A stretch of 64,000 bases of DNA from Eledone cirrhosa (taxonomy: Eukaryota): assembly GCA_964016885.1 (NCBI GenBank), contig OZ024742.1:337714001-337778000 (forward strand). The letters run 5' to 3'. Within the stretch, counting starts at the first letter, position 1; each line of letters starts with the position of its first letter. A program made the translations under genes and the position numbers. Below are positions 1 to 64,000 of the stretch, one piece after another. Below the pieces are notes generated by a model. It saw only the letters and a program-made list of their open reading frames with translations. It had not been told where the DNA came from and did not search any database.

Positions 1-1498
1 TAGCCGATAATGTTGTGTAATATCGTTATTATGTAAATGTGTATTATATATATATATATCAAAGCAGAACTACAATAGTATCAACATGTCAATAAGAAAG
101 AAACCTTGTGATTAACAGCCCAAAATAGTAAAATGTCTATATCAGATAAAAGTGAACTATTTGATTCTTTGAAGACTGGTAAAATAAAAATAAAAGTAAA
201 CAGCCATTGCTCCTAGAAGCCAAGCAAAAGAAATGTATTTTACAACTATACACACACACATTTTGAAAGTACGGCTGAAAAGTTTGTCAAGTAAGATACT
301 CCGAGAATTGATTTCATAGATGGGATGACAGAATTGTTAGAGATTAAGGCAATGAAGAAACAAGACATTAAAACATCAATGATCTATGTATATGTGGATA
401 GGAAGTGGGCAGCATTTATTCCAGGTGTATTTTATTAAGTCCCTTGATACCAAATCACCCCTGGTTCTATGATACAAGACTGTATATTTTAAAATATATT
501 TATCTAAAAACCTTCTATTGTAATTTTACCAAAGAGCCTTTGGTAAGACTAGTTGGATCAACCCTTTTGTTAGCATATTACTAATTAAAGACTGCTTTTA
601 TTTTTCAAATGATTTCGAAAATAATCAAGTATTGAGGGATTTAGTAATATAACTAACTTTGTCATTATTAAGTTGGTGTGTGGAACATAGCTTAAAAGTT
701 CCTATATAAAATTATGACAAAAGGTTTTTAGATAAATATAAACACTTTAACCCCTTTGTTACATTATTTTTAGTGAAAGACACTGACTATGGATCAATCA
801 ATGGAAGATGGAGAAAGGCTAATATTGATATCACAATACACTTCAAAATACAAAAACAACAACAACAAATAGATAATACAATTCCCTTTCCATTGAAAAC
901 TAACCAATCCTTCTACTCCTGACAAAAGCCAATAGGAACACAGAATATATATAAAATCCAAGTCAGTCTGAGGTTGAATGTATTGATGATAAGGTCATAA
1001 TCCTCACCCTCATCTTATGCCCACTCTCCATGCTGGCATGGGTTGGACAGCCAGTATAGCCAGAGTCAGCTCCAATTTCGAGTTTCTGCCCTTCATTTTT
1101 CTTTCTTTCTGCAAGTTATTAACAACTTTATGCTCTTTCTAACACCAACAATTGAAATACACCCAGTTTACCTGGTGTATTTCATTGAGACACCAACATT
1201 AGAGAGGTTAGCCAGTCTGTAACAACACTAAAGAGTTCTCTTTATGTTGTGTGTTTGATTGACATTCCCCACTCACAATAACAAAAAACAAGCAAACAAA
1301 AACCAGCATATATCTACATCTTGATGACAAAAGTCTATGACAAAAGCGAAAACAAAATATGCAAACACAGAATAAAGTTTTATGAAATAAAGAGTTATTA
1401 AACATACACATAGACATGGGTGTATATAAACTGCTGCATGCTGACATCAAAGTTGTGAACTGTACAACAATCCTTGTTATGTTTGTAGGGAAAAACAC

Positions 1499-1535
<37 letters not shown>

Positions 1536-2290
1536 GCACACACAACCAATCCACTAATTACTAAGTCCACTACTTATTAAATTCAGCTGTGATTAGCTTG
1601 ACAACAGAAAACAATGAGTCAATATGGAAGTGAGATCCCAAGAGTTGTAACAATTTAAACATTAACCATTTCCTTACCATATTTCTAATAAAACACACTG
1701 CCTATGGTTTTCAAATATTTTGAAAATAATCAAGAATTTAGAGGGATTTAGTAATATAACTTTCTCATTATTAAGTTGGTGTTTGTAACACAAAATTATG
1801 ATAGATGGTTTTTTTAAAGATAAAAAGTATCATAGAACTAGGTGCAGTTTCAGAGTAAAATAATAAAACCATTTACACAAAGCAACAATGATGAAAAGGT
1901 GAGTAAAAATAAAAATATCCAATTTAGAGAACCACCACCTTATTGGTAAACACCTCTGTCCCAAAGTTGTGGAGATGAGAATATTCAATTTATAAAGAAG
2001 TACCACTTCACTGACAAGCATCTCTCTCTCTCTCTCTCTCATAAACAAAAATTTTAAAAAAACAAAACAAAATAAAAAATTAAACCATACACACATTTAG
2101 CACTTCATACCCTACTGTTTTGTTATAATGCACAGCTAATGTACCTATAGAATCTTCTATACTTTGAGCTCTACCAAGCCAAATTTAAGTATATGTAGTA
2201 AGCTACTGCAAATTATAATAAATGAATTATATGTAAGTATGCACGCATGTGTGTATATATGTACATATATACACATACATACATATGCTT

Positions 2291-2326
<36 letters not shown>

Positions 2327-3699
2327 AAGACTGGCAGAGAGAGACTATGTTGAAAATAATTACCGTCAAAAACGCAGTTCTCTCGGCAACAGCAGATGTC
2401 ATGGAATGACAATTCTGAAACAAAGTTAAACTGGTAACAGAATCGACAAAATAGAGTTTCCCTTAACAGAATTGAGGAGAGCTTTTATATGTTGTTGTTT
2501 TTTTTTTTTTCATTATATTTTTAACTTTGCTTAAATTTGTCAGGTTAATGGCTGATTTTCAAAGACCCACATTAGAAATAAGTTAAAAGACAGTGGCTGG
2601 CTATCAATGAATCTATCTAATAGGTTATGAGCAGACAGAAGAGGTAGGCTTTAAAGATAGAGGTCCCAGATCTGATCCCACTTAATATCAACTCTTGTTT
2701 CTTGTATAACACACACCGATAATTAACTCTTAACATCCTGTAATGATTTAGATAAAAATATCTAAAACCAAGTTTTTAAATTCAAATGTTTATATTAACT
2801 CTAGTAGTGAAAATTTGTAGTATTAGAGTAAAGGCTTTACTTTTTTATGTGATGCAGTCATAGTGATGTATTTTCCAAAAATGTCTTACTAATGCTATTT
2901 TATGAGGTTTGTTAATTCAAATGTTTATAGTATCTTTACTGGGGGACAAGTGATTGTGAATATTTGCAATATTAAAGTAAAGGCTTCAATATTTAATGTG
3001 CATTTCAAAAATGTCTTGCTCATGCAGTTTCATGTGATACAGAATGTTAAGAGTTACTGGCTGTCTATAGCTTAGATCTGGTTCTAACTGAAGAATATAT
3101 CTGAGAGGCAGGCTTTAAAGAATATTTTTCATTCTCAAGTAAAAAAGAGAAATAATTTAGGTGTCATTGTTATAGCTCACACATATGCTAGTTTAGCTGC
3201 CTTCTAACAAGTTTGGGTGGTTTAATAATAGAAGCTCCAGACCTATCATGAAAAACATCTTGCTTAAGAACCCAATACCCTGTCTAGTCAAGGAATTGTA
3301 TCTGCAACCAAATAATTGCAAGTCCAATATTCTACTACTGGCAACCATATCTTCAGAATTGTAATTTAGTGCTACATAACAAGCTGTTGTTAGTATAATG
3401 TTTGATCCTAAATAGACTAGCCAACAGTAATGACTAAAATGTTTTCAGAAATGTTAGGATTGAAATATTTTGTTATCAAATTAAATTCTATGATGAATGT
3501 TATGAGACTACTAAAAAGGTATCAGGCCATAAAACCTTGCCTCAAATAGGACCCCATGATGCATATGAAGCTTGTCACGGGGTCAGCCAAGTAAAACCCT
3601 GCTCTAGAAGGGAGAAATTGGCTTCCTTTGTTTGTGGCAATGTTGTCATGAATAACAATAGATCCACTTGTAGTTTACACACAACAATAAATACTACTA

Positions 3700-3905
3700 C
3701 AACCACTACTCTACATGAGGTAGTCTTCATGCTACTGTTACTACTACTACTACTACTCTACAGGTGGTAGTCTTCATGCTACTACTACCTCTACATGAGG
3801 CACTCGTCACACAACTACTACCTCTACATGAGGCACTCGTCACACAACTACTACTACCTCTACATGAAGCAGTCGTCACACTACTAATACTACTACCACC
3901 ACCAC
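3700..3905. repeat. Low-copy (CTA)-rich minisatellite (about 33-39-bp unit containing cctctacatgaggc)
   Basis: Repeated ctactacctctacatgaggcactcgtcacacaa. Confidence 0.75.
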
Positions 3906-4289
3906 CTATATACATACCACATGTGGATGAGTCAATGAAAGAGAGCTATGTGGTCACTTGAACTGCTAGAAATAGCAGTAAAATTTCTCTGAAATCACAT
4001 AGCCACCTTTTAAAAAAAAGCAAGACACATTGGATAATATATTATCTAATGTCTGAAAAAAGATGGGATGGTCATGACCAGAACACCTTTGACCCTGTCA
4101 GCTCAATCAGGATAGATGTGAGGCTAAACAACAACAGTGTATGTAGTAACAGTATAGTTCTATGATGAACATACATCAAAGTTCAGACCAATATTTCATT
4201 GGTCTATACAGTTGTGTGTGTTGGATGATGTACTGGATGTATTGAATCTGCATTGATTCAAATCAGTGTTTCAGTTGTTTAAACAACAT

Positions 4290-4545
4290 AACAGCCTGCT
4301 CATGAAAATAACATGCAAGTGGATGAATATATTCCATACATGTGCATCCTTAATGCATTTCTCAGGGAGATACAGAATGACGCAGTATGTGACAAGGATG
4401 GCCCTTTGAATTACTGGTACAACTCACTTTTGCCATCTGAGTCGTTTGCAGCAATGTGAAATAAAGTGTCTTACTCAAGGACAAAGTGTGCCAACAAATA
4501 ACATTATGACTAGAAAACTCTAACCACTAAATAATGTGTCTCCAT
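4290..4545 (-). mobile_element. Degenerate CORE-type tRNA-SINE (same subfamily as 27678-27960)
   Basis: Reverse-complement similarity to 27678-27960 (ccttgagtaagacactttatttcacattgc; gtaattcaaagggcc). Confidence 0.6.
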
Positions 4546-5424
4546 TCCATACAAATATGGCACACTGATAGGTTACATATTCTAATATGTAAAGTAGTTA
4601 AAGATTGTCCTCAGCCAAGAACCTCCTGGTTTTAGTGGCATTAAGTGACCGAGAATACAGGACACCAAGCTACCAAGGGCTTAACTCCCAGCTGCAGATG
4701 GTACACATTTTCAGCTGAATAGACTGAAGCAATGCGAAATGAAGTGTCTTGCTTAAGACCACAACATGCCAACTGGTCTAGGAATGAAATCCATGATTTT
4801 ACAATTGTGAGTGCAAAATTTTCTACAGCTAAGCTACATATACTAGCTACACATCAACAGGTAAAATATATGCCATATTTCAAAGGTGTTATCTTAAACA
4901 GAGAATTGATATAAACTAATTAAGATTTCTAATATTGAGAGGGGAGCCTTTAAAAAACAGCATTTATTGCCATATACAGCCGACTGTTAGGGGTTGTGGA
5001 TGTGAAAACTGTACGAAATCATGCAATCAGGTACATAGTAGGTTTCTTGTTAGTAACCAAACGGTCAATTTGGTTGGTATCATCTCTTGTGTCGAAAATC
5101 ATGCAGAAAAATAACCAAAAAAGACAACATAAAACAACAACATATAACAAAAACTAAAAAAAAAAAAAGAATTATAAAACAAAAAAAGATGAATGCAAAC
5201 TAAATAAACAAATAAACAGAACAAACAACACACCAAACTACTGCATTCTTTGGAGAATAAAACAAAACAAAAAATAACATTCAAAGTTTTGGTACAGTCT
5301 CTATATAAAATATGTTGTGGTTAATATAGGTTGGCTTTTTCTGGTTCTTGTTCCAAAACCTGTAGATAAAAAATATATCAACATACACATGTACACACAC
5401 ACACATATATATATATATACATAT

Positions 5425-5841
5425 GAAGGCACATGGCTTAGTGGTTAGAGCATTGGGTTTGCAATCGAAAGGTTGTGAGTTCAATTCTCGGACTGGGTGA
5501 TGTGTTGTTTCCTTGAGCCAAGACACTTTATTTCACATTGCTCCAGTTTAATCAGCAGTAAAAATGAGATGATAGGACTGGGGTCCCTACCATTCCACTG
5601 CAAAGTGGTCGTGGCGGTGCCACGGCAAAAAGCACCCAGCCTACACTGTAAAGTGGACGTGTAGGCGCCACGGAAAAAAAAGCATCCAGCACTCACTGTA
5701 AATGAGGTTGGTGTTAGGAAGAGCATCCTGCTGTAGAAATCAAGCCAGAATTAGTTCCCGTATGAGCAAGACAAGGTCAGCCAACCGGACAACCCGTCTA
5801 ACCCATGCTAGCGTGGAAGAATGGACGTAAAACAGTGATGA
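5425..5841 (+). mobile_element. tRNA-derived CORE-type SINE with RTE-LINE-derived 3' tail
   Basis: A box TGGCTTAGTGG, B box GAGTTCAATTC, CORE-like CCTTGAGC(C)AAGACACTT; 3' tail shared with the LINE at 52253-53932. Confidence 0.85.
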
Positions 5842-6336
5842 CATATATATATATATATCAGTAATGTGAACAAAGAAAAACAACAGGAGAGAACAATACA
5901 ATGTAATGATTGTGCATTAGTTTAACACTTAAATAGAGTTGGAAAAGAGTCTTAATGTTTCAGATATTAATCCTCGCATTGAAAGATAGAAAGAGAAAGC
6001 TTTGTTGGTGCTAATCAGCCATCACACACACATACATACATATCTGTATGGTGATCCTTTGTCACAACAACAAAGCACCCAGTCTACACTGTAAATGTGA
6101 TTGGCATTAGGAAAGGCATCCAGCCATAGAAACCAAGCCAAAATGCAGATCCATATGAGCAAAATAACGTGACAACCAGTCTAACCCATACGAGCATAGA
6201 AAAATAGACAAATGATGATATATACATATGTGTGTGTGTGTGCCAAATATTGCACTGTAGAACAATGTAAAGCAAAAAAGATGCAGTCAAGCATGTCCAT
6301 CAGCTGTTGTGCAAGAATTGAGTTTTTCTCCTTTAA

Positions 6337-6555
6337 CCCTTTAGATGTAAACCAGTCGTATCCGGCCAGAATTAACTTACCTCTTTCTGTTCAAACTGAC
6401 CCTAATTGGCCACTCATACTGATGTTAAGGTATTGTTCTCAAAATAAATAATATCAAAATCTAGTAATTCGATATTATGTGAGATAATTATGTAAGATAG
6501 AGCCTTTACCACAAAAGACAACAGTAAATATAGAGTAATGTAAATGCTAAAAGGG
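6337..6555. mobile_element. piggyBac-type MITE
   Basis: TTAA|CCCTTTAG...CTAAAAGGG|TTAA; related copies at 16843-17018 and 19581-19809. Confidence 0.8.
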
Positions 6556-7762
6556 TTAAACTATTTATGTATATACATGTGTGTATATATTTATGCATCA
6601 TAATCGTTTTTCGCTCACTTCTACATGTTTGCATGAGCTAGATGGGTTCTTTCCAGCAAAGCTTGCTTCAACCTGTGATCTATGGCTGATGGGTTCTTTC
6701 CAGCACAGCCTGCTTCAACTTATATTCCCCATGTCATTTCCTGTTTAGAGTTTAGAGATCCATTCTAATCAGCTCTACCCAAATTCTTCTGTCTTCTATT
6801 GCAGCTTCTTTCCACTAACTTTGTCTGGCACTTCTCCATCCATACACATCACAAGTCAATGCCAGCAGTCTTCTATCTTGTACACGACATCTGATTCTTC
6901 TTATACCCAGCTTTTCTCTGTTCATCCAAGCCCTATCATTCATGCACACTAACATTTGACTCAAGAAAACTTATTTCTGTTGTATGATTATACAATCAGT
7001 TTATATTTCTTAAAGACATTTTGTCTTCTTTCCAGGTGAAATAACATTATTATCATTGTCAAAGCCATCCTAGCTGAAAACAAAAAAGGAAGATAAAAAA
7101 GGCAGCTACTTTTTCCATTGTAAACAAATGGAAGTTGTTTACAATGGAAATGTCTTCTGCTTTTAAAAGTTCATATATGTGTGTCACAACCGATGCAGCA
7201 ATTCACACAAATATTAGAATTTGTAAAACTATTCAACTAATACCCACAGAGAAAGAATATATATATTAAACAAGCGCGATCACACCTCTTGTTAGAAATA
7301 GCAGCCAAATCTCCTTCAATTCACATCTCACCATCATAAAAGAAGTTCCCAGTTACACTCTGTGAGGCTATTAGTAATAGGAAGGGCATCACATAGATTG
7401 TCTCTTGGAGGTTTTAATGATAGGGGTCTCAGTTTTATCACACACACATTACAGACCCCACCTGTAGGTTTAGCCGGCCTCCTATGTTGTTGCATCTCAT
7501 AGGATGTTTCTTGAGGGTTTTAATGATAGGGGTTCCAATGCTTTCATGGCCCCACTTTTCTGATAACAAGAATTAGAATTTAAACAGAATACAGAGAGCT
7601 GTAATAGATACCATAAGGCATACTCTCTGACACTAACAATTCCACTAATTCACTGTTGCTCAATTGATAGTTTACTTATTGACTGAGAAAATGAAAGGCC
7701 AAGTTGACCATGGTGGATTTTAAACTCAGAGTCCAGACCCCCTCCCCCCTCACACACACAAA

Positions 7763-8107
7763 TACTCTCTCGGGCCTCGAATATTCGTCCCCCGCATACT
7801 TAATTTTTCAGATTTTTTCCAACACACCCATTCTTATTCTAAGACTCCACACAATTTTCACCAGAGATAAATTAGTTAAATTTAGTAAACTAATTTTAAG
7901 TGATGACATCCTACATGATAAAAAAGTACATTACTAGAAATCCCGTATGTTCTAAAATAAATAGGATGAGTTGGGGTCTCAATATGTAAATTAAACAATT
8001 AATTTTGCTTTTTTTTTAAATCAACAGAGACAACCTAGAAAAATTATTGATTTTTCACACCTATCCTCTGCTTATCCCCCCCCCCTATTATTTGGGACTC
8101 AAGAGTA
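7763..8107. mobile_element. MITE with TA-flanked terminal inverted repeats; inverted copy at 18289-18640
   Basis: tactctctcgggcc...gggactcaagagta; internal sequence is the reverse complement of 18289-18640. Confidence 0.7.
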
Positions 8108-8201
8108 AATGAAGAGCACTTTATCCAATGCTCCAATGACTCTGCCAATTTGTCGTCTTATGTGGTAGAAGCTGTTACTTTCTGGTGAAACCTTTGTCAT
8201 A

Positions 8202-8215
8202 TCACTTTCCAGTTT
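8202..8215 (-). CDS. Probable terminal coding exon (ETGK-stop)
   Basis: 70-nt pyrimidine-rich GTAAGT...TAATACAG intron at 8216-8285; an alternative last exon starting at 7073 is also possible. Confidence 0.45.
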
Positions 8216-11200
8216 CTGTATTAATAGGAAAATCAAGTAAAGAGAAAATTATGAAAAATATGTAAAATATGAAAGTAAAACTTACCCATATGTGAAGTCC
8301 GGTGAGGATCTAGCAGGGTCTGTTCTATTTCACGGTTTGCTTCTAGTTTGGAGCCAGGCTCTGCAATGGCATGACCCAGGTCAATTAAACGGTCATTAAG
8401 GTTATCATCATCAGCTTCTTTATAGAGATACACACCATATTTGGTCGTAGACTTCACATCAATTCTCATCTCCAGTACCTCACTGTCTGTAAATTCTTTA
8501 GTTACAAACAAAAACAAAACAAAAAAGATGTTTCAAATACATGTAACAGAAGATATGAAATATTATAAACAATAATAGTTAATGGAGGTGATGGTGTTTG
8601 TGATACTTGTGGTAGTGGTTGTTGTTTGTTATGGTCATGATTGTGAGTGTTTGTGATGGTTATGGTGTTTGTGATGGTAATGATTGTAGTAGTGTTTGTT
8701 ATGGTCATGGGTTAAATGGGAATTGTCCCATTTAAGGTAAGATTGGTCGGGTGACCGTGTCTCACTCGTATAGGACTATCTGGCAGGTTTTCTACAGTTG
8801 GGTGTTAGGAAGGGCATTCAACTGTAGAAGGAACATGGCTTAGTGGTTAGAGCATTGGGCTTGCAATCGAAAGGTTGTGAGTTCAATTCTCAGACCGGGT
8901 GATGTGTTGTTTCCTTGAGCAAGACACTTTATTTCACATTGTTCCAGTTTACTCAGCTGTAGAAATGAGATGATGGGACTGGGGTCCCTATCATTCCACT
9001 GCAAAATGGTTGTGGAGGTGCCACGGCAAAAAAAAGCACCCAGCACTCACTGTAAATGAGGTTGGTGTTAGGAAGGGCATCCAGCTGTAGAAATGAAGCC
9101 AGAATCAGTTCCCGTATGAGCAAGAGAAAGTCAGCCGACCGGACACTGCCCACAACAGGACAACCCGTCTAACCCATGCTAGCATGGAAGAAATCACCTG
9201 CAATAGCTTTGCTGCACTCATGGTTCAGAAATAGCAAGTCTAATGTCTATGATGATAATGATGATGAAAACCTGCCAGATAGTCCTATACAAGCAAGACA
9301 CGGTCACCCGACCAATCTTACCTCAAATGGGACAATTCCCGTCTAACCCATGCTAGCGTGGAAGATAGACGTTAAACGATGATGATTGTGGTAGTAGTTG
9401 TGGTGCTAGTGGTAGTGGCAGTAGCCACTGTGATGATGGCAGTGGTGGTGGCAGTAGTTTTGATGAAGAATGAAAGTGATTAGCACCCATTCACTTTCAT
9501 CCTTTCTTAAAATAACCCACCCACCTCACCTCACAACATCCATCACTGGCACTATTCCTCACATCCAGTCACTTTCATCTTTCTTCAACACATGACCCAG
9601 CCATCTCATTTCATTTCACTTCACAACATTCATCACTAGTTCTATTCCTCTAGCCCAGTTTCTTTCATCCTTCTTCAACACATGACCTAGTCATCTCACG
9701 CCATTTCTCTTCAAACTTTCAATGTTAATTTCCTGAGATAGTCTAGAACACCGGGCATCTAGGCAAACTGTGGAAATGTAGAATAAAGTGATGTGTAGAG
9801 AATACACAAACAAATCACCTGCAATAGCTTTGCTGCACTCATGGTTCAGAAATAGCAAGTCTAATGTCTATGCTTTTCATTGTATAACTTTACTTTACTT
9901 TACTTTACTTTGCAGCTATGTGGTTTTAAGTTCAATCCTTCTGTGTAACACAGAGTTAGTGAATTTGAAAGATGGAAACTTCATGGAAGTCTATTGTGTG
10001 TATAATTCAGCTTCCTGCCTTCCATTACTTGTGAAAATGACTCCGAGATACTTGAACCTCTCCACATGGAGTAGTGTAACTCCACACATAGGGTCCTATG
10101 TGCAGGTGTTCTTGAGAGAACGAATGCCTCAGTCTTCACAGCACAAATTTTCTTTCTTGCTGTGCAGCACACCTATCCAGATTAGTTAAGTAGCATCATG
10201 CCATCTGCAAATATAAGCCAACTGATCTTAAAGTTGCCTGTTTTGATATCACTTCTAACCTGACTGTGTATATCAATCCTGTTCATGAAGATTGTGCATT
10301 GGATATGTTTGCTGTTGAGTGCTGCATGGCAGGAATGAAAATCAGTGTTGTAAAGACTGATACATTTGTCCTCTTGAGAAAGACCATGCAGTGCACTCTG
10401 CATGTGTGTTGAGTTACACTGAAGCAGGTTGAGAAAATCATGAATCTCGGATACATTTTCATGAGTGATGTAAAGCAAGTTGAATTAAATGCAATAATTG
10501 CTGGAGCTAGTGCAATAATGCACCAGCTTCAGCACTCAGTCACCAGAAAAATGGAGGTAGGTGTATAAAAATCAAACTCATTATCAATTGTGTGTTTGTG
10601 CCAACTGTTACCTATGGTCATGAATCTTTGGAACAATGTTACTCAATAGGGTGAGTACCTTGGAGATCAGAGAGTCAATCCAGGTAGAAATGCTACTTCT
10701 CTACATTGAGTACTAGGGTTAGAATGTCTTAGGAAAGAATTGCTGGACAGATTTTATGAGCAAGATGGTTAGATAACATCCACGAATTCAGTTGGTCTTG
10801 TTTAATGATCCAGTTGGATCATTTAGTGACAGTTGCTTCGAATAGGACACATTGGAAGGTGTGTCTATGACCCTCCCAGGAATAAGTGGGCAAATTATAA
10901 TATTAATAATAATTGTTTCTACTTTTGGCACAAGGCCACCAATTACCCAGTACATTACTGGTACTTTATTTTATCAACCCCGTAATTCTATGCGTCAAAG
11001 TATGGCGTCCGACCCTCTACCGATACTGCCAATCCATAATAATAATTGTTTCTACTTTTGACACAATGCCAGCAATTACCCAGTACATTACTGGTACTTT
11101 ATTTTATCGACCCCGTAAGGATGAAAGGCAAAGTTAACCTCAGCGGGATTTGAGCTCAGACCGTAAAGAGACGTAACTATGCTGGAAAGCATGGCGTCCG

Positions 11201-12555
11201 ACTCTCTACCGATACTGCCAATTCAACAATAACGATAATTTATAATTTTGGCACAAGGCCAACAACTTTGGGGGGGAAGAGAACCATGAGTGCAGCAAAG
11301 CTATTGCAGGTGATTTGTTTGTGTATTCTCTACACACCACTTTATTCTACATTCCTACAGTTTGTCCTAGATACCCCGTGTTTTAGACTATCTCAGGAAA
11401 CTACTATTGAAAGATTGAAGAGAAATGGTGTGAGATGACTAGGTCATGTGTTGAGGAAGGATGAAAGAAACTGGGTTAGGTATTTTATTTTATCGACTCC
11501 GGAAGGATAAATGGTAAAATTGACCTCGACTGGATTTGAACTCAGAACATAGGCCAGAATGACGTTATCCACCATTCTACCAATTCGCCACCTCAATAAT
11601 AATAATAATAATAACAAGTGTTTGTGGGCTAGTAAAATAAGTTACCTTTAAATATTTCAAATGCTGTGGTGCTCCATGAAGTATTTAATGGTAGAACATC
11701 AACTAAATAACAATGGATCGACATTGCTGGAGGTTTGTACAAAATTGGAGGACATTTCTTCAGGGCTGATCTTTCCACCAGTAATTCTTTACCAATGTCT
11801 ACAAATAACACCTGAAACAGATATTTTAAACAACATTAACACACTCCTTATACATGCAGCATCATTATCATCATAAATATTGTTTCTATGGCTGAATGTC
11901 CTTCATATCACCAACCACAGAGTGTACTGGGTGTATTTTTTAGTGGCACTAGCAATAGGGAGCTTATCGTGCCCCTCACATGACTGAAGAATCCTCGACT
12001 CTTTGTTGGATGCTCTGCCTAACACCTGCTACTTTGCAGAATGTACTGCGACCCTTTTATCATGTCACCAGCACTAAGGAGGCTGTTGGTCATTGATTCG
12101 ACTGAAGGATCCGCTCGACTCTGGGGGAGGGGTGGGGTACAATGTCTCAAAGCGCTCCTGTTTGATGGAGAGAACATAAGGTGGGAATAGGAGAAAGAGT
12201 GAGAATAAGGAAGCAGGAGTGGGGGTGAGCGATAGATGGGGGAACAATGATTGGAAGTCATGTGTGTGAGAGACTGAAAATTAAGTAGAGGCATTCCTTG
12301 ACACGACCTACCCAATTTATAACTACTAGCAGTTACAACTATAAGTATTCAAGCACAGCAAGCACATTTTCTCTAGAAATCTGTTATGCTTCAGTAGTTA
12401 AATTAAAATATTCCTACATCTGAACATACACAAAATGGCAAAAACCATGTCTGCAGAAATAAGCGTATTAATGAATAAAAAAAATAAAAGAAATTTTATC
12501 AGTTACGCTTTACAGTACATATGAATCATGCGCATATGTACTTCCCACTCTCAAG

Positions 12556-12592
<37 letters not shown>

Positions 12593-15500
12593 TTCAAGCT
12601 ATGTCCATATCAAATTTGAACAAGAGAGAACTCTGTAGTAAGTTGGGGGGGTTTGCATTTTAACCCTTTCGATACCCTATTTCTAACAAAAGACATTGGC
12701 TGCAATTTTCAAGTCAATTTGAAAAGAATGTAAAGAGATTTAGTAATACATCTAATTTTCCCATTATTAAGCTGCTGTTTGTTAACTTAAAGATTCTTAC
12801 ATAAACACTTTAAAACAACAGTTTTGTATCTCAGAACCAGAGCTGGTTTTTGGACATTTGGTATCAAAAGCATTACACCATCAAAATAGTTTTGTATCAT
12901 AGAACCATGAGTGATTTCAAGTGGGTTGGTATTAAAAAGGTCAAAAGTGAGAAAAAGAGAAACAAAAGAAATTGGCTTACATTTATTGCATCACTGTCGT
13001 TAGATTTTATAATTCCTCGCTGCCATGAATTTTCAACTTCCATAAGACATGGCAACCCAATAATAGCGTCTGTCTCTGCAAAAGACTCTAATGTATCAAC
13101 ACAGTTTTTTATTGCACTGAACAATTGTTCTGTGTCACTGTAATTATCTGATGGGGTCACGTAAAAGTCGTCTGGCGCAATGAAATTCAGCAATCTCACT
13201 TTGATACGGTTGCTGATTTCCATGTGCCAGTCTAGGAATGGTAAAAGTGGGTCGCCCTCTTCTATATCTCCCAAAGAACGCCTCAGATTTAATGGCTGGC
13301 AATCCTCAAAGGGATTCGAGATAGTTTCCATTCTAGAATCAGAGCAAGAGACAGAACTTTTTGGTTTTATCATATAGTTTGACATGAGGCTGGTGCTCAA
13401 ACTTTGATCTAAGTCTTCCCATTCACTAGGACTACAATCAAACAAGTCAGGTTCAAGAGGAGAGCTGCTGTCAACACTATGGGAAAACTCCACTGATTTA
13501 TCTGTAACAGCAGTGGTTTCGATATGGGTAGAGCTGATTAGATTGCTGTTGACATCACTGTTGTCTTTCAAAATGGCATTGGAAAGGTTCTCTTCTATAA
13601 TCTTTGGGCTCATCTTTTCAGTTAAATCCTTTTCTACATTTGTAATCATTTGGTCATTTTGATCAGCTGGACAGTTTTCAGTGATAGTTGTGCCATCATG
13701 GAATGCCTGATACCCATTACTCTTCTTCATACTTTCACTGTTGCTAGTGTTCAAATTCTTGGTATTATAGCTGTGAGGATCAACTGAAGAGTTTGGAATG
13801 TCAATGTCATCAAATGTATCTTGGTAGACATCCAAATCAGAATCTTCATTCTCTGTTGTTTTGATATCTGAACAGTGAAGAGTCGATTCAATGTCTGGAG
13901 AAACAAGGGTAGCTGATTCACTGTCTGGAGAGAGAATATCTGGAGACACAAGCGTAGCTGATTCACTGTCTGGAGAGACAATATCTGGAGAAACAAGGGT
14001 GGCTGATTCACTGTCTGGAGAGAGAATATCTGGAGAAACAAGCGTAGCTGATTCACTGTCTGGAGAGACAATATCTGGAGAAACAAGGGTGGCTGATTCA
14101 CTGACTAGAGACACAGCTGTAGTTGATTCGCTGTCTAGAGACACAGCTGCAATTGATTCACTGACTAGAGACACAGCTGTAGTTGATTCACTGTCTAGAG
14201 ACACAGCTGTAGTTGATTCACTGTCTAGAGACACAGCTGTAGTTGATTCACTGTCTGAAAGGACAACTGTAGTTGATTCACTGTCTGGAAAGACAACTGT
14301 AGTTGATTCACTGTCTGGAAGGACAACTGTAATTGATTCACTGTCTGGAAGGACAACTGTAGTTGATTCACTGTCTGGAAGGACAACTGTAGTTGATTCA
14401 CTGTCTGGAAGGACAACTGTAGTTGATTCACTGTCTGGAAGGACAACTGTAGTTGATTCACTGTCTGGAAGGACAACTGTAGTTGATTCACTGTCTGGAA
14501 GGACAACTGTAGTTGATTCACTGTCTGGAGAGACAACTGTAGTTGCTTCACTGTCTGGAGACACAACTGTAGTTGATTCACTGTCTGGAGACACAACTGT
14601 AGTTGATTCACTGTCTGGAGACACAACTGTAGTTGATTCACTGTTTGGAGAGACAACTGTAGTTGATTCACTGTTTGGAGAGACAACTGTAGTTGATTCA
14701 CTGTTTGGAGAGACAACTGTAGTTGATTCACTGTTTGGAGAGACAACTGTAGTTGATTCACTGTTTGGAGACATAGATGTACTTGCTTCGCTGTCTGGAG
14801 AGACAACTGTAGTTGATTCACTGTCTGGAGACACAACTGTAGTTGATTCACTGTCTGGAGACACAACTGTAGTTGATTCACTGTCTGGAGACACAACTGT
14901 AGTTGATTCACTGTCTGGAGACACAACTGTAGTTGATTCACTGTCTGGAGACACAACTGTAGTTGATTCACTGTTTGGAGACATAGATGTACTTGCTTCG
15001 CTGTCTGGAGATGCAGATATATTTGCTTCAGTTTCTAGGGACAAAAATTCAGTTGCTTCAATTTGTGAGGACTCAACATCAAGGGAGTGCTGATCCTGCA
15101 CTGCTTCGTCCTCCTGAGAGTCAGTGTCTTGTGATTCATTATCTATTAATACCTCATTATTTACTGACTGAACATCTGAAGAGACATCATCTGCTGAGCC
15201 AGCATCTATTAAGTTCAGATCGGAATAACTTTCTCCACATCCACTGTTTGGAGCAGTTTCATCACTTAAGAGAAACATTTGTGCAGTGAGACCCGAGGCC
15301 ATGCCACACTCTATCAGAATCTCTTGAAGAGGTTTATCATTGCCATCTTTTAAGTTAACCTGGTAAGCACTGTTAATCCTTTCGGTCAAAACTGACATAG
15401 TAAACACCTTTTCAGAAACAATCTCTTCAAAACCAGTGCACATATCTTCATCCCAGTAACTCTCACCTTTTGGTGTTACTTCAGCTAAACTACAGTGCAA

Positions 15501-18500
15501 AGCTTGTTTGGGAAGAATCAGGAAGTGTTCAGGAATTGGCATTAACTCAGTCATCATCACTGATTCTATATTACCATAATCACAGAATATCACATCTACT
15601 GAGGATGAGGCAGCATCTACTGAGACAATTTCGGCACGATAAAGAACTCCATCTTCACTGTATTTAGCAAGACATGGTAAGCCTGTATAGATCTCTGCAG
15701 TTGGGATGACATCGTCACATTGGTAAAGCTGTAACTGGTTCATTAAGCTGTCAAGACCAAAAGAGTCTGAAGACTGGCACCAGAAATCTTCAGGATTCGT
15801 TGTGAAACAAACTTTAACTTCCATACTGAAGCCTGGTTGATATATTGGTTCAAGATACCTACAAATAACAGAACAACAAAATATATTAAAACTGTAAATT
15901 CCAGACATGGAATATATATTAAAACTATAAAATTCCTGACATTTAGAATTGAAAGGCTTGAGTACATGTGTCTGATACTGCTAAGGAAGTAATTCAGTTC
16001 AATTTGTCAAAAAAGGATTGGGCAGAAATTCCCTAATGTGCAGACAGAGTAATCTGCGAATGTACAAGAGAGGTTGTGGAATTACATAGAGGAAGTTCAT
16101 GGAAAAGATAGACTTTGTCTGTATATGTGGCAGATGCAAAGGAGGAGTAAGCACTAAGAGCATACATGAAATAGATTCCCTCAATTGCTTGCAAGGTTAC
16201 CTAGAAGTTGTTGACACTTTTTATTACCTAGGTGATTTAATCAGTATATGAGAGAATGCTCTGAAAGTATAGTAGCTACAGCAAGTTTAGGGAGCTAGCA
16301 CCTCTGCCGACAATAAAGGGCTTCTCTCTCAGGGTGAAGTCTAGATACCTACATGCAAACTGCAATGCTACATGACAGTGAAACATTGGTTTTAACTGCA
16401 GAACGCCTGCAAAGGCTAAAAAGAAATGAAGCAGATATGCTCCAATCGATGTGTAATGTTAGAGTGCATGAACATAGCATAAGTGAGTTGAGAGAAAAGA
16501 CTGTGTATAAGAGAATTTGGATGTAGTGCGCAAGAGAGAAGACTATGTTGGTATGGACATGTGATGTGTATGGAAGATGGCAGTTGTATAAAGTGCAGAG
16601 AAATCTCAACAAATGGGACTTATGGAAGAGGTAGACCTAGGAAGACTTGGGATGAAGATTGAACTGAGGAACTTAAATTTCATGACAAACAACTGTGGGG
16701 ATTGGTGATATGAAGTAGATGAGACTTGCTTACCAGCATAAGAATGTGGCCTCATCCATCCATACTCCCTTCCACCATCACAGAAATTATTCTCACCATC
16801 ACTATACCCCACCCCACTGTATCTAGGTTTCTCCTCACCCCTTAACCCATTAACATTTACATTACTTTATCTTGCATAATTATCTCATATAATATCGAAT
16901 CTACAAGATTTTGATATTTATTTTGAGAACAATGCCTTAACATCAGTATGAATGGTTGGTTACAGCCAGTTTGAACAGAAAGAGGGGAGAGAATTCTGGC
17001 CTGATACAGCCGGGTTAAATCTTAACATACAGACCACAGCTGTTCATAGCCCAATACTGCCCCAACCCGCTATTCAAGACCAACCCATCCCTTCCTCACA
17101 TCACCATGTGAAACTCCACCACACTTGTCATACTTTCTCACCTCTTCTCTCCCTCACATCATCCCTTTCAACTCATACACCCATGACACCATATTAAAAC
17201 ATCTTTCCTACTCCCTCTTCCCTATAGAGTACAGAGAGCACTTCAGTTGAGTCAATGAACGACAACATCTCTACAACTTGCGCCATGCTAAAATACACCC
17301 AGTACACGCTGTAAAGAGGTTGGTGTTGGACGGGAATCTAGCATTAGAAAAATTGCCAAACAAAAGATTCTTCAATTATGTCAAAGACATGACAACCACC
17401 CTAGTGTTGATGTCATGATAAAATGCACCCAGTGCACCCTGTAGAACATGTGTAAGCAAGATGCTGGACCCTGGCACATTTGAGAGGTCTGTGGCTCTGA
17501 TTAAGTACTAACTTGATCTGTGATGACCTGTTGACCTGTCCAACCCTTGCTAGCAGAAAAAAAAGACATTAAATGTTGATAATGATGTAGCAACAATTAT
17601 GTATAGACAGAAAAGATGATAGGTAGAAAGTCATTATCATACAGTGGTCTCTAGCCTGGGTTAGTGAAAGAACTGTGTTTCCTTCAAGGTTAGACCTGGT
17701 TTTGTGAAAGAGGGGTATCTACAGGGTTTGACCTTTTGCGAAAGAAAAAGGAGCTTCCTACAGTGTTTGCGGAAAAAGAGGGGGGAGGGATTTCCTATAG
17801 GGTTTGGGAAAGAAAAGAGGGCTTTCTACAAGGTTTGAAAAAGAAAAGGTGGCTTCCTACAGGGCTTGAACTGGGTTTGTGAGAAAAAGGGGATACTTAC
17901 AGGGTATGTTAGTTTGACCTTTCTTCATGATATTTTAAAACTTCTATTTTAATGTCATTTTTTCATGAAATGTTACAGTGTATAATAAAAGAAACATATA
18001 TAGGGCTTCAATTGTCTAGGTTACATTTGTTTTAATAAGTCTCTCAGTAATATTTGAGGTTCATATTGTGAATATTAAGTTAAAGGGTTCTTATAAATCA
18101 ATAATATTTGGGGATATTATAGTGAAATATAAAGTTTAAGGGTTCTTGTAAACCTTATCATGATCAATATGAACAAGGAGGTGGTTCAGGGTCCCCGGAA
18201 GCCCGATGTTTCCACTACTATGGGTACAACAAGAAACTTATCATAAAGTATATGGTACTAGGTCAGCTTGATTTTTCTGAATGACATATACTCTTGGGCC
18301 CTAAATAATGGGAGTAAATGGGGTAGGGGTAGGAGTGGAAGATTGATAATTTTTCTAGGTTGTCTCCATTTTCTTTTTATGAAAACTAGAATTAGTTGTT
18401 TAGTTTACATATTGAGACCCCAACCCATCCTATTTATTTTATAACATGGGATTTCTAGTAATGTATTTTTTGTCATGTATAATGTTTTTTAATGTCTAAA

Positions 18501-21252
18501 ATTGTTACAGTAATGGTACCATTTAAAATAAAATTTCACTGGAAATAGATCAGCAAAATAATAAGTGGGAGTGTGGGTGGGTGGAAAAATCTGAAAAATT
18601 AATATGCAGGGGGACGGCAATTATTTAAGACCCGAGAGTACATTTACTCAGCTGTAGAAATGAGATGATAGGGACTGGGGTCCATATCATTCCACTGCAA
18701 AGTGGTTGTGGAGGTGCCACGGCAAAAAAGCACCCAGCACTCACTGTAAATGAGGTTGGTGTTAGGAAGGGCATCCAGCTGTAGAAATCAAGCCAAAATC
18801 AGTTCCCGTCCCACCCTTGCAAGCAGGAAAAAGCGGGCGTAAAATGAAATGATGATGATGAAATGATGGAAAAACAGACATGCATTCACACGCACACAGA
18901 AAGTACTCACCTGCAATAACTAGTAGATACCTCTGCATGTAACAAGGACACTACATAGAGATTTTCTTCCTTGCATTCTTTCACCTTCATCTGTCCAGTC
19001 CTAAAGAGAGAAAAGAATCTGATTAAAACACACCCCTAAAAATATCCATAATTTATAACATTTGGCAAAACTCCACGATTTCAGATTTATTTTAACATTG
19101 GAAACATCTTTCAGCTTCTCAAAAACCACCACATGGTAAATATGTCAAACTACCAAAAATCTGGAAGTCACCCTTGAGGAAGTGTATTAAGATCAGATTC
19201 TTTAACAACAGTTGAATCTGTCTTGTTATACGGCTGTGAGAGATGGACACTCACACAGCAACTTTACAATCAGCGGGATGTAATAATGTACTCCTGCATC
19301 TTACAGATGGTTCTAGTTTCTTTGGAAAATCCACATCAACGATACAGAATTTTATGATGGTCTGCTAAAGTTAACTGAAAAGATAGCTCAGCGAAGTCGG
19401 CAATTGGCAGGTCACTGTATGGGACATTGTAAAGAAATGGCCTCAAATCTAGTGCTATGGCAGTTATTAACATATGGATGGATTAACTGTGGAAGGTTTC
19501 TATTGGCAGGTCACTGTGTGGGATATTGTGAAGAAATAGCCTCAAATTTGGTGCTATGGGAGACAGTAAAGGGATGGATTAACTACTTTTAGCATTTGCA
19601 TTACTTTATATTTACTATTGTATTTTCACGGTAAAGGCTTTATCTTACATAATTATCTCACATAATATCGAATCTCCGAGATTTTGATGTAATTTATTTT
19701 GAGAACAATGCCTTAATGTAGGTATGCGTGGCCAGTTACAGCCGGTTTGAACAGAAAGAGGTGAGAGAGTTTTGGCCGGATATGGCCGGTTTAAATGCTA
19801 AAGGGTTAACTATGAGAGACAGTAAAGGAATGGATTAACTATGGGAGACAGTAAAGGGATGGATTAACTATGGGAGACAGTAAAGGGATGGATTAACTAT
19901 GGGAAACAAACCACTAACTTTACTGACATACATCAAAGACACTGGTCTTGTATCAAAAATAAGATCAGTGATTGTGGAGTGAGACATCTGGCAAGACCAT
20001 GTTTTCCTGGTTCAATTAGGACATTGATTGAGATAAAATAAGATATCGACATTTATTGTTCTTATACGTTGTTCTGTCAAATACTATTGAAGAAGTGTCT
20101 GTCAATGTAAACAACATTACTGCATACATCATCATAATGTCCACTATCCCTGCTAGCAAAGGTCGGACGGGTCCATAAAGTTCGGACGGGTCCATATAGA
20201 CCAAGTCAGTACTGAAGCAGAGTTACTGATCTCCCAGGCAGGTCAGGGACTTGTGCGCTTATGTACAATCTCACGTTCCAACATGTATTGATAGATTTTA
20301 TAGAGCTTTCATTATCAAGATGAATAATTTTTGCAGGTTCACCTAGCTAAATAGTAATATGGTTTTTATTCCTGTTGAGCACAGAGGAGATGACAAAGGA
20401 TCATGATGTGTGGAGAGGTGCCATGCTGAGAAGGACCCGTCCAACCCATGCAAGCATGGAAAAGCGGATGTAAAAATGATGACGTCGATGATGATGGCAA
20501 ATGGACTAAATCCTAACTTTGGAAGTGTTTCTTTGGTTTTCTGTCAACAAAAATTCAGTCTATTATCTATCTCTCACACACACTTACATCAAGAGCATGA
20601 CAACCTCTTTAGTGTGGGTGATCTACATGATAACTGTACCCAGTACACTCTGAGAAAACTTGGCCAAAGAGTCAGGAGAACTCTTTAGATGTGTCAAAGG
20701 CATGACATCTCCAGTGCTAGTGACATGATAATATGTACTCAGTAGAACCTGCGAACATATGTAAATGAGATGCGGGGGCCCCTAGCCAGTCTCAGCACTC
20801 AGTAGAGTGTGGGAATGTATGTAAGTGAAATGCAGGCCCACACTTCATCTGAGAGGTCAGTAGCTTTGCTAGCAGGGGAACCAATGTTAAATGATGATGA
20901 TGATGATTCATCGATATTTATAGCTCAGACTATGACAACCCATCTAACTTATGTAAGAATGGAAAGGGGATGTAAAATGATGGCAAAATAATTACTGTAG
21001 CACGCATGCGTTTTGCAAATACATAGACCAGCTAAGGAAAAAAACTCTGATCACTCGTTTATTTTATGATGGACTGTTTCAGCTTTGCATCTGAAAAGAG
21101 GGTTATAGCCCTGAAATATCGTGCTAAAATATACTAGTTAAAACATTACTTGTTTTGTTTTGCTTCATTTGCCCATCATATTTTTCTACTGTATTGTACC
21201 AGCTTTTAAAATAAATTTATCGGTCTTTTACTAAAAATAAATAAATAAATAA

Positions 21253-21287
<35 letters not shown>

Positions 21288-24200
21288 TTGTTAACCTTGT
21301 TTAGCTTGCTTCATTTTTTTGGCTCAGGTGGCTGATGGCTTCACAACCACTGTTTTCATTTTGTCTGGCCTCTATAACATATGTTAATTGCTCTGGTCTT
21401 CTTTTATCCATTGAGCACTCTTGCCGCATATCTCGAGGATTGCGTTTTGTTTTTGGCCACCACCGAAATACGATCTCACTGAAATTATATTTGTATATAC
21501 ACACACACACATCCATGCTAGCGTAGAAAATGGATGTTAAATGGTGATGATGATGATGATGATAATTTCTGACCATGACAATTCATCCAACACATACAAG
21601 AATAGAAAGCAGACATGAAATGATGATAATATATATGATGGACTTTTTTACAGTTTCCATCTACCAAAACACTGTTTTGCCTGAAATTATAGTAGAGAAC
21701 TATCCATGGTGCTACATAGTAGGATAGACGCCAGGACCACATGGTTGCAAAGCAAACCTTTTAACCACATGGTAAAGGTGTACAATATAATAAATAGACA
21801 CTTTACTATTAACAGTATCTAATATAATATATATATTAGTATTAAAAGTTTATAAGAATGTATATATAGGCAATTTAGTATCAAATATATATAATATAAT
21901 GTAGTATGTATATATACTATAGTATCAACGATATAGAATATAATGTAGCATTTAGACACTTTAGTATCAAAAGTATATAATATAATATAGTATGTATATG
22001 CACTTTAGTATTGAAGGCATATATGATAACAAAGTATATAAACACTTACCATGCATCTGATACAAAAGACTGAGAAGTTGGATCTTCTGCTATTTCACAG
22101 TGGATAGCTAAAGGTGGTAATTCAGCGAGAAAATGGAACAATTCTTTGAGACAGTTTTTGTTTACTGTTTTTGTAAGAGCAGAGTCAATATCAAAGACAG
22201 TTAAAAGCTCATTGGTAACAGTTTTTAGTTTAGCTCGATAAACAGTTTCATCAGGAGTAACCACAGCATACAACATACCAATTTCACATTCATTGACAAC
22301 AGCTTCAGCAGGAGATAAATTTCGGTAAATTTCTTCCAAGAGATCCTTTAGTTTATCAACAATAGGCACTTTAGGAAACATTTTTATCCAGAATTCCTGT
22401 TGAGATACAACATTGCAGATATGAACATTGAGCAACTCTCCACAAACCAGGTTCCACTGGTAATGTTGTTTTTGCAGCCAAGCAATCACATCCATAACAG
22501 AGCGGTTGACAATAACATCATTTGAAAGTTCAACTTTGTTGTAGACCTCAGCTATGTCTTGTTCTACAAGAAGTTCAGCAACACTTTTGCCTTTCAAGGT
22601 TAAGTTTATCACATATCCTGTACCACCAGAGTGTTGCAGAATGCTGCAAACTTCAGCTGTCATCAACTGATTTAGACATAAGTTCTGAAAGATACTGAAA
22701 GAGTTCTGAGACCAGGAATTATTTTTGCCTTCAACGTAGGCTAAATGACATTCGAATGCTTGCATTGGAAGTTCTGTAAAATCTTTATGCATCGGCCAAA
22801 TACTTTTCCTTTCCACAGTTTCTGTATTACCAAAATCAACAAGTAAAATATCACAGCTAAACTTTTTCAAAGCCTGTACTTTACCACGGTAAAATTTCCC
22901 ATCTTTGGCAGATCTGACAACACAGAGAGAGGACACGTGGAGATCTGTAGCCTTATTTATTCTATCACAATTGCTACAATATTGGCTCATTTCCTTCTCA
23001 AGCTGTTTCAGAGAAATAATACTCTCTTCAGGCTGACACCAAAAATTCTCAGGTGTAACAATGTGAGTGAGGTATACACCAAGAGATTCAAACTGAAGCA
23101 GATCTAAAGGCTGAAGAACATCTGAAAAAGACAGAAAAAATTTGGTTAGCAATAATGAAACAACAAAAAAACACGGGTTGGAGAACCTGCTAAAATAGGG
23201 GATAGACTTGTGGGTCCCATGATAAGCTCCTCCATTTGTCCTATTGTCTCCCTCACCACTAACCCCTCCAGATTTCATTTCCTCTGCTATATTTAGCCAT
23301 GTCTTTTATGATCTTCCCTTTCCTCTACTTCCTTCCACATTCATTTTCAATACTCTCCTCATCCAATCACATTCATCCTTCCTTGACACACAACCCAACT
23401 ATCTCATTACATATATTTTCATAGCATTCACCACTGGCTCCATTCCTTTCAACCGGTCACATTCATCCTTCTCATTCTATTTCTCTTCACAACATACATC
23501 GCTGGCTCTATTCTTCTCACCCAGTCACTTTCCCCCTTCCTCAACACATGATCCAACCATGACATTCTATTTCTCTTCACAATAAATATGTATTAGAAAT
23601 GAGACAAGATACTTACTATCATCTATATTAGAGCTGTCTATAATAATCTGCTTTGGCACATGATTAGAAACAGTGTCAGCAAGCAGTTGTCCATCTAGTG
23701 AGGAGAGTTCCACAAGATATGGCTTGGATTTAGATTTAAAACTTACAACCAAAGATTTGGCATTTGTAGAGAGACAGAACCGGCTTTGCAGGCGCTCGTT
23801 CCACATTTGGCAGTTTTTTAAGGTGCATGGCACAGCAAGGGGTGGAAGTGTAGTCAAGTTGGTATCAGCAGCATTAATATTAAGTATGGAAGATAATGGA
23901 ATATCTTTTAGGTATTCTCCTGTGTCAATACATTTTATGTCAAGTATGAGATTAGGCTTCACACCAATAACAACACCACGGCATAACTTAGAGGAATTGG
24001 GGTTGAACACACTACAAAGGGAATTTATTTTAAGTGATGGACCACAGTAATTAACTGGTTGACAACAGAGTTTTTTGGACAGTTCTGAGTACTGTTCTTC
24101 CATACTTGCAAGCCTAATATAGAAAATTCCAGGTTTTTTACAATCTGTGATATATGTCACACGACACGGAACTTTTTCAGAAGGCACAGCAGTGTTAGCA

Positions 24201-27200
24201 AAAAGTTTTGAAACAAACAACACATCAGGCATAGAATCTTTATCTTCAAAAACATTCTCATCTTCAAATATGACATCCAAGTAGGATTTCGGTGGCAGCA
24301 CAGCACTGGACGGTTGAGTCAGCATCACTGATTCAGTGATTAGATTCTTAGCACATCCTGATTTGATAAAGAGAGAAGCAATGTTGTGGCCATCTTCAAC
24401 CAAAACACATTTTTCTTGACCAATATTCTGGATGGTCAGTGTCTTATTAAAAACCAAATCTTCAAACAAATCACAGCTATTTCTAGACCATTCCTCTTCA
24501 ATAGGCATTACATTGGCCAGAGAAAATTTATAAGCCAAAAATGGAAGAGACTGAAACTTTTCAGTCAGTGGTTTGATGCCCTGGAGGGAAACTCTTTCTT
24601 GGTTACCATAATCAACAAAACGAACTGAAGCATCTTCAGTGGTGTAATCAACTATAACTGCTCGATACCATTGGTCATCCAGGTAATATTTAGCACAGCA
24701 AAACATGCCAACTTCAATTGAGGTCAAAGATTTATCCAACCAATACTGCTTGGAGTACTCACTATTCAGATCATCAAGTAATTTTTCTATCTCCTCATCG
24801 TCTTCTACAAACTGGACATAAAAACAATCTGGGGTATATACATAAGATACAGAGACCTCCTTGATGTCTCCTATGGGTATTTTATCATCATGGGAAATAA
24901 TGGACAGTTTTGTATCTGTTGGTGATAGAGTGTCGGGTGGATGGAGGGCAGTTGATGTCTGAGCAGAAGAGTTAGATATGAACTGCTCTAAATGGGCAAC
25001 AATAGACATATTGTGTTCCACAATTAGATCCACTTCGTAAATTTCAGTAGTTTGGTCGTAATTTAAGAACTTGGCCTGTACTGACTTTTCGAGAACAAGT
25101 TCTGAAAAGACACCATTCACAATGGAGAGATGAGAATATATGTCAGACAACTTACAGTGAGAAGCTAACCGAGGAAGTTGCATATATTTGGAAGTCATCT
25201 GACGAATATTCTCCAGCATTACTCTATCACTATTTCCATAATCCACAAAGAGAACATTTAAACTATTCTGTTGTATGTCTAGCACTAGGGCTCTGTACCA
25301 TCTGTTGTCTTCAGAGTATTTAGCAATGCATGGACTGTCGACAACTAGATCGCCTGCTTTAACATGGGGGAGAGTCAAGGAGTTGCCATCTGCTGCCAAT
25401 GAATTCATGAGTACATTTAGTTCTTCAGAAAAACCAACCAACTGACACCAGAAATCCAATATACAGGTGTAATACGAGACCACCACAGCAGTGGTTTTAT
25501 CAAAACGTGGCTGTATAACTTTATATGTCTGAATATTTTTCAACTGGAGATGTCCATTTGATTCCTGATGTTGCTGAGGCTTAACATTTACTATTGCAGC
25601 CAGTCCCAATTGCAAGAACTTCTCAGCTATTAAAATGCCGTCAAGTTTCAGTTCCACATGAAATACATTTTTAACCTGTTTCTTGAAAGTACACATGACA
25701 TTTTCTTCAATGTTTTCCAAAAATATTTTAGCATCCTGACCCCATTCTCCAAAAGAGATTGGTTTAATATCACTCAAGCAACAACATACAGCTTGACAGC
25801 AGTGTCTGGTGAATGCTGGAACCAGTGGTTTTAGACTAGATACAAGTGTAACTTCATCATTACCAAAGTCAACAAAGCGGACACGTATGTTAGAAGTAAA
25901 GATCTCTTCAACAACTGCTCGATACCATGCAGAGTCTTCACTAAATTGGGCAACCACAAAATTTCCAACAGCTATTTGGCCTTCATATCTTTCTTTTGAT
26001 TTGTTATAATAATCTTGCATTTTTTGCACTAGTTCTTCCAACTGATGTTCATTGCTGACCAGTTGTAACCAAAAAGCATCTGGACTGTTGACCCACGATA
26101 TAACTACAGGTAAACTTGTACCATTCGCTATGGTCAAGGGCTTTAAAGTATTCGTATTTTCCACAATGGAAACTAGATTCTTTTTGGACAGTGGATCAAA
26201 CAAATCAAGGACATAAGTTCTTTGTAAACATGACAGCACTTTTGCAGTGAGTCGGTGATCAAGGGCCAAGTCTTGTAATACATTTATCTGAGATTCTGAC
26301 CAAATGGTTCCAGGAGGTAAATTCAGTGAACATTTCACAGCTATAGTGGGGACATCAATAAAACGATGTGGTAAAATTCTCAGTTGAGAAAAGGGTAAAA
26401 TTTCGGCATTTCCATAATCAACATAAAATACGGCTGCTTGGTCTTGCTTTATATCTACTATCTCGGCTCGATACCACATACCATCATCTGTGAATTTAGC
26501 TAGACATGGCGTTTGTGATGGTGGTATTGTCCTGAAGGTGCCATATGCATTATCACAATGGTTTTCATTGAGTTCCTTCATTAAACTTTTCAAAGCATTC
26601 CCCATACACACAGGCTGGCACCAGAATTCCTGTGGACTTATCAAAAATATCATACAAATATCCAAGCTGTCACCAACATTTAATTTGTAGTTTTGGTAAC
26701 CCAAATTGGCATATGAATCACTAGGTATAGAACCATTGACATTAGGGAGCAAATTCCTTTGACCCCGGCCATTCTTTACAGGAGACCGTCCTTTCGGTGA
26801 AATTCTTTTTCCCAAAGAATTTCTCGATTCTGATGCAACAGTGACTTGTAAATTGGACCGGTCACGACCAACAATAACTGACCGAAGAGATGGGTCACAT
26901 TGTAGTTCATCGTCATCGTCATCGTCTTCATCATTTCCATCTAAACAGAGACTGTTTGTGAGTTGACCGAATATGAGATTGATGCAGACATCTTCATCTT
27001 TGCTCAGTTCCATTGCATGGATGCCAGTGGAGCTGACAGACTTGACAGTGGCAGTGAAAAACTGCTCCAAAACCAAGTCTTCAAACTGAGCAATATGTTC
27101 AGGTGACCAATAACTCCGAACATTTGTTACTCCATGCAGACAACACGGAATTCCTTGAGCAGGCATCTCCATAAACTCTGGTTTTGTCACTTTAATGAGA

Positions 27201-30200
27201 TGCTTAGGAACAAGTTCAATGTTGCCGTAGTCTATGAAGAACACTTCTACAATATTGTTGGTCAGTTCTCCTGAAATAAAACAAAACCAACAGTAATATT
27301 AGTAACAGAAATCTAAAGGCGTGCGGAGAGATTTCAAAATGTCAGGTCCCTTCCTGATAAAACCAACAGTAATATTTGTAACAGAAACTGAGTTGGATAA
27401 AAAATATGAAGATATCTTTTTACTGGTTTCAGTCATTAGTCTGTAGCCATGCTGGGGCAACACCTTAAAGTTGATCATAGCAACAACTAGTACTTATTTT
27501 TCTCATGTCTGGTACTTATTTTATCAATCTCTTTTTGTCAAATCACTAAGTTGCATGATATAAACAGAAATACTAACAAAGATGAACAAACACAACACAC
27601 ATCACCATCATCATTTAATGTCTATTTGTGACAACAATAATGACATATGTTCATGTCTTTCTTTTCATTATGTATGTGAAGGTGAGTGGCTTAGTTGTAA
27701 GAGTGTTTGGCTCATAATAGTAAGGCCTTGAGTTCAATTCCTGACAACACGCTGTTCCCTTGAGCAAGGTACTTTATTTCGCGTTGGTCCAGTTTGCTCA
27801 GCTGGCAAAAGTGAATTGTACCTGTAATTCAAAGGGACAGCCTGGTCACACATTATGTCACACTGAATCTTCCTGAGAACTACTTTAAGGGTACATATGT
27901 CTGTGGAATGCTCAGTCATTTGTATGTTAATTTCACCAGCAGATGGTCTTGCTGATCAACTGGAACACTTGTTGGAAGCAACAAAGGTCCAACACAAATA
28001 TATACATTATACAAACACATGCGCAAACATATATCAACAACATTTTATATCCATGTTCCATGCTAGTATGGGTTGGACAGGTTGTCACATTGTCTGACGA
28101 GACAGGTCAGATGACATCATGCTCATACATTCTAATATGGCAGAATTTCTAATGCATATATATATTATGTATAATATATATGTAGAAACCAAGCCAAAAT
28201 CAGTTCTGTATGAGCAAGACATGGTCACCTGACCTGGCCTATCTCACAACAAAACAACTCGCCTAATGGACGTTAAACAATGATGATGACAGGCTGTGAC
28301 AACCTGTCTATCCCATACCAGCATGGTAAGTATCTGTAACATAATGGTCTAAAGTGCAGAATGATGACAGTAGTGATGATGGTGAGTGGTAGTAGTGGTA
28401 GTGATGGTGGTAGCAGTGGTAATAGCAGCGGTGATGGAGGTGGTGGTGGTGGTGGTAGCAGTGGTAATAGCAGCAGTGGTGGTGGTGGTGGTGGTGGTAG
28501 TGGCAGTGATGGTAATAGCAGCAGTGATGGAGGTGGTGGTGGTGGTAATGAAAAAGATGACAAATTCATAGAAAGTAACTTACGGTTAACTTTGGCTCTG
28601 TACCAAGATTTATCCATGCTATACTGTGCAACGCAGGGTTGGCCTGGTGACACCAACATCAAAATCTCCTCTTCGGGTTGTAACTGGGAATAGTGCATAT
28701 GAATCTTGTCTGCAAGTTGTCCAAATGCTGGTGCATATCTGGTGCCTTGACAGTGGAAGTATTGTGGACTCGTGACATGAGTTATCATTACATTGAGAGA
28801 CGTACCAACTGGAAACTCAGGACTCTTAAAGCCATATGTGAACGAACCAGACCTGAAAATATAATGTTAAATAATAATATACATGCATGCACACGTGTGT
28901 GTTTGCCTTTCAGTGAAGTCAATAGCTTGGCAACTTCCCTAGAGCTGGTGCTACAAGAAAATGCACCCAGTACTCTGTAAAGTGGTAGTACCGACACCAT
29001 AATAAAATGCACCTTGTACAATCTGTAAAGTCGTAGTGCATCTTGCTGTAGAAACAATGCCAAAAATGAAATGTATAAACAAGACCTGTCTAGTCTTGGG
29101 CCGTGACAACCCATCCAACCCATGCTGACATCAAAAGCAGACATAACATTTGTAAATACCACAATGACCTGTATCTAAATACCACAATGACCTAAATCTA
29201 AATACCACAACGACCTGTATCTAAATACCACAACGACCTGTATCTAAATACCACAACGACCTATATCTAAATACCACAACGACCTATATCTAAATACCAC
29301 AACGACCTATATCTAAATACCAAAAGGACCAATATCTAGATACCAAAAGGACCAATATCTAGATACCAAAAGGACCAATATCTAGATACCAAAAGGACAT
29401 ATCCAAATACCACAAGGACCTATATCCAAATACCACAAGGACCTATATCTAAATACTGCAAGGATTTATAACTATATAACTCAAGGATTGTATGAGCAAG
29501 ATACGGTCATCTGATCTAGCTTTTCTCACAGCAAGACAACTCGTCTAACCCATGCTAATGTGGAAAAATGTCCATTAAACGGTGATGATGATCGATAACT
29601 AAATACAACAATGATTGATAACTAAATACTGCAAGGCAGTTTATCTGCTGCTCTAGTGATTTACAAAGAAACAAATGATAATTGTTTTTAACAAAGGTCC
29701 AAAGCCAGAAATTTGGGGGAAGAGAAGAGTTGAATAGATGCAGTACTTGACTGCTACTTCATTTTATTGACTCTGGAAAGATGAAAGGTAAAGTTGGCCA
29801 TGGCAGAATTTTAACTTGGAATATAAAGAACCATAAAGTACATCAAAGAATTTTCTCTGATGAACCAATGATTCACAATGAAACAAGTAATAATTGTTTC
29901 TACTTTTGGCACAAGGCCAGCAATTACCAAGTTCATTACTGGTACTTTATTTTATCGACCCGATAAGGATGAAAGGCAAAGTTAACCTCGACGGGATTTG
30001 AACTCAGACCGTAAAGGGACGTAACTATGCTGGAAAGCATGGCGTCCGACCCTCTACCGATACTGCCATGATTTTTAACATAGGCACAAGATTAAGGGAG
30101 GAGTAAGTCAATTATATCAACCCCAACACATAACTGGTACTCAATTTTATCAACCCTGAGAGGATAAAAGGTAAAGTTGACCGTAGCAGGAATGTAAAGA

Positions 30201-30614
30201 GCCAAAACAAATACTGCTACATATTTCTCCGACGCTCTAATGGTTCTGCTAATCTACTACCCTAAATGAAAGAAGCAATAATCGTTTCCGACTTAGGTAC
30301 AAAGCCAACAATTTTTTGGGGGGGAGAGGAAAGTCAATTAAATCGACCCCAGTGCATAACTGGTGCTTTATTTTACCGACCCTGACAAGATAGGAGGCAA
30401 AGCTAACCTTGACGGGATTTGAACTGAGAATGTAAAGGGTTGTATGCCACGAAGCATGTTGTCCAATGCTCTACCGATACTGGCAATCCACTGCCCTAAT
30501 GAAAGAAGTAATGATATAAGAGTCACTTACCGAGTTTTCACAGAAAGTTGAGATTTAGAATATCCCTCCCCCGGGGATATTACAGGCATCATAATGAAGC
30601 TGAAGTAGTTATGC
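8202..30614 (-). CDS. Multi-exon gene for a large multi-Tudor-domain protein (Tudor/TDRD6/TDRD15-like, piRNA/germ-granule scaffold type), about 2,800 aa with 10 extended Tudor domains; 5' end may lie further upstream
   Basis: Exons 30531-30614, 28584-28852, 23617-27270, 22050-23121, 18911-19000, 12981-15858, 11646-11811, 8286-8495 and 8202-8215 join in frame through GT-AG introns (phases 2,1,1,2,2,0,1,1). Repeated motifs of the form SPxxFW(C/V)Q...C(L/V)A(K/Q)(F/Y)xxDxxWYRA...V(L/R)FVDYGN...F..LP..A..C.L. Orthology cannot be assigned from sequence alone. Confidence 0.9.
8286..8495 (-). CDS. Tudor gene exon (end of the last extended Tudor domain)
   Basis: gtaagt donor; acceptor is either AAG (exon start 8495) or an in-frame CAG (start 8486); encodes ...YGVYLY...NLNDRLIDLGHA. 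Confidence 0.8.
8827..9190 (+). mobile_element. tRNA-derived CORE-type SINE
   Basis: Near-identical to 5425-5841, with A and B boxes. Confidence 0.85.
9995..10870. pseudogene. Decayed RTE (Expander-like) LINE fragment with inverted 5' part
   Basis: Minus 9995-10480 reads FADG..LL and VERFKYLGVIFTSNG; plus 10480-10870 continues IAGASAIM...FVPTVTYGHES. Confidence 0.7.
10905..11280 (-). mobile_element. Tandem copies of a second tRNA-SINE family (Meta-domain-like body)
   Basis: Minus strand has B box GAGTTCAAATC(C) followed by GCCTTTCATCCTTACGGGGTCGATAAAATAAAGTACCAG. Confidence 0.75.
11646..11811 (-). CDS. Tudor gene exon (C-terminal half of Tudor 10)
   Basis: tttcag acceptor, gtaact donor; VLFVDIG...PPAMSIHCYL. 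Confidence 0.85.
12661..12875. mobile_element. Older TTAA-type MITE; relics also near 560-800 and 1660-1830
   Basis: ttaaccctttcgatacc...ggtatcaaaagc; internal gagatttagtaata...attattaag shared with the relics. Confidence 0.55.
12981..15858 (-). CDS. Tudor gene large exon (Tudor 9, acidic Ser/Thr repeat region, start of Tudor 10)
   Basis: ORF 12897-15908 trimmed to the atttgtag acceptor and gtaagc donor; PCLAKYSEDGVLYRAEIV...IFCDYGN. Confidence 0.9.
13890..15010 (-). repeat. Coding minisatellite: about 30 copies of a 30-bp unit (SPDSESTTVV) plus 4-5 copies of a 45-bp unit (SPDSESATLVSPDI[V/L])
   Basis: Unit ctgtctggagacacaactgtagttgattca is directly visible at 30-bp period inside the Tudor exon. 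Confidence 0.97.
15955..16740 (+). pseudogene. Decayed RTE LINE 3' fragment (PHD-RT family)
   Basis: Similarity to 52600-53420 (KKGLGRNS; LEVVDTFYYLGD; LCWYGHV remnants). Confidence 0.7.
16843..17018. mobile_element. piggyBac-type MITE, decayed copy
   Basis: ttaacccattaacatttac...gggttaa; internal similarity to 19581-19809. Confidence 0.65.
18289..18640. mobile_element. MITE, inverted copy of 7763-8107
   Basis: tactcttgggccc...gacccgagagta. Confidence 0.7.
18645..18868 (+). mobile_element. 5'-truncated CORE-type SINE
   Basis: Matches the 3' half of 48081-48424. Confidence 0.8.
18911..19000 (-). CDS. Tudor gene 90-bp exon (WTGQMKVKECKEENLYVVSLLHAEVSTSYCR), absent from the ORF track
   Basis: ctctctttag acceptor, gtgagt donor, phase 2/2 matches both neighbours, open frame. 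Confidence 0.8.
19100..20010 (+). pseudogene. Decayed RTE LINE 3' fragment interrupted by a TTAA MITE (19581-19809), with a short about 30-bp tandem repeat at 19808-19905
   Basis: Reads ...TVESVLLYGCERWTLT and LAGHC; MITE ends taaatgctaaagggttaa. Confidence 0.65.
21087..21124 (+). ncRNA. Minimal type I hammerhead-like motif (G8>A variant) in a short orphan PLE-like end
   Basis: GCAT-CTGAAAA-G-AGGG ttatag CCCT-GAAA-TA-TC-GTGC. Confidence 0.55.
22050..23121 (-). CDS. Tudor gene exon (Tudor domains 7 and 8)
   Basis: ttttcag acceptor, gtaagt donor; TPENFWCQ...FYRGKV...LVDFGN. Confidence 0.9.
23617..27270 (-). CDS. Tudor gene large exon (3,654 bp; rest of Tudor 1 through Tudor 6)
   Basis: ORF 23567-27244 extended to the tttcag acceptor at 27271; gtaagt donor at 23616; repeated WYRA and DYGN/DFGN motifs. 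Confidence 0.93.
27678..27960 (+). mobile_element. CORE-type tRNA-SINE with a different 3' body
   Basis: TGGCTTAGTTG, GAGTTCAATTCC, CCTTGAGCAAGGTACTTTATTTC. Confidence 0.7.
28584..28852 (-). CDS. Tudor gene exon (N-terminal half of Tudor domain 1)
   Basis: ttttcag acceptor, gtaagt donor; encodes VMITHVTSPQYFHCQ...PCVAQYSMDKSWYRAKV. Confidence 0.9.
29153..29460. repeat. Intronic 23-bp minisatellite (about 13 copies)
   Basis: Unit ctaaataccacaacgacct(g/a)tat with polarised variants. Confidence 0.92.
29680..30498 (-). mobile_element. Cluster of 3-4 tandem Meta-domain-like tRNA-SINE copies
   Basis: Repeated ttttatcgacccc...gatgaaaggcaaagttaacctc...gatttgaactcaga. Confidence 0.75.
30531..30614 (-). 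CDS. Tudor gene exon, most 5' exon found (HNYFSFIMMPVISPGEGYSKSQLSVKTR; contains a possible ATG ATG start)
   Basis: tttcag acceptor and gtaagt donor; only one of three frames is open; phase-2 end CG|G matches the next exon. Confidence 0.72.
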
Positions 30615-31182
30615 CTGAAATGTAAACAAAATAACATTTAATAGGGCTTCAATATTACTTAAGAGGTACAACAACAAATTTAAGGCAATTTCTCTGCTAA
30701 AACTGAGATTAGCCTTGTAGGGTCCCATAATAGGCACCATACTCATCATGGAGTTCTTTTTGTGGCAATGTTTTACAGCTGGATACTTTTCCTGCCACCA
30801 ATCCTTTTAGTTCCCTTTTATAACATATAAGGATACAGTGTACATATTATATACTGGATACCATAGAGATATTGTTACAATAAATTTTAGCATTTATTTT
30901 CTTAAGATAAAAGTATCAAGAGAGAAGATATAGATTTGTTTCATACCAGAATATGGCTTCTTTGGGCATTGGAAAGAAAATATATCATCAGTTTAATAAA
31001 TTGTCACATCTTTTTAGCTTCTTTATTCTTATCACTAGAAATCCAATTAAAGAATGTATTCTCTTTGTTTAAACAGGTATGAAGTTCACTTCAGATGTGG
31101 TTGTAGGTTCCCACTATAGTGGTAGGCAGAAACTCTAACAAAACCCCTTGCATCGGTGTGTGTGTCTGTATGTTTATGTGTA

Positions 31183-31299
31183 TATATATATATCATCATC
31201 ATCTTCGTTTAACGTCCATCTTCCACGCTAACATGGGTTAGACGGGAGTTGTCCCACTTGAGGCAAGGTTGGTCGGGTGACCGTGTCTCGCTCATATAG

Positions 31300-31349
<50 letters not shown>

Positions 31350-31466
31350 CTATATGAGCGAGACACGGTCACCCGACCAACCTTGCCTCAAGTGGGACAA
31401 CTCCCGTCTAACCCATGTTAGCGTGGAAGATGGACGTTAAACGAAGATGATGATGATATATATATA
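31183..31466. repeat. Perfect 284-bp palindrome centred on (TA)22
   Basis: 31183-31302 is the exact reverse complement of 31347-31466 (checked base by base). Confidence 0.97.
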
Positions 31467-33480
31467 CCACCTCGTGAAAACACACAAACAGGGACCCGAA
31501 CTGAAAATCAGGCCCATCGTATCGAGCGTGGAGGGACCACTCTACAAAATTTCATGGCTCCTAGCCAGAATACTCAAACCCATCTTAGACACCTTGCCGG
31601 GACACGTTAACAGCTCCGAGGAGGTGTTGGAGCGCCTGCATCAAATGGATCCCGACACCAGAAGGAATAACAGATATGCCTTCAGCCTTGATGTAGTCGC
31701 TCTCTACACCTCGGTCCCGGCACTCCCGGCCGTCAATATACTAATGGAACGCGTCCAATCCACCGACCTACACTGCTTCGGGCTCACCACCACTTACATC
31801 CACCAACTCCTATCCATCGTCGTCGACAACACCTACTTCGGATTCCTTGACCAAATATACCAACAAACCTCGGGATTGCCCATGGGATCAAGCCTATCAG
31901 GTGTGCTAGCGATCTCCTACATGGACAACCTCGAACGCAAGGCACTCAACGCCTGCCACCCCAACGGCGTAGCCTTTTTCTCAAGATACGTGGACGATAT
32001 CATCATCCTCACATCTTCCCAAGACACGTCGAACAGAATCTATGAGACGTTCAACAACACGGACGAGAACATTGACTTCAGTGTTGAACACCCCAACGAA
32101 GACGGGTCACTTGCCCTCCTCGACTTCCAAATCAACATCACGGAACAAGGAGGGATGCACTGCAACTTCTACCGAAAGGCAGCCTGCAGGGACCTATTCG
32201 TTCACTACAAGTCCGCCCTCCCTAACAGTGCCAAAAGAGGATACATCACGAACGAGATCGCGCGAATCAAAAACAGATGCAGCGATCCCGCGAGTGGTGT
32301 CACTCATACCAAGCGATTCCTCGAGGTGCTGGAGACGATCACAGACAGAATAGGAGACACCAGACGCAAGAGACAGAGAAGCACCCAAGGCAAGTGCTTC
32401 CTTAAAATGCCACACCTGGGCGAGAAAACCACCAACGCTATCCGCAAGGCTATACGGAGGAAGGGCCTCGACATCCACCTGGCCCACTCGGGGCCCCTCC
32501 CTGCGAAGATGCCTCTCCAGGAAACCCGAAAAATCTACTGACGCATGCTCCCTCAGAGACTGCCCGATACGCCATGCTAACTGTTGCCTACGCACATACG
32601 TCGTGTATAAGATAGAATGTGACAGGTGCAACCAATACTACATAGGTAGCACAATTCGACCTTTGCACATCCGGATCAAGGAACACACTAAAACCAGGGC
32701 CTCGTCTTTCCGGAAACACATAGACAAATGCGGAAACAAAGACGGAAGGCCCATTGTCACAATTCTAGCGACTGAAAGAAACGTTGGCACGTTACGTATC
32801 AAGGAAGCGCTTTTTATCAAACGACTGCAACCGCAAATAAACAACCGATCAGAGAGAAGCGAAATGAAATGGCTGGTTTAAGTTAACAAGCGATGCAACA
32901 ACACACAACACACGCACGCAAACGAGACAACTACACACACCCACACACAGTAGCATTCCACCATACGAACATACTACACTGCCAATACAGATGAACAAGG
33001 CAACAACACACACACACAGTAACATTTAACAAACAGGCAGAGAATGGACTGACAGCTAGCGCCATCCCACTCCCTCATTCGGCCGCTGACCTCTGTACGA
33101 CCGTCCCATTTCACGCGCACGCGCGCTCTGCCGAATACCTCAGATATTCAAAACAACAAACAGCGAAAGACGCGTTCCGGGCTTGTCCGACAGACAACCT
33201 TTTCCCCCACCCCGGAAAAAACCCCAGTTGATGGATGTGAATCCGAAATATATAGGGACTATTAAATCTCTCCCAAGGTAACTCTCTCTTGTGTTGTTAT
33301 TTTTATTTTAACCTTTATACTCTTCCCTCATTCTACACATCTCACGCATCTTATACACACCACGCATCTCAACGTACACCCAATTACATCTTTCTCTCCA
33401 CCACCGGACCTTGTTACCCGGAGATTTACCCATTTGCATTGTCGAGGCTTCCAAACGACTTAAAGATATATATATATATA
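31465..33480 (+). mobile_element. 5'-truncated Penelope-like retroelement (RT plus C-terminal GIY-YIG endonuclease), frameshifted near 32500
   Basis: YHLVKTHK, RPIVS, SLDVVALYTSVP, GLPMGSSLS, RYVDDI, FYRK; VYKIECDRCNQYYIGST..LHIRIKEH...EALFIKRLQPQIN. Confidence 0.92.
33222..33257 (+). ncRNA. Variant minimal hammerhead-like motif in the PLE 3' region
   Basis: CCC-CAGTTGA-T-GGAT gtga ATCC-GAAA-TATA-TA-GGG; two core substitutions relative to CUGANGA. Confidence 0.6.
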
Positions 33481-35449
33481 GCAAAGTGATAGTAATGGTG
33501 CCACGATAAAATGCACCCAACCCACACTGTAAAGTGGAAGTTCCAAAGTCACAATAAAATGCACCCAGTAAATACTATAAAGTGTTTGCTGTTAGGAAGA
33601 ACACCCTACCATAGAAATCATGCCAAACTGGAAAGTATGAACAAGATGTAGCCATCCAACCTGTCCAGCCTGCCCTATCTATGCCAGCATGGAAAACCAG
33701 TCTATGATGATGATTATGTGTGTGTGTGTGTGTGTGTGTACATGAGTTTGTGTATGTACGTCAGTCACTGCAAAAATCATTGATACTGTTTATAAATGCC
33801 AGTAGTGACACAGTTTATACCCCCCCCCCACCACAAACAAAGCAGTGGTGCAATGAATATCAATGTTATATGCCACACTTAGAATAAAGTATGGGTTGAT
33901 GTCAGGAAGGGTATTTCCTATAATAGCTTCATGTTTCCAAAATAAAGACAATGCTTGAATCACTTGTTCCAACATGTCACTATAGCATTGCAAATCAAAA
34001 CAATGTCCCATCTAATTATGAACACCCAAAATGGATTATGTATAAAAAAGAAAGAAAACAAATGTGATATTTATAATGTGAGTGTGTATATGTGTGTTTT
34101 AAACAAATGTTTCTTTTCTATAATTTAACACATGGCATTTATAAAATGTTCTGTCTTATATAATGTGTTGAATCTGTCCACTTGTCCCACAAGATGTTAA
34201 AGTTTAGTAATTCTATGTAGTTATTAGAAGTTGTCATTGAGATAAGCTGACAGCACTATCAGACAACACAATTGTCTATATCTCCTCTCTCTATTCCTAT
34301 CCTTGTAGACCAAGCTGTCTGTCAAAATTTCTTGCACCCACTTTGTCTCCTCGCTGTTCAAAACATTAATTTTGAATGGCCTGCCTCAAGTATAGCAGTA
34401 AAATATCTCATCATCATTGTCATTTTAACATCCACTTTCCCAGCTAGCAAGTCTACATAGACCAAGTCAGTACTGAAGCGGAGCCACTGATCTTCCAGGC
34501 AAGCCAGGGATCTGTGTCTAGCTTTATTTACGGCCAATGCTCCACTCAGTGCACAGGAAAGGTCGTCATGTCTTTGGCACAACCCTTTTGTTTGGCAAGA
34601 TTTCCATGGTTGGATGCCCTTCCTATCACCAACCACTTTAGTATAACTTCAAAGATGTACATCTTTCTACAATTTCACTGCAGAGAGAAGATTGAGCAGC
34701 CTTGACTCTTGATGTTTAGTAATGGAAATCAATGTGATGCAATTTTATCATATTATGAAAACTGTTGATAATATTGGAGCCTCTTAAGCTCTTTGGAGAT
34801 TGTTTCAATTTCCAAATCAACAAATACATCCAGCCATTGAATGTTTGCCAATACCCAGCAAGCAAATCATGTTTGATCCAAATCATACACAGAAGGTGCT
34901 TAAATGTAACCATCCAACAAAACTGAGTTTATTTTAAGAAAAATTAAGTGTAGCTCCAAGCATAAAAAAAACTTTATAGTGATTTTCTGCAATATTACAC
35001 TTGGCATAATATATGTAAATCATTGTAAAGAGATTCCAGAATTGATTGGCAGAATTTATACACAGCATCCTGTGAAGGAACAACTATTTTACCATAGGTT
35101 ATTATTTTACCATAACACAGGAGCTACAGGTTTAACCATGTTTCCTGCCAACAATATAAGGCTGTCAAGGTATTAAGCACACATAAATGACAAATCTTTC
35201 AGATAATAATAAAAAATGGAAGCAATGCTTGAATAAAGCCAGAACTGAATATTCTGGTTCAGAAGATTTCCTGATGATTACATTTATGAAAGAAGATAAG
35301 AAAATATTAACGATATAAACCAGATTTAGAGAATGTAGCATGGGTTGAGGCATACAACTAGTATGCACCACTTTATCCTCCATACCTCACTCATGTCATA
35401 ACACTCCATCGATGTTCTAACACCCTCAGCCATGCCCCTAGATCTACCA

Positions 35450-36290
35450 CTCCAATCCCCACACAAGTCCCCAGTCCTCACTGTAAAGTGGTCGTGTAGC
35501 TGTCATGACAAAAAGCGTCCACTCCACACTGTAGTGGTCAGCACACAACTTGATGCCTCTGTTGTTACTTCTCTCTAGAGAATTTGCTTTGCCCTTGTAG
35601 CAATTTACAATTACATTGCTGCACCAGTCATTGGGTATGACCCCTTCCTGTACTACTTAATTAGCTATGTACCTGACTATGCTACCAAAGCTGTTAGCAT
35701 CTCAGCGGCTATAGCAGATGGTCCAGCTGCCTTCCCTTCATGACTTTAATTGCTGTATCTACCACACTGTAGTCAACTTTTATAGCTGGTCCCCGAGTTG
35801 AGTCTGCATGGGGTAGGCCATCGCTGTCCCATTTATTTTCTTCAGCAACCCCTCATTGTAAGTTTTCCATGCTTATTTCTTTTTGGCATTAAATAGGGAA
35901 AGTGTTCCACTATGATTTTGAATGCACTTTTCCCCAACCACATCCCAATTTTCTTTAGCACACAGTCTCACAATCCGTAACACTTCATGCCTTTCATCTT
36001 CATGACACGGAACATGTGTAAACTTCTTTTCTGCCCCTGCCAGGTATACCTGGTACCTGGCTTCTCTTCTAGATATTTGGTCTTGCTTTCTCCTGGCTTG
36101 TCTTTTTGTTTTCATGGCTCTATCTACCTTATCATTCCAACACCACATCACCCTCCATTTTGCAGGTCTGGTTTGTGGTTTCCAGCATAGGAAACCCCAG
36201 TTTTCCTCTGTTATATGTCTTCATCTCCACATGTATTAGGCATCAAGTAGAATTTCTCTGAATTTGTTACCTGCAGCAGGTTCTCTTTTC
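35450..36290 (-). pseudogene. Decayed RTE LINE internal fragment
   Basis: WCWNDKVDRAMK...ENWDVVGEKCI, typical of the RTE linker upstream of the RT. Confidence 0.65.
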
Positions 36291-36465
36291 TCCATATACA
36301 TATACACATGTAAATATGTCTGTCTTTAATGTATTCGAAGTATCAGTGATCCACAGAAGACAGTCGATGAGCAGGAATTGCTCTTGTGTTTCTCTCACGT
36401 TTTCTAAATACTATCTATCTATATATATATATATATACCTATACACATACATATATACACATATC

Positions 36466-36519
<54 letters not shown>

Positions 36520-36534
36520 CATACATATATATAT

Positions 36535-36970
36535 GGTGGCTGCCCCCTCGTTATCGAGTATGGCCATTGCACGATATGCCATTATTAATAAATTCTATCG
36601 TGCAATGCGTGAAGATATTTTTTAAAGTGAGGAAAGACTGTGCACTGAGCCAATCCCACTCTCTAAGCGACAGTAGATATAACACGAAAAGAAGAAAAGA
36701 TCAGCATCATCGGTAACTACTGAGCCACATGTTTTATATCGGAGTTATCCAAGTTTCCTGAGTTGCCCTCTCCTAGAAGAATGCCTTGACAAAGGCTAGG
36801 GGTCCTTTACTCAGTGGTTTAACCGCACTATCGGGTGTCCAGCCCGACTATTTCTATGTCCTCGTGCATGTACATGTGTATGTACATATTTACACACGTT
36901 TGGATGGCCGTTGACTCTTATGAGTTCTTCCGCCCATTGTCCTGCAGGGTGTCCAAAATCACCCTCCTCA
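36535..36970 (-). mobile_element. Bipartite non-autonomous RTE-derived element (diverged copy)
   Basis: agcctttgtcaaggcattcttctaggagaggg plus terminal ggccatactcgataacgagggggcagccacca. Confidence 0.65.
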
Positions 36971-37158
36971 CACATATACATACATACACATATATACATA
37001 CATACACACATATACATACATACACACATATACATACATACACATATATACATACATACACATATATACATACATACACACATACATACATACATACACA
37101 TATACATACATACACATACACACATATACATACATATATACACATATACATACGTATA

Positions 37159-37463
37159 TCATCATCATCATCATTTAACGTTCGCTTTTCCCTGCTTGCA
37201 AGGGTGGGACGGGAACAGATTCTGGCTTGATTTCTACAGCTGGATGCCCTTCCTAACACCATCCTCATTAGTGAGTGCTGGGTGCTTTGCAGTGGAATGA
37301 TATGGACTCCAGTCCCTATCATCTCATTTCTACAGCTGAGTAAACTGGAGCAATGTGAAATAAAGTGTCTTGCTCAAGGAAACAACACATCACCCGGTCT
37401 GAGAATTGAACTCACAACCTTTCGATTGCAAGCCCAATGCTCTAACCACTAAGCCATGTGCCT

Positions 37464-37465
<2 letters not shown>
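37159..37465 (-). mobile_element. CORE-type tRNA-SINE
   Basis: Reverse complement of the 5425 family, with A/B boxes and (GAT)n tail. Confidence 0.85.
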
Positions 37466-37530
<65 letters not shown>

Positions 37531-37578
37531 TATATTTATATATACACATACACATATTTATACATATACATACATATA

Positions 37579-38135
37579 TGGTGGCTGCCAACTCGTTTTC
37601 GAGTACGGCCACTACTTTATATCCATGTAGGAGAACCCCTACCGATGCACTGAACGAATGTGACTTTTTAGTCCAGCCAGCGACTTGAAAACTCTGGTAC
37701 AAACACTACACTTGTGACAATTATTGACACATAATGCTAGGCCCATGGTACCATGTGACGACAAGTGCAGAGAGATCTCCAGATATAAAGCAATGCCTGT
37801 GTCGTGAAGCTTTTATAGTGAGCAAAGGCACTGCACAAAGCCAGTCCCACTCTCTTAACCAAGATGATATTTACCAAAAAGAAGAACAAGTCAACATCAT
37901 TGGATGCCATCAGGGTTGCAGGTCTTATATCAGAGTTTTCCTTCTCCTAGAATTCTGCCTTGACAAAGGCTAAGGGGTCATCTCTCCCGGTGATTTTGGA
38001 TGGCCATTAACTTAAGAGCTGCTTTGCCCTTTGACAGGTTTTGTTTTTAGTCCTGCAGGATGTCCAAAGTCACCCTCCTCACCAAGAAACCTTGGTGGGG
38101 TTGCCAGTTTAGTCGCCAACGACCCGACCATGTGA
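37579..38135 (-). mobile_element. Bipartite non-autonomous RTE-derived element (RTE 5'-UTR-like body plus RTE 3' terminus)
   Basis: ctaggagaaggaaaactctg motif; 3' end ggccgtactcgaaaacgagttggcagccacca; near-identical copies at 55333-55830 and 60033-60298. Confidence 0.75.
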
Positions 38136-38875
38136 CCATACATATATCTATGTAAAAGGCAAACAGAAATAACACAATCGGTACAGTATATGGAAGGAAT
38201 ATATTAGGTTAACGCTTGAAATAGCAGGAAGAGGGTCTTAACGTTTCGGACGCTAGTTTATCAGAAGAATGAGAAATAAGATAGATTGAGGGGATGGGCG
38301 GGTTGGAATTGGAAAAAATGTCTTTAGATAAAAATAACAGGTCCATTCATGTTGACATCTCTTGGAAACATACATATATACAGGTATATTCATATATATA
38401 TATACATATATACACACATAAATATGTATGTTTATATACATATATGTATATATACATATATAAATAGTTTTTTCAGGTTTCTACTTTAAAAAATTGTTTT
38501 TCATTTTGCCTTGCTTTCATTTGTTGTCTGTTAATTTTCGCAAGTTTATCATATACTAACAGTGGTACCCGGCGTTGCACGGGATAAGGTATTTTGGAAC
38601 GCGGGCCGCCAACAGACCTAATTGTGGAAAAACTGCATGTAAAGAAAATAAACCGAATACTCTGATGGCTGGATAATCTTTAAGATTTTCCTCGACGAAG
38701 CAGGAAAAATGCAGGTTTTCACCTGATGTGGGCCCTAGTGGATCAAAAAAATGAATTTTTTTTATGTGCATAATATGTCTTGAAATTTTGTGAAAAATCG
38801 GCTAGGCGTAACCCCTCAAAAAAGCCCTAAAAACCTGAAAAAAATGAAGTTTTTCACCTAATGCGGGCCCTAGGC

Positions 38876-41800
38876 CAGTGGTCGCCAACATGGATTCCGT
38901 AAAACAAACTCCGGGTTCCTTAAAAAAATAAATATTTACATTACCATTAATATTTTGGGTTTTCTGAAAAAGGTGCAAAGAAAATGCTAAAGGTGCAATG
39001 TATAAATGAACAAGTACTATTGTAGCGTACACAGGTTCCCCACTCCAATTCGTGGAAAACACTACTTTCAGTTTCTCACTTGAATTAGCAGAAAAACACT
39101 GTTCTGAGATTCGTGGAAATTGAATACTTTCAATTTCACATCAATTCTTGGAAAGACATAGTTTTCTGAATTCCGAGAATTTGACTACTACTGATAATAC
39201 ACTAATTGAACTTAGAAATTGACCAATCACGAACAAGTAAATGTTGGTCGATGACAGCATAACTTTAAACAGAAAACTTCAGTTCAGCGAGGTCTCTCAG
39301 CCAAGAGATAGGGTCAGTTCGCTGTTCTCACAACGTAAGTTCAGTAGAATGTTTTCAATAGAGAACACGTTTTAATCTGCTGCCCTCACAAAAGCTTTAA
39401 AGTCGTCTAAAGTTTCCTCACTGAGTGAACTCGCTTACTAGTCGTTTTCAACATGCATCCAGTTCCACAGACAATTCTAAATAAGAACACGTTACATTCT
39501 GTTGTATTTTGCACAGAAAATATAACGCCTGTAAAGTTTCGACTACTAACAAAGGTAATTTTGTATTCCATGCATACACTATAAACTTTGCCACACAATT
39601 ATGTATTCATTTGATGACATCTGCATTCGCAATTGAGAAATTGCTTTATACAATAAATATATATGTCCACAAACATTTGACTAAACTTTATTTGTTCCAA
39701 TCTAATATATGTTTAACGCAGCCTAAAGCCTTCTTATATTATATCTAACTTTGAGTCAAAATAGATAGAAGATATCTGAATTAATTTCCAATACCATCGT
39801 CACATCTACACTATCAGCTGATTTGCATTTTTTGCACCTTTTAGTATGGCGGATATTTAAATATATTTACATTACCAATAATATTTAATACGACCCTAAA
39901 GTAGTATATGCAGGAAGTGCTGGACTCTGAAAAAGAATTTTTCTAGTTGTTCATAAATTTGCACCTTTTTCAGTAACCCCTAATATTTTAATATTATTAT
40001 AAGACTTTAAATAATATGTTTGCCATCCTAAAATGGAGAAATTTCAATTTTTAAAAATTAAAATTTTTTTTAACTAGTTAAGTTTTTCCAAATATCTAAA
40101 ATTTAAGTACTTTTTGTAATTAAAAAAACTTAATTTCTCTTGTTTATTAATGTCATATTAAAAAATGTTAACTGTAGATAAATAACATTGATATGATGTC
40201 TACTGCAAAGAAGCTGAAGTTAGATACCAGCAGTAAGGTTAGACAGTGGTGTGATGATTATGTTAGATATGGATTTCAAAAAGCTGACACTAAAAAAGAT
40301 ACACCAGATCAGCCCATGTGTTTGCTATGTTCAAAAGTTCTATCAAATAGCTGTTTAAATCCTGCAAAACTTAAAAGACACCTTGATACTAATCACACCA
40401 ATGATAAAAGCAAGTCACTGGAATACTTTACTTCGCTGAAAAACAACATTAAAAAAATCACAAGCTAATATGTATGACTTGTTTTGTAAAAAGTCAGATA
40501 GAAATAAAGCTTTAACAAGAACATCTTTTGAGATTTCACATTTGATTGGTAAAAACAAGAAACCATTTACATTAGGAGAACAGTTAATTCTACCAAGTAT
40601 AAAAATTGCTACAGAGAATCTTTTTGAAAGCTGCAGTATTAAGGACAAAGAAAAATTAAGCCAGTTACCATTGTCAGCAAATACCGTAAAAAGAGGGATA
40701 ATTGATATTTCTTCTGATATTGAAAATCAGATACTAACTGCACTAAAGAAAAGCCCATGTTTTGGACTGCAAGTGGACGAAACTACGGATATTAATAACA
40801 AGGCTCAATTAATTTGCTATGTACGGTTTGTAGACCTTGATAAAAAAGAATTAGTAGAAGAGTATTTGTTTTGTCTGGCATTAGACATCACAACTAAAGG
40901 TCAAGATATATTCAATAAAATTGAAGAGTATTTTTTTTTAAATGGTGTATCTTGGAGCAAGTTGACTTCAATAACAACAGATGGAGCAGCTGCAATGACT
41001 GGTAAAAATTCTGGTTTGATTGCAAAAATTAAAGAACAGACCCCAAATTGTATTTCAAATCATTGTATGATTCATCGAGAGGTTTTGTGTTAAAAAAAAT
41101 TCAAAGACAGAGATGCTCAAATATTAAATGACCAGCTGAAAGACATTGTCAAAATTATCAATTTGATCCATGCAAGAGCAAAAAATTCTAGAATGTTTGA
41201 ATCTATTTGTGAATCTTCTGGAAGTAATTATAATAGATTGTTATTGAACAATGATGTGCGTTGGCTGTCTTTTGGGGATGCTATGAAGAGAGTTTTTGAA
41301 CTGAGAGAAGAAATAATAGTTTTTCTAAAAAAAACAGAATGATGAAAGAGCAGGTGTATTAGAAACCAATGAATGGAATGTGCAACTCGCTTATTTAGTA
41401 GACATTTTTGGTGAACTGAACAAACTAAATAAGTGTCTTCGAGGTAACAATGCAGATATTTTTACTTCAATCAATTTTATTACATATTTTCAATCAAAAT
41501 TAAACATCTTTATAAAAAGAATTGAATCGGACAATTACTTTCAAACCTTGAAATAGAGCTTAAAAAGAGAGAAAATTTTGACTCCAGCAATCTAAAGAAG
41601 ATTATTCTTTCTCATTTAAATGTGCTTTCCACAGGTTTTTCAGATTATTTTGACTTGATGGAAAAAGATATTGTTAGCGGAAATTTATGGATAAAAAACC
41701 CGTTCACCGAGATCGAGCAGTTAGTGTCAGAAAATGACGCTGGAAATTGTAAAAATTTACTACCTGCCCAATGCTTACATCAGTTGATGGATTTGAATTC

Positions 41801-42230
41801 AAACGAAGACCTGAAAGAGATATTCGAAAGCAGAAAGAAAGAACTATGGATCGACTTATTCTTGATTGGGGAGTTTAATGAAATCAGCCAACTTGCATTG
41901 AAGTATTTGACTTTATTCCCATCTCGCTATTTGTGCGAAAAAGGGTTTTCGCAGTTGGTGGAAATCTGCACAAAGAAGAGGAATAAACTGTCAGCAATTG
42001 ACGAGTGTATGAGACTGGCATTAACTAGTGTTGAACCTCGATTTTCTAAACTCACTGATGAGGCGCAGCAGCAGAAAAGCCATTGTGTTCGATTACATAC
42101 ACACGCATGAAACACTAAAATAAATAAATACTTTATTATTTTTTTTGAAAAGTTTTGTATTGTATAGGTTCCGTGAAGAATTAAAAATATTTAGAGGGTT
42201 CCTCGGTTTTAGAAAGGTTGGCGACCACTG
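38876..42230 (+). mobile_element. Full-length Buster-subfamily hAT DNA transposon (3,355 bp)
   Basis: 14-bp TIRs CAGTGGTCGCCAAC / GTTGGCGACCACTG; 8-bp TSD CCCTAGGC (38868-38875, 42231-42238) with central TA. Confidence 0.95.
40193..42110 (+). pseudogene. hAT transposase (BED finger plus DDE domain, TcBuster/ZBED5-like), disrupted by frameshifts and stops
   Basis: CLLC..LKRHLDTNH, LQVDETTD, TDGAAAM, HCMIHRE, VRWLS, YLCEKGFS spread over several frames. Confidence 0.92.
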
Positions 42231-42781
42231 CCCTAGGCCATACAAAAGTTGGATTTTCTTTGCTCACGGTATGAAGAAGAGACTGACTAATACATAGTTA
42301 CAATTTCAAGGAAATCAGTCTGACGTAGCGACTCAAAAAACCCCTAAAAACCTGAAAAAATGCAGTTTTTCTCCTAGGGGATCAAAAGGTTGACACTCCC
42401 TGAAATATAAGTAATACACATGTAAAGTTTGAAAAAAATCGGTTGGGTACTTCTCAAGTTTTAGGGATTCAAACTCACAGACGCACACACACAGACATTC
42501 TCAGGGAAGTGACGTAATGCAGACATACAGACAGATATTATAAGGGCGCGACGTTATATGTATGTATCTATCTAAAAAGAGAAAGACTAAGAATTATAGA
42601 GAGAGATCGCTAAATCGCCTAATGCGGTCCCTAGGGCATTGAAAATTTGAAATGTGCTCAGAACACTCCCTGAAACATAAGTATTACATGTGTAAAGTTT
42701 GAAGACAGTTGGCTGGGTGGTTCTCGAGTTTTAGGGATTCAAACTCACACGCACAGACATCCTCAGTTTTATATATATAGA

Positions 42782-43244
42782 CTAGCAGAAACCACCTGGT
42801 GGGCGGTTTTCTGCTAGCAAATCTAGTGTATATACTGATGTTGAGATTTGGATGAGAAATGGTTTTCGGCACCACATGTTCACCGTCTCTCGGTGTGTCT
42901 TTTATGCATGTATAAATATATATGTTATCTATACGGTGAAATCTTTGAAATAAATATATGTTAAAACGAAAAAGGAGAAAAAGAGATTAGTGACGGAAAT
43001 ATAAACGTTATGATATAACGATGGAAATATATAAACGTTTACGATAAAACGATGGAAATAGAAACGTTTATATATAATGATAAGCCGAAACACTCGTAAA
43101 GCGAAACGTATAAATAAAGATTAATGTAATGAATTTGAAAAGCATAGAGATTTGAAACCGCGTCTATTTGTTTCCTTGGCATTTTTTACAGACGGACAGA
43201 CAGACAAACAAACAGAGAAATGCCCATTATATATTATAAGTAGA
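42782..43244 (-). mobile_element. Second non-autonomous Helitron-like element joined head-to-tail with the first
   Basis: 5' TCTACTTATAATATATAA plus (GTCT)n; 3' hairpin CTAGCAGAAAACC...GGTTTCTGCTAG ending in CTAG. Confidence 0.7.
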
Positions 43245-43511
43245 CTTGGCATGGTGTCAAGTCAGAACCGCCTCGAACTGGTTACTTCTGGCTTGTGCAA
43301 GGTGTCTATAGCAACCAGCGATTCCCTTGGCCTCAGTGACCAAAGTCAGTGGAGAGGGGAAGGTAATGTTTCTATAGCGACAGTGTTTCTCTTGGTAGTA
43401 CCAAAGAGGAGAAAGGAAGGGGAAGGTAATATTTCTGTAGCACCTACATTTGAGTTTTAGGGAAGGACAGACAGACAGACAGACAGACAAACAGAGAAAT
43501 GCCCATATATA
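43245..43511 (-). mobile_element. Third Helitron-like segment; its 5' end runs into the (TA)n LINE target
   Basis: Same atgggcatttctctgtttgtctgtctgtc 5' motif as the second element; terminal hairpin ACTTGGCA-TGG-TGTCAAGT. Confidence 0.5.
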
Positions 43512-43562
43512 TATATATATATATTACACACACAGAAATGTATATATATTTCTGTGTGTGTA

Positions 43563-44893
43563 TCATCATCATCATCATCATCAACGTTTAACGTCCGTGT
43601 TCCACGCTTGCATGGGTTTGGACGGGGGTAGTCCCACTTGAGGCAAGAGTGATTGTCTTGCTCGCATAGGACTGTCTGGCAGGTTTTCTACAGTTGGATG
43701 CCCTTCCTAACACCAACCACATTTACAGTGTGGGTCTGGGAGGTTTTTACCGTGTTGCCTACACGGCCACATTACAGCGTGGACTGTGTGTTTTTTTGTC
43801 GTGACACCTACACGATCTCATTTGTTTCGGCCTCGATGGCGCGGCACCAACATAACTTTACATAGAACGGGGTGGTGTGGATCGGGTGGGGGTGGTGGTA
43901 GTGGGACGGGGTGTATTTTGTTAGAGATGCCTACTGGCTGGAGTAGGTTTTACTATATATTTAGGTAAGGCGGGTCTTCTCTGTTACTGAGTACCGCCAA
44001 AGGTCTCGGTCCAGTGACATTGTCTTGGAGAGGTGTAAGTGTGTGATGTCGGAGTTTATCAGCTCGTCCCAGGTTTTTCTAGGTCTGCCTATTCCGTGAC
44101 TACCGTCTATCTTTATTGCCCTGCACTTTGTTATACAGCTATCGACTTTCATGCGCATCACGTGTCCATACCAACGTAGCCTTCTCTCGAGTAAACAACA
44201 TCTGATCCCTCTTATCTCTAATTTTTTCCTTAGTTCGTTTATGCTTTGCCGTTCACGTATATTACTGTTACACATCCAGCGGAGCATGCAAGCTTCGTTC
44301 CTCTCTAGTCTGCGTATATCCTCTGCACACAATGCCCAGGTCTCACTGCCATGCAGCATTGCTGTTCGTATGCAGGCATCGTACAACCTGCCTTTCATTT
44401 TTAGTGAGAACCCTTTAGCAGCTAATAGTGGTATAAGCTCTCTGAACTTTTTCCAACCAGTTCTGACTCTAGCTACAGTACTTTCAGAGCACCCTCCCCC
44501 ACTGCTGATTTTATCGCCCAGGTAACGGAAGCTGTCCACTATTTCTATAGAACCCTCTGCGCAATTGAAAGAGCTAGTAGTTTGTGGGCACTTGCTGCTA
44601 CTTATTGCACCAGAGCACCGGCCACATGTAAAATCTATGTTCTTAGTTAGCTTACCTGTGATCCCACTACATCTTTTATGCACCCATACTTTGCATTTAG
44701 GACATAAAATGGAGTTTCTACCTACGCCTTTCCTACACACCGAGCACGACCATTTCCCAGAAGGGACCGCCGCCTTGTTTTCTTTCCTACAAACTAGTAC
44801 TTTGGTCTTAGCCAGGTTAATTTTAAGTCCTTTTGACTCTAGGCCGTGCTTCCATGTTTGGAATTTCTTCTCTAGCTCGGCCATTGATTCCGC
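43563..44893 (-). mobile_element. 5'-truncated RTE-clade LINE (RT C-terminus with PHD finger, 3' UTR, (GAT)n tail) with 42-bp TSD
   Basis: ORF 43961-44884 (GLKINLAKTK, FRYLG, RLRWYGHV, GRPRKTW); direct repeat 43512-43553 / 44894-44935. Confidence 0.92.
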
Positions 44894-45051
44894 TATATAT
44901 ATATATTACACACACAGAAATGTATATATATTTCTTAGAATAAAATTATTATTAATGTTTTGCTGTTCATAACAATTGGAATTGAAAAATTACTTTTGAA
45001 ATTATTAGTTATTTTACTAATGCTTAGATATGTAAAAATGAAGCAATGTTT

Positions 45052-45246
45052 CTAATAATTGTTTCTACTTTTGGCACAAAGCCAGCAATTACCCAGTACA
45101 TTACTGGTACTTTATTTTATCGACCCCGTGAGGATGAAAGGCAAAGTTAACCTCGGCGGTATTTGAACTCAGACCGTAAAGGGACGTAACTCCATGCTAT
45201 GAAGCATGGTGTCCGACTCTACAGATTCTGCCAATCCACCGCCCTA
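45052..45246 (-). mobile_element. Meta-domain-like tRNA-SINE
   Basis: Same family as the 11040-11230 and 29888-30070 copies. Confidence 0.75.
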
Positions 45247-45249
45247 ATG

Positions 45250-45520
45250 TCTGTACGTAATGAGGGAGTGAGAGGGGAGAGAAAGAAAGGCAGAGGTGAA
45301 GTGACGCAGTGACTCTCTCCTCCTCCATCTCCCCATTCATCACAGCGATAAAGGGGAGGAATGTTAGTGTGTTACAAAGAGAAAGAGTGAGAGTGAGAGA
45401 AACAGACTGACTAAAAGAGAGGGATAGCTGGAGAGAGAGAGAGATAGCAAACACGCGCGCACGTGTTTCCACTGTCGGACAGACAGACAGAGAAATTGCT
45501 GGTTATATATTATAAGGAGA
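45250..45520 (-). mobile_element. Helitron-like 5' end fragment
   Basis: A|TCTCCTTATAATATATAA...(GTCT)n, resembling the 5' end at 43244. Confidence 0.45.
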
Positions 45521-45524
45521 TATA

Positions 45525-45868
45525 ACAAGCGATGCCTGTGCTTGAAGCTTTTTTAAGTGAGGAACATAGAATGAATTTGCCAAAAAGAAGAACTGGTCTA
45601 CATCATTGGATGCAAATGATGTCGCAGGTTTTATATCAGAGTGACCTTCTCCTAGAGAGATGCCTTAATGAAGACTAGCAGTCTCTTGCTCCACAAAAAA
45701 AAAAACCTGTATTGGATGGCCATTGACTCTCCTGAGTTCCTCTGCCCTTTGACGGGCTTTGTTTTTCATCCCACAGGGTGTCCAAAATCACCCTCCTCAA
45801 CAAGCAAGCTTGGTGGGGTTGCCGGTTTAATCGCCAACAACCTGACCATGCTGAAGAGCAACCTGACA
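45525..45868 (-). mobile_element. Diverged bipartite RTE-derived element
   Basis: Similarity to 37790-38135. Confidence 0.6.
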
Positions 45869-47459
45869 TAAATATATATACATACATATATTTATATATA
45901 CACACAATATGTATGATCCCGATGGAAAACAGGTGACCATTGTTAAAAAAGGTACTGAATAGAAATGACTTCTACAGGACTAGAAATCATTCATTAAAAA
46001 AATGAAATAAAAAAAAAATAAAAACAAAAAAATAAATAAAAAAAAAAATAAAATAAAAAAATAAATAAAAAAAAAAATCGCCTGAAAAACCAAGCAGTTT
46101 CCTTGGAATAGATGGGGGGGGGGGGCATGATTAAAGGGGAGGTATGGAGAAAAGAATGAAGTAATGGAAGGCTAAATGAATTAGGGGAAGCAAGGGTGTA
46201 GAGGAAGGGGGAAAAAACACTTGGGACACCTTGTAAAGTGGTCATGTGTCACAACAAAAAGCACACAGCTCACACTCAAAATGTGGTTGGTGTTTGGAAG
46301 GGCATCTAGTCGTAAAAACCAAGCCAAAACCAGTCCTGTATGAGCAACTCGTGGTCATGAGACCTGGCTTGTTTCACAATGGGGCAACTCATCCAACCCA
46401 TGCTAGCATCGAAAATGGACATTAAACGATGATGATGATATATATATATATATATACATACATATAAAAACAGGAAAACTCATCGGTAAAACAACTAAAT
46501 GCTGTCAAAGACAGTGATGGGCAAAAATGCCTAATGGACCAGAGATCAACGTAGAGACAATCTACAAGGTGGGTGACAGACAGATGAAATATAGAAAAGA
46601 TTGAAAGAAGAGGACAAAGAGAAGTGTGTTGTTGCATAGAAGGGAGTGGGAGAAGGAAAAAAGGCAATGTGTAAGATAAGCTTACACACACACACACATC
46701 TTCACCCTCATCAGCTCTCAAACCAGAAAAATGGTTTTGCACAATTTAACTGAGAGTACCATTTTAAAATGCTGGATCTTGCAACAGAAAAATAAATTTT
46801 TCTGCTGGTATGATGTGTGTGTATGATAAAATAAACAGCACAGATAGAAAGACAAAAGAAATTAATGGGATAGTGGACCTCAAGTTGTGGTGTCTGTCCT
46901 AGAAAAAACAATTTTGTCTCTGATCGAGATGAGGCAAGAGTGTATTTGAATAAATATAAAAATGAGAAAACTCATCGCTAGAACAGCTAAGTGTTGTCAA
47001 AGATAGCAATGTCCAAAAATGCCTCAGAGGACAGAAACCAGCAGCCACTGGTCAATAGAGACATTGTTTTTTCATTTAATGTTATCCCTGAATCAAATTT
47101 TGTATTTCTATCTTCTATTGTTTGTTCTATCCCCTATCTTCTACTCTGGGTTCAACGTGATCCTGTTACAAAATTCTGAAAATAACACTTGATGAAATCG
47201 CCTGGACTTGCATCATAATCAGATGATAGAGCTGGGCCATCGAAATATGGATATTACTTTCACGGAATTTAAATTCTAAAATAAATTTTCCAGTCTGGCT
47301 TTTTGTTGTTGTTTTAATGAATACTTTACTCTGTTCCTGCATCAGCCACTGGATACCACATCTATGATGAATGATTTGCATAACGTTAAGTGCTTTAATT
47401 TATTGCATCATCATTTACAAACCGGAACCACTTATTCTACCCATTAGTAAGCAGCCTAA

Positions 47460-48035
47460 CATATATATACACACACACACATATATATATTATATATACA
47501 TACATATACATATATATATATATATACATATACATATGTATATATATATACATACACATACATATATATATATACATACACATACATATATATATATACA
47601 TACACATACATATATATATATACATACACATATATATATATATACATACACATACATATATATATATACATACACATACATATATATATATATACATACA
47701 CATACATATATATATATACATACACATACATATATATATATACATACACATACATATGTATATATATATATACATACACATATGTATATATATATATATA
47801 CATACACATATATATATATATATTCATACACATATATATATATATTCATACACATATATATATACATACACATATATATATATATTCATACACATATATA
47901 TATATATACATACACATATATATATATATATATTCATACACATATATATATATATTCATACACATATATATATACATACACATATATATATACATACACA
48001 TATATATATACATATATATATATATATACATACAC

Positions 48036-48066
<31 letters not shown>

Positions 48067-48080
48067 CATACACATATATA
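47460..48080. repeat. Compound (TA)n/(TACA)n microsatellite; similar arrays at 48425-48865, 50968-52252, 53933-55332, 55830-56126, 59432-60032 and 60300-60751
   Basis: Directly visible; these arrays produce the many spurious Y/I/H/T ORFs. Confidence 0.97.
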
Positions 48081-48424
48081 TCATCATTTCATCATTTCAT
48101 TTTACGTCCGCTTTTTCCCTGCTTGCAAGGGTGGGACGGGAACTGATTCTGGCTTGATTTCTACAGCTGGATGCCCTTCCTAACACCAACCTCATTTACA
48201 GTGAGTGCTGGGTGCTTTTTTGCCGTGGCACCTCCACGACCACTTTGCAGTGGAATGATAGGGACCCCAGTCCCTATCATCTCATTTCTACAGCTGAGTA
48301 AACTGGAGCAATGTGAAATAAAGTGTCTTGCTCAAGGAAACAACACATCACCCGGTCTGAGAATTGAACTCACAACCTTTCGATTGCAAGGCCAATGCTC
48401 TAACCACTAAGCCATGTGCCTCCA
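48081..48424 (-). mobile_element. CORE-type tRNA-SINE, full length
   Basis: A/B boxes, CORE-like body and LINE tail; embedded in (TA)n. Confidence 0.87.
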
Positions 48425-48511
48425 CATATACATATATATATATATATACATACATACACATATATATATACATACACATATATATATACATATATATATA
48501 TATATACATAC

Positions 48512-48546
<35 letters not shown>

Positions 48547-48865
48547 CATACACATATATATATATATATACATACACATATATATATATATATATATACA
48601 TACACATATATATATATATACATACACATATATATATATATACATACACATATATATATATATACATACACATATATATATATATACATACACATATATA
48701 TATATATATACATACATACATATATATATATACATACACATATATATATATATATACATACATACATATATATATATACATACATACATATATATATATA
48801 CATACACACATATATATATATATACATACATACATATATATATATACATACACATATATATATAT

Positions 48866-50968
48866 AAGAGAACAAAACAGTGAGTACATTAAATTATTAC
48901 ACCTAAAAGACTTAAAACTTAGACCTATTATAGCTGGTCCAACATGCCCCACTCACCGTCTAAGCAATTTTGTTGACATTATTTTGAAACCACTATGTAT
49001 TCACATACCCAGTTTCATCCGGGATGATATCGACTTCCTGTCCCATCTTCCCAAAACCACGGAAACGAATTCACTTCTACTCAGTTTTGATGTGGTAAGC
49101 CTTTACACCAACATTACACATGATTTAGGAATAAAGGCGGTTAAATACTGGGTGGAAAAACAGAGAAGTGATTCCCATTAGATTCACAGCGCCATTTATA
49201 TTAGACGCAGTTAAACTTATTCTGGAAAACAACACTTTCTTCTTCAATGGAAAGAATTACATCCAAATTAGAGGCACAGCGATGGGAACGAAGTTTGCTC
49301 CCGTTTACGCGAACTCTGTAATGGGATATTTAGAACAACTCTACCAAGAAATAGAGGAAAAATATAGTACTGACTTTAGAAAGCATTGAAAAATCTTGGA
49401 AGAGATACCTTGACGACTGTTTCATCATCTGGACAGAATCTCTAGATACTCTGGATGAGTTCAATATCCTCCTGAATAACCTACACCCATCTCTCCAATT
49501 CACAAAAGAGATGAGTAGGACCAAATTACCATTCCTAGATTTAATGATAATCAAAAACGACACCACCATTACCACGGATATATATTATAAACACACAGAC
49601 ACCCATCAATATCTGAATTTTAAGTCGTGCCATCCACCTCATACAAAACGCAACATCCCATACTGCCTAGCCAGAAGAATTTGTACCATTGTAGAAGATA
49701 CGAATACCAGGTACAAACGCCTAACAGAACTAAGAGAATTTTTGCTCAAACAAAAATACCCATCTCTACTTATAGAAAATGGCATACAGCGGGCTATAAA
49801 AATACCTATACAACAACTTAGAACAACCCAAGGAAGAAGAGACCAAGAACTGGTCATACCATTTATAATGACACACAACCCATGTCACCAGAATATATTC
49901 AACACTGCCAAAGCAAACCTACCGATCATTGCTCAAAGTAATGAATTAAAAGGCTTAATCACAGATCGATCTTTGACTCTTAGTAAAAGACAGCCAAAAA
50001 ATTTGAAGCAATTGCTAACAAAAGCAAAGTTTGACCTTAACAACAAAGACCAATCATTCACTGTATCTAAATGCAATGATAATCGATGCGGCACATGTCA
50101 ATCCATACACGCCGGTCAATATATGAAAACAAAAACTGGAAAAATATTCCCAAATGCAAATATGAACTGCAAAAGCAGAAATCTAATTTACTGCATTAAA
50201 TGCCCGAATTGTGAAGAACTATATGTCGGTCAAACTGGAAATGCACTATCGGAACGTGCACGGGTACACCGTCAACAAATCAGAGACCCAAATGTCCGTC
50301 AGATACCCCTAAGCGGCCACCTGGCAACATGTGGTCAGGGAATATTTATAATATTCCCATTCTACAAATTACACAGCCCAAGTGAAATCAAGAGAAAAAT
50401 CAAAGAAAAGAATTTTATTGATAAATTCAAACCCAAGCTAAATGAACAGTAATAACGCCTAGGGGTATTACTTCTACTACCACTATGACCACAACAACAA
50501 CAACAATAATAATAATAAAAGTGATGTTGATGGTGATGATTAATAGAAAATGCTATTTTCATCATTTCAAAAAGCAAAACAATTGATACGTTGGGTATGA
50601 CTATTGGTCGTTAGCATGCTCAACCAGCCGTGACGCTTAAACCAATCAGCTGTAGTAATTCAGTGAAACTACACACTGATTGGTTGAAATACAGTTTACA
50701 GGGCTTTGCATTCTGGAGCCACTTTTCTCTGTATAAAATGTATAAAAGGTAGTAAATTTACCCATCTCATTACAGTTGAAAATTGCAAACTCGACTGTCA
50801 CCACATATCATGAACCTGAAGATTGCGAAAGCATGAAAGTACTTGTTCAATTCACACTTAGAATTTAATATTCTATCATACTATTTCATTATAATACCAT
50901 ATTATATATATTTTAAAGGATTGTGAATAAAACGAGTAAATCAGACAAAGTTGCAATTCATCTTATTA
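48866..50968 (+). mobile_element. 5'-truncated Penelope-like retroelement (Neptune-like; RT, Cys-rich linker, GIY-YIG), frameshifted
   Basis: [42 protein letters not shown]; CxxxxCxxC linker; NLIYCIKCPNCEELYVGQT. Confidence 0.92.
50811..50849 (+). ncRNA. Minimal type I hammerhead ribozyme motif (PLE-associated)
   Basis: TGAAC-CTGAAGA-t-TGC gaaa GCA-t-GAAA-GTAC-TT-GTTCA: perfect 5-bp stem I, intact core boxes, palindromic stem III. Confidence 0.8.
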
Positions 50969-50996
50969 ATATATATATATATATACACACACACAC

Positions 50997-51027
<31 letters not shown>

Positions 51028-51728
51028 CACATACACACATATATATATATACACACATATATATATACACATACACATATATATATACATACACATATAT
51101 ATACACATACACATATATATACACATACACATATATATATATACATACACATATATATATATACATACACATACACACATATATATATATATACATACAC
51201 ATCTATATATATATATATATACATACACATCTATATATATATATATACATACACATCTATATATATATATATACATACACATCTATATATATATATATAC
51301 ATACACATCTATATATATATATATACATACACATCTATATATATATATATATACATACACATCTATATATATATATATATATACATACACATCTATATAT
51401 ATATATATATACATACACATCTATATATATATATATATATATACATACACATCTATATATATATATATATATACATACACATCTATATATATATATATAT
51501 ATACATACACATCTATATATATATATATATACATACACATCTATATATATATATATATACATACACATCTATATATATATATATATATACTTACACATCT
51601 ATATATATATATATATATATACTTACACATCTATATATATATATATATACATACACATCTATATATGTATATATATACATACACATCTATATATATATAT
51701 ATATATATATACATACATATATATACAC

Positions 51729-51759
<31 letters not shown>

Positions 51760-51846
51760 CATACATATATATATATACACATACATATATATATATATAC
51801 ACATACATATATATATATATATACACATACATATATATATATATAC

Positions 51847-51881
<35 letters not shown>

Positions 51882-51909
51882 TATACACATACATATATAT
51901 ATACATACA

Positions 51910-51945
<36 letters not shown>

Positions 51946-51952
51946 TATATAT

Positions 51953-51984
<32 letters not shown>

Positions 51985-52252
51985 ACATACATATATATAT
52001 ATATATATACACATACATATATATATATATATATATACACATATATATATATACATATACATACACACATATATATATATATACATACATATATATATAT
52101 ACATACACATATATATATATATACATACACATATATATATATATATACATACACATATATATATATATACATACACATATATATATACATACACATATAT
52201 ATATATATACATATACATATATATACATATATATACATATACATATATATAT

Positions 52253-53932
52253 CCCCCGTTCCATTATCTGGTGGTCTCTTAGAAAATTAGGTGTTGACGA
52301 ATGGCTTGTGAGAGCTATACAAGCCATGTATAAAGAAACAGTCAGTAAGGTTAGAATTAACAACGAATATAGTGAAGAGTTTAGCGTAAAAGTTGGTGTC
52401 CATCAGAGTTCTGTTCTTAGCCCCCTACTATTTATTATTGCCCTTCAGGCTATAACAGAGGAGTTCAAGACCGGCTGCCCATGGGAACTCCTATACGCAG
52501 ATGATCTAACGCTCATAGCTGAATCAATGACCGAACTAGAGAAGAAATTCCAAACGTGGAATTAACCTGGCTAAGACTAAAGTTCTAGTTTGTAGGAAAG
52601 AAAATAAGGCGGCGGTCCCATCGGGGAAATGGCCATGCTCAGTGTGTAGGAAAGGCGTAGGTAGAAACTCCATTTTATGTCCCAAATGCAAAGTATGGGT
52701 GCATAAAAGATGTAGTGGGATCACAGGTAAGCTAACTAAGAACATAGATTTTACATGTGGCCGGTGCTCTGGTGCAATAAGTAGCAGCAAGTGCCCACAA
52801 AATACTAGCTCCTTCAACTGCGCAGAGGCTTCTATAGAAATAGTGGACAGCTTCCGTTATCTGGGTGACAAAATCAGCAGTGGGGGAGGGTGCTCTGAAA
52901 GTACAGTAGCTAGAGTCAGAACTGGATGGAAAAAGATCAGAGAGCTTATACCACTATTAGCCGCTAGAGGGTTCTCCCTAAAAATGAAAGGCGGGTTATA
53001 CGATGCCTGCATACAAACAGCAATGTTGCATGGCAGTGAGACCTGGGCATTGTGTGCAGAGGATATACGCAGACTAGAGAGGAACGAAGCTTGCATGCTC
53101 CGCTGGATGTGCAATAGTAATATACGTGAACGGCAAAGCATAAACGAACTAAGGAAAAAATTAGAAATAAGAGGGATCAGATGTTGTTTACTCGAGAGAA
53201 GGCTACGTTGGTACGGTCACGTGATGCGCATGAAAGACGACAGCTGTATAACAAAGTGCAGGGCAATAAAGATAGACGGTAGCCACGGAGTAGGCAGACC
53301 CAGAAAAACATGGGACGAGCTGATAAATTCCGACCTCACACGCTTACACCTCTCCAAGACAATGTCACTGGACCGAGACCTTTGGCGGTACTCAGTAATA
53401 GAGAAGACCCGCCTTACCTAAATACAAAGTAAAAACCTACTACAGTCAGTAGGCATCTCTATCAAAATACACCCCCGTCCCACCACCCTCCACCCCACCC
53501 ACACCGCCCCTTTCAATGTAAAGTTATGTTGGTGCCACAACATCCAGGCCGAAACAAATGAGATCGTGTAGGTGTCACGACAAAAAACACACAGTCCACG
53601 CTGTAAATGTGGCCGTGTAGGCAACACGGTAAAAACCTCCCAGCCCCACACTGTAAATGTGGTTGGTGTTAGGAAGGGCATCCAGCTGTAGAAAACCCGC
53701 CAGACAGTCCACGCTGTAATGTGGCCGTGTAGGCAACACGGTAAAAACCTCCCAGCCCCACACTGTAAATGTGGTTGGTGTTAGGAAGGGCATCCAACTG
53801 TAGAAAACCCGCCAGACAGTCCTATGCGAGCAAGACAACCACTCTTGCCTCAAGTGGGAAAACCCCCGTCCAAACCCATGCAAGCGTGGAACACGGACGC
53901 TAAACCTGATGATGATGATGATGATGATGATG
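52253..53932 (+). mobile_element. 5'-truncated RTE-clade LINE of the PHD-RT family, inverted relative to 43563-44893
   Basis: [20 protein letters not shown]; short deletion near 52560; tandem duplication of roughly 110-115 bp in the 3' UTR; (GAT)n tail. Confidence 0.92.
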
Positions 53933-54536
53933 ATATATACATACACATATATATATATATATACATATACATACATACACATATATATACATACACATAC
54001 ACATATATATATACATATACATACACATCGATATATATATATATATACATACACATCGATATATATATATATATACATACACATCGATATATATATATAT
54101 ATACATACACATATATATATATATATATATACATACACATATATATATATATACATACACATATATATATATATATACATACACATATATATATACATAC
54201 ACACATATATATATATACATACACATATATATATATATATACATACACATATATATATATATATACATACAGATATATATATATATATATACATACAGAT
54301 ATATATATATATATATACATACACATATATATATATATACACATATATATATATATATATACATACACATATATATATATATATACATACACATATATAT
54401 ATATATATACATACACATATATATATATATATATATACATACACATATATATATATATATACATACACATATATATATATATATACATACACATATATAT
54501 ATATATATACATACACATATATATATATATATACAT

Positions 54537-54587
<51 letters not shown>

Positions 54588-54620
54588 GACACATATATAT
54601 ATATATACACATATACATAG

Positions 54621-54659
<39 letters not shown>

Positions 54660-54792
54660 TATATATATACACATACATACACATATATATATATATACAC
54701 ATATATATATATATATATACATACATATATATATATATATACACATATATATATATATATATATATACATACATACACATATATATATATAT

Positions 54793-54831
<39 letters not shown>

Positions 54832-54852
54832 CATACACATATATATATATAT

Positions 54853-54893
<41 letters not shown>

Positions 54894-54896
54894 CAT

Positions 54897-55027
<131 letters not shown>

Positions 55028-55264
55028 CACATATATATATATATATACATACACATATATATATATATATATATACATACACATATATATATATATATAC
55101 ATACATACACATATATATATATATATACATATATACACATATATATATATATACATACACACATATATATATATATACATACACACATATATATATATAT
55201 ATATATACATACACATATATATATATATATATATATACATACATATATATATATATATACATAC

Positions 55265-55296
<32 letters not shown>

Positions 55297-55332
55297 ATAT
55301 ACACATACACATATATATATATACACATACAC

Positions 55333-55830
55333 ATGGTGGCTGCCAACTCGTTTTCGAGTACGGCCACTACTTTATATCCATGTAGGAGAACCCCTACTGA
55401 TGCGCTGAACGAGTGTGACTTTTTAGTCCAGCCAGCGACTTGAAAGCTCTGGTACAAACACTACACTTGTGACAATTATTGACACATAGTGCTGGGCCCA
55501 TGGTACCATGTGACGACAAATGCAGAGAGATCTCCAGATATAAAGCAATGCCTGTGCCGTGAAGCTTTTATAGTGAGCAAAGGCACTGCACAAAGCCAGT
55601 CCCACTCTCTTAACCAAGATGATATTTACCAAAAAGAAGAACAAGTCAACATCATTGGATACCATCAGGGTTGCAGGTGTTATATCAGAGTTTTCCTTCT
55701 CCTAGAATTCTGCCTTGACAAAGGCTAAGGGGTCATCTCTCCCGGTGATTTTGGATGGCCATTGACTCTTAAGAGCTCCTTTGCCTTTTGACAGGTTTTG
55801 TTTTTAGTCCTGCAGGATGTCCAAAGTCAC
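55333..55830 (-). mobile_element. Bipartite non-autonomous RTE-derived element
   Basis: Near-identical to 37579-38072. Confidence 0.78.
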
Positions 55831-55884
55831 ATATATATATATATACATATACATATATATATATATATACATATACATACACAC

Positions 55885-55917
<33 letters not shown>

Positions 55918-55928
55918 TATATATACAT

Positions 55929-55963
<35 letters not shown>

Positions 55964-55974
55964 CATATATATAT

Positions 55975-56067
<93 letters not shown>

Positions 56068-56088
56068 CATATATATATATATATATAT

Positions 56089-56126
<38 letters not shown>

Positions 56127-56128
<2 letters not shown>

Positions 56129-59100
56129 CTTTGAATAACTTTGAAATGTTTTGGCCAGTATTGGCCCAGGCCATGTCTAACTTAATAGCACCACCTGGCG
56201 AAGTCTTTCAATTCAGGATTTGGGCACCATGGCCCATTCGAGAAGAGAATTACTGTTTGCGGAGACATATCCGGGTGTGGGTGGTTTGTCCGGGATTACT
56301 TGGAGGAATTTGTCCAAAGACTTCTTGAATTTTGTGTGGTCAGTTTCTGTTTTGACGTGTCCTGGTGTGATGTTGAAGAGAGCAGAGCCGATTGAGGTGA
56401 AATAATTGTGCCGTATTGTTGTTGAGTTGCGATTTAGATTTTTGAATGGGACGGATAGCACGGGGCCCAAGCCTTGGGTGTATCTTGAAGGCGATGCCAA
56501 CATCATTTGGGCAGTGATGATGGAACATTTTCCACATCATGCAGATAATATAACGCTCACGGCGACATTGGAGTGAGTAAAGTTTCAGGTTTTCTAATCG
56601 ACCCCAGTAGTCAAGGTCTGACATGCCATCTATCTTTTTCGTGATTGCCCTTTGAGGAGCTTCAAGTTTCATGATACTTTGTTTCGTGTGGGGAGACCAC
56701 AGTGGACAACAGTATTCAAGATGTGGTCGGGCAAAAGTAGAGAAGAGAAGGATAATGGTGCGGGAATCTCTCGACTGGAAGGTTCTGAGGATCCAGGAAC
56801 ACATTCTGCGGGCCATGTCAACTTTGCTGCTTATATGCGTGGTCCAGCTTATGTTGCTGTCCACGGTTACTCCCAAGTCTCTGATGTTGTTAGATGCCAC
56901 GAGAGTTTCCCCGGAGGGAAAGGAGTACGGGAGTTTCAGAGCATCCTCTTTTCCAAAGTGGATCAGTTCGAATTTGTCTTCGTTCAGTAACATGTTGTTC
57001 TTTTCCGCCCATTGGGTAACAGCCAGTAGGTCTGACTGAAGGCTTATCCGGTCATCCACGCCATTGATGACCTTTTGGAGCTTGGAATCATCAGCGAAAA
57101 TTTTAATGTTGCTGTGTTTGATGATGTCAGTGATGTCATTAATATAGATGATGAAGAGAAGTGGGCCCAACACAGTGCCTTGTGGGACCCCACTACTGAC
57201 TTTGGCTGGGCTGGATTTGACTCCCTCAACTACAACATGTTGGGTTCTGTTTGACAGGAAGCTCTTGATCCACTGCAGCAGCTTTCCAGTGACACCAATA
57301 TTGGACAGCTTTCTCAGTAGAATGTTATGATCAACCCTGTCAAAGGCCTTGCTGAAATCAAGGTAGATAACATCAGTGTTGGAACCCTCTCCCAAGGCTC
57401 TCAAAATGTCATCAAAGTGATGCAGTAGCTGCGTCAGGCAATCCCTTCCATTACGGAATCCATGCTGGTTGGAGTTCAGCATATTGTTACTCTCAAGGAA
57501 GTGGGTCATTCGCGATCTCACCACTCTCTCAAATACCTTAATGATATGAGAGGTGATTGAGATTGGACGGTAATTCACGGCAAGGGATTTGTTTCCCTTT
57601 TTGAAAACTGGGACAACAGACTGGGATAGAAGGTTTTCTGGCACATATCCAGCATCCAGTGAGTTCCGCCACAGATTGGCAAGAGGAGATGCAAGTTGGT
57701 GTTGACACGCCTTCAAGACACAAGCAGGGAACCTATCGGGACCTACTGCTGAATTATGCTTGATTTCCTTTATTGCCGCCAAGACATCAGGGGCGCCAAA
57801 CCTTATGTCCGACAAGGTGTAATGGGGAGTAAGATCGCCGATACAGCCCAGATCGGCCATATCAGGATTGCTGAAAACAGAGCAGTATTGTTTCTGCAGT
57901 ATCTCACCCATGGTTTTAGCATTGTCTTGAAGAGTGCCATTTTCATCAATTAGAGGGCCAACAGTAGAGCCAGTGATTTTGTGTTTTTTTGCAAATGAAA
58001 AGAATACTTTGGGATTGAGTTTGATCTTCTCAATGGCCCAGGCCTCTTCAGCTCTTCTCTGATTGTTGATGAGGGACATTATGTTGTTTTGGAGGTTATG
58101 TTTTTTAATCTCTAGTGATCAAAAAATGGCAGTCACAAGTTGATGTGTTGCTGCTGACAGTATTTCAGCTTGTTGATTTTTTTGTTCGTTCTCTTAATTT
58201 TTCTGATGAGCGTTTTCTATTTCTAGGGATTCTGCTCTTAGATTTGTTTATAGTTCTTAATGGGGTGTGTTTAGCACATATGTTTGTAACAGTGTCCACA
58301 AATGTCTGCCAGGACTTTTTGATGTTAGTGGGTGTATGAGTGTGCGTGAAGGACCAGTCGACATGTGCAAGATCATGACTGATCGCTTCCCAGTTTGCAT
58401 TGTGGAAATCCATAGCGTCAAACGGATGGACAGGAGAGATGACATTGGGTTTGTATATTGGACGGTGGAATCTCAGATCACAGAGAACCATGTCATGATC
58501 AGAGAGTAGAGTTTTCTCCACTGCAATATTGTGGATATTGTCAGTGTGATTGCTGAAAATTAAGTCTAGGACGTTTTTGTGGCACCTCGTTGGTTCGAGC
58601 ACCAGTTGGGATAGGAAGAAATCATCCATGAAGTCAAGAAGCGATTCCACAGCTTCCCTGTCAGAGGTTGAGGCAGAAGAACCTGGTGGCAGGCTGTTTG
58701 TGGACCAGTCAACGCCGGGGAGGTTGAAGTCCCCCATCATTAAGATGTTGTCAGGGTGACACTCTTGGATGAAACACTTTATGCTGTTGAGGCATTCCTT
58801 GAAGCATGGTACAGGCGTTTGGGGTGGCCTATAGAGCCCAACTACTAATAGGTTGTTGGTTTCACTGAATACAGTGACTGCCTCACAGTATCCATTAGTG
58901 AATATGTTCATAGCTTCTGTTGAGAAAGAATTATGGACATAAATGGCAGTTCCGCCCTTTCTTCTGCCAGCGCGATCAGCACGGATGGCTTTGAAATTTT
59001 TCACTTTCACCTCGGCTTCCAAGTGGAGGTTACTGAGATGGGTTTCAGTGAGGACGAAGAAAGGGATGTGGTTTGGATGGACATCAATCCAGTCCTCCAG

Positions 59101-59430
59101 GAATTTGATCTTCCATTTTTGAGTATTGGTGGAAGGGCCTTGGGCGTTAAGCAAAAATGTAGAGGCGAGAGTGGATGGTTTTAATTGTTTTGGTGTGTTG
59201 TTAATTTGTTTGTTTGTTAATGGCAGCAATGGGAGTTTGTGCAGTGGGGTGATAGTGGAGGGTGGTGCTAGGTGATAGCTCGAATGTTTTTTTCCAGTTC
59301 TTTTGCCAGATTCATTATGGCTAAAAAAGAGGAAGAAGTTTCCTGTTTAGAAGACTGTTGGTGACTGTGGTAGTGGTTATTTTTATGTAGGTTATGGTTT
59401 TTGTTTTTGCTTTTATTTTTAATTTTATTT
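56127..59430 (-). mobile_element. CR1/L2-group LINE: ORF1 C-terminal remnant, APE endonuclease (58165-59229) and RT (56340-58079), with frameshifts
   Basis: LNAQG, LTETHL, GGTAIY, YRPP, MGDFN, LDLIF, SDH; NYRPIS, QHGFR, YLDFSKAFD, SGVPQGTVLGP, FADDSK; 3' tandem TTCAAAGTTA twice. Confidence 0.92.
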
Positions 59431-59502
59431 TCATATATATACATACATACATACATATATATACATACATACATATACATACATACATATATATGTATAT
59501 AC

Positions 59503-59535
<33 letters not shown>

Positions 59536-59573
59536 CATACATACATACATATATATATACATACATATATACA

Positions 59574-59607
<34 letters not shown>

Positions 59608-60032
59608 CATACATATATATATACATACATACATACATACATATATACATACATACATACACATACATACATATATACACACATACATATATACACACAT
59701 ACATATATACACATACATATATATATATATACATACATATATATACATATATATATACATACATATATATATATACATATATACATACATATATACATAC
59801 ATATATACATACATATATATATACATATACATATATATACATATACATATATATACATATACATATATATACATATATAAATACATACATATATAAATAC
59901 ATACATATATATATACATACATATATATATACATACATATATATATACATACATATATATATACATACATACATATATACATATATATATACATACATAC
60001 ATATATACATACATACATATATACATACATAC

Positions 60033-60298
60033 ATGGTGGCTGCCAACTCGTTTTCGAGTACGGCCACTACTTTATATCCATGTAGGAGAACCCCTACCAA
60101 TGCGCTGAACGAATGTGACTTTTTAGTCCAGCCAGCGACTTGAAAACTCTGGTACAAACACTACACTTGTGACAATTATTGACACATAGTGCTGGGCCCA
60201 TGGTACCATGTGACGACCAGTGCAGAGAGATCTCCAGATATAAAGCAATGCCTGTGCTGTGAAGCTTTTATAGTGAGCAAAGGCACTGCACAAAGCAG
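60033..60298 (-). mobile_element. 5'-truncated bipartite RTE-derived element
   Basis: Matches 55333-55595. Confidence 0.75.
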
Positions 60299-60434
60299 CA
60301 TATATATATACATACACACATACATACATATACACATACATACATATACACATACATACATATATACATACATACATACATACATACATACACACATACA
60401 TACACACATACATATACATACATACATATATATA

Positions 60435-60466
<32 letters not shown>

Positions 60467-60515
60467 CACATACATACACATACACATACATACATATACA
60501 TATACATACATATAC

Positions 60516-60546
<31 letters not shown>

Positions 60547-60751
60547 CATATACATATATACATACATACATACATATACACATACATACATACATACATA
60601 TACATACATACATATACATATACATATACATACATACATATACACACATATATACATACATACACATACACATACATACACATATACATATATATACATA
60701 CACATACATACACATATACATATACATACATATATACATATACATACATAC

Positions 60752-60820
60752 ATGATGGCTGCCCCCTCGTTATCGAGTATGGCCATTGCACAATAAAAAA
60801 AAAAAAAAAAAAAAAAAAAA

Positions 60821-60875
<55 letters not shown>

Positions 60876-60954
60876 GCAATAATAATGATAACGACAACAA
60901 CAATAATAATATACATATTCATATATATATACACACACACGCACGCACATAAGC

Positions 60955-60994
<40 letters not shown>

Positions 60995-63900
60995 GATAGC
61001 AACTAACAGTGCTGCGATCGAATGTGGCTTTTTAGCCCAGCCAATGATCCAAAATGTCTTGCACAGAGTCGGCAACCAAAACATTTACTGGGAATAGTCG
61101 GCTGTGGTTGGAGTTCGTGTACTTTTGCATGTCGCTTGAGTCCTCCTGCTGATTTACATTCTCTACCACATGTTTGGCAAGCATGATGAGTAGCATCTCC
61201 AACAGCAGCCTGGTAGTCAACCACTGGTCTTACTTTATGACTGCGAAGATGACTTTCGAGTCCAGCTTTGCTTAGGCAGAGTCTCGCACAGACGCTGCAT
61301 GTCAGAAACATAGGAGGACCCTCGCCGTCTGGAAGTGCAACAGCAATACCCTTCCTCACGTCCCGCTTTACTTTCTCGTGTGCGATTCGAGATGCCTCAA
61401 AGGCAACTTTTCCCTCATATACAGTCTTTCTCCATTTATTACGATCAGCAGCAATATTTTCCCATGTATCAGCAGAGATGTTAGCGTCTTTCAGAGAGGC
61501 CTTCAAGGAATCCTTATACCTCTTTTTTGGTTTATGTGGCGGTCGTTTTCCTTTAACCAACTCTCCATAGAAGAGTTGTTTTGGTATTCTAGAATCCTTC
61601 ATCCTGGCAAGGTGACCACTCCAACGGAGTCGCTGCTTAAGCACAAGAGCTTCTATACTGTCACACATAGAGCTTTCCAAAATCTCGACATCACTGATGT
61701 GGTCCCTCCAGCGAACGCCATGTATCCGTCTGAGACACATCTGATGGAAACGCTCCAATTGCTTAAGGTGGCGTCGATATGTGACCCAGGTCTCGCAGGC
61801 ATAAAGAAGACAAGAGAGTACACATGCCCTGTACACCCTTACCTTTGTCCTCCTGCATATGTCTCGCCGACCCCAGAGTCGCCTTTCTAGCTTTCCGAAA
61901 GCATCACTTGCTTTCCTAATCCTAAGTGAGATTTCACCGTCAAGGTTGCCGTATCGATTGACAGTGCTTCCCAGGTAGACAAACTGATCAACCACTCCAA
62001 GTCGTTTGCCATACACATAGATGTTTGGTTCAGTGTACTGCCTACCAGGTGCAGGTTGGTACATGACGACGGTTTTCTTGAGACTGACAGTCAAACCCAG
62101 GGCAGTGCAAGCGTCAGAAAATACATTCAAAATGTGCTGCATATCACTCTCTGTGTGCGCTACAAGATCGCAATCATCTGCATACAAGAGGTCTCTTATG
62201 ACTGATGTAAATACTTTTGTCTTCGCAGCAAAGCGCCTGATGTTAAATATGCTGCCTGAGGTTCGATATCGGATGTAAACACCATGCTCGCAATTCCTGA
62301 ATGCAATACAGAAAACCATTGCAAAGTATATGGCAAACAGGGTCGGTGCTGGAATATCCCCCTGTTTCACACCATTTTTTACTGAGATAGGCTCCGACAT
62401 GTTACCTCCGACATTAACCCAAGCCTTCATGTCGTCATGGAAAGACCTAACTAAAGCAAGGAACTTATCAGGGCAACCAAGTTTCTGGAGAACCTTCCAT
62501 AATGCATCTCTGTTGACAGTATCGAAAGCCTTTGTCAGATCGACAAAAACCTGATACAGATCCAAGCCCTGTTCAATGCACTTCTCCTGGAGCTGTCTAG
62601 CTGAGAAGATCATATCAGTAGTGCCGCGTCCAACACGAAAACCAGATTGACTTTCAGGAAGGACACAATCTGCAATGTGTGTCAGCAGACGGTCCAGAAG
62701 CACCCTACATAAAACTTTCCCCACGACAGAAAGCAATGATATACCTCTGTAGTTCCCACAATCATTCCTGTTACCCTTTCCCTTGTACAAGACCACCATT
62801 ACCGCATCTCTCCAGTCCTCAGGCACGGATTCATTAGCCCATATCCCTCCAAACAGAGAGTGAAGATGTTGCAGGAGTCTCTCACCACCATATTGTAGGA
62901 GCTCAGCATGTATGCCATCCATACCTGGAGATCTTCCACTGTTCAGCTTCGAAATAGCCACTGCAACCTCCACAAGTGTCGGAGGCTCTGCGAGAGCTAC
63001 TTTCACAGGACTTTCCGGAATGAGATTGAGGAAATCTTCACTGACGACAGACGGCTGATTCAAAAGATCATCAAAGTGCTCCCGCCACCTTCGTAGAATT
63101 CCCTGTGAGTCACGAAGAAGTTCTTTGCCATCCCTGCTGCGAATCGGTGTCACCAGAGAAGAAGACGGTCCATAAACCTCACGCAAGAGACTGTACAACA
63201 GCTTTGTGTTATTGCAATCAGACGCAGTTTGTATCTCACCAGCCTTCTCACTCCACCACTGATCCTTCATCTGAGAAAGACTCCGCCTAACACGTGATTT
63301 TACATCCCTGAGCTCCTCATGCAACGTATTCCTCTCCTGTGGTCTTGCCGTCAAGTAGCGTGACAGAGCGCGCCTCTTATCAGCCAACAAGTCATCTATA
63401 TGCACATCTTTCTCATTAAACCAGTCCTGATGTTTTCTCTGCACCAAACCCAGAACACGTCTGCCTACATCATAAACCGACTTTTTAAGGGTCGGCCAAT
63501 CCTCACCAAGATCTGCAGCCTGCATCTCTTCTTCCAATGTCCTCTTCACATTTTTATCCTTAAGACGAGCAGCATTCAATCTTTTGGGCAGGGTAACACC
63601 AGGAGCCCGGATTTTACGTTTGGTGATTAGATTCACTTTTGCGCGTACCAGGCGGTGGTCCGTCCAGCACTCAGCTCCACGAAGAACACGAACACACCGC
63701 ACATCCTGTCTGTCACGCATCCTGACTAGGACGTAGTCCAAAAGATGCCATTCCTTAGATGCAGGATGCATCCATGTGGTCTTGAATTTGTTCTTTTGTT
63801 GGAACATGGTGTTGGTAACACACAGATCCAGCTCCTCACACACCTGCAGCAAGAGCATACCATTGCTGTTACACTTTCCCACCCCATGCCTTCCGATTAC

Positions 63901-64000
63901 ATTCCATGTGTTAAAATCCCTACCCACTCTAGCATTAAAGTCACCAAGCACGATGACTTTGTCTGCCTGAGGGATATTTCTTAAAACACCTTTCAAGGCA
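60752..64000 (-). mobile_element. RTE/BovB-like LINE running off the window edge; 3' UTR contains microsatellites and the conserved terminus
   Basis: Open ORF followed, after simple repeats, by ggccatactcgataacgagggggcagccatca(tgta)n. Confidence 0.88.
61003..63996 (-). CDS. RTE LINE ORF (partial): APE C-terminus, reverse transcriptase and three C-terminal C2H2 zinc fingers
   Basis: 997 uninterrupted codons; LGDFNARVG, LLDYV, WTDH, NYRGISLL, QSGFR, FVDLTKAFD, GVKQG, LLYADD, RLRWSGH. Confidence 0.92.
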   Translation of the reverse strand: MKGVLRNIPQADKVIVLGDFNARVGRDFNTWNVIGRHGVGKCNSNGMLLLQVCEELDLCVTNTMFQQKNKFKTTWMHPASKEWHLLDYVLVRMRDRQDVRCVRVLRGAECWTDHRLVRAKVNLITKRKIRAPGVTLPKRLNAARLKDKNVKRTLEEEMQAADLGEDWPTLKKSVYDVGRRVLGLVQRKHQDWFNEKDVHIDDLLADKRRALSRYLTARPQERNTLHEELRDVKSRVRRSLSQMKDQWWSEKAGEIQTASDCNNTKLLYSLLREVYGPSSSLVTPIRSRDGKELLRDSQGILRRWREHFDDLLNQPSVVSEDFLNLIPESPVKVALAEPPTLVEVAVAISKLNSGRSPGMDGIHAELLQYGGERLLQHLHSLFGGIWANESVPEDWRDAVMVVLYKGKGNRNDCGNYRGISLLSVVGKVLCRVLLDRLLTHIADCVLPESQSGFRVGRGTTDMIFSARQLQEKCIEQGLDLYQVFVDLTKAFDTVNRDALWKVLQKLGCPDKFLALVRSFHDDMKAWVNVGGNMSEPISVKNGVKQGDIPAPTLFAIYFAMVFCIAFRNCEHGVYIRYRTSGSIFNIRRFAAKTKVFTSVIRDLLYADDCDLVAHTESDMQHILNVFSDACTALGLTVSLKKTVVMYQPAPGRQYTEPNIYVYGKRLGVVDQFVYLGSTVNRYGNLDGEISLRIRKASDAFGKLERRLWGRRDICRRTKVRVYRACVLSCLLYACETWVTYRRHLKQLERFHQMCLRRIHGVRWRDHISDVEILESSMCDSIEALVLKQRLRWSGHLARMKDSRIPKQLFYGELVKGKRPPHKPKKRYKDSLKASLKDANISADTWENIAADRNKWRKTVYEGKVAFEASRIAHEKVKRDVRKGIAVALPDGEGPPMFLTCSVCARLCLSKAGLESHLRSHKVRPVVDYQAAVGDATHHACQTCGRECKSAGGLKRHAKVHELQPQPTIPSKCFGCRLCARHFGSLAGLKSHIRSQHC

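What the first reader, a model, noticed from the sequence alone, without database searches (positions are those of the whole stretch)
31183..31466. Perfect 284-bp palindrome at the 5' junction of a PLE: snap-back copying of target DNA
Seen: 120-bp arms with no mismatch around (TA)22, made of a truncated SINE/LINE tail, ending exactly where the PLE RT frame begins (TAC microhomology). Inference: the target was cut in self-complementary (TA)n, the free 3' end folded back and copied about 120 nt of flank, then jumped to the PLE cDNA. PLEs are known for inverted copies of their own termini; here the inverted segment appears to be flanking host repeat. It would form a perfect RNA hairpin or DNA cruciform about 0.6 kb from the most 5' Tudor exon found.
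Basis: partly seen in the sequence, partly recalled or inferred. Interest (0 to 1): 0.72.

Follow-up and report, generated by a model that had tools for sequence, protein, structure and literature searches.

The report
Fold-back scar at Penelope insertion junction
A perfect 284-base mirror repeat sits at the front end of a young Penelope-type jumping gene in an octopus genome, and it was likely made when the cut chromosome end folded back on its TA repeat and copied its neighbour during insertion, a by-product already described for human L1 elements.

Summary
The palindrome is in the assembly as described: 120-bp identical arms around (TA)22, ending at the 5' truncation of a young, TA-targeting Penelope-like element (PLE). 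Each arm is a 109-bp LINE/SINE 3' tail plus 11 nt of TA, so host repeat, not PLE. The strict microhomology is TA, not TAC. It is one of a class: 4 TA-centred inverted duplications with arms of 20 bp or more in 1 Mb of sampled DNA (control 0.4), some aged. Three others join flank copies directly to 5'-truncated elements (L022, L259, L318); eight end in another TA tract. Only 1 of 61 other simple 5' junctions of this family has one, so it is a rare outcome. Best reading (0.62): fold-back synthesis at the free TA end during PLE insertion, as published for L1 and yeast breaks; separate TA repair gives the same product. Reads could not test it: the sampled animal likely lacks this PLE copy. It lies 569 bp upstream of a Tudor gene's start-codon exon; no function shown. 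The scan noted the same scar in another genome. New member of a known kind; interest 0.3.

The parts
31183..31466 (.). Perfect 284-bp palindrome (142 + 142)
31181..31193 (.). Left TA tract (13 nt); inner 11 nt are mirrored in the right arm
31194..31302 (-). Left arm, inferred original: 5'-truncated LINE/SINE 3' tail with (ATG)3 end
   Evidence: 100% to L031 over 109 nt; other copies break at the same point into TA (L044, L052, L082)
31303..31346 (.). (TA)22 centre, inferred fold-back point
31347..31455 (+). Right arm, inferred inverted copy of the left arm
   Evidence: 0 mismatches, same tail length and same truncation point
31456..31466 (.). Right TA tract (11 nt); last two bases are the TA shared with the PLE
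   Evidence: 29 other PLE loci read TA at this position
31465..33470 (+). 5'-truncated Penelope-like element: RT (Pfam RVT_1), GIY-YIG, 3' pseudo-LTR; 18-bp deletion after 32335 and a 1-bp frameshift near 32490
   Evidence: 1193-1656 first-look candidates in the genome
33466..33480 (.). TA tract at the PLE 3' junction (primed end, inferred)
33481..33712 (+). Older, diverged repeat tail ending in ATG repeats; right flank of the insertion site
   Evidence: families D11, D15, D18; read by eye
30531..30614 (-). Start-codon exon (ATG at 30592) of a multi-Tudor gene, with an AG acceptor-like site before it; context only
   Evidence: 20 of 21 residues match the N-terminus of P0001, an Octopus vulgaris Tudor protein

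Best explanation
The palindrome is an inverted copy of the neighbouring LINE/SINE tail, likely made during the insertion of the adjacent Penelope-like element, when the free target end folded back in its self-complementary TA repeat, was extended about 120 nt and was then joined to the truncated cDNA through a shared TA. Shown: the anatomy, the host origin of the arms, the family's TA targeting, the 2-nt overlap, and the same anatomy at other insertions. Inferred: a PLE cut on both strands of the TA tract right of the tail; priming of reverse transcription on the right end; fold-back and extension of the left end; end joining. An equivalent route (the cDNA end invades the left TA tract and copies back to the break) gives the same letters and cannot be told apart. 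The polymerase (host or PLE RT) is unknown. It is likely a neutral scar.
For: Arm ends exactly at the PLE 5' truncation. Arms identical in tail length and truncation point, while tail lengths vary among the 30 tail loci, so one was copied from the other. Direct analogues: L022, same family, 12-bp flank copy round a TA tract joined at the element's 5' end with a GA overlap; L259, from the unselected sample, about 46-bp aged flank copy plus a 28-bp direct re-copy joined straight to a 5'-truncated PLE of another family; L318, 13-bp copy joined by TTC to a truncated repeat. Chance adjacency is unlikely: the 1-Mb sample has 3142 TA tracts and only 3 loci with this family, none with a readable simple 5' junction. 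Ages agree: the copy differs from the column majority at 11 of 1413 sites, 6 of them shared with its sister L061; zero arm mismatches has probability 0.15-0.55 at such ages. Precedent: L1 inverted duplications at the reciprocal end primed by TA/AT (10.1101/2024.12.14.628481, section 9); 10-150-bp fold-back copies joined with median 2-bp microhomology at yeast breaks (PMC11724301, section 15); a PLE protein cuts and extends both strands of AT-rich DNA in vitro (PMC11167929, passages).
Against: The right arm ends in TA, the default junction of this family (38 of 63), so no fold-back is needed to explain the join. Eight other TA-centred inverted copies end in another TA tract without touching a 5' truncation (L041, L082, L135, L167, L176, L317, L319, L320), so fold-back also happens otherwise. 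Enrichment at 5' junctions is not shown: 1 of 61 against 5 of 3142 tracts (Fisher p = 0.11) or 5 of 439 isolated tracts (p = 0.54). No pre-insertion allele was seen; the assembly holds the left flank once.
Confidence: 0.62

Rival explanations
1. Fold-back repair or template switching at the TA tract, independent of the PLE: the segment between two TA tracts was copied backwards and synthesis returned to the TA tract, before or after the PLE arrived.
For: Gives identical letters. X-(TA)n-inverted x-(TA)m is the commonest form seen elsewhere (8 cases). AT/TA repeats form hairpins and cruciforms that are cut in vivo (PMC12972899, abstract).
Against: Needs two young events at one tract; this family is rare among TA tracts. 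Most of the 8 cases also lie beside ends of TA-targeting repeats, so they too may be insertion by-products.
Confidence: 0.2
2. The palindrome was made when the LINE/SINE tail itself inserted: its short cDNA joined the TA target, folded back and copied itself (snap-back), and the PLE is a neighbour in the same tract.
For: The arm ends match the tail's own boundaries. L082 shows repeated short inverted copies at the same truncation point with no PLE of this family; L047 is a tail followed by a 33-bp inverted tail end. cDNA snap-back is described for R2 (PMC11371274, passages).
Against: Two pattern searches covering centres up to about 68 nt found no other long-armed palindrome at this truncation point; L044 and L052 break at the same point with no inverted copy.
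Confidence: 0.12
3. Assembly or read artefact (fold-back chimera at the TA tract).
For: No independent read spans it; no listed contig piece of X1-X3 bridges 31466.
Against: Both outer ends continue into different, sensible sequence. The class has members with mismatched arms (L259 3 of 34, L305 2 of 40, L291 1 of 35, L135 3 of 340), which chimeras would not give. The missing junction is explained if sample S1 lacks this PLE copy.
Confidence: 0.05

Closest known systems
[quoted passage not shown] 4D-E; section 9 read; passages)
   Same: Inverted copy of flank beside the 5' end of a TPRT insertion; self-annealing on TA/AT; joined to the cDNA end.
   Different: PLE with GIY-YIG endonuclease, not L1; fold point is a whole (TA)22 tract, not 2 bp; present in a reference genome and seemingly polymorphic, not a somatic or induced event.
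Local fold-back inversions at double-strand breaks in yeast (PMC11724301; abstract and section 15 read)
   Same: Short templated inverted copy (10 to over 150 bp), 0-5 bp microhomology at the capture end.
   Different: No retroelement; 41-nt loop there, zero loop here.
Snap-back 5' junctions of R2-mediated insertions (PMC11371274; passages)
   Same: Extra inverted synthesis before 5' junction formation, sometimes on nearby target DNA.
   Different: Primed by the cDNA 3' end and mostly copying cDNA; site-specific element in cultured cells.
Canonical inverted pLTR or inverted 5'-truncated copy of endonuclease-bearing PLEs (PMC8557442, passages and section 11; PMC3846280, passages)
   Same: Inverted segment at the 5' end of the insertion; common in this family.
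   Different: There the inverted part is the element's own 3' end; here it is host repeat round a TA centre.

Membership tests
Reciprocal-end inverted duplication (L1 type) | Inverted copy of flanking genomic DNA directly at the insertion's 5' side | tested here: met
Reciprocal-end inverted duplication (L1 type) | Self-annealing homology at the fold point | tested here: met
   (TA)22, zero loop
Reciprocal-end inverted duplication (L1 type) | End joining to cDNA with little microhomology | tested here: met
   TA, 2 nt
Reciprocal-end inverted duplication (L1 type) | Short duplication between the primed and reciprocal breakpoints | tested here: inconclusive
   Both breakpoints lie in TA tracts, so a duplication cannot be read
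Reciprocal-end inverted duplication (L1 type) | Duplication and insertion arise in one event (parental allele lacks both) | not testable with these tools
   No empty allele in the assembly; contigs are cut at the repeats
Canonical PLE inverted terminus | Inverted segment is the element's own sequence | tested here: not met
   No PLE match in 31183-31464; it matches a LINE/SINE tail
C-terminal EN+ Penelope-like element (the adjacent insert) | RT followed by GIY-YIG endonuclease in one ORF | tested here: met
   Pfam RVT_1 3.5e-11, GIY-YIG 6.1e-05; one long frame in relative L062
C-terminal EN+ Penelope-like element (the adjacent insert) | Partial tandems, pseudo-LTRs, inverted truncated copies, one-sided tail | tested here: met
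C-terminal EN+ Penelope-like element (the adjacent insert) | Hammerhead ribozyme in the pseudo-LTR | tested here: inconclusive
   No Rfam hammerhead at E up to 1 in 30900-33800; a degenerate core near 33230-33270 seen by eye, motif recalled
Hydra clade of PLEs | DKG changed to DKT, CCHH absent, CxCX5C linker (PMC8557442 section 11) | tested here: not met
   L062 translation keeps DKG, has CxxC plus two His in the endonuclease and a CX4CX6CC linker (read by eye; His positions recalled); no tree built
Hydra clade of PLEs | Insertion into (TA)n | tested here: met
MITE or fold-back transposon | The palindrome recurs as a unit at many sites | tested here: not met
   One long-armed site only
microRNA or hairpin-siRNA gene | Match to a known family at gathering score | tested here: not met
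   All Rfam matches are below gathering score and rest on the TA loop
microRNA or hairpin-siRNA gene | Transcribed and processed to small RNA, or edited | not testable with these tools
   No RNA holder listed

The most novel reading that the evidence does not exclude
TA-targeting Penelope elements are a genome-wide source of brand-new perfect hairpins: cutting in a self-complementary tract makes fold-back of the free end routine, which would account for most of the roughly ten thousand TA-centred inverted duplications estimated here, and would feed double-stranded RNA to ADAR and small-RNA pathways in an animal known for heavy editing (recalled). This copy would be a segregating hairpin in the 5' region of a multi-Tudor gene that alters its transcript.
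Probability: 0.15. Interest if true: 0.62.

Novelty: new member of a known kind. Interest (0 to 1): 0.3.

Why it matters
It extends to Penelope-like elements a by-product known from L1, R2 and plain double-strand breaks, and implies that PLE insertion leaves a free, untethered target end, a point on which PLE mechanism is still open (PMC8557442, PMC11167929). Because the target is self-complementary, such scars are countable genome-wide and could serve as a natural read-out of 5' joining. For this one locus there is no evidence of function; its place 569 bp upstream of a Tudor start-codon exon and the likely polymorphism make it an easy allele comparison.

Tried and rejected
Reads: contigs of X1-X4 and RAD reads of X10 could not test the palindrome; the tool skips the TA regions and no listed piece bridges 31466. 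The left-flank contig of X1-X3 runs 48-51 letters past 31152, which would fit a tail being present there, but the letters are not shown, so it is not used as evidence. Joints from 31466 to 33498-33508 have 20-22 letters a side in ubiquitous repeats and were set aside. No RNA holder listed. Search for a second haplotype with the left flank: only the locus itself matched in full. Inverted repeats at PLE junctions L104, L114, L242 and L234 were rejected as flank fold-backs: L104, L242 and L234 lie in multi-copy repeats that have their own inverted parts, L114 is an older diverged repeat pair; L234 stays ambiguous. L204 has a 22-bp hairpin with no TA centre 12 bp from the junction, not counted. 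Two independent tail insertions head to head: rejected, since tail length and break point are identical. Segmental duplication with sister L061: rejected, flanks differ. The short pattern counts (5 vs 4, 4 vs 3) are not above control and serve only to list sites. The first census was swamped by simple repeats and was redone. Pfam found nothing in the L259 frames; its PLE status rests on relatives' RT-like frames read by eye and an Atlas cluster with 18% GIY-YIG. A genome-wide count of tail-out LINE/SINE pairs with wide spacing, and a junction sample from the second PLE family, remain undone.

Full report
Observation. Window 31183-31466 is a perfect palindrome, 142 + 142 nt with no loop, centred on (TA)22 at 31303-31346. 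It is the only complex perfect palindrome of half-length 25 or more in the window and folds at -272 kcal/mol as RNA, z = -41. The genome is an octopus: the neighbouring gene's best relative is an Octopus vulgaris multi-Tudor protein at 87% identity.

What the arms are. Each arm is 11 nt of TA, an (ATG)3 tail and about 100 nt of a 3' end found 836 times at first look. The best other copy, L031, is identical over 109 nt and continues into an RT-like frame of a LINE (the RTE label for this type is recalled, not tested); most of the 30 loci continue into another body after 257 bp, so the tail is shared with a SINE. L044, L052 and L082 break at the same point into TA without a long inverted copy, so this break point is a common one. 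Tail lengths vary among copies but are identical in the two arms, so one arm was copied from the other.

The adjacent element. 31465-33470 is a 5'-truncated PLE with RT and GIY-YIG domains, starting at position 1269 of a 3374-bp relative. The family is young (0.6-2.0% from the column majority in 21 copies) and abundant (1193-1656 candidates). Its ends sit in TA tracts, and many copies carry the textbook inverted copy of their own 3' end. It keeps DKG and lacks the CxCX5C linker, so it is not a Hydra element as defined in PMC8557442 section 11, though it shares their target. All 29 other loci read TA just before 31467, so the overlap with the arm is TA; TAC would need a slip of one unit. The window copy has a sister 95 kb away (L061) sharing four variants seen in no other of the 21 copies, with different flanks.

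Is it one of a class? In 100 stretches of 10 kb taken at round coordinates (1 Mb, 3142 TA tracts), 5 tracts have complex inverted arms of 10 bp or more and 4 of 20 bp or more; pairing flanks at random gives 1.7 and 0.4; 0 of 556 CA/TG and 0 of 133 GA/TC tracts have any. Four per Mb (Poisson range 1.1-10.2) would be about 12,000 in 3 Gb, range 3,000-31,000, computed by hand. Three of the five have mismatched arms, which argues for real, aged events. A pattern search found five more at this PLE's own 3' end, control 0. Of the cases inspected outside the window, three join the inverted flank copy directly to a truncated element (L022, L259, L318), eight end in another TA tract (L041, L082, L135, L167, L176, L317, L319, L320) and six are unassigned (L049, L081, L119, L291, L305, L316). 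L259 is the clearest: it came from the unselected sample, and its five fetched relatives all continue upstream of the point where L259 starts.

How often at PLE 5' junctions? Of 63 simple 5' ends of this family in the loci held, 38 abut TA; leaving out this locus and L135 (an arm end, not a junction), 1 of 61 (L022) has a TA-centred flank palindrome. That is not a significant excess over TA tracts in general (p = 0.11 and 0.54). The loci are the best-scoring hits of five queries, not a random draw. So fold-back of flank is a rare outcome, and this is the longest case at a junction in the sample.

Reads. Sample S1 (X1-X3, one study) covers both unique flanks at depth 6-12, yet at 31967 and 32157, where the window copy and its sister differ from the family, all laid depth carries the other letter in all three runs, and no listed piece bridges the arm-PLE junction. 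The simplest reading is that S1 lacks this copy, so the insertion is likely polymorphic; the tool warns that a hole proves nothing. The palindrome itself is neither supported nor refuted by these reads.

Mechanism. Most likely (0.62) the PLE cut the TA tract beside an existing tail, primed reverse transcription on the right end, and the left end, ending in self-complementary TA, folded back, was extended through the tail into the next TA tract and was joined to the cDNA by TA. This favours coupling because direct analogues exist, because this family touches very few TA tracts (3 loci in 1 Mb) and because both features are young. It is not proven, since the copy ends in TA: fold-back repair unrelated to the PLE (0.2) or made when the tail inserted (0.12) gives the same letters; artefact 0.05.

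Comparison with what is known. The same outcome is reported for L1, including TA/AT priming (10.1101/2024.12.14.628481; passages and section 9 seen), for yeast breaks (PMC11724301; abstract and section 15) and, from the cDNA end, for R2 (PMC11371274; passages). For PLEs the papers seen describe inverted copies of the element itself and palindromes at those junctions (PMC3846280, passages; PMC8557442, passages and section 11) and two-strand cutting of AT-rich DNA (PMC11167929, passages). PMC12972899 was seen as abstract only. Six literature searches (listings of at most 20 each) showed no report of flank fold-back at PLE junctions; supplements were not read, and those of the bioRxiv preprint are closed and may hold more examples. 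Earlier unreviewed notes of this scan describe the same scar in another genome and TA fold-backs in this one; they are not counted as support.

Gene context. The palindrome is 569 bp upstream of the exon holding the Tudor start codon (30531-30614, minus strand). An acceptor-like AG before that exon suggests a 5'-UTR intron, in which case the hairpin and an antisense PLE would be in the pre-mRNA; this is inference, no RNA was available. Rfam microRNA matches are all below gathering score.

Verdict. Real in the assembly, ordinary in kind, a clean example. New member of a known kind; interest 0.3.

Noticed in passing
L061 (G000:C3, about 95 kb downstream) and window 31465-33470: Sister PLE copies share four exclusive variants and are truncated only 32 bp apart, with unrelated flanks; possibly the same burst or local hopping.
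   Followed up: partly
L082:1380-1550 and L084:1070-2620: TA tracts broken by many repeats of a 5-7-nt word, in both orientations in L084; in L082 the word is the inverted start of the truncated tail, as if fold-back happened many times over.
   Followed up: partly
L135:2140-2870: 340-bp inverted copy of a PLE 3' end round a TA tract, then a 20-bp sense piece of the endonuclease region, then TA: several template jumps in one scar.
   Followed up: partly
L047:1495-1646: LINE/SINE tail followed directly by a 33-bp inverted tail end, tails pointing outwards, no PLE.
   Followed up: partly
L063, L203, L244, L327 (PLE 5' junctions): Four of 63 junctions have (GA)n between the TA tract and the element; only L063 has a matching (CT)n on the other side.
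   Followed up: no
L259:4830-6070: A second abundant PLE family (1441 candidates) with a CxCX5C linker as in the Hydra clade.
   Followed up: partly
window 33230-33270: Degenerate hammerhead-like core in the pseudo-LTR, not recognised by Rfam.
   Followed up: no
window 49355-50452: A second, unrelated GIY-YIG-bearing element (Pfam 1.6e-06), 5' side next to a long TA-rich array.
   Followed up: no
window 13889-15011: A 30-bp unit repeated 31 times plus a 45-bp unit lie in frame inside a large exon of the Tudor gene, coding a Ser/Thr/Val-rich repeat.
   Followed up: no
window 40440-42110: Fragments that look like a DNA transposase (read by eye, not tested).
   Followed up: no
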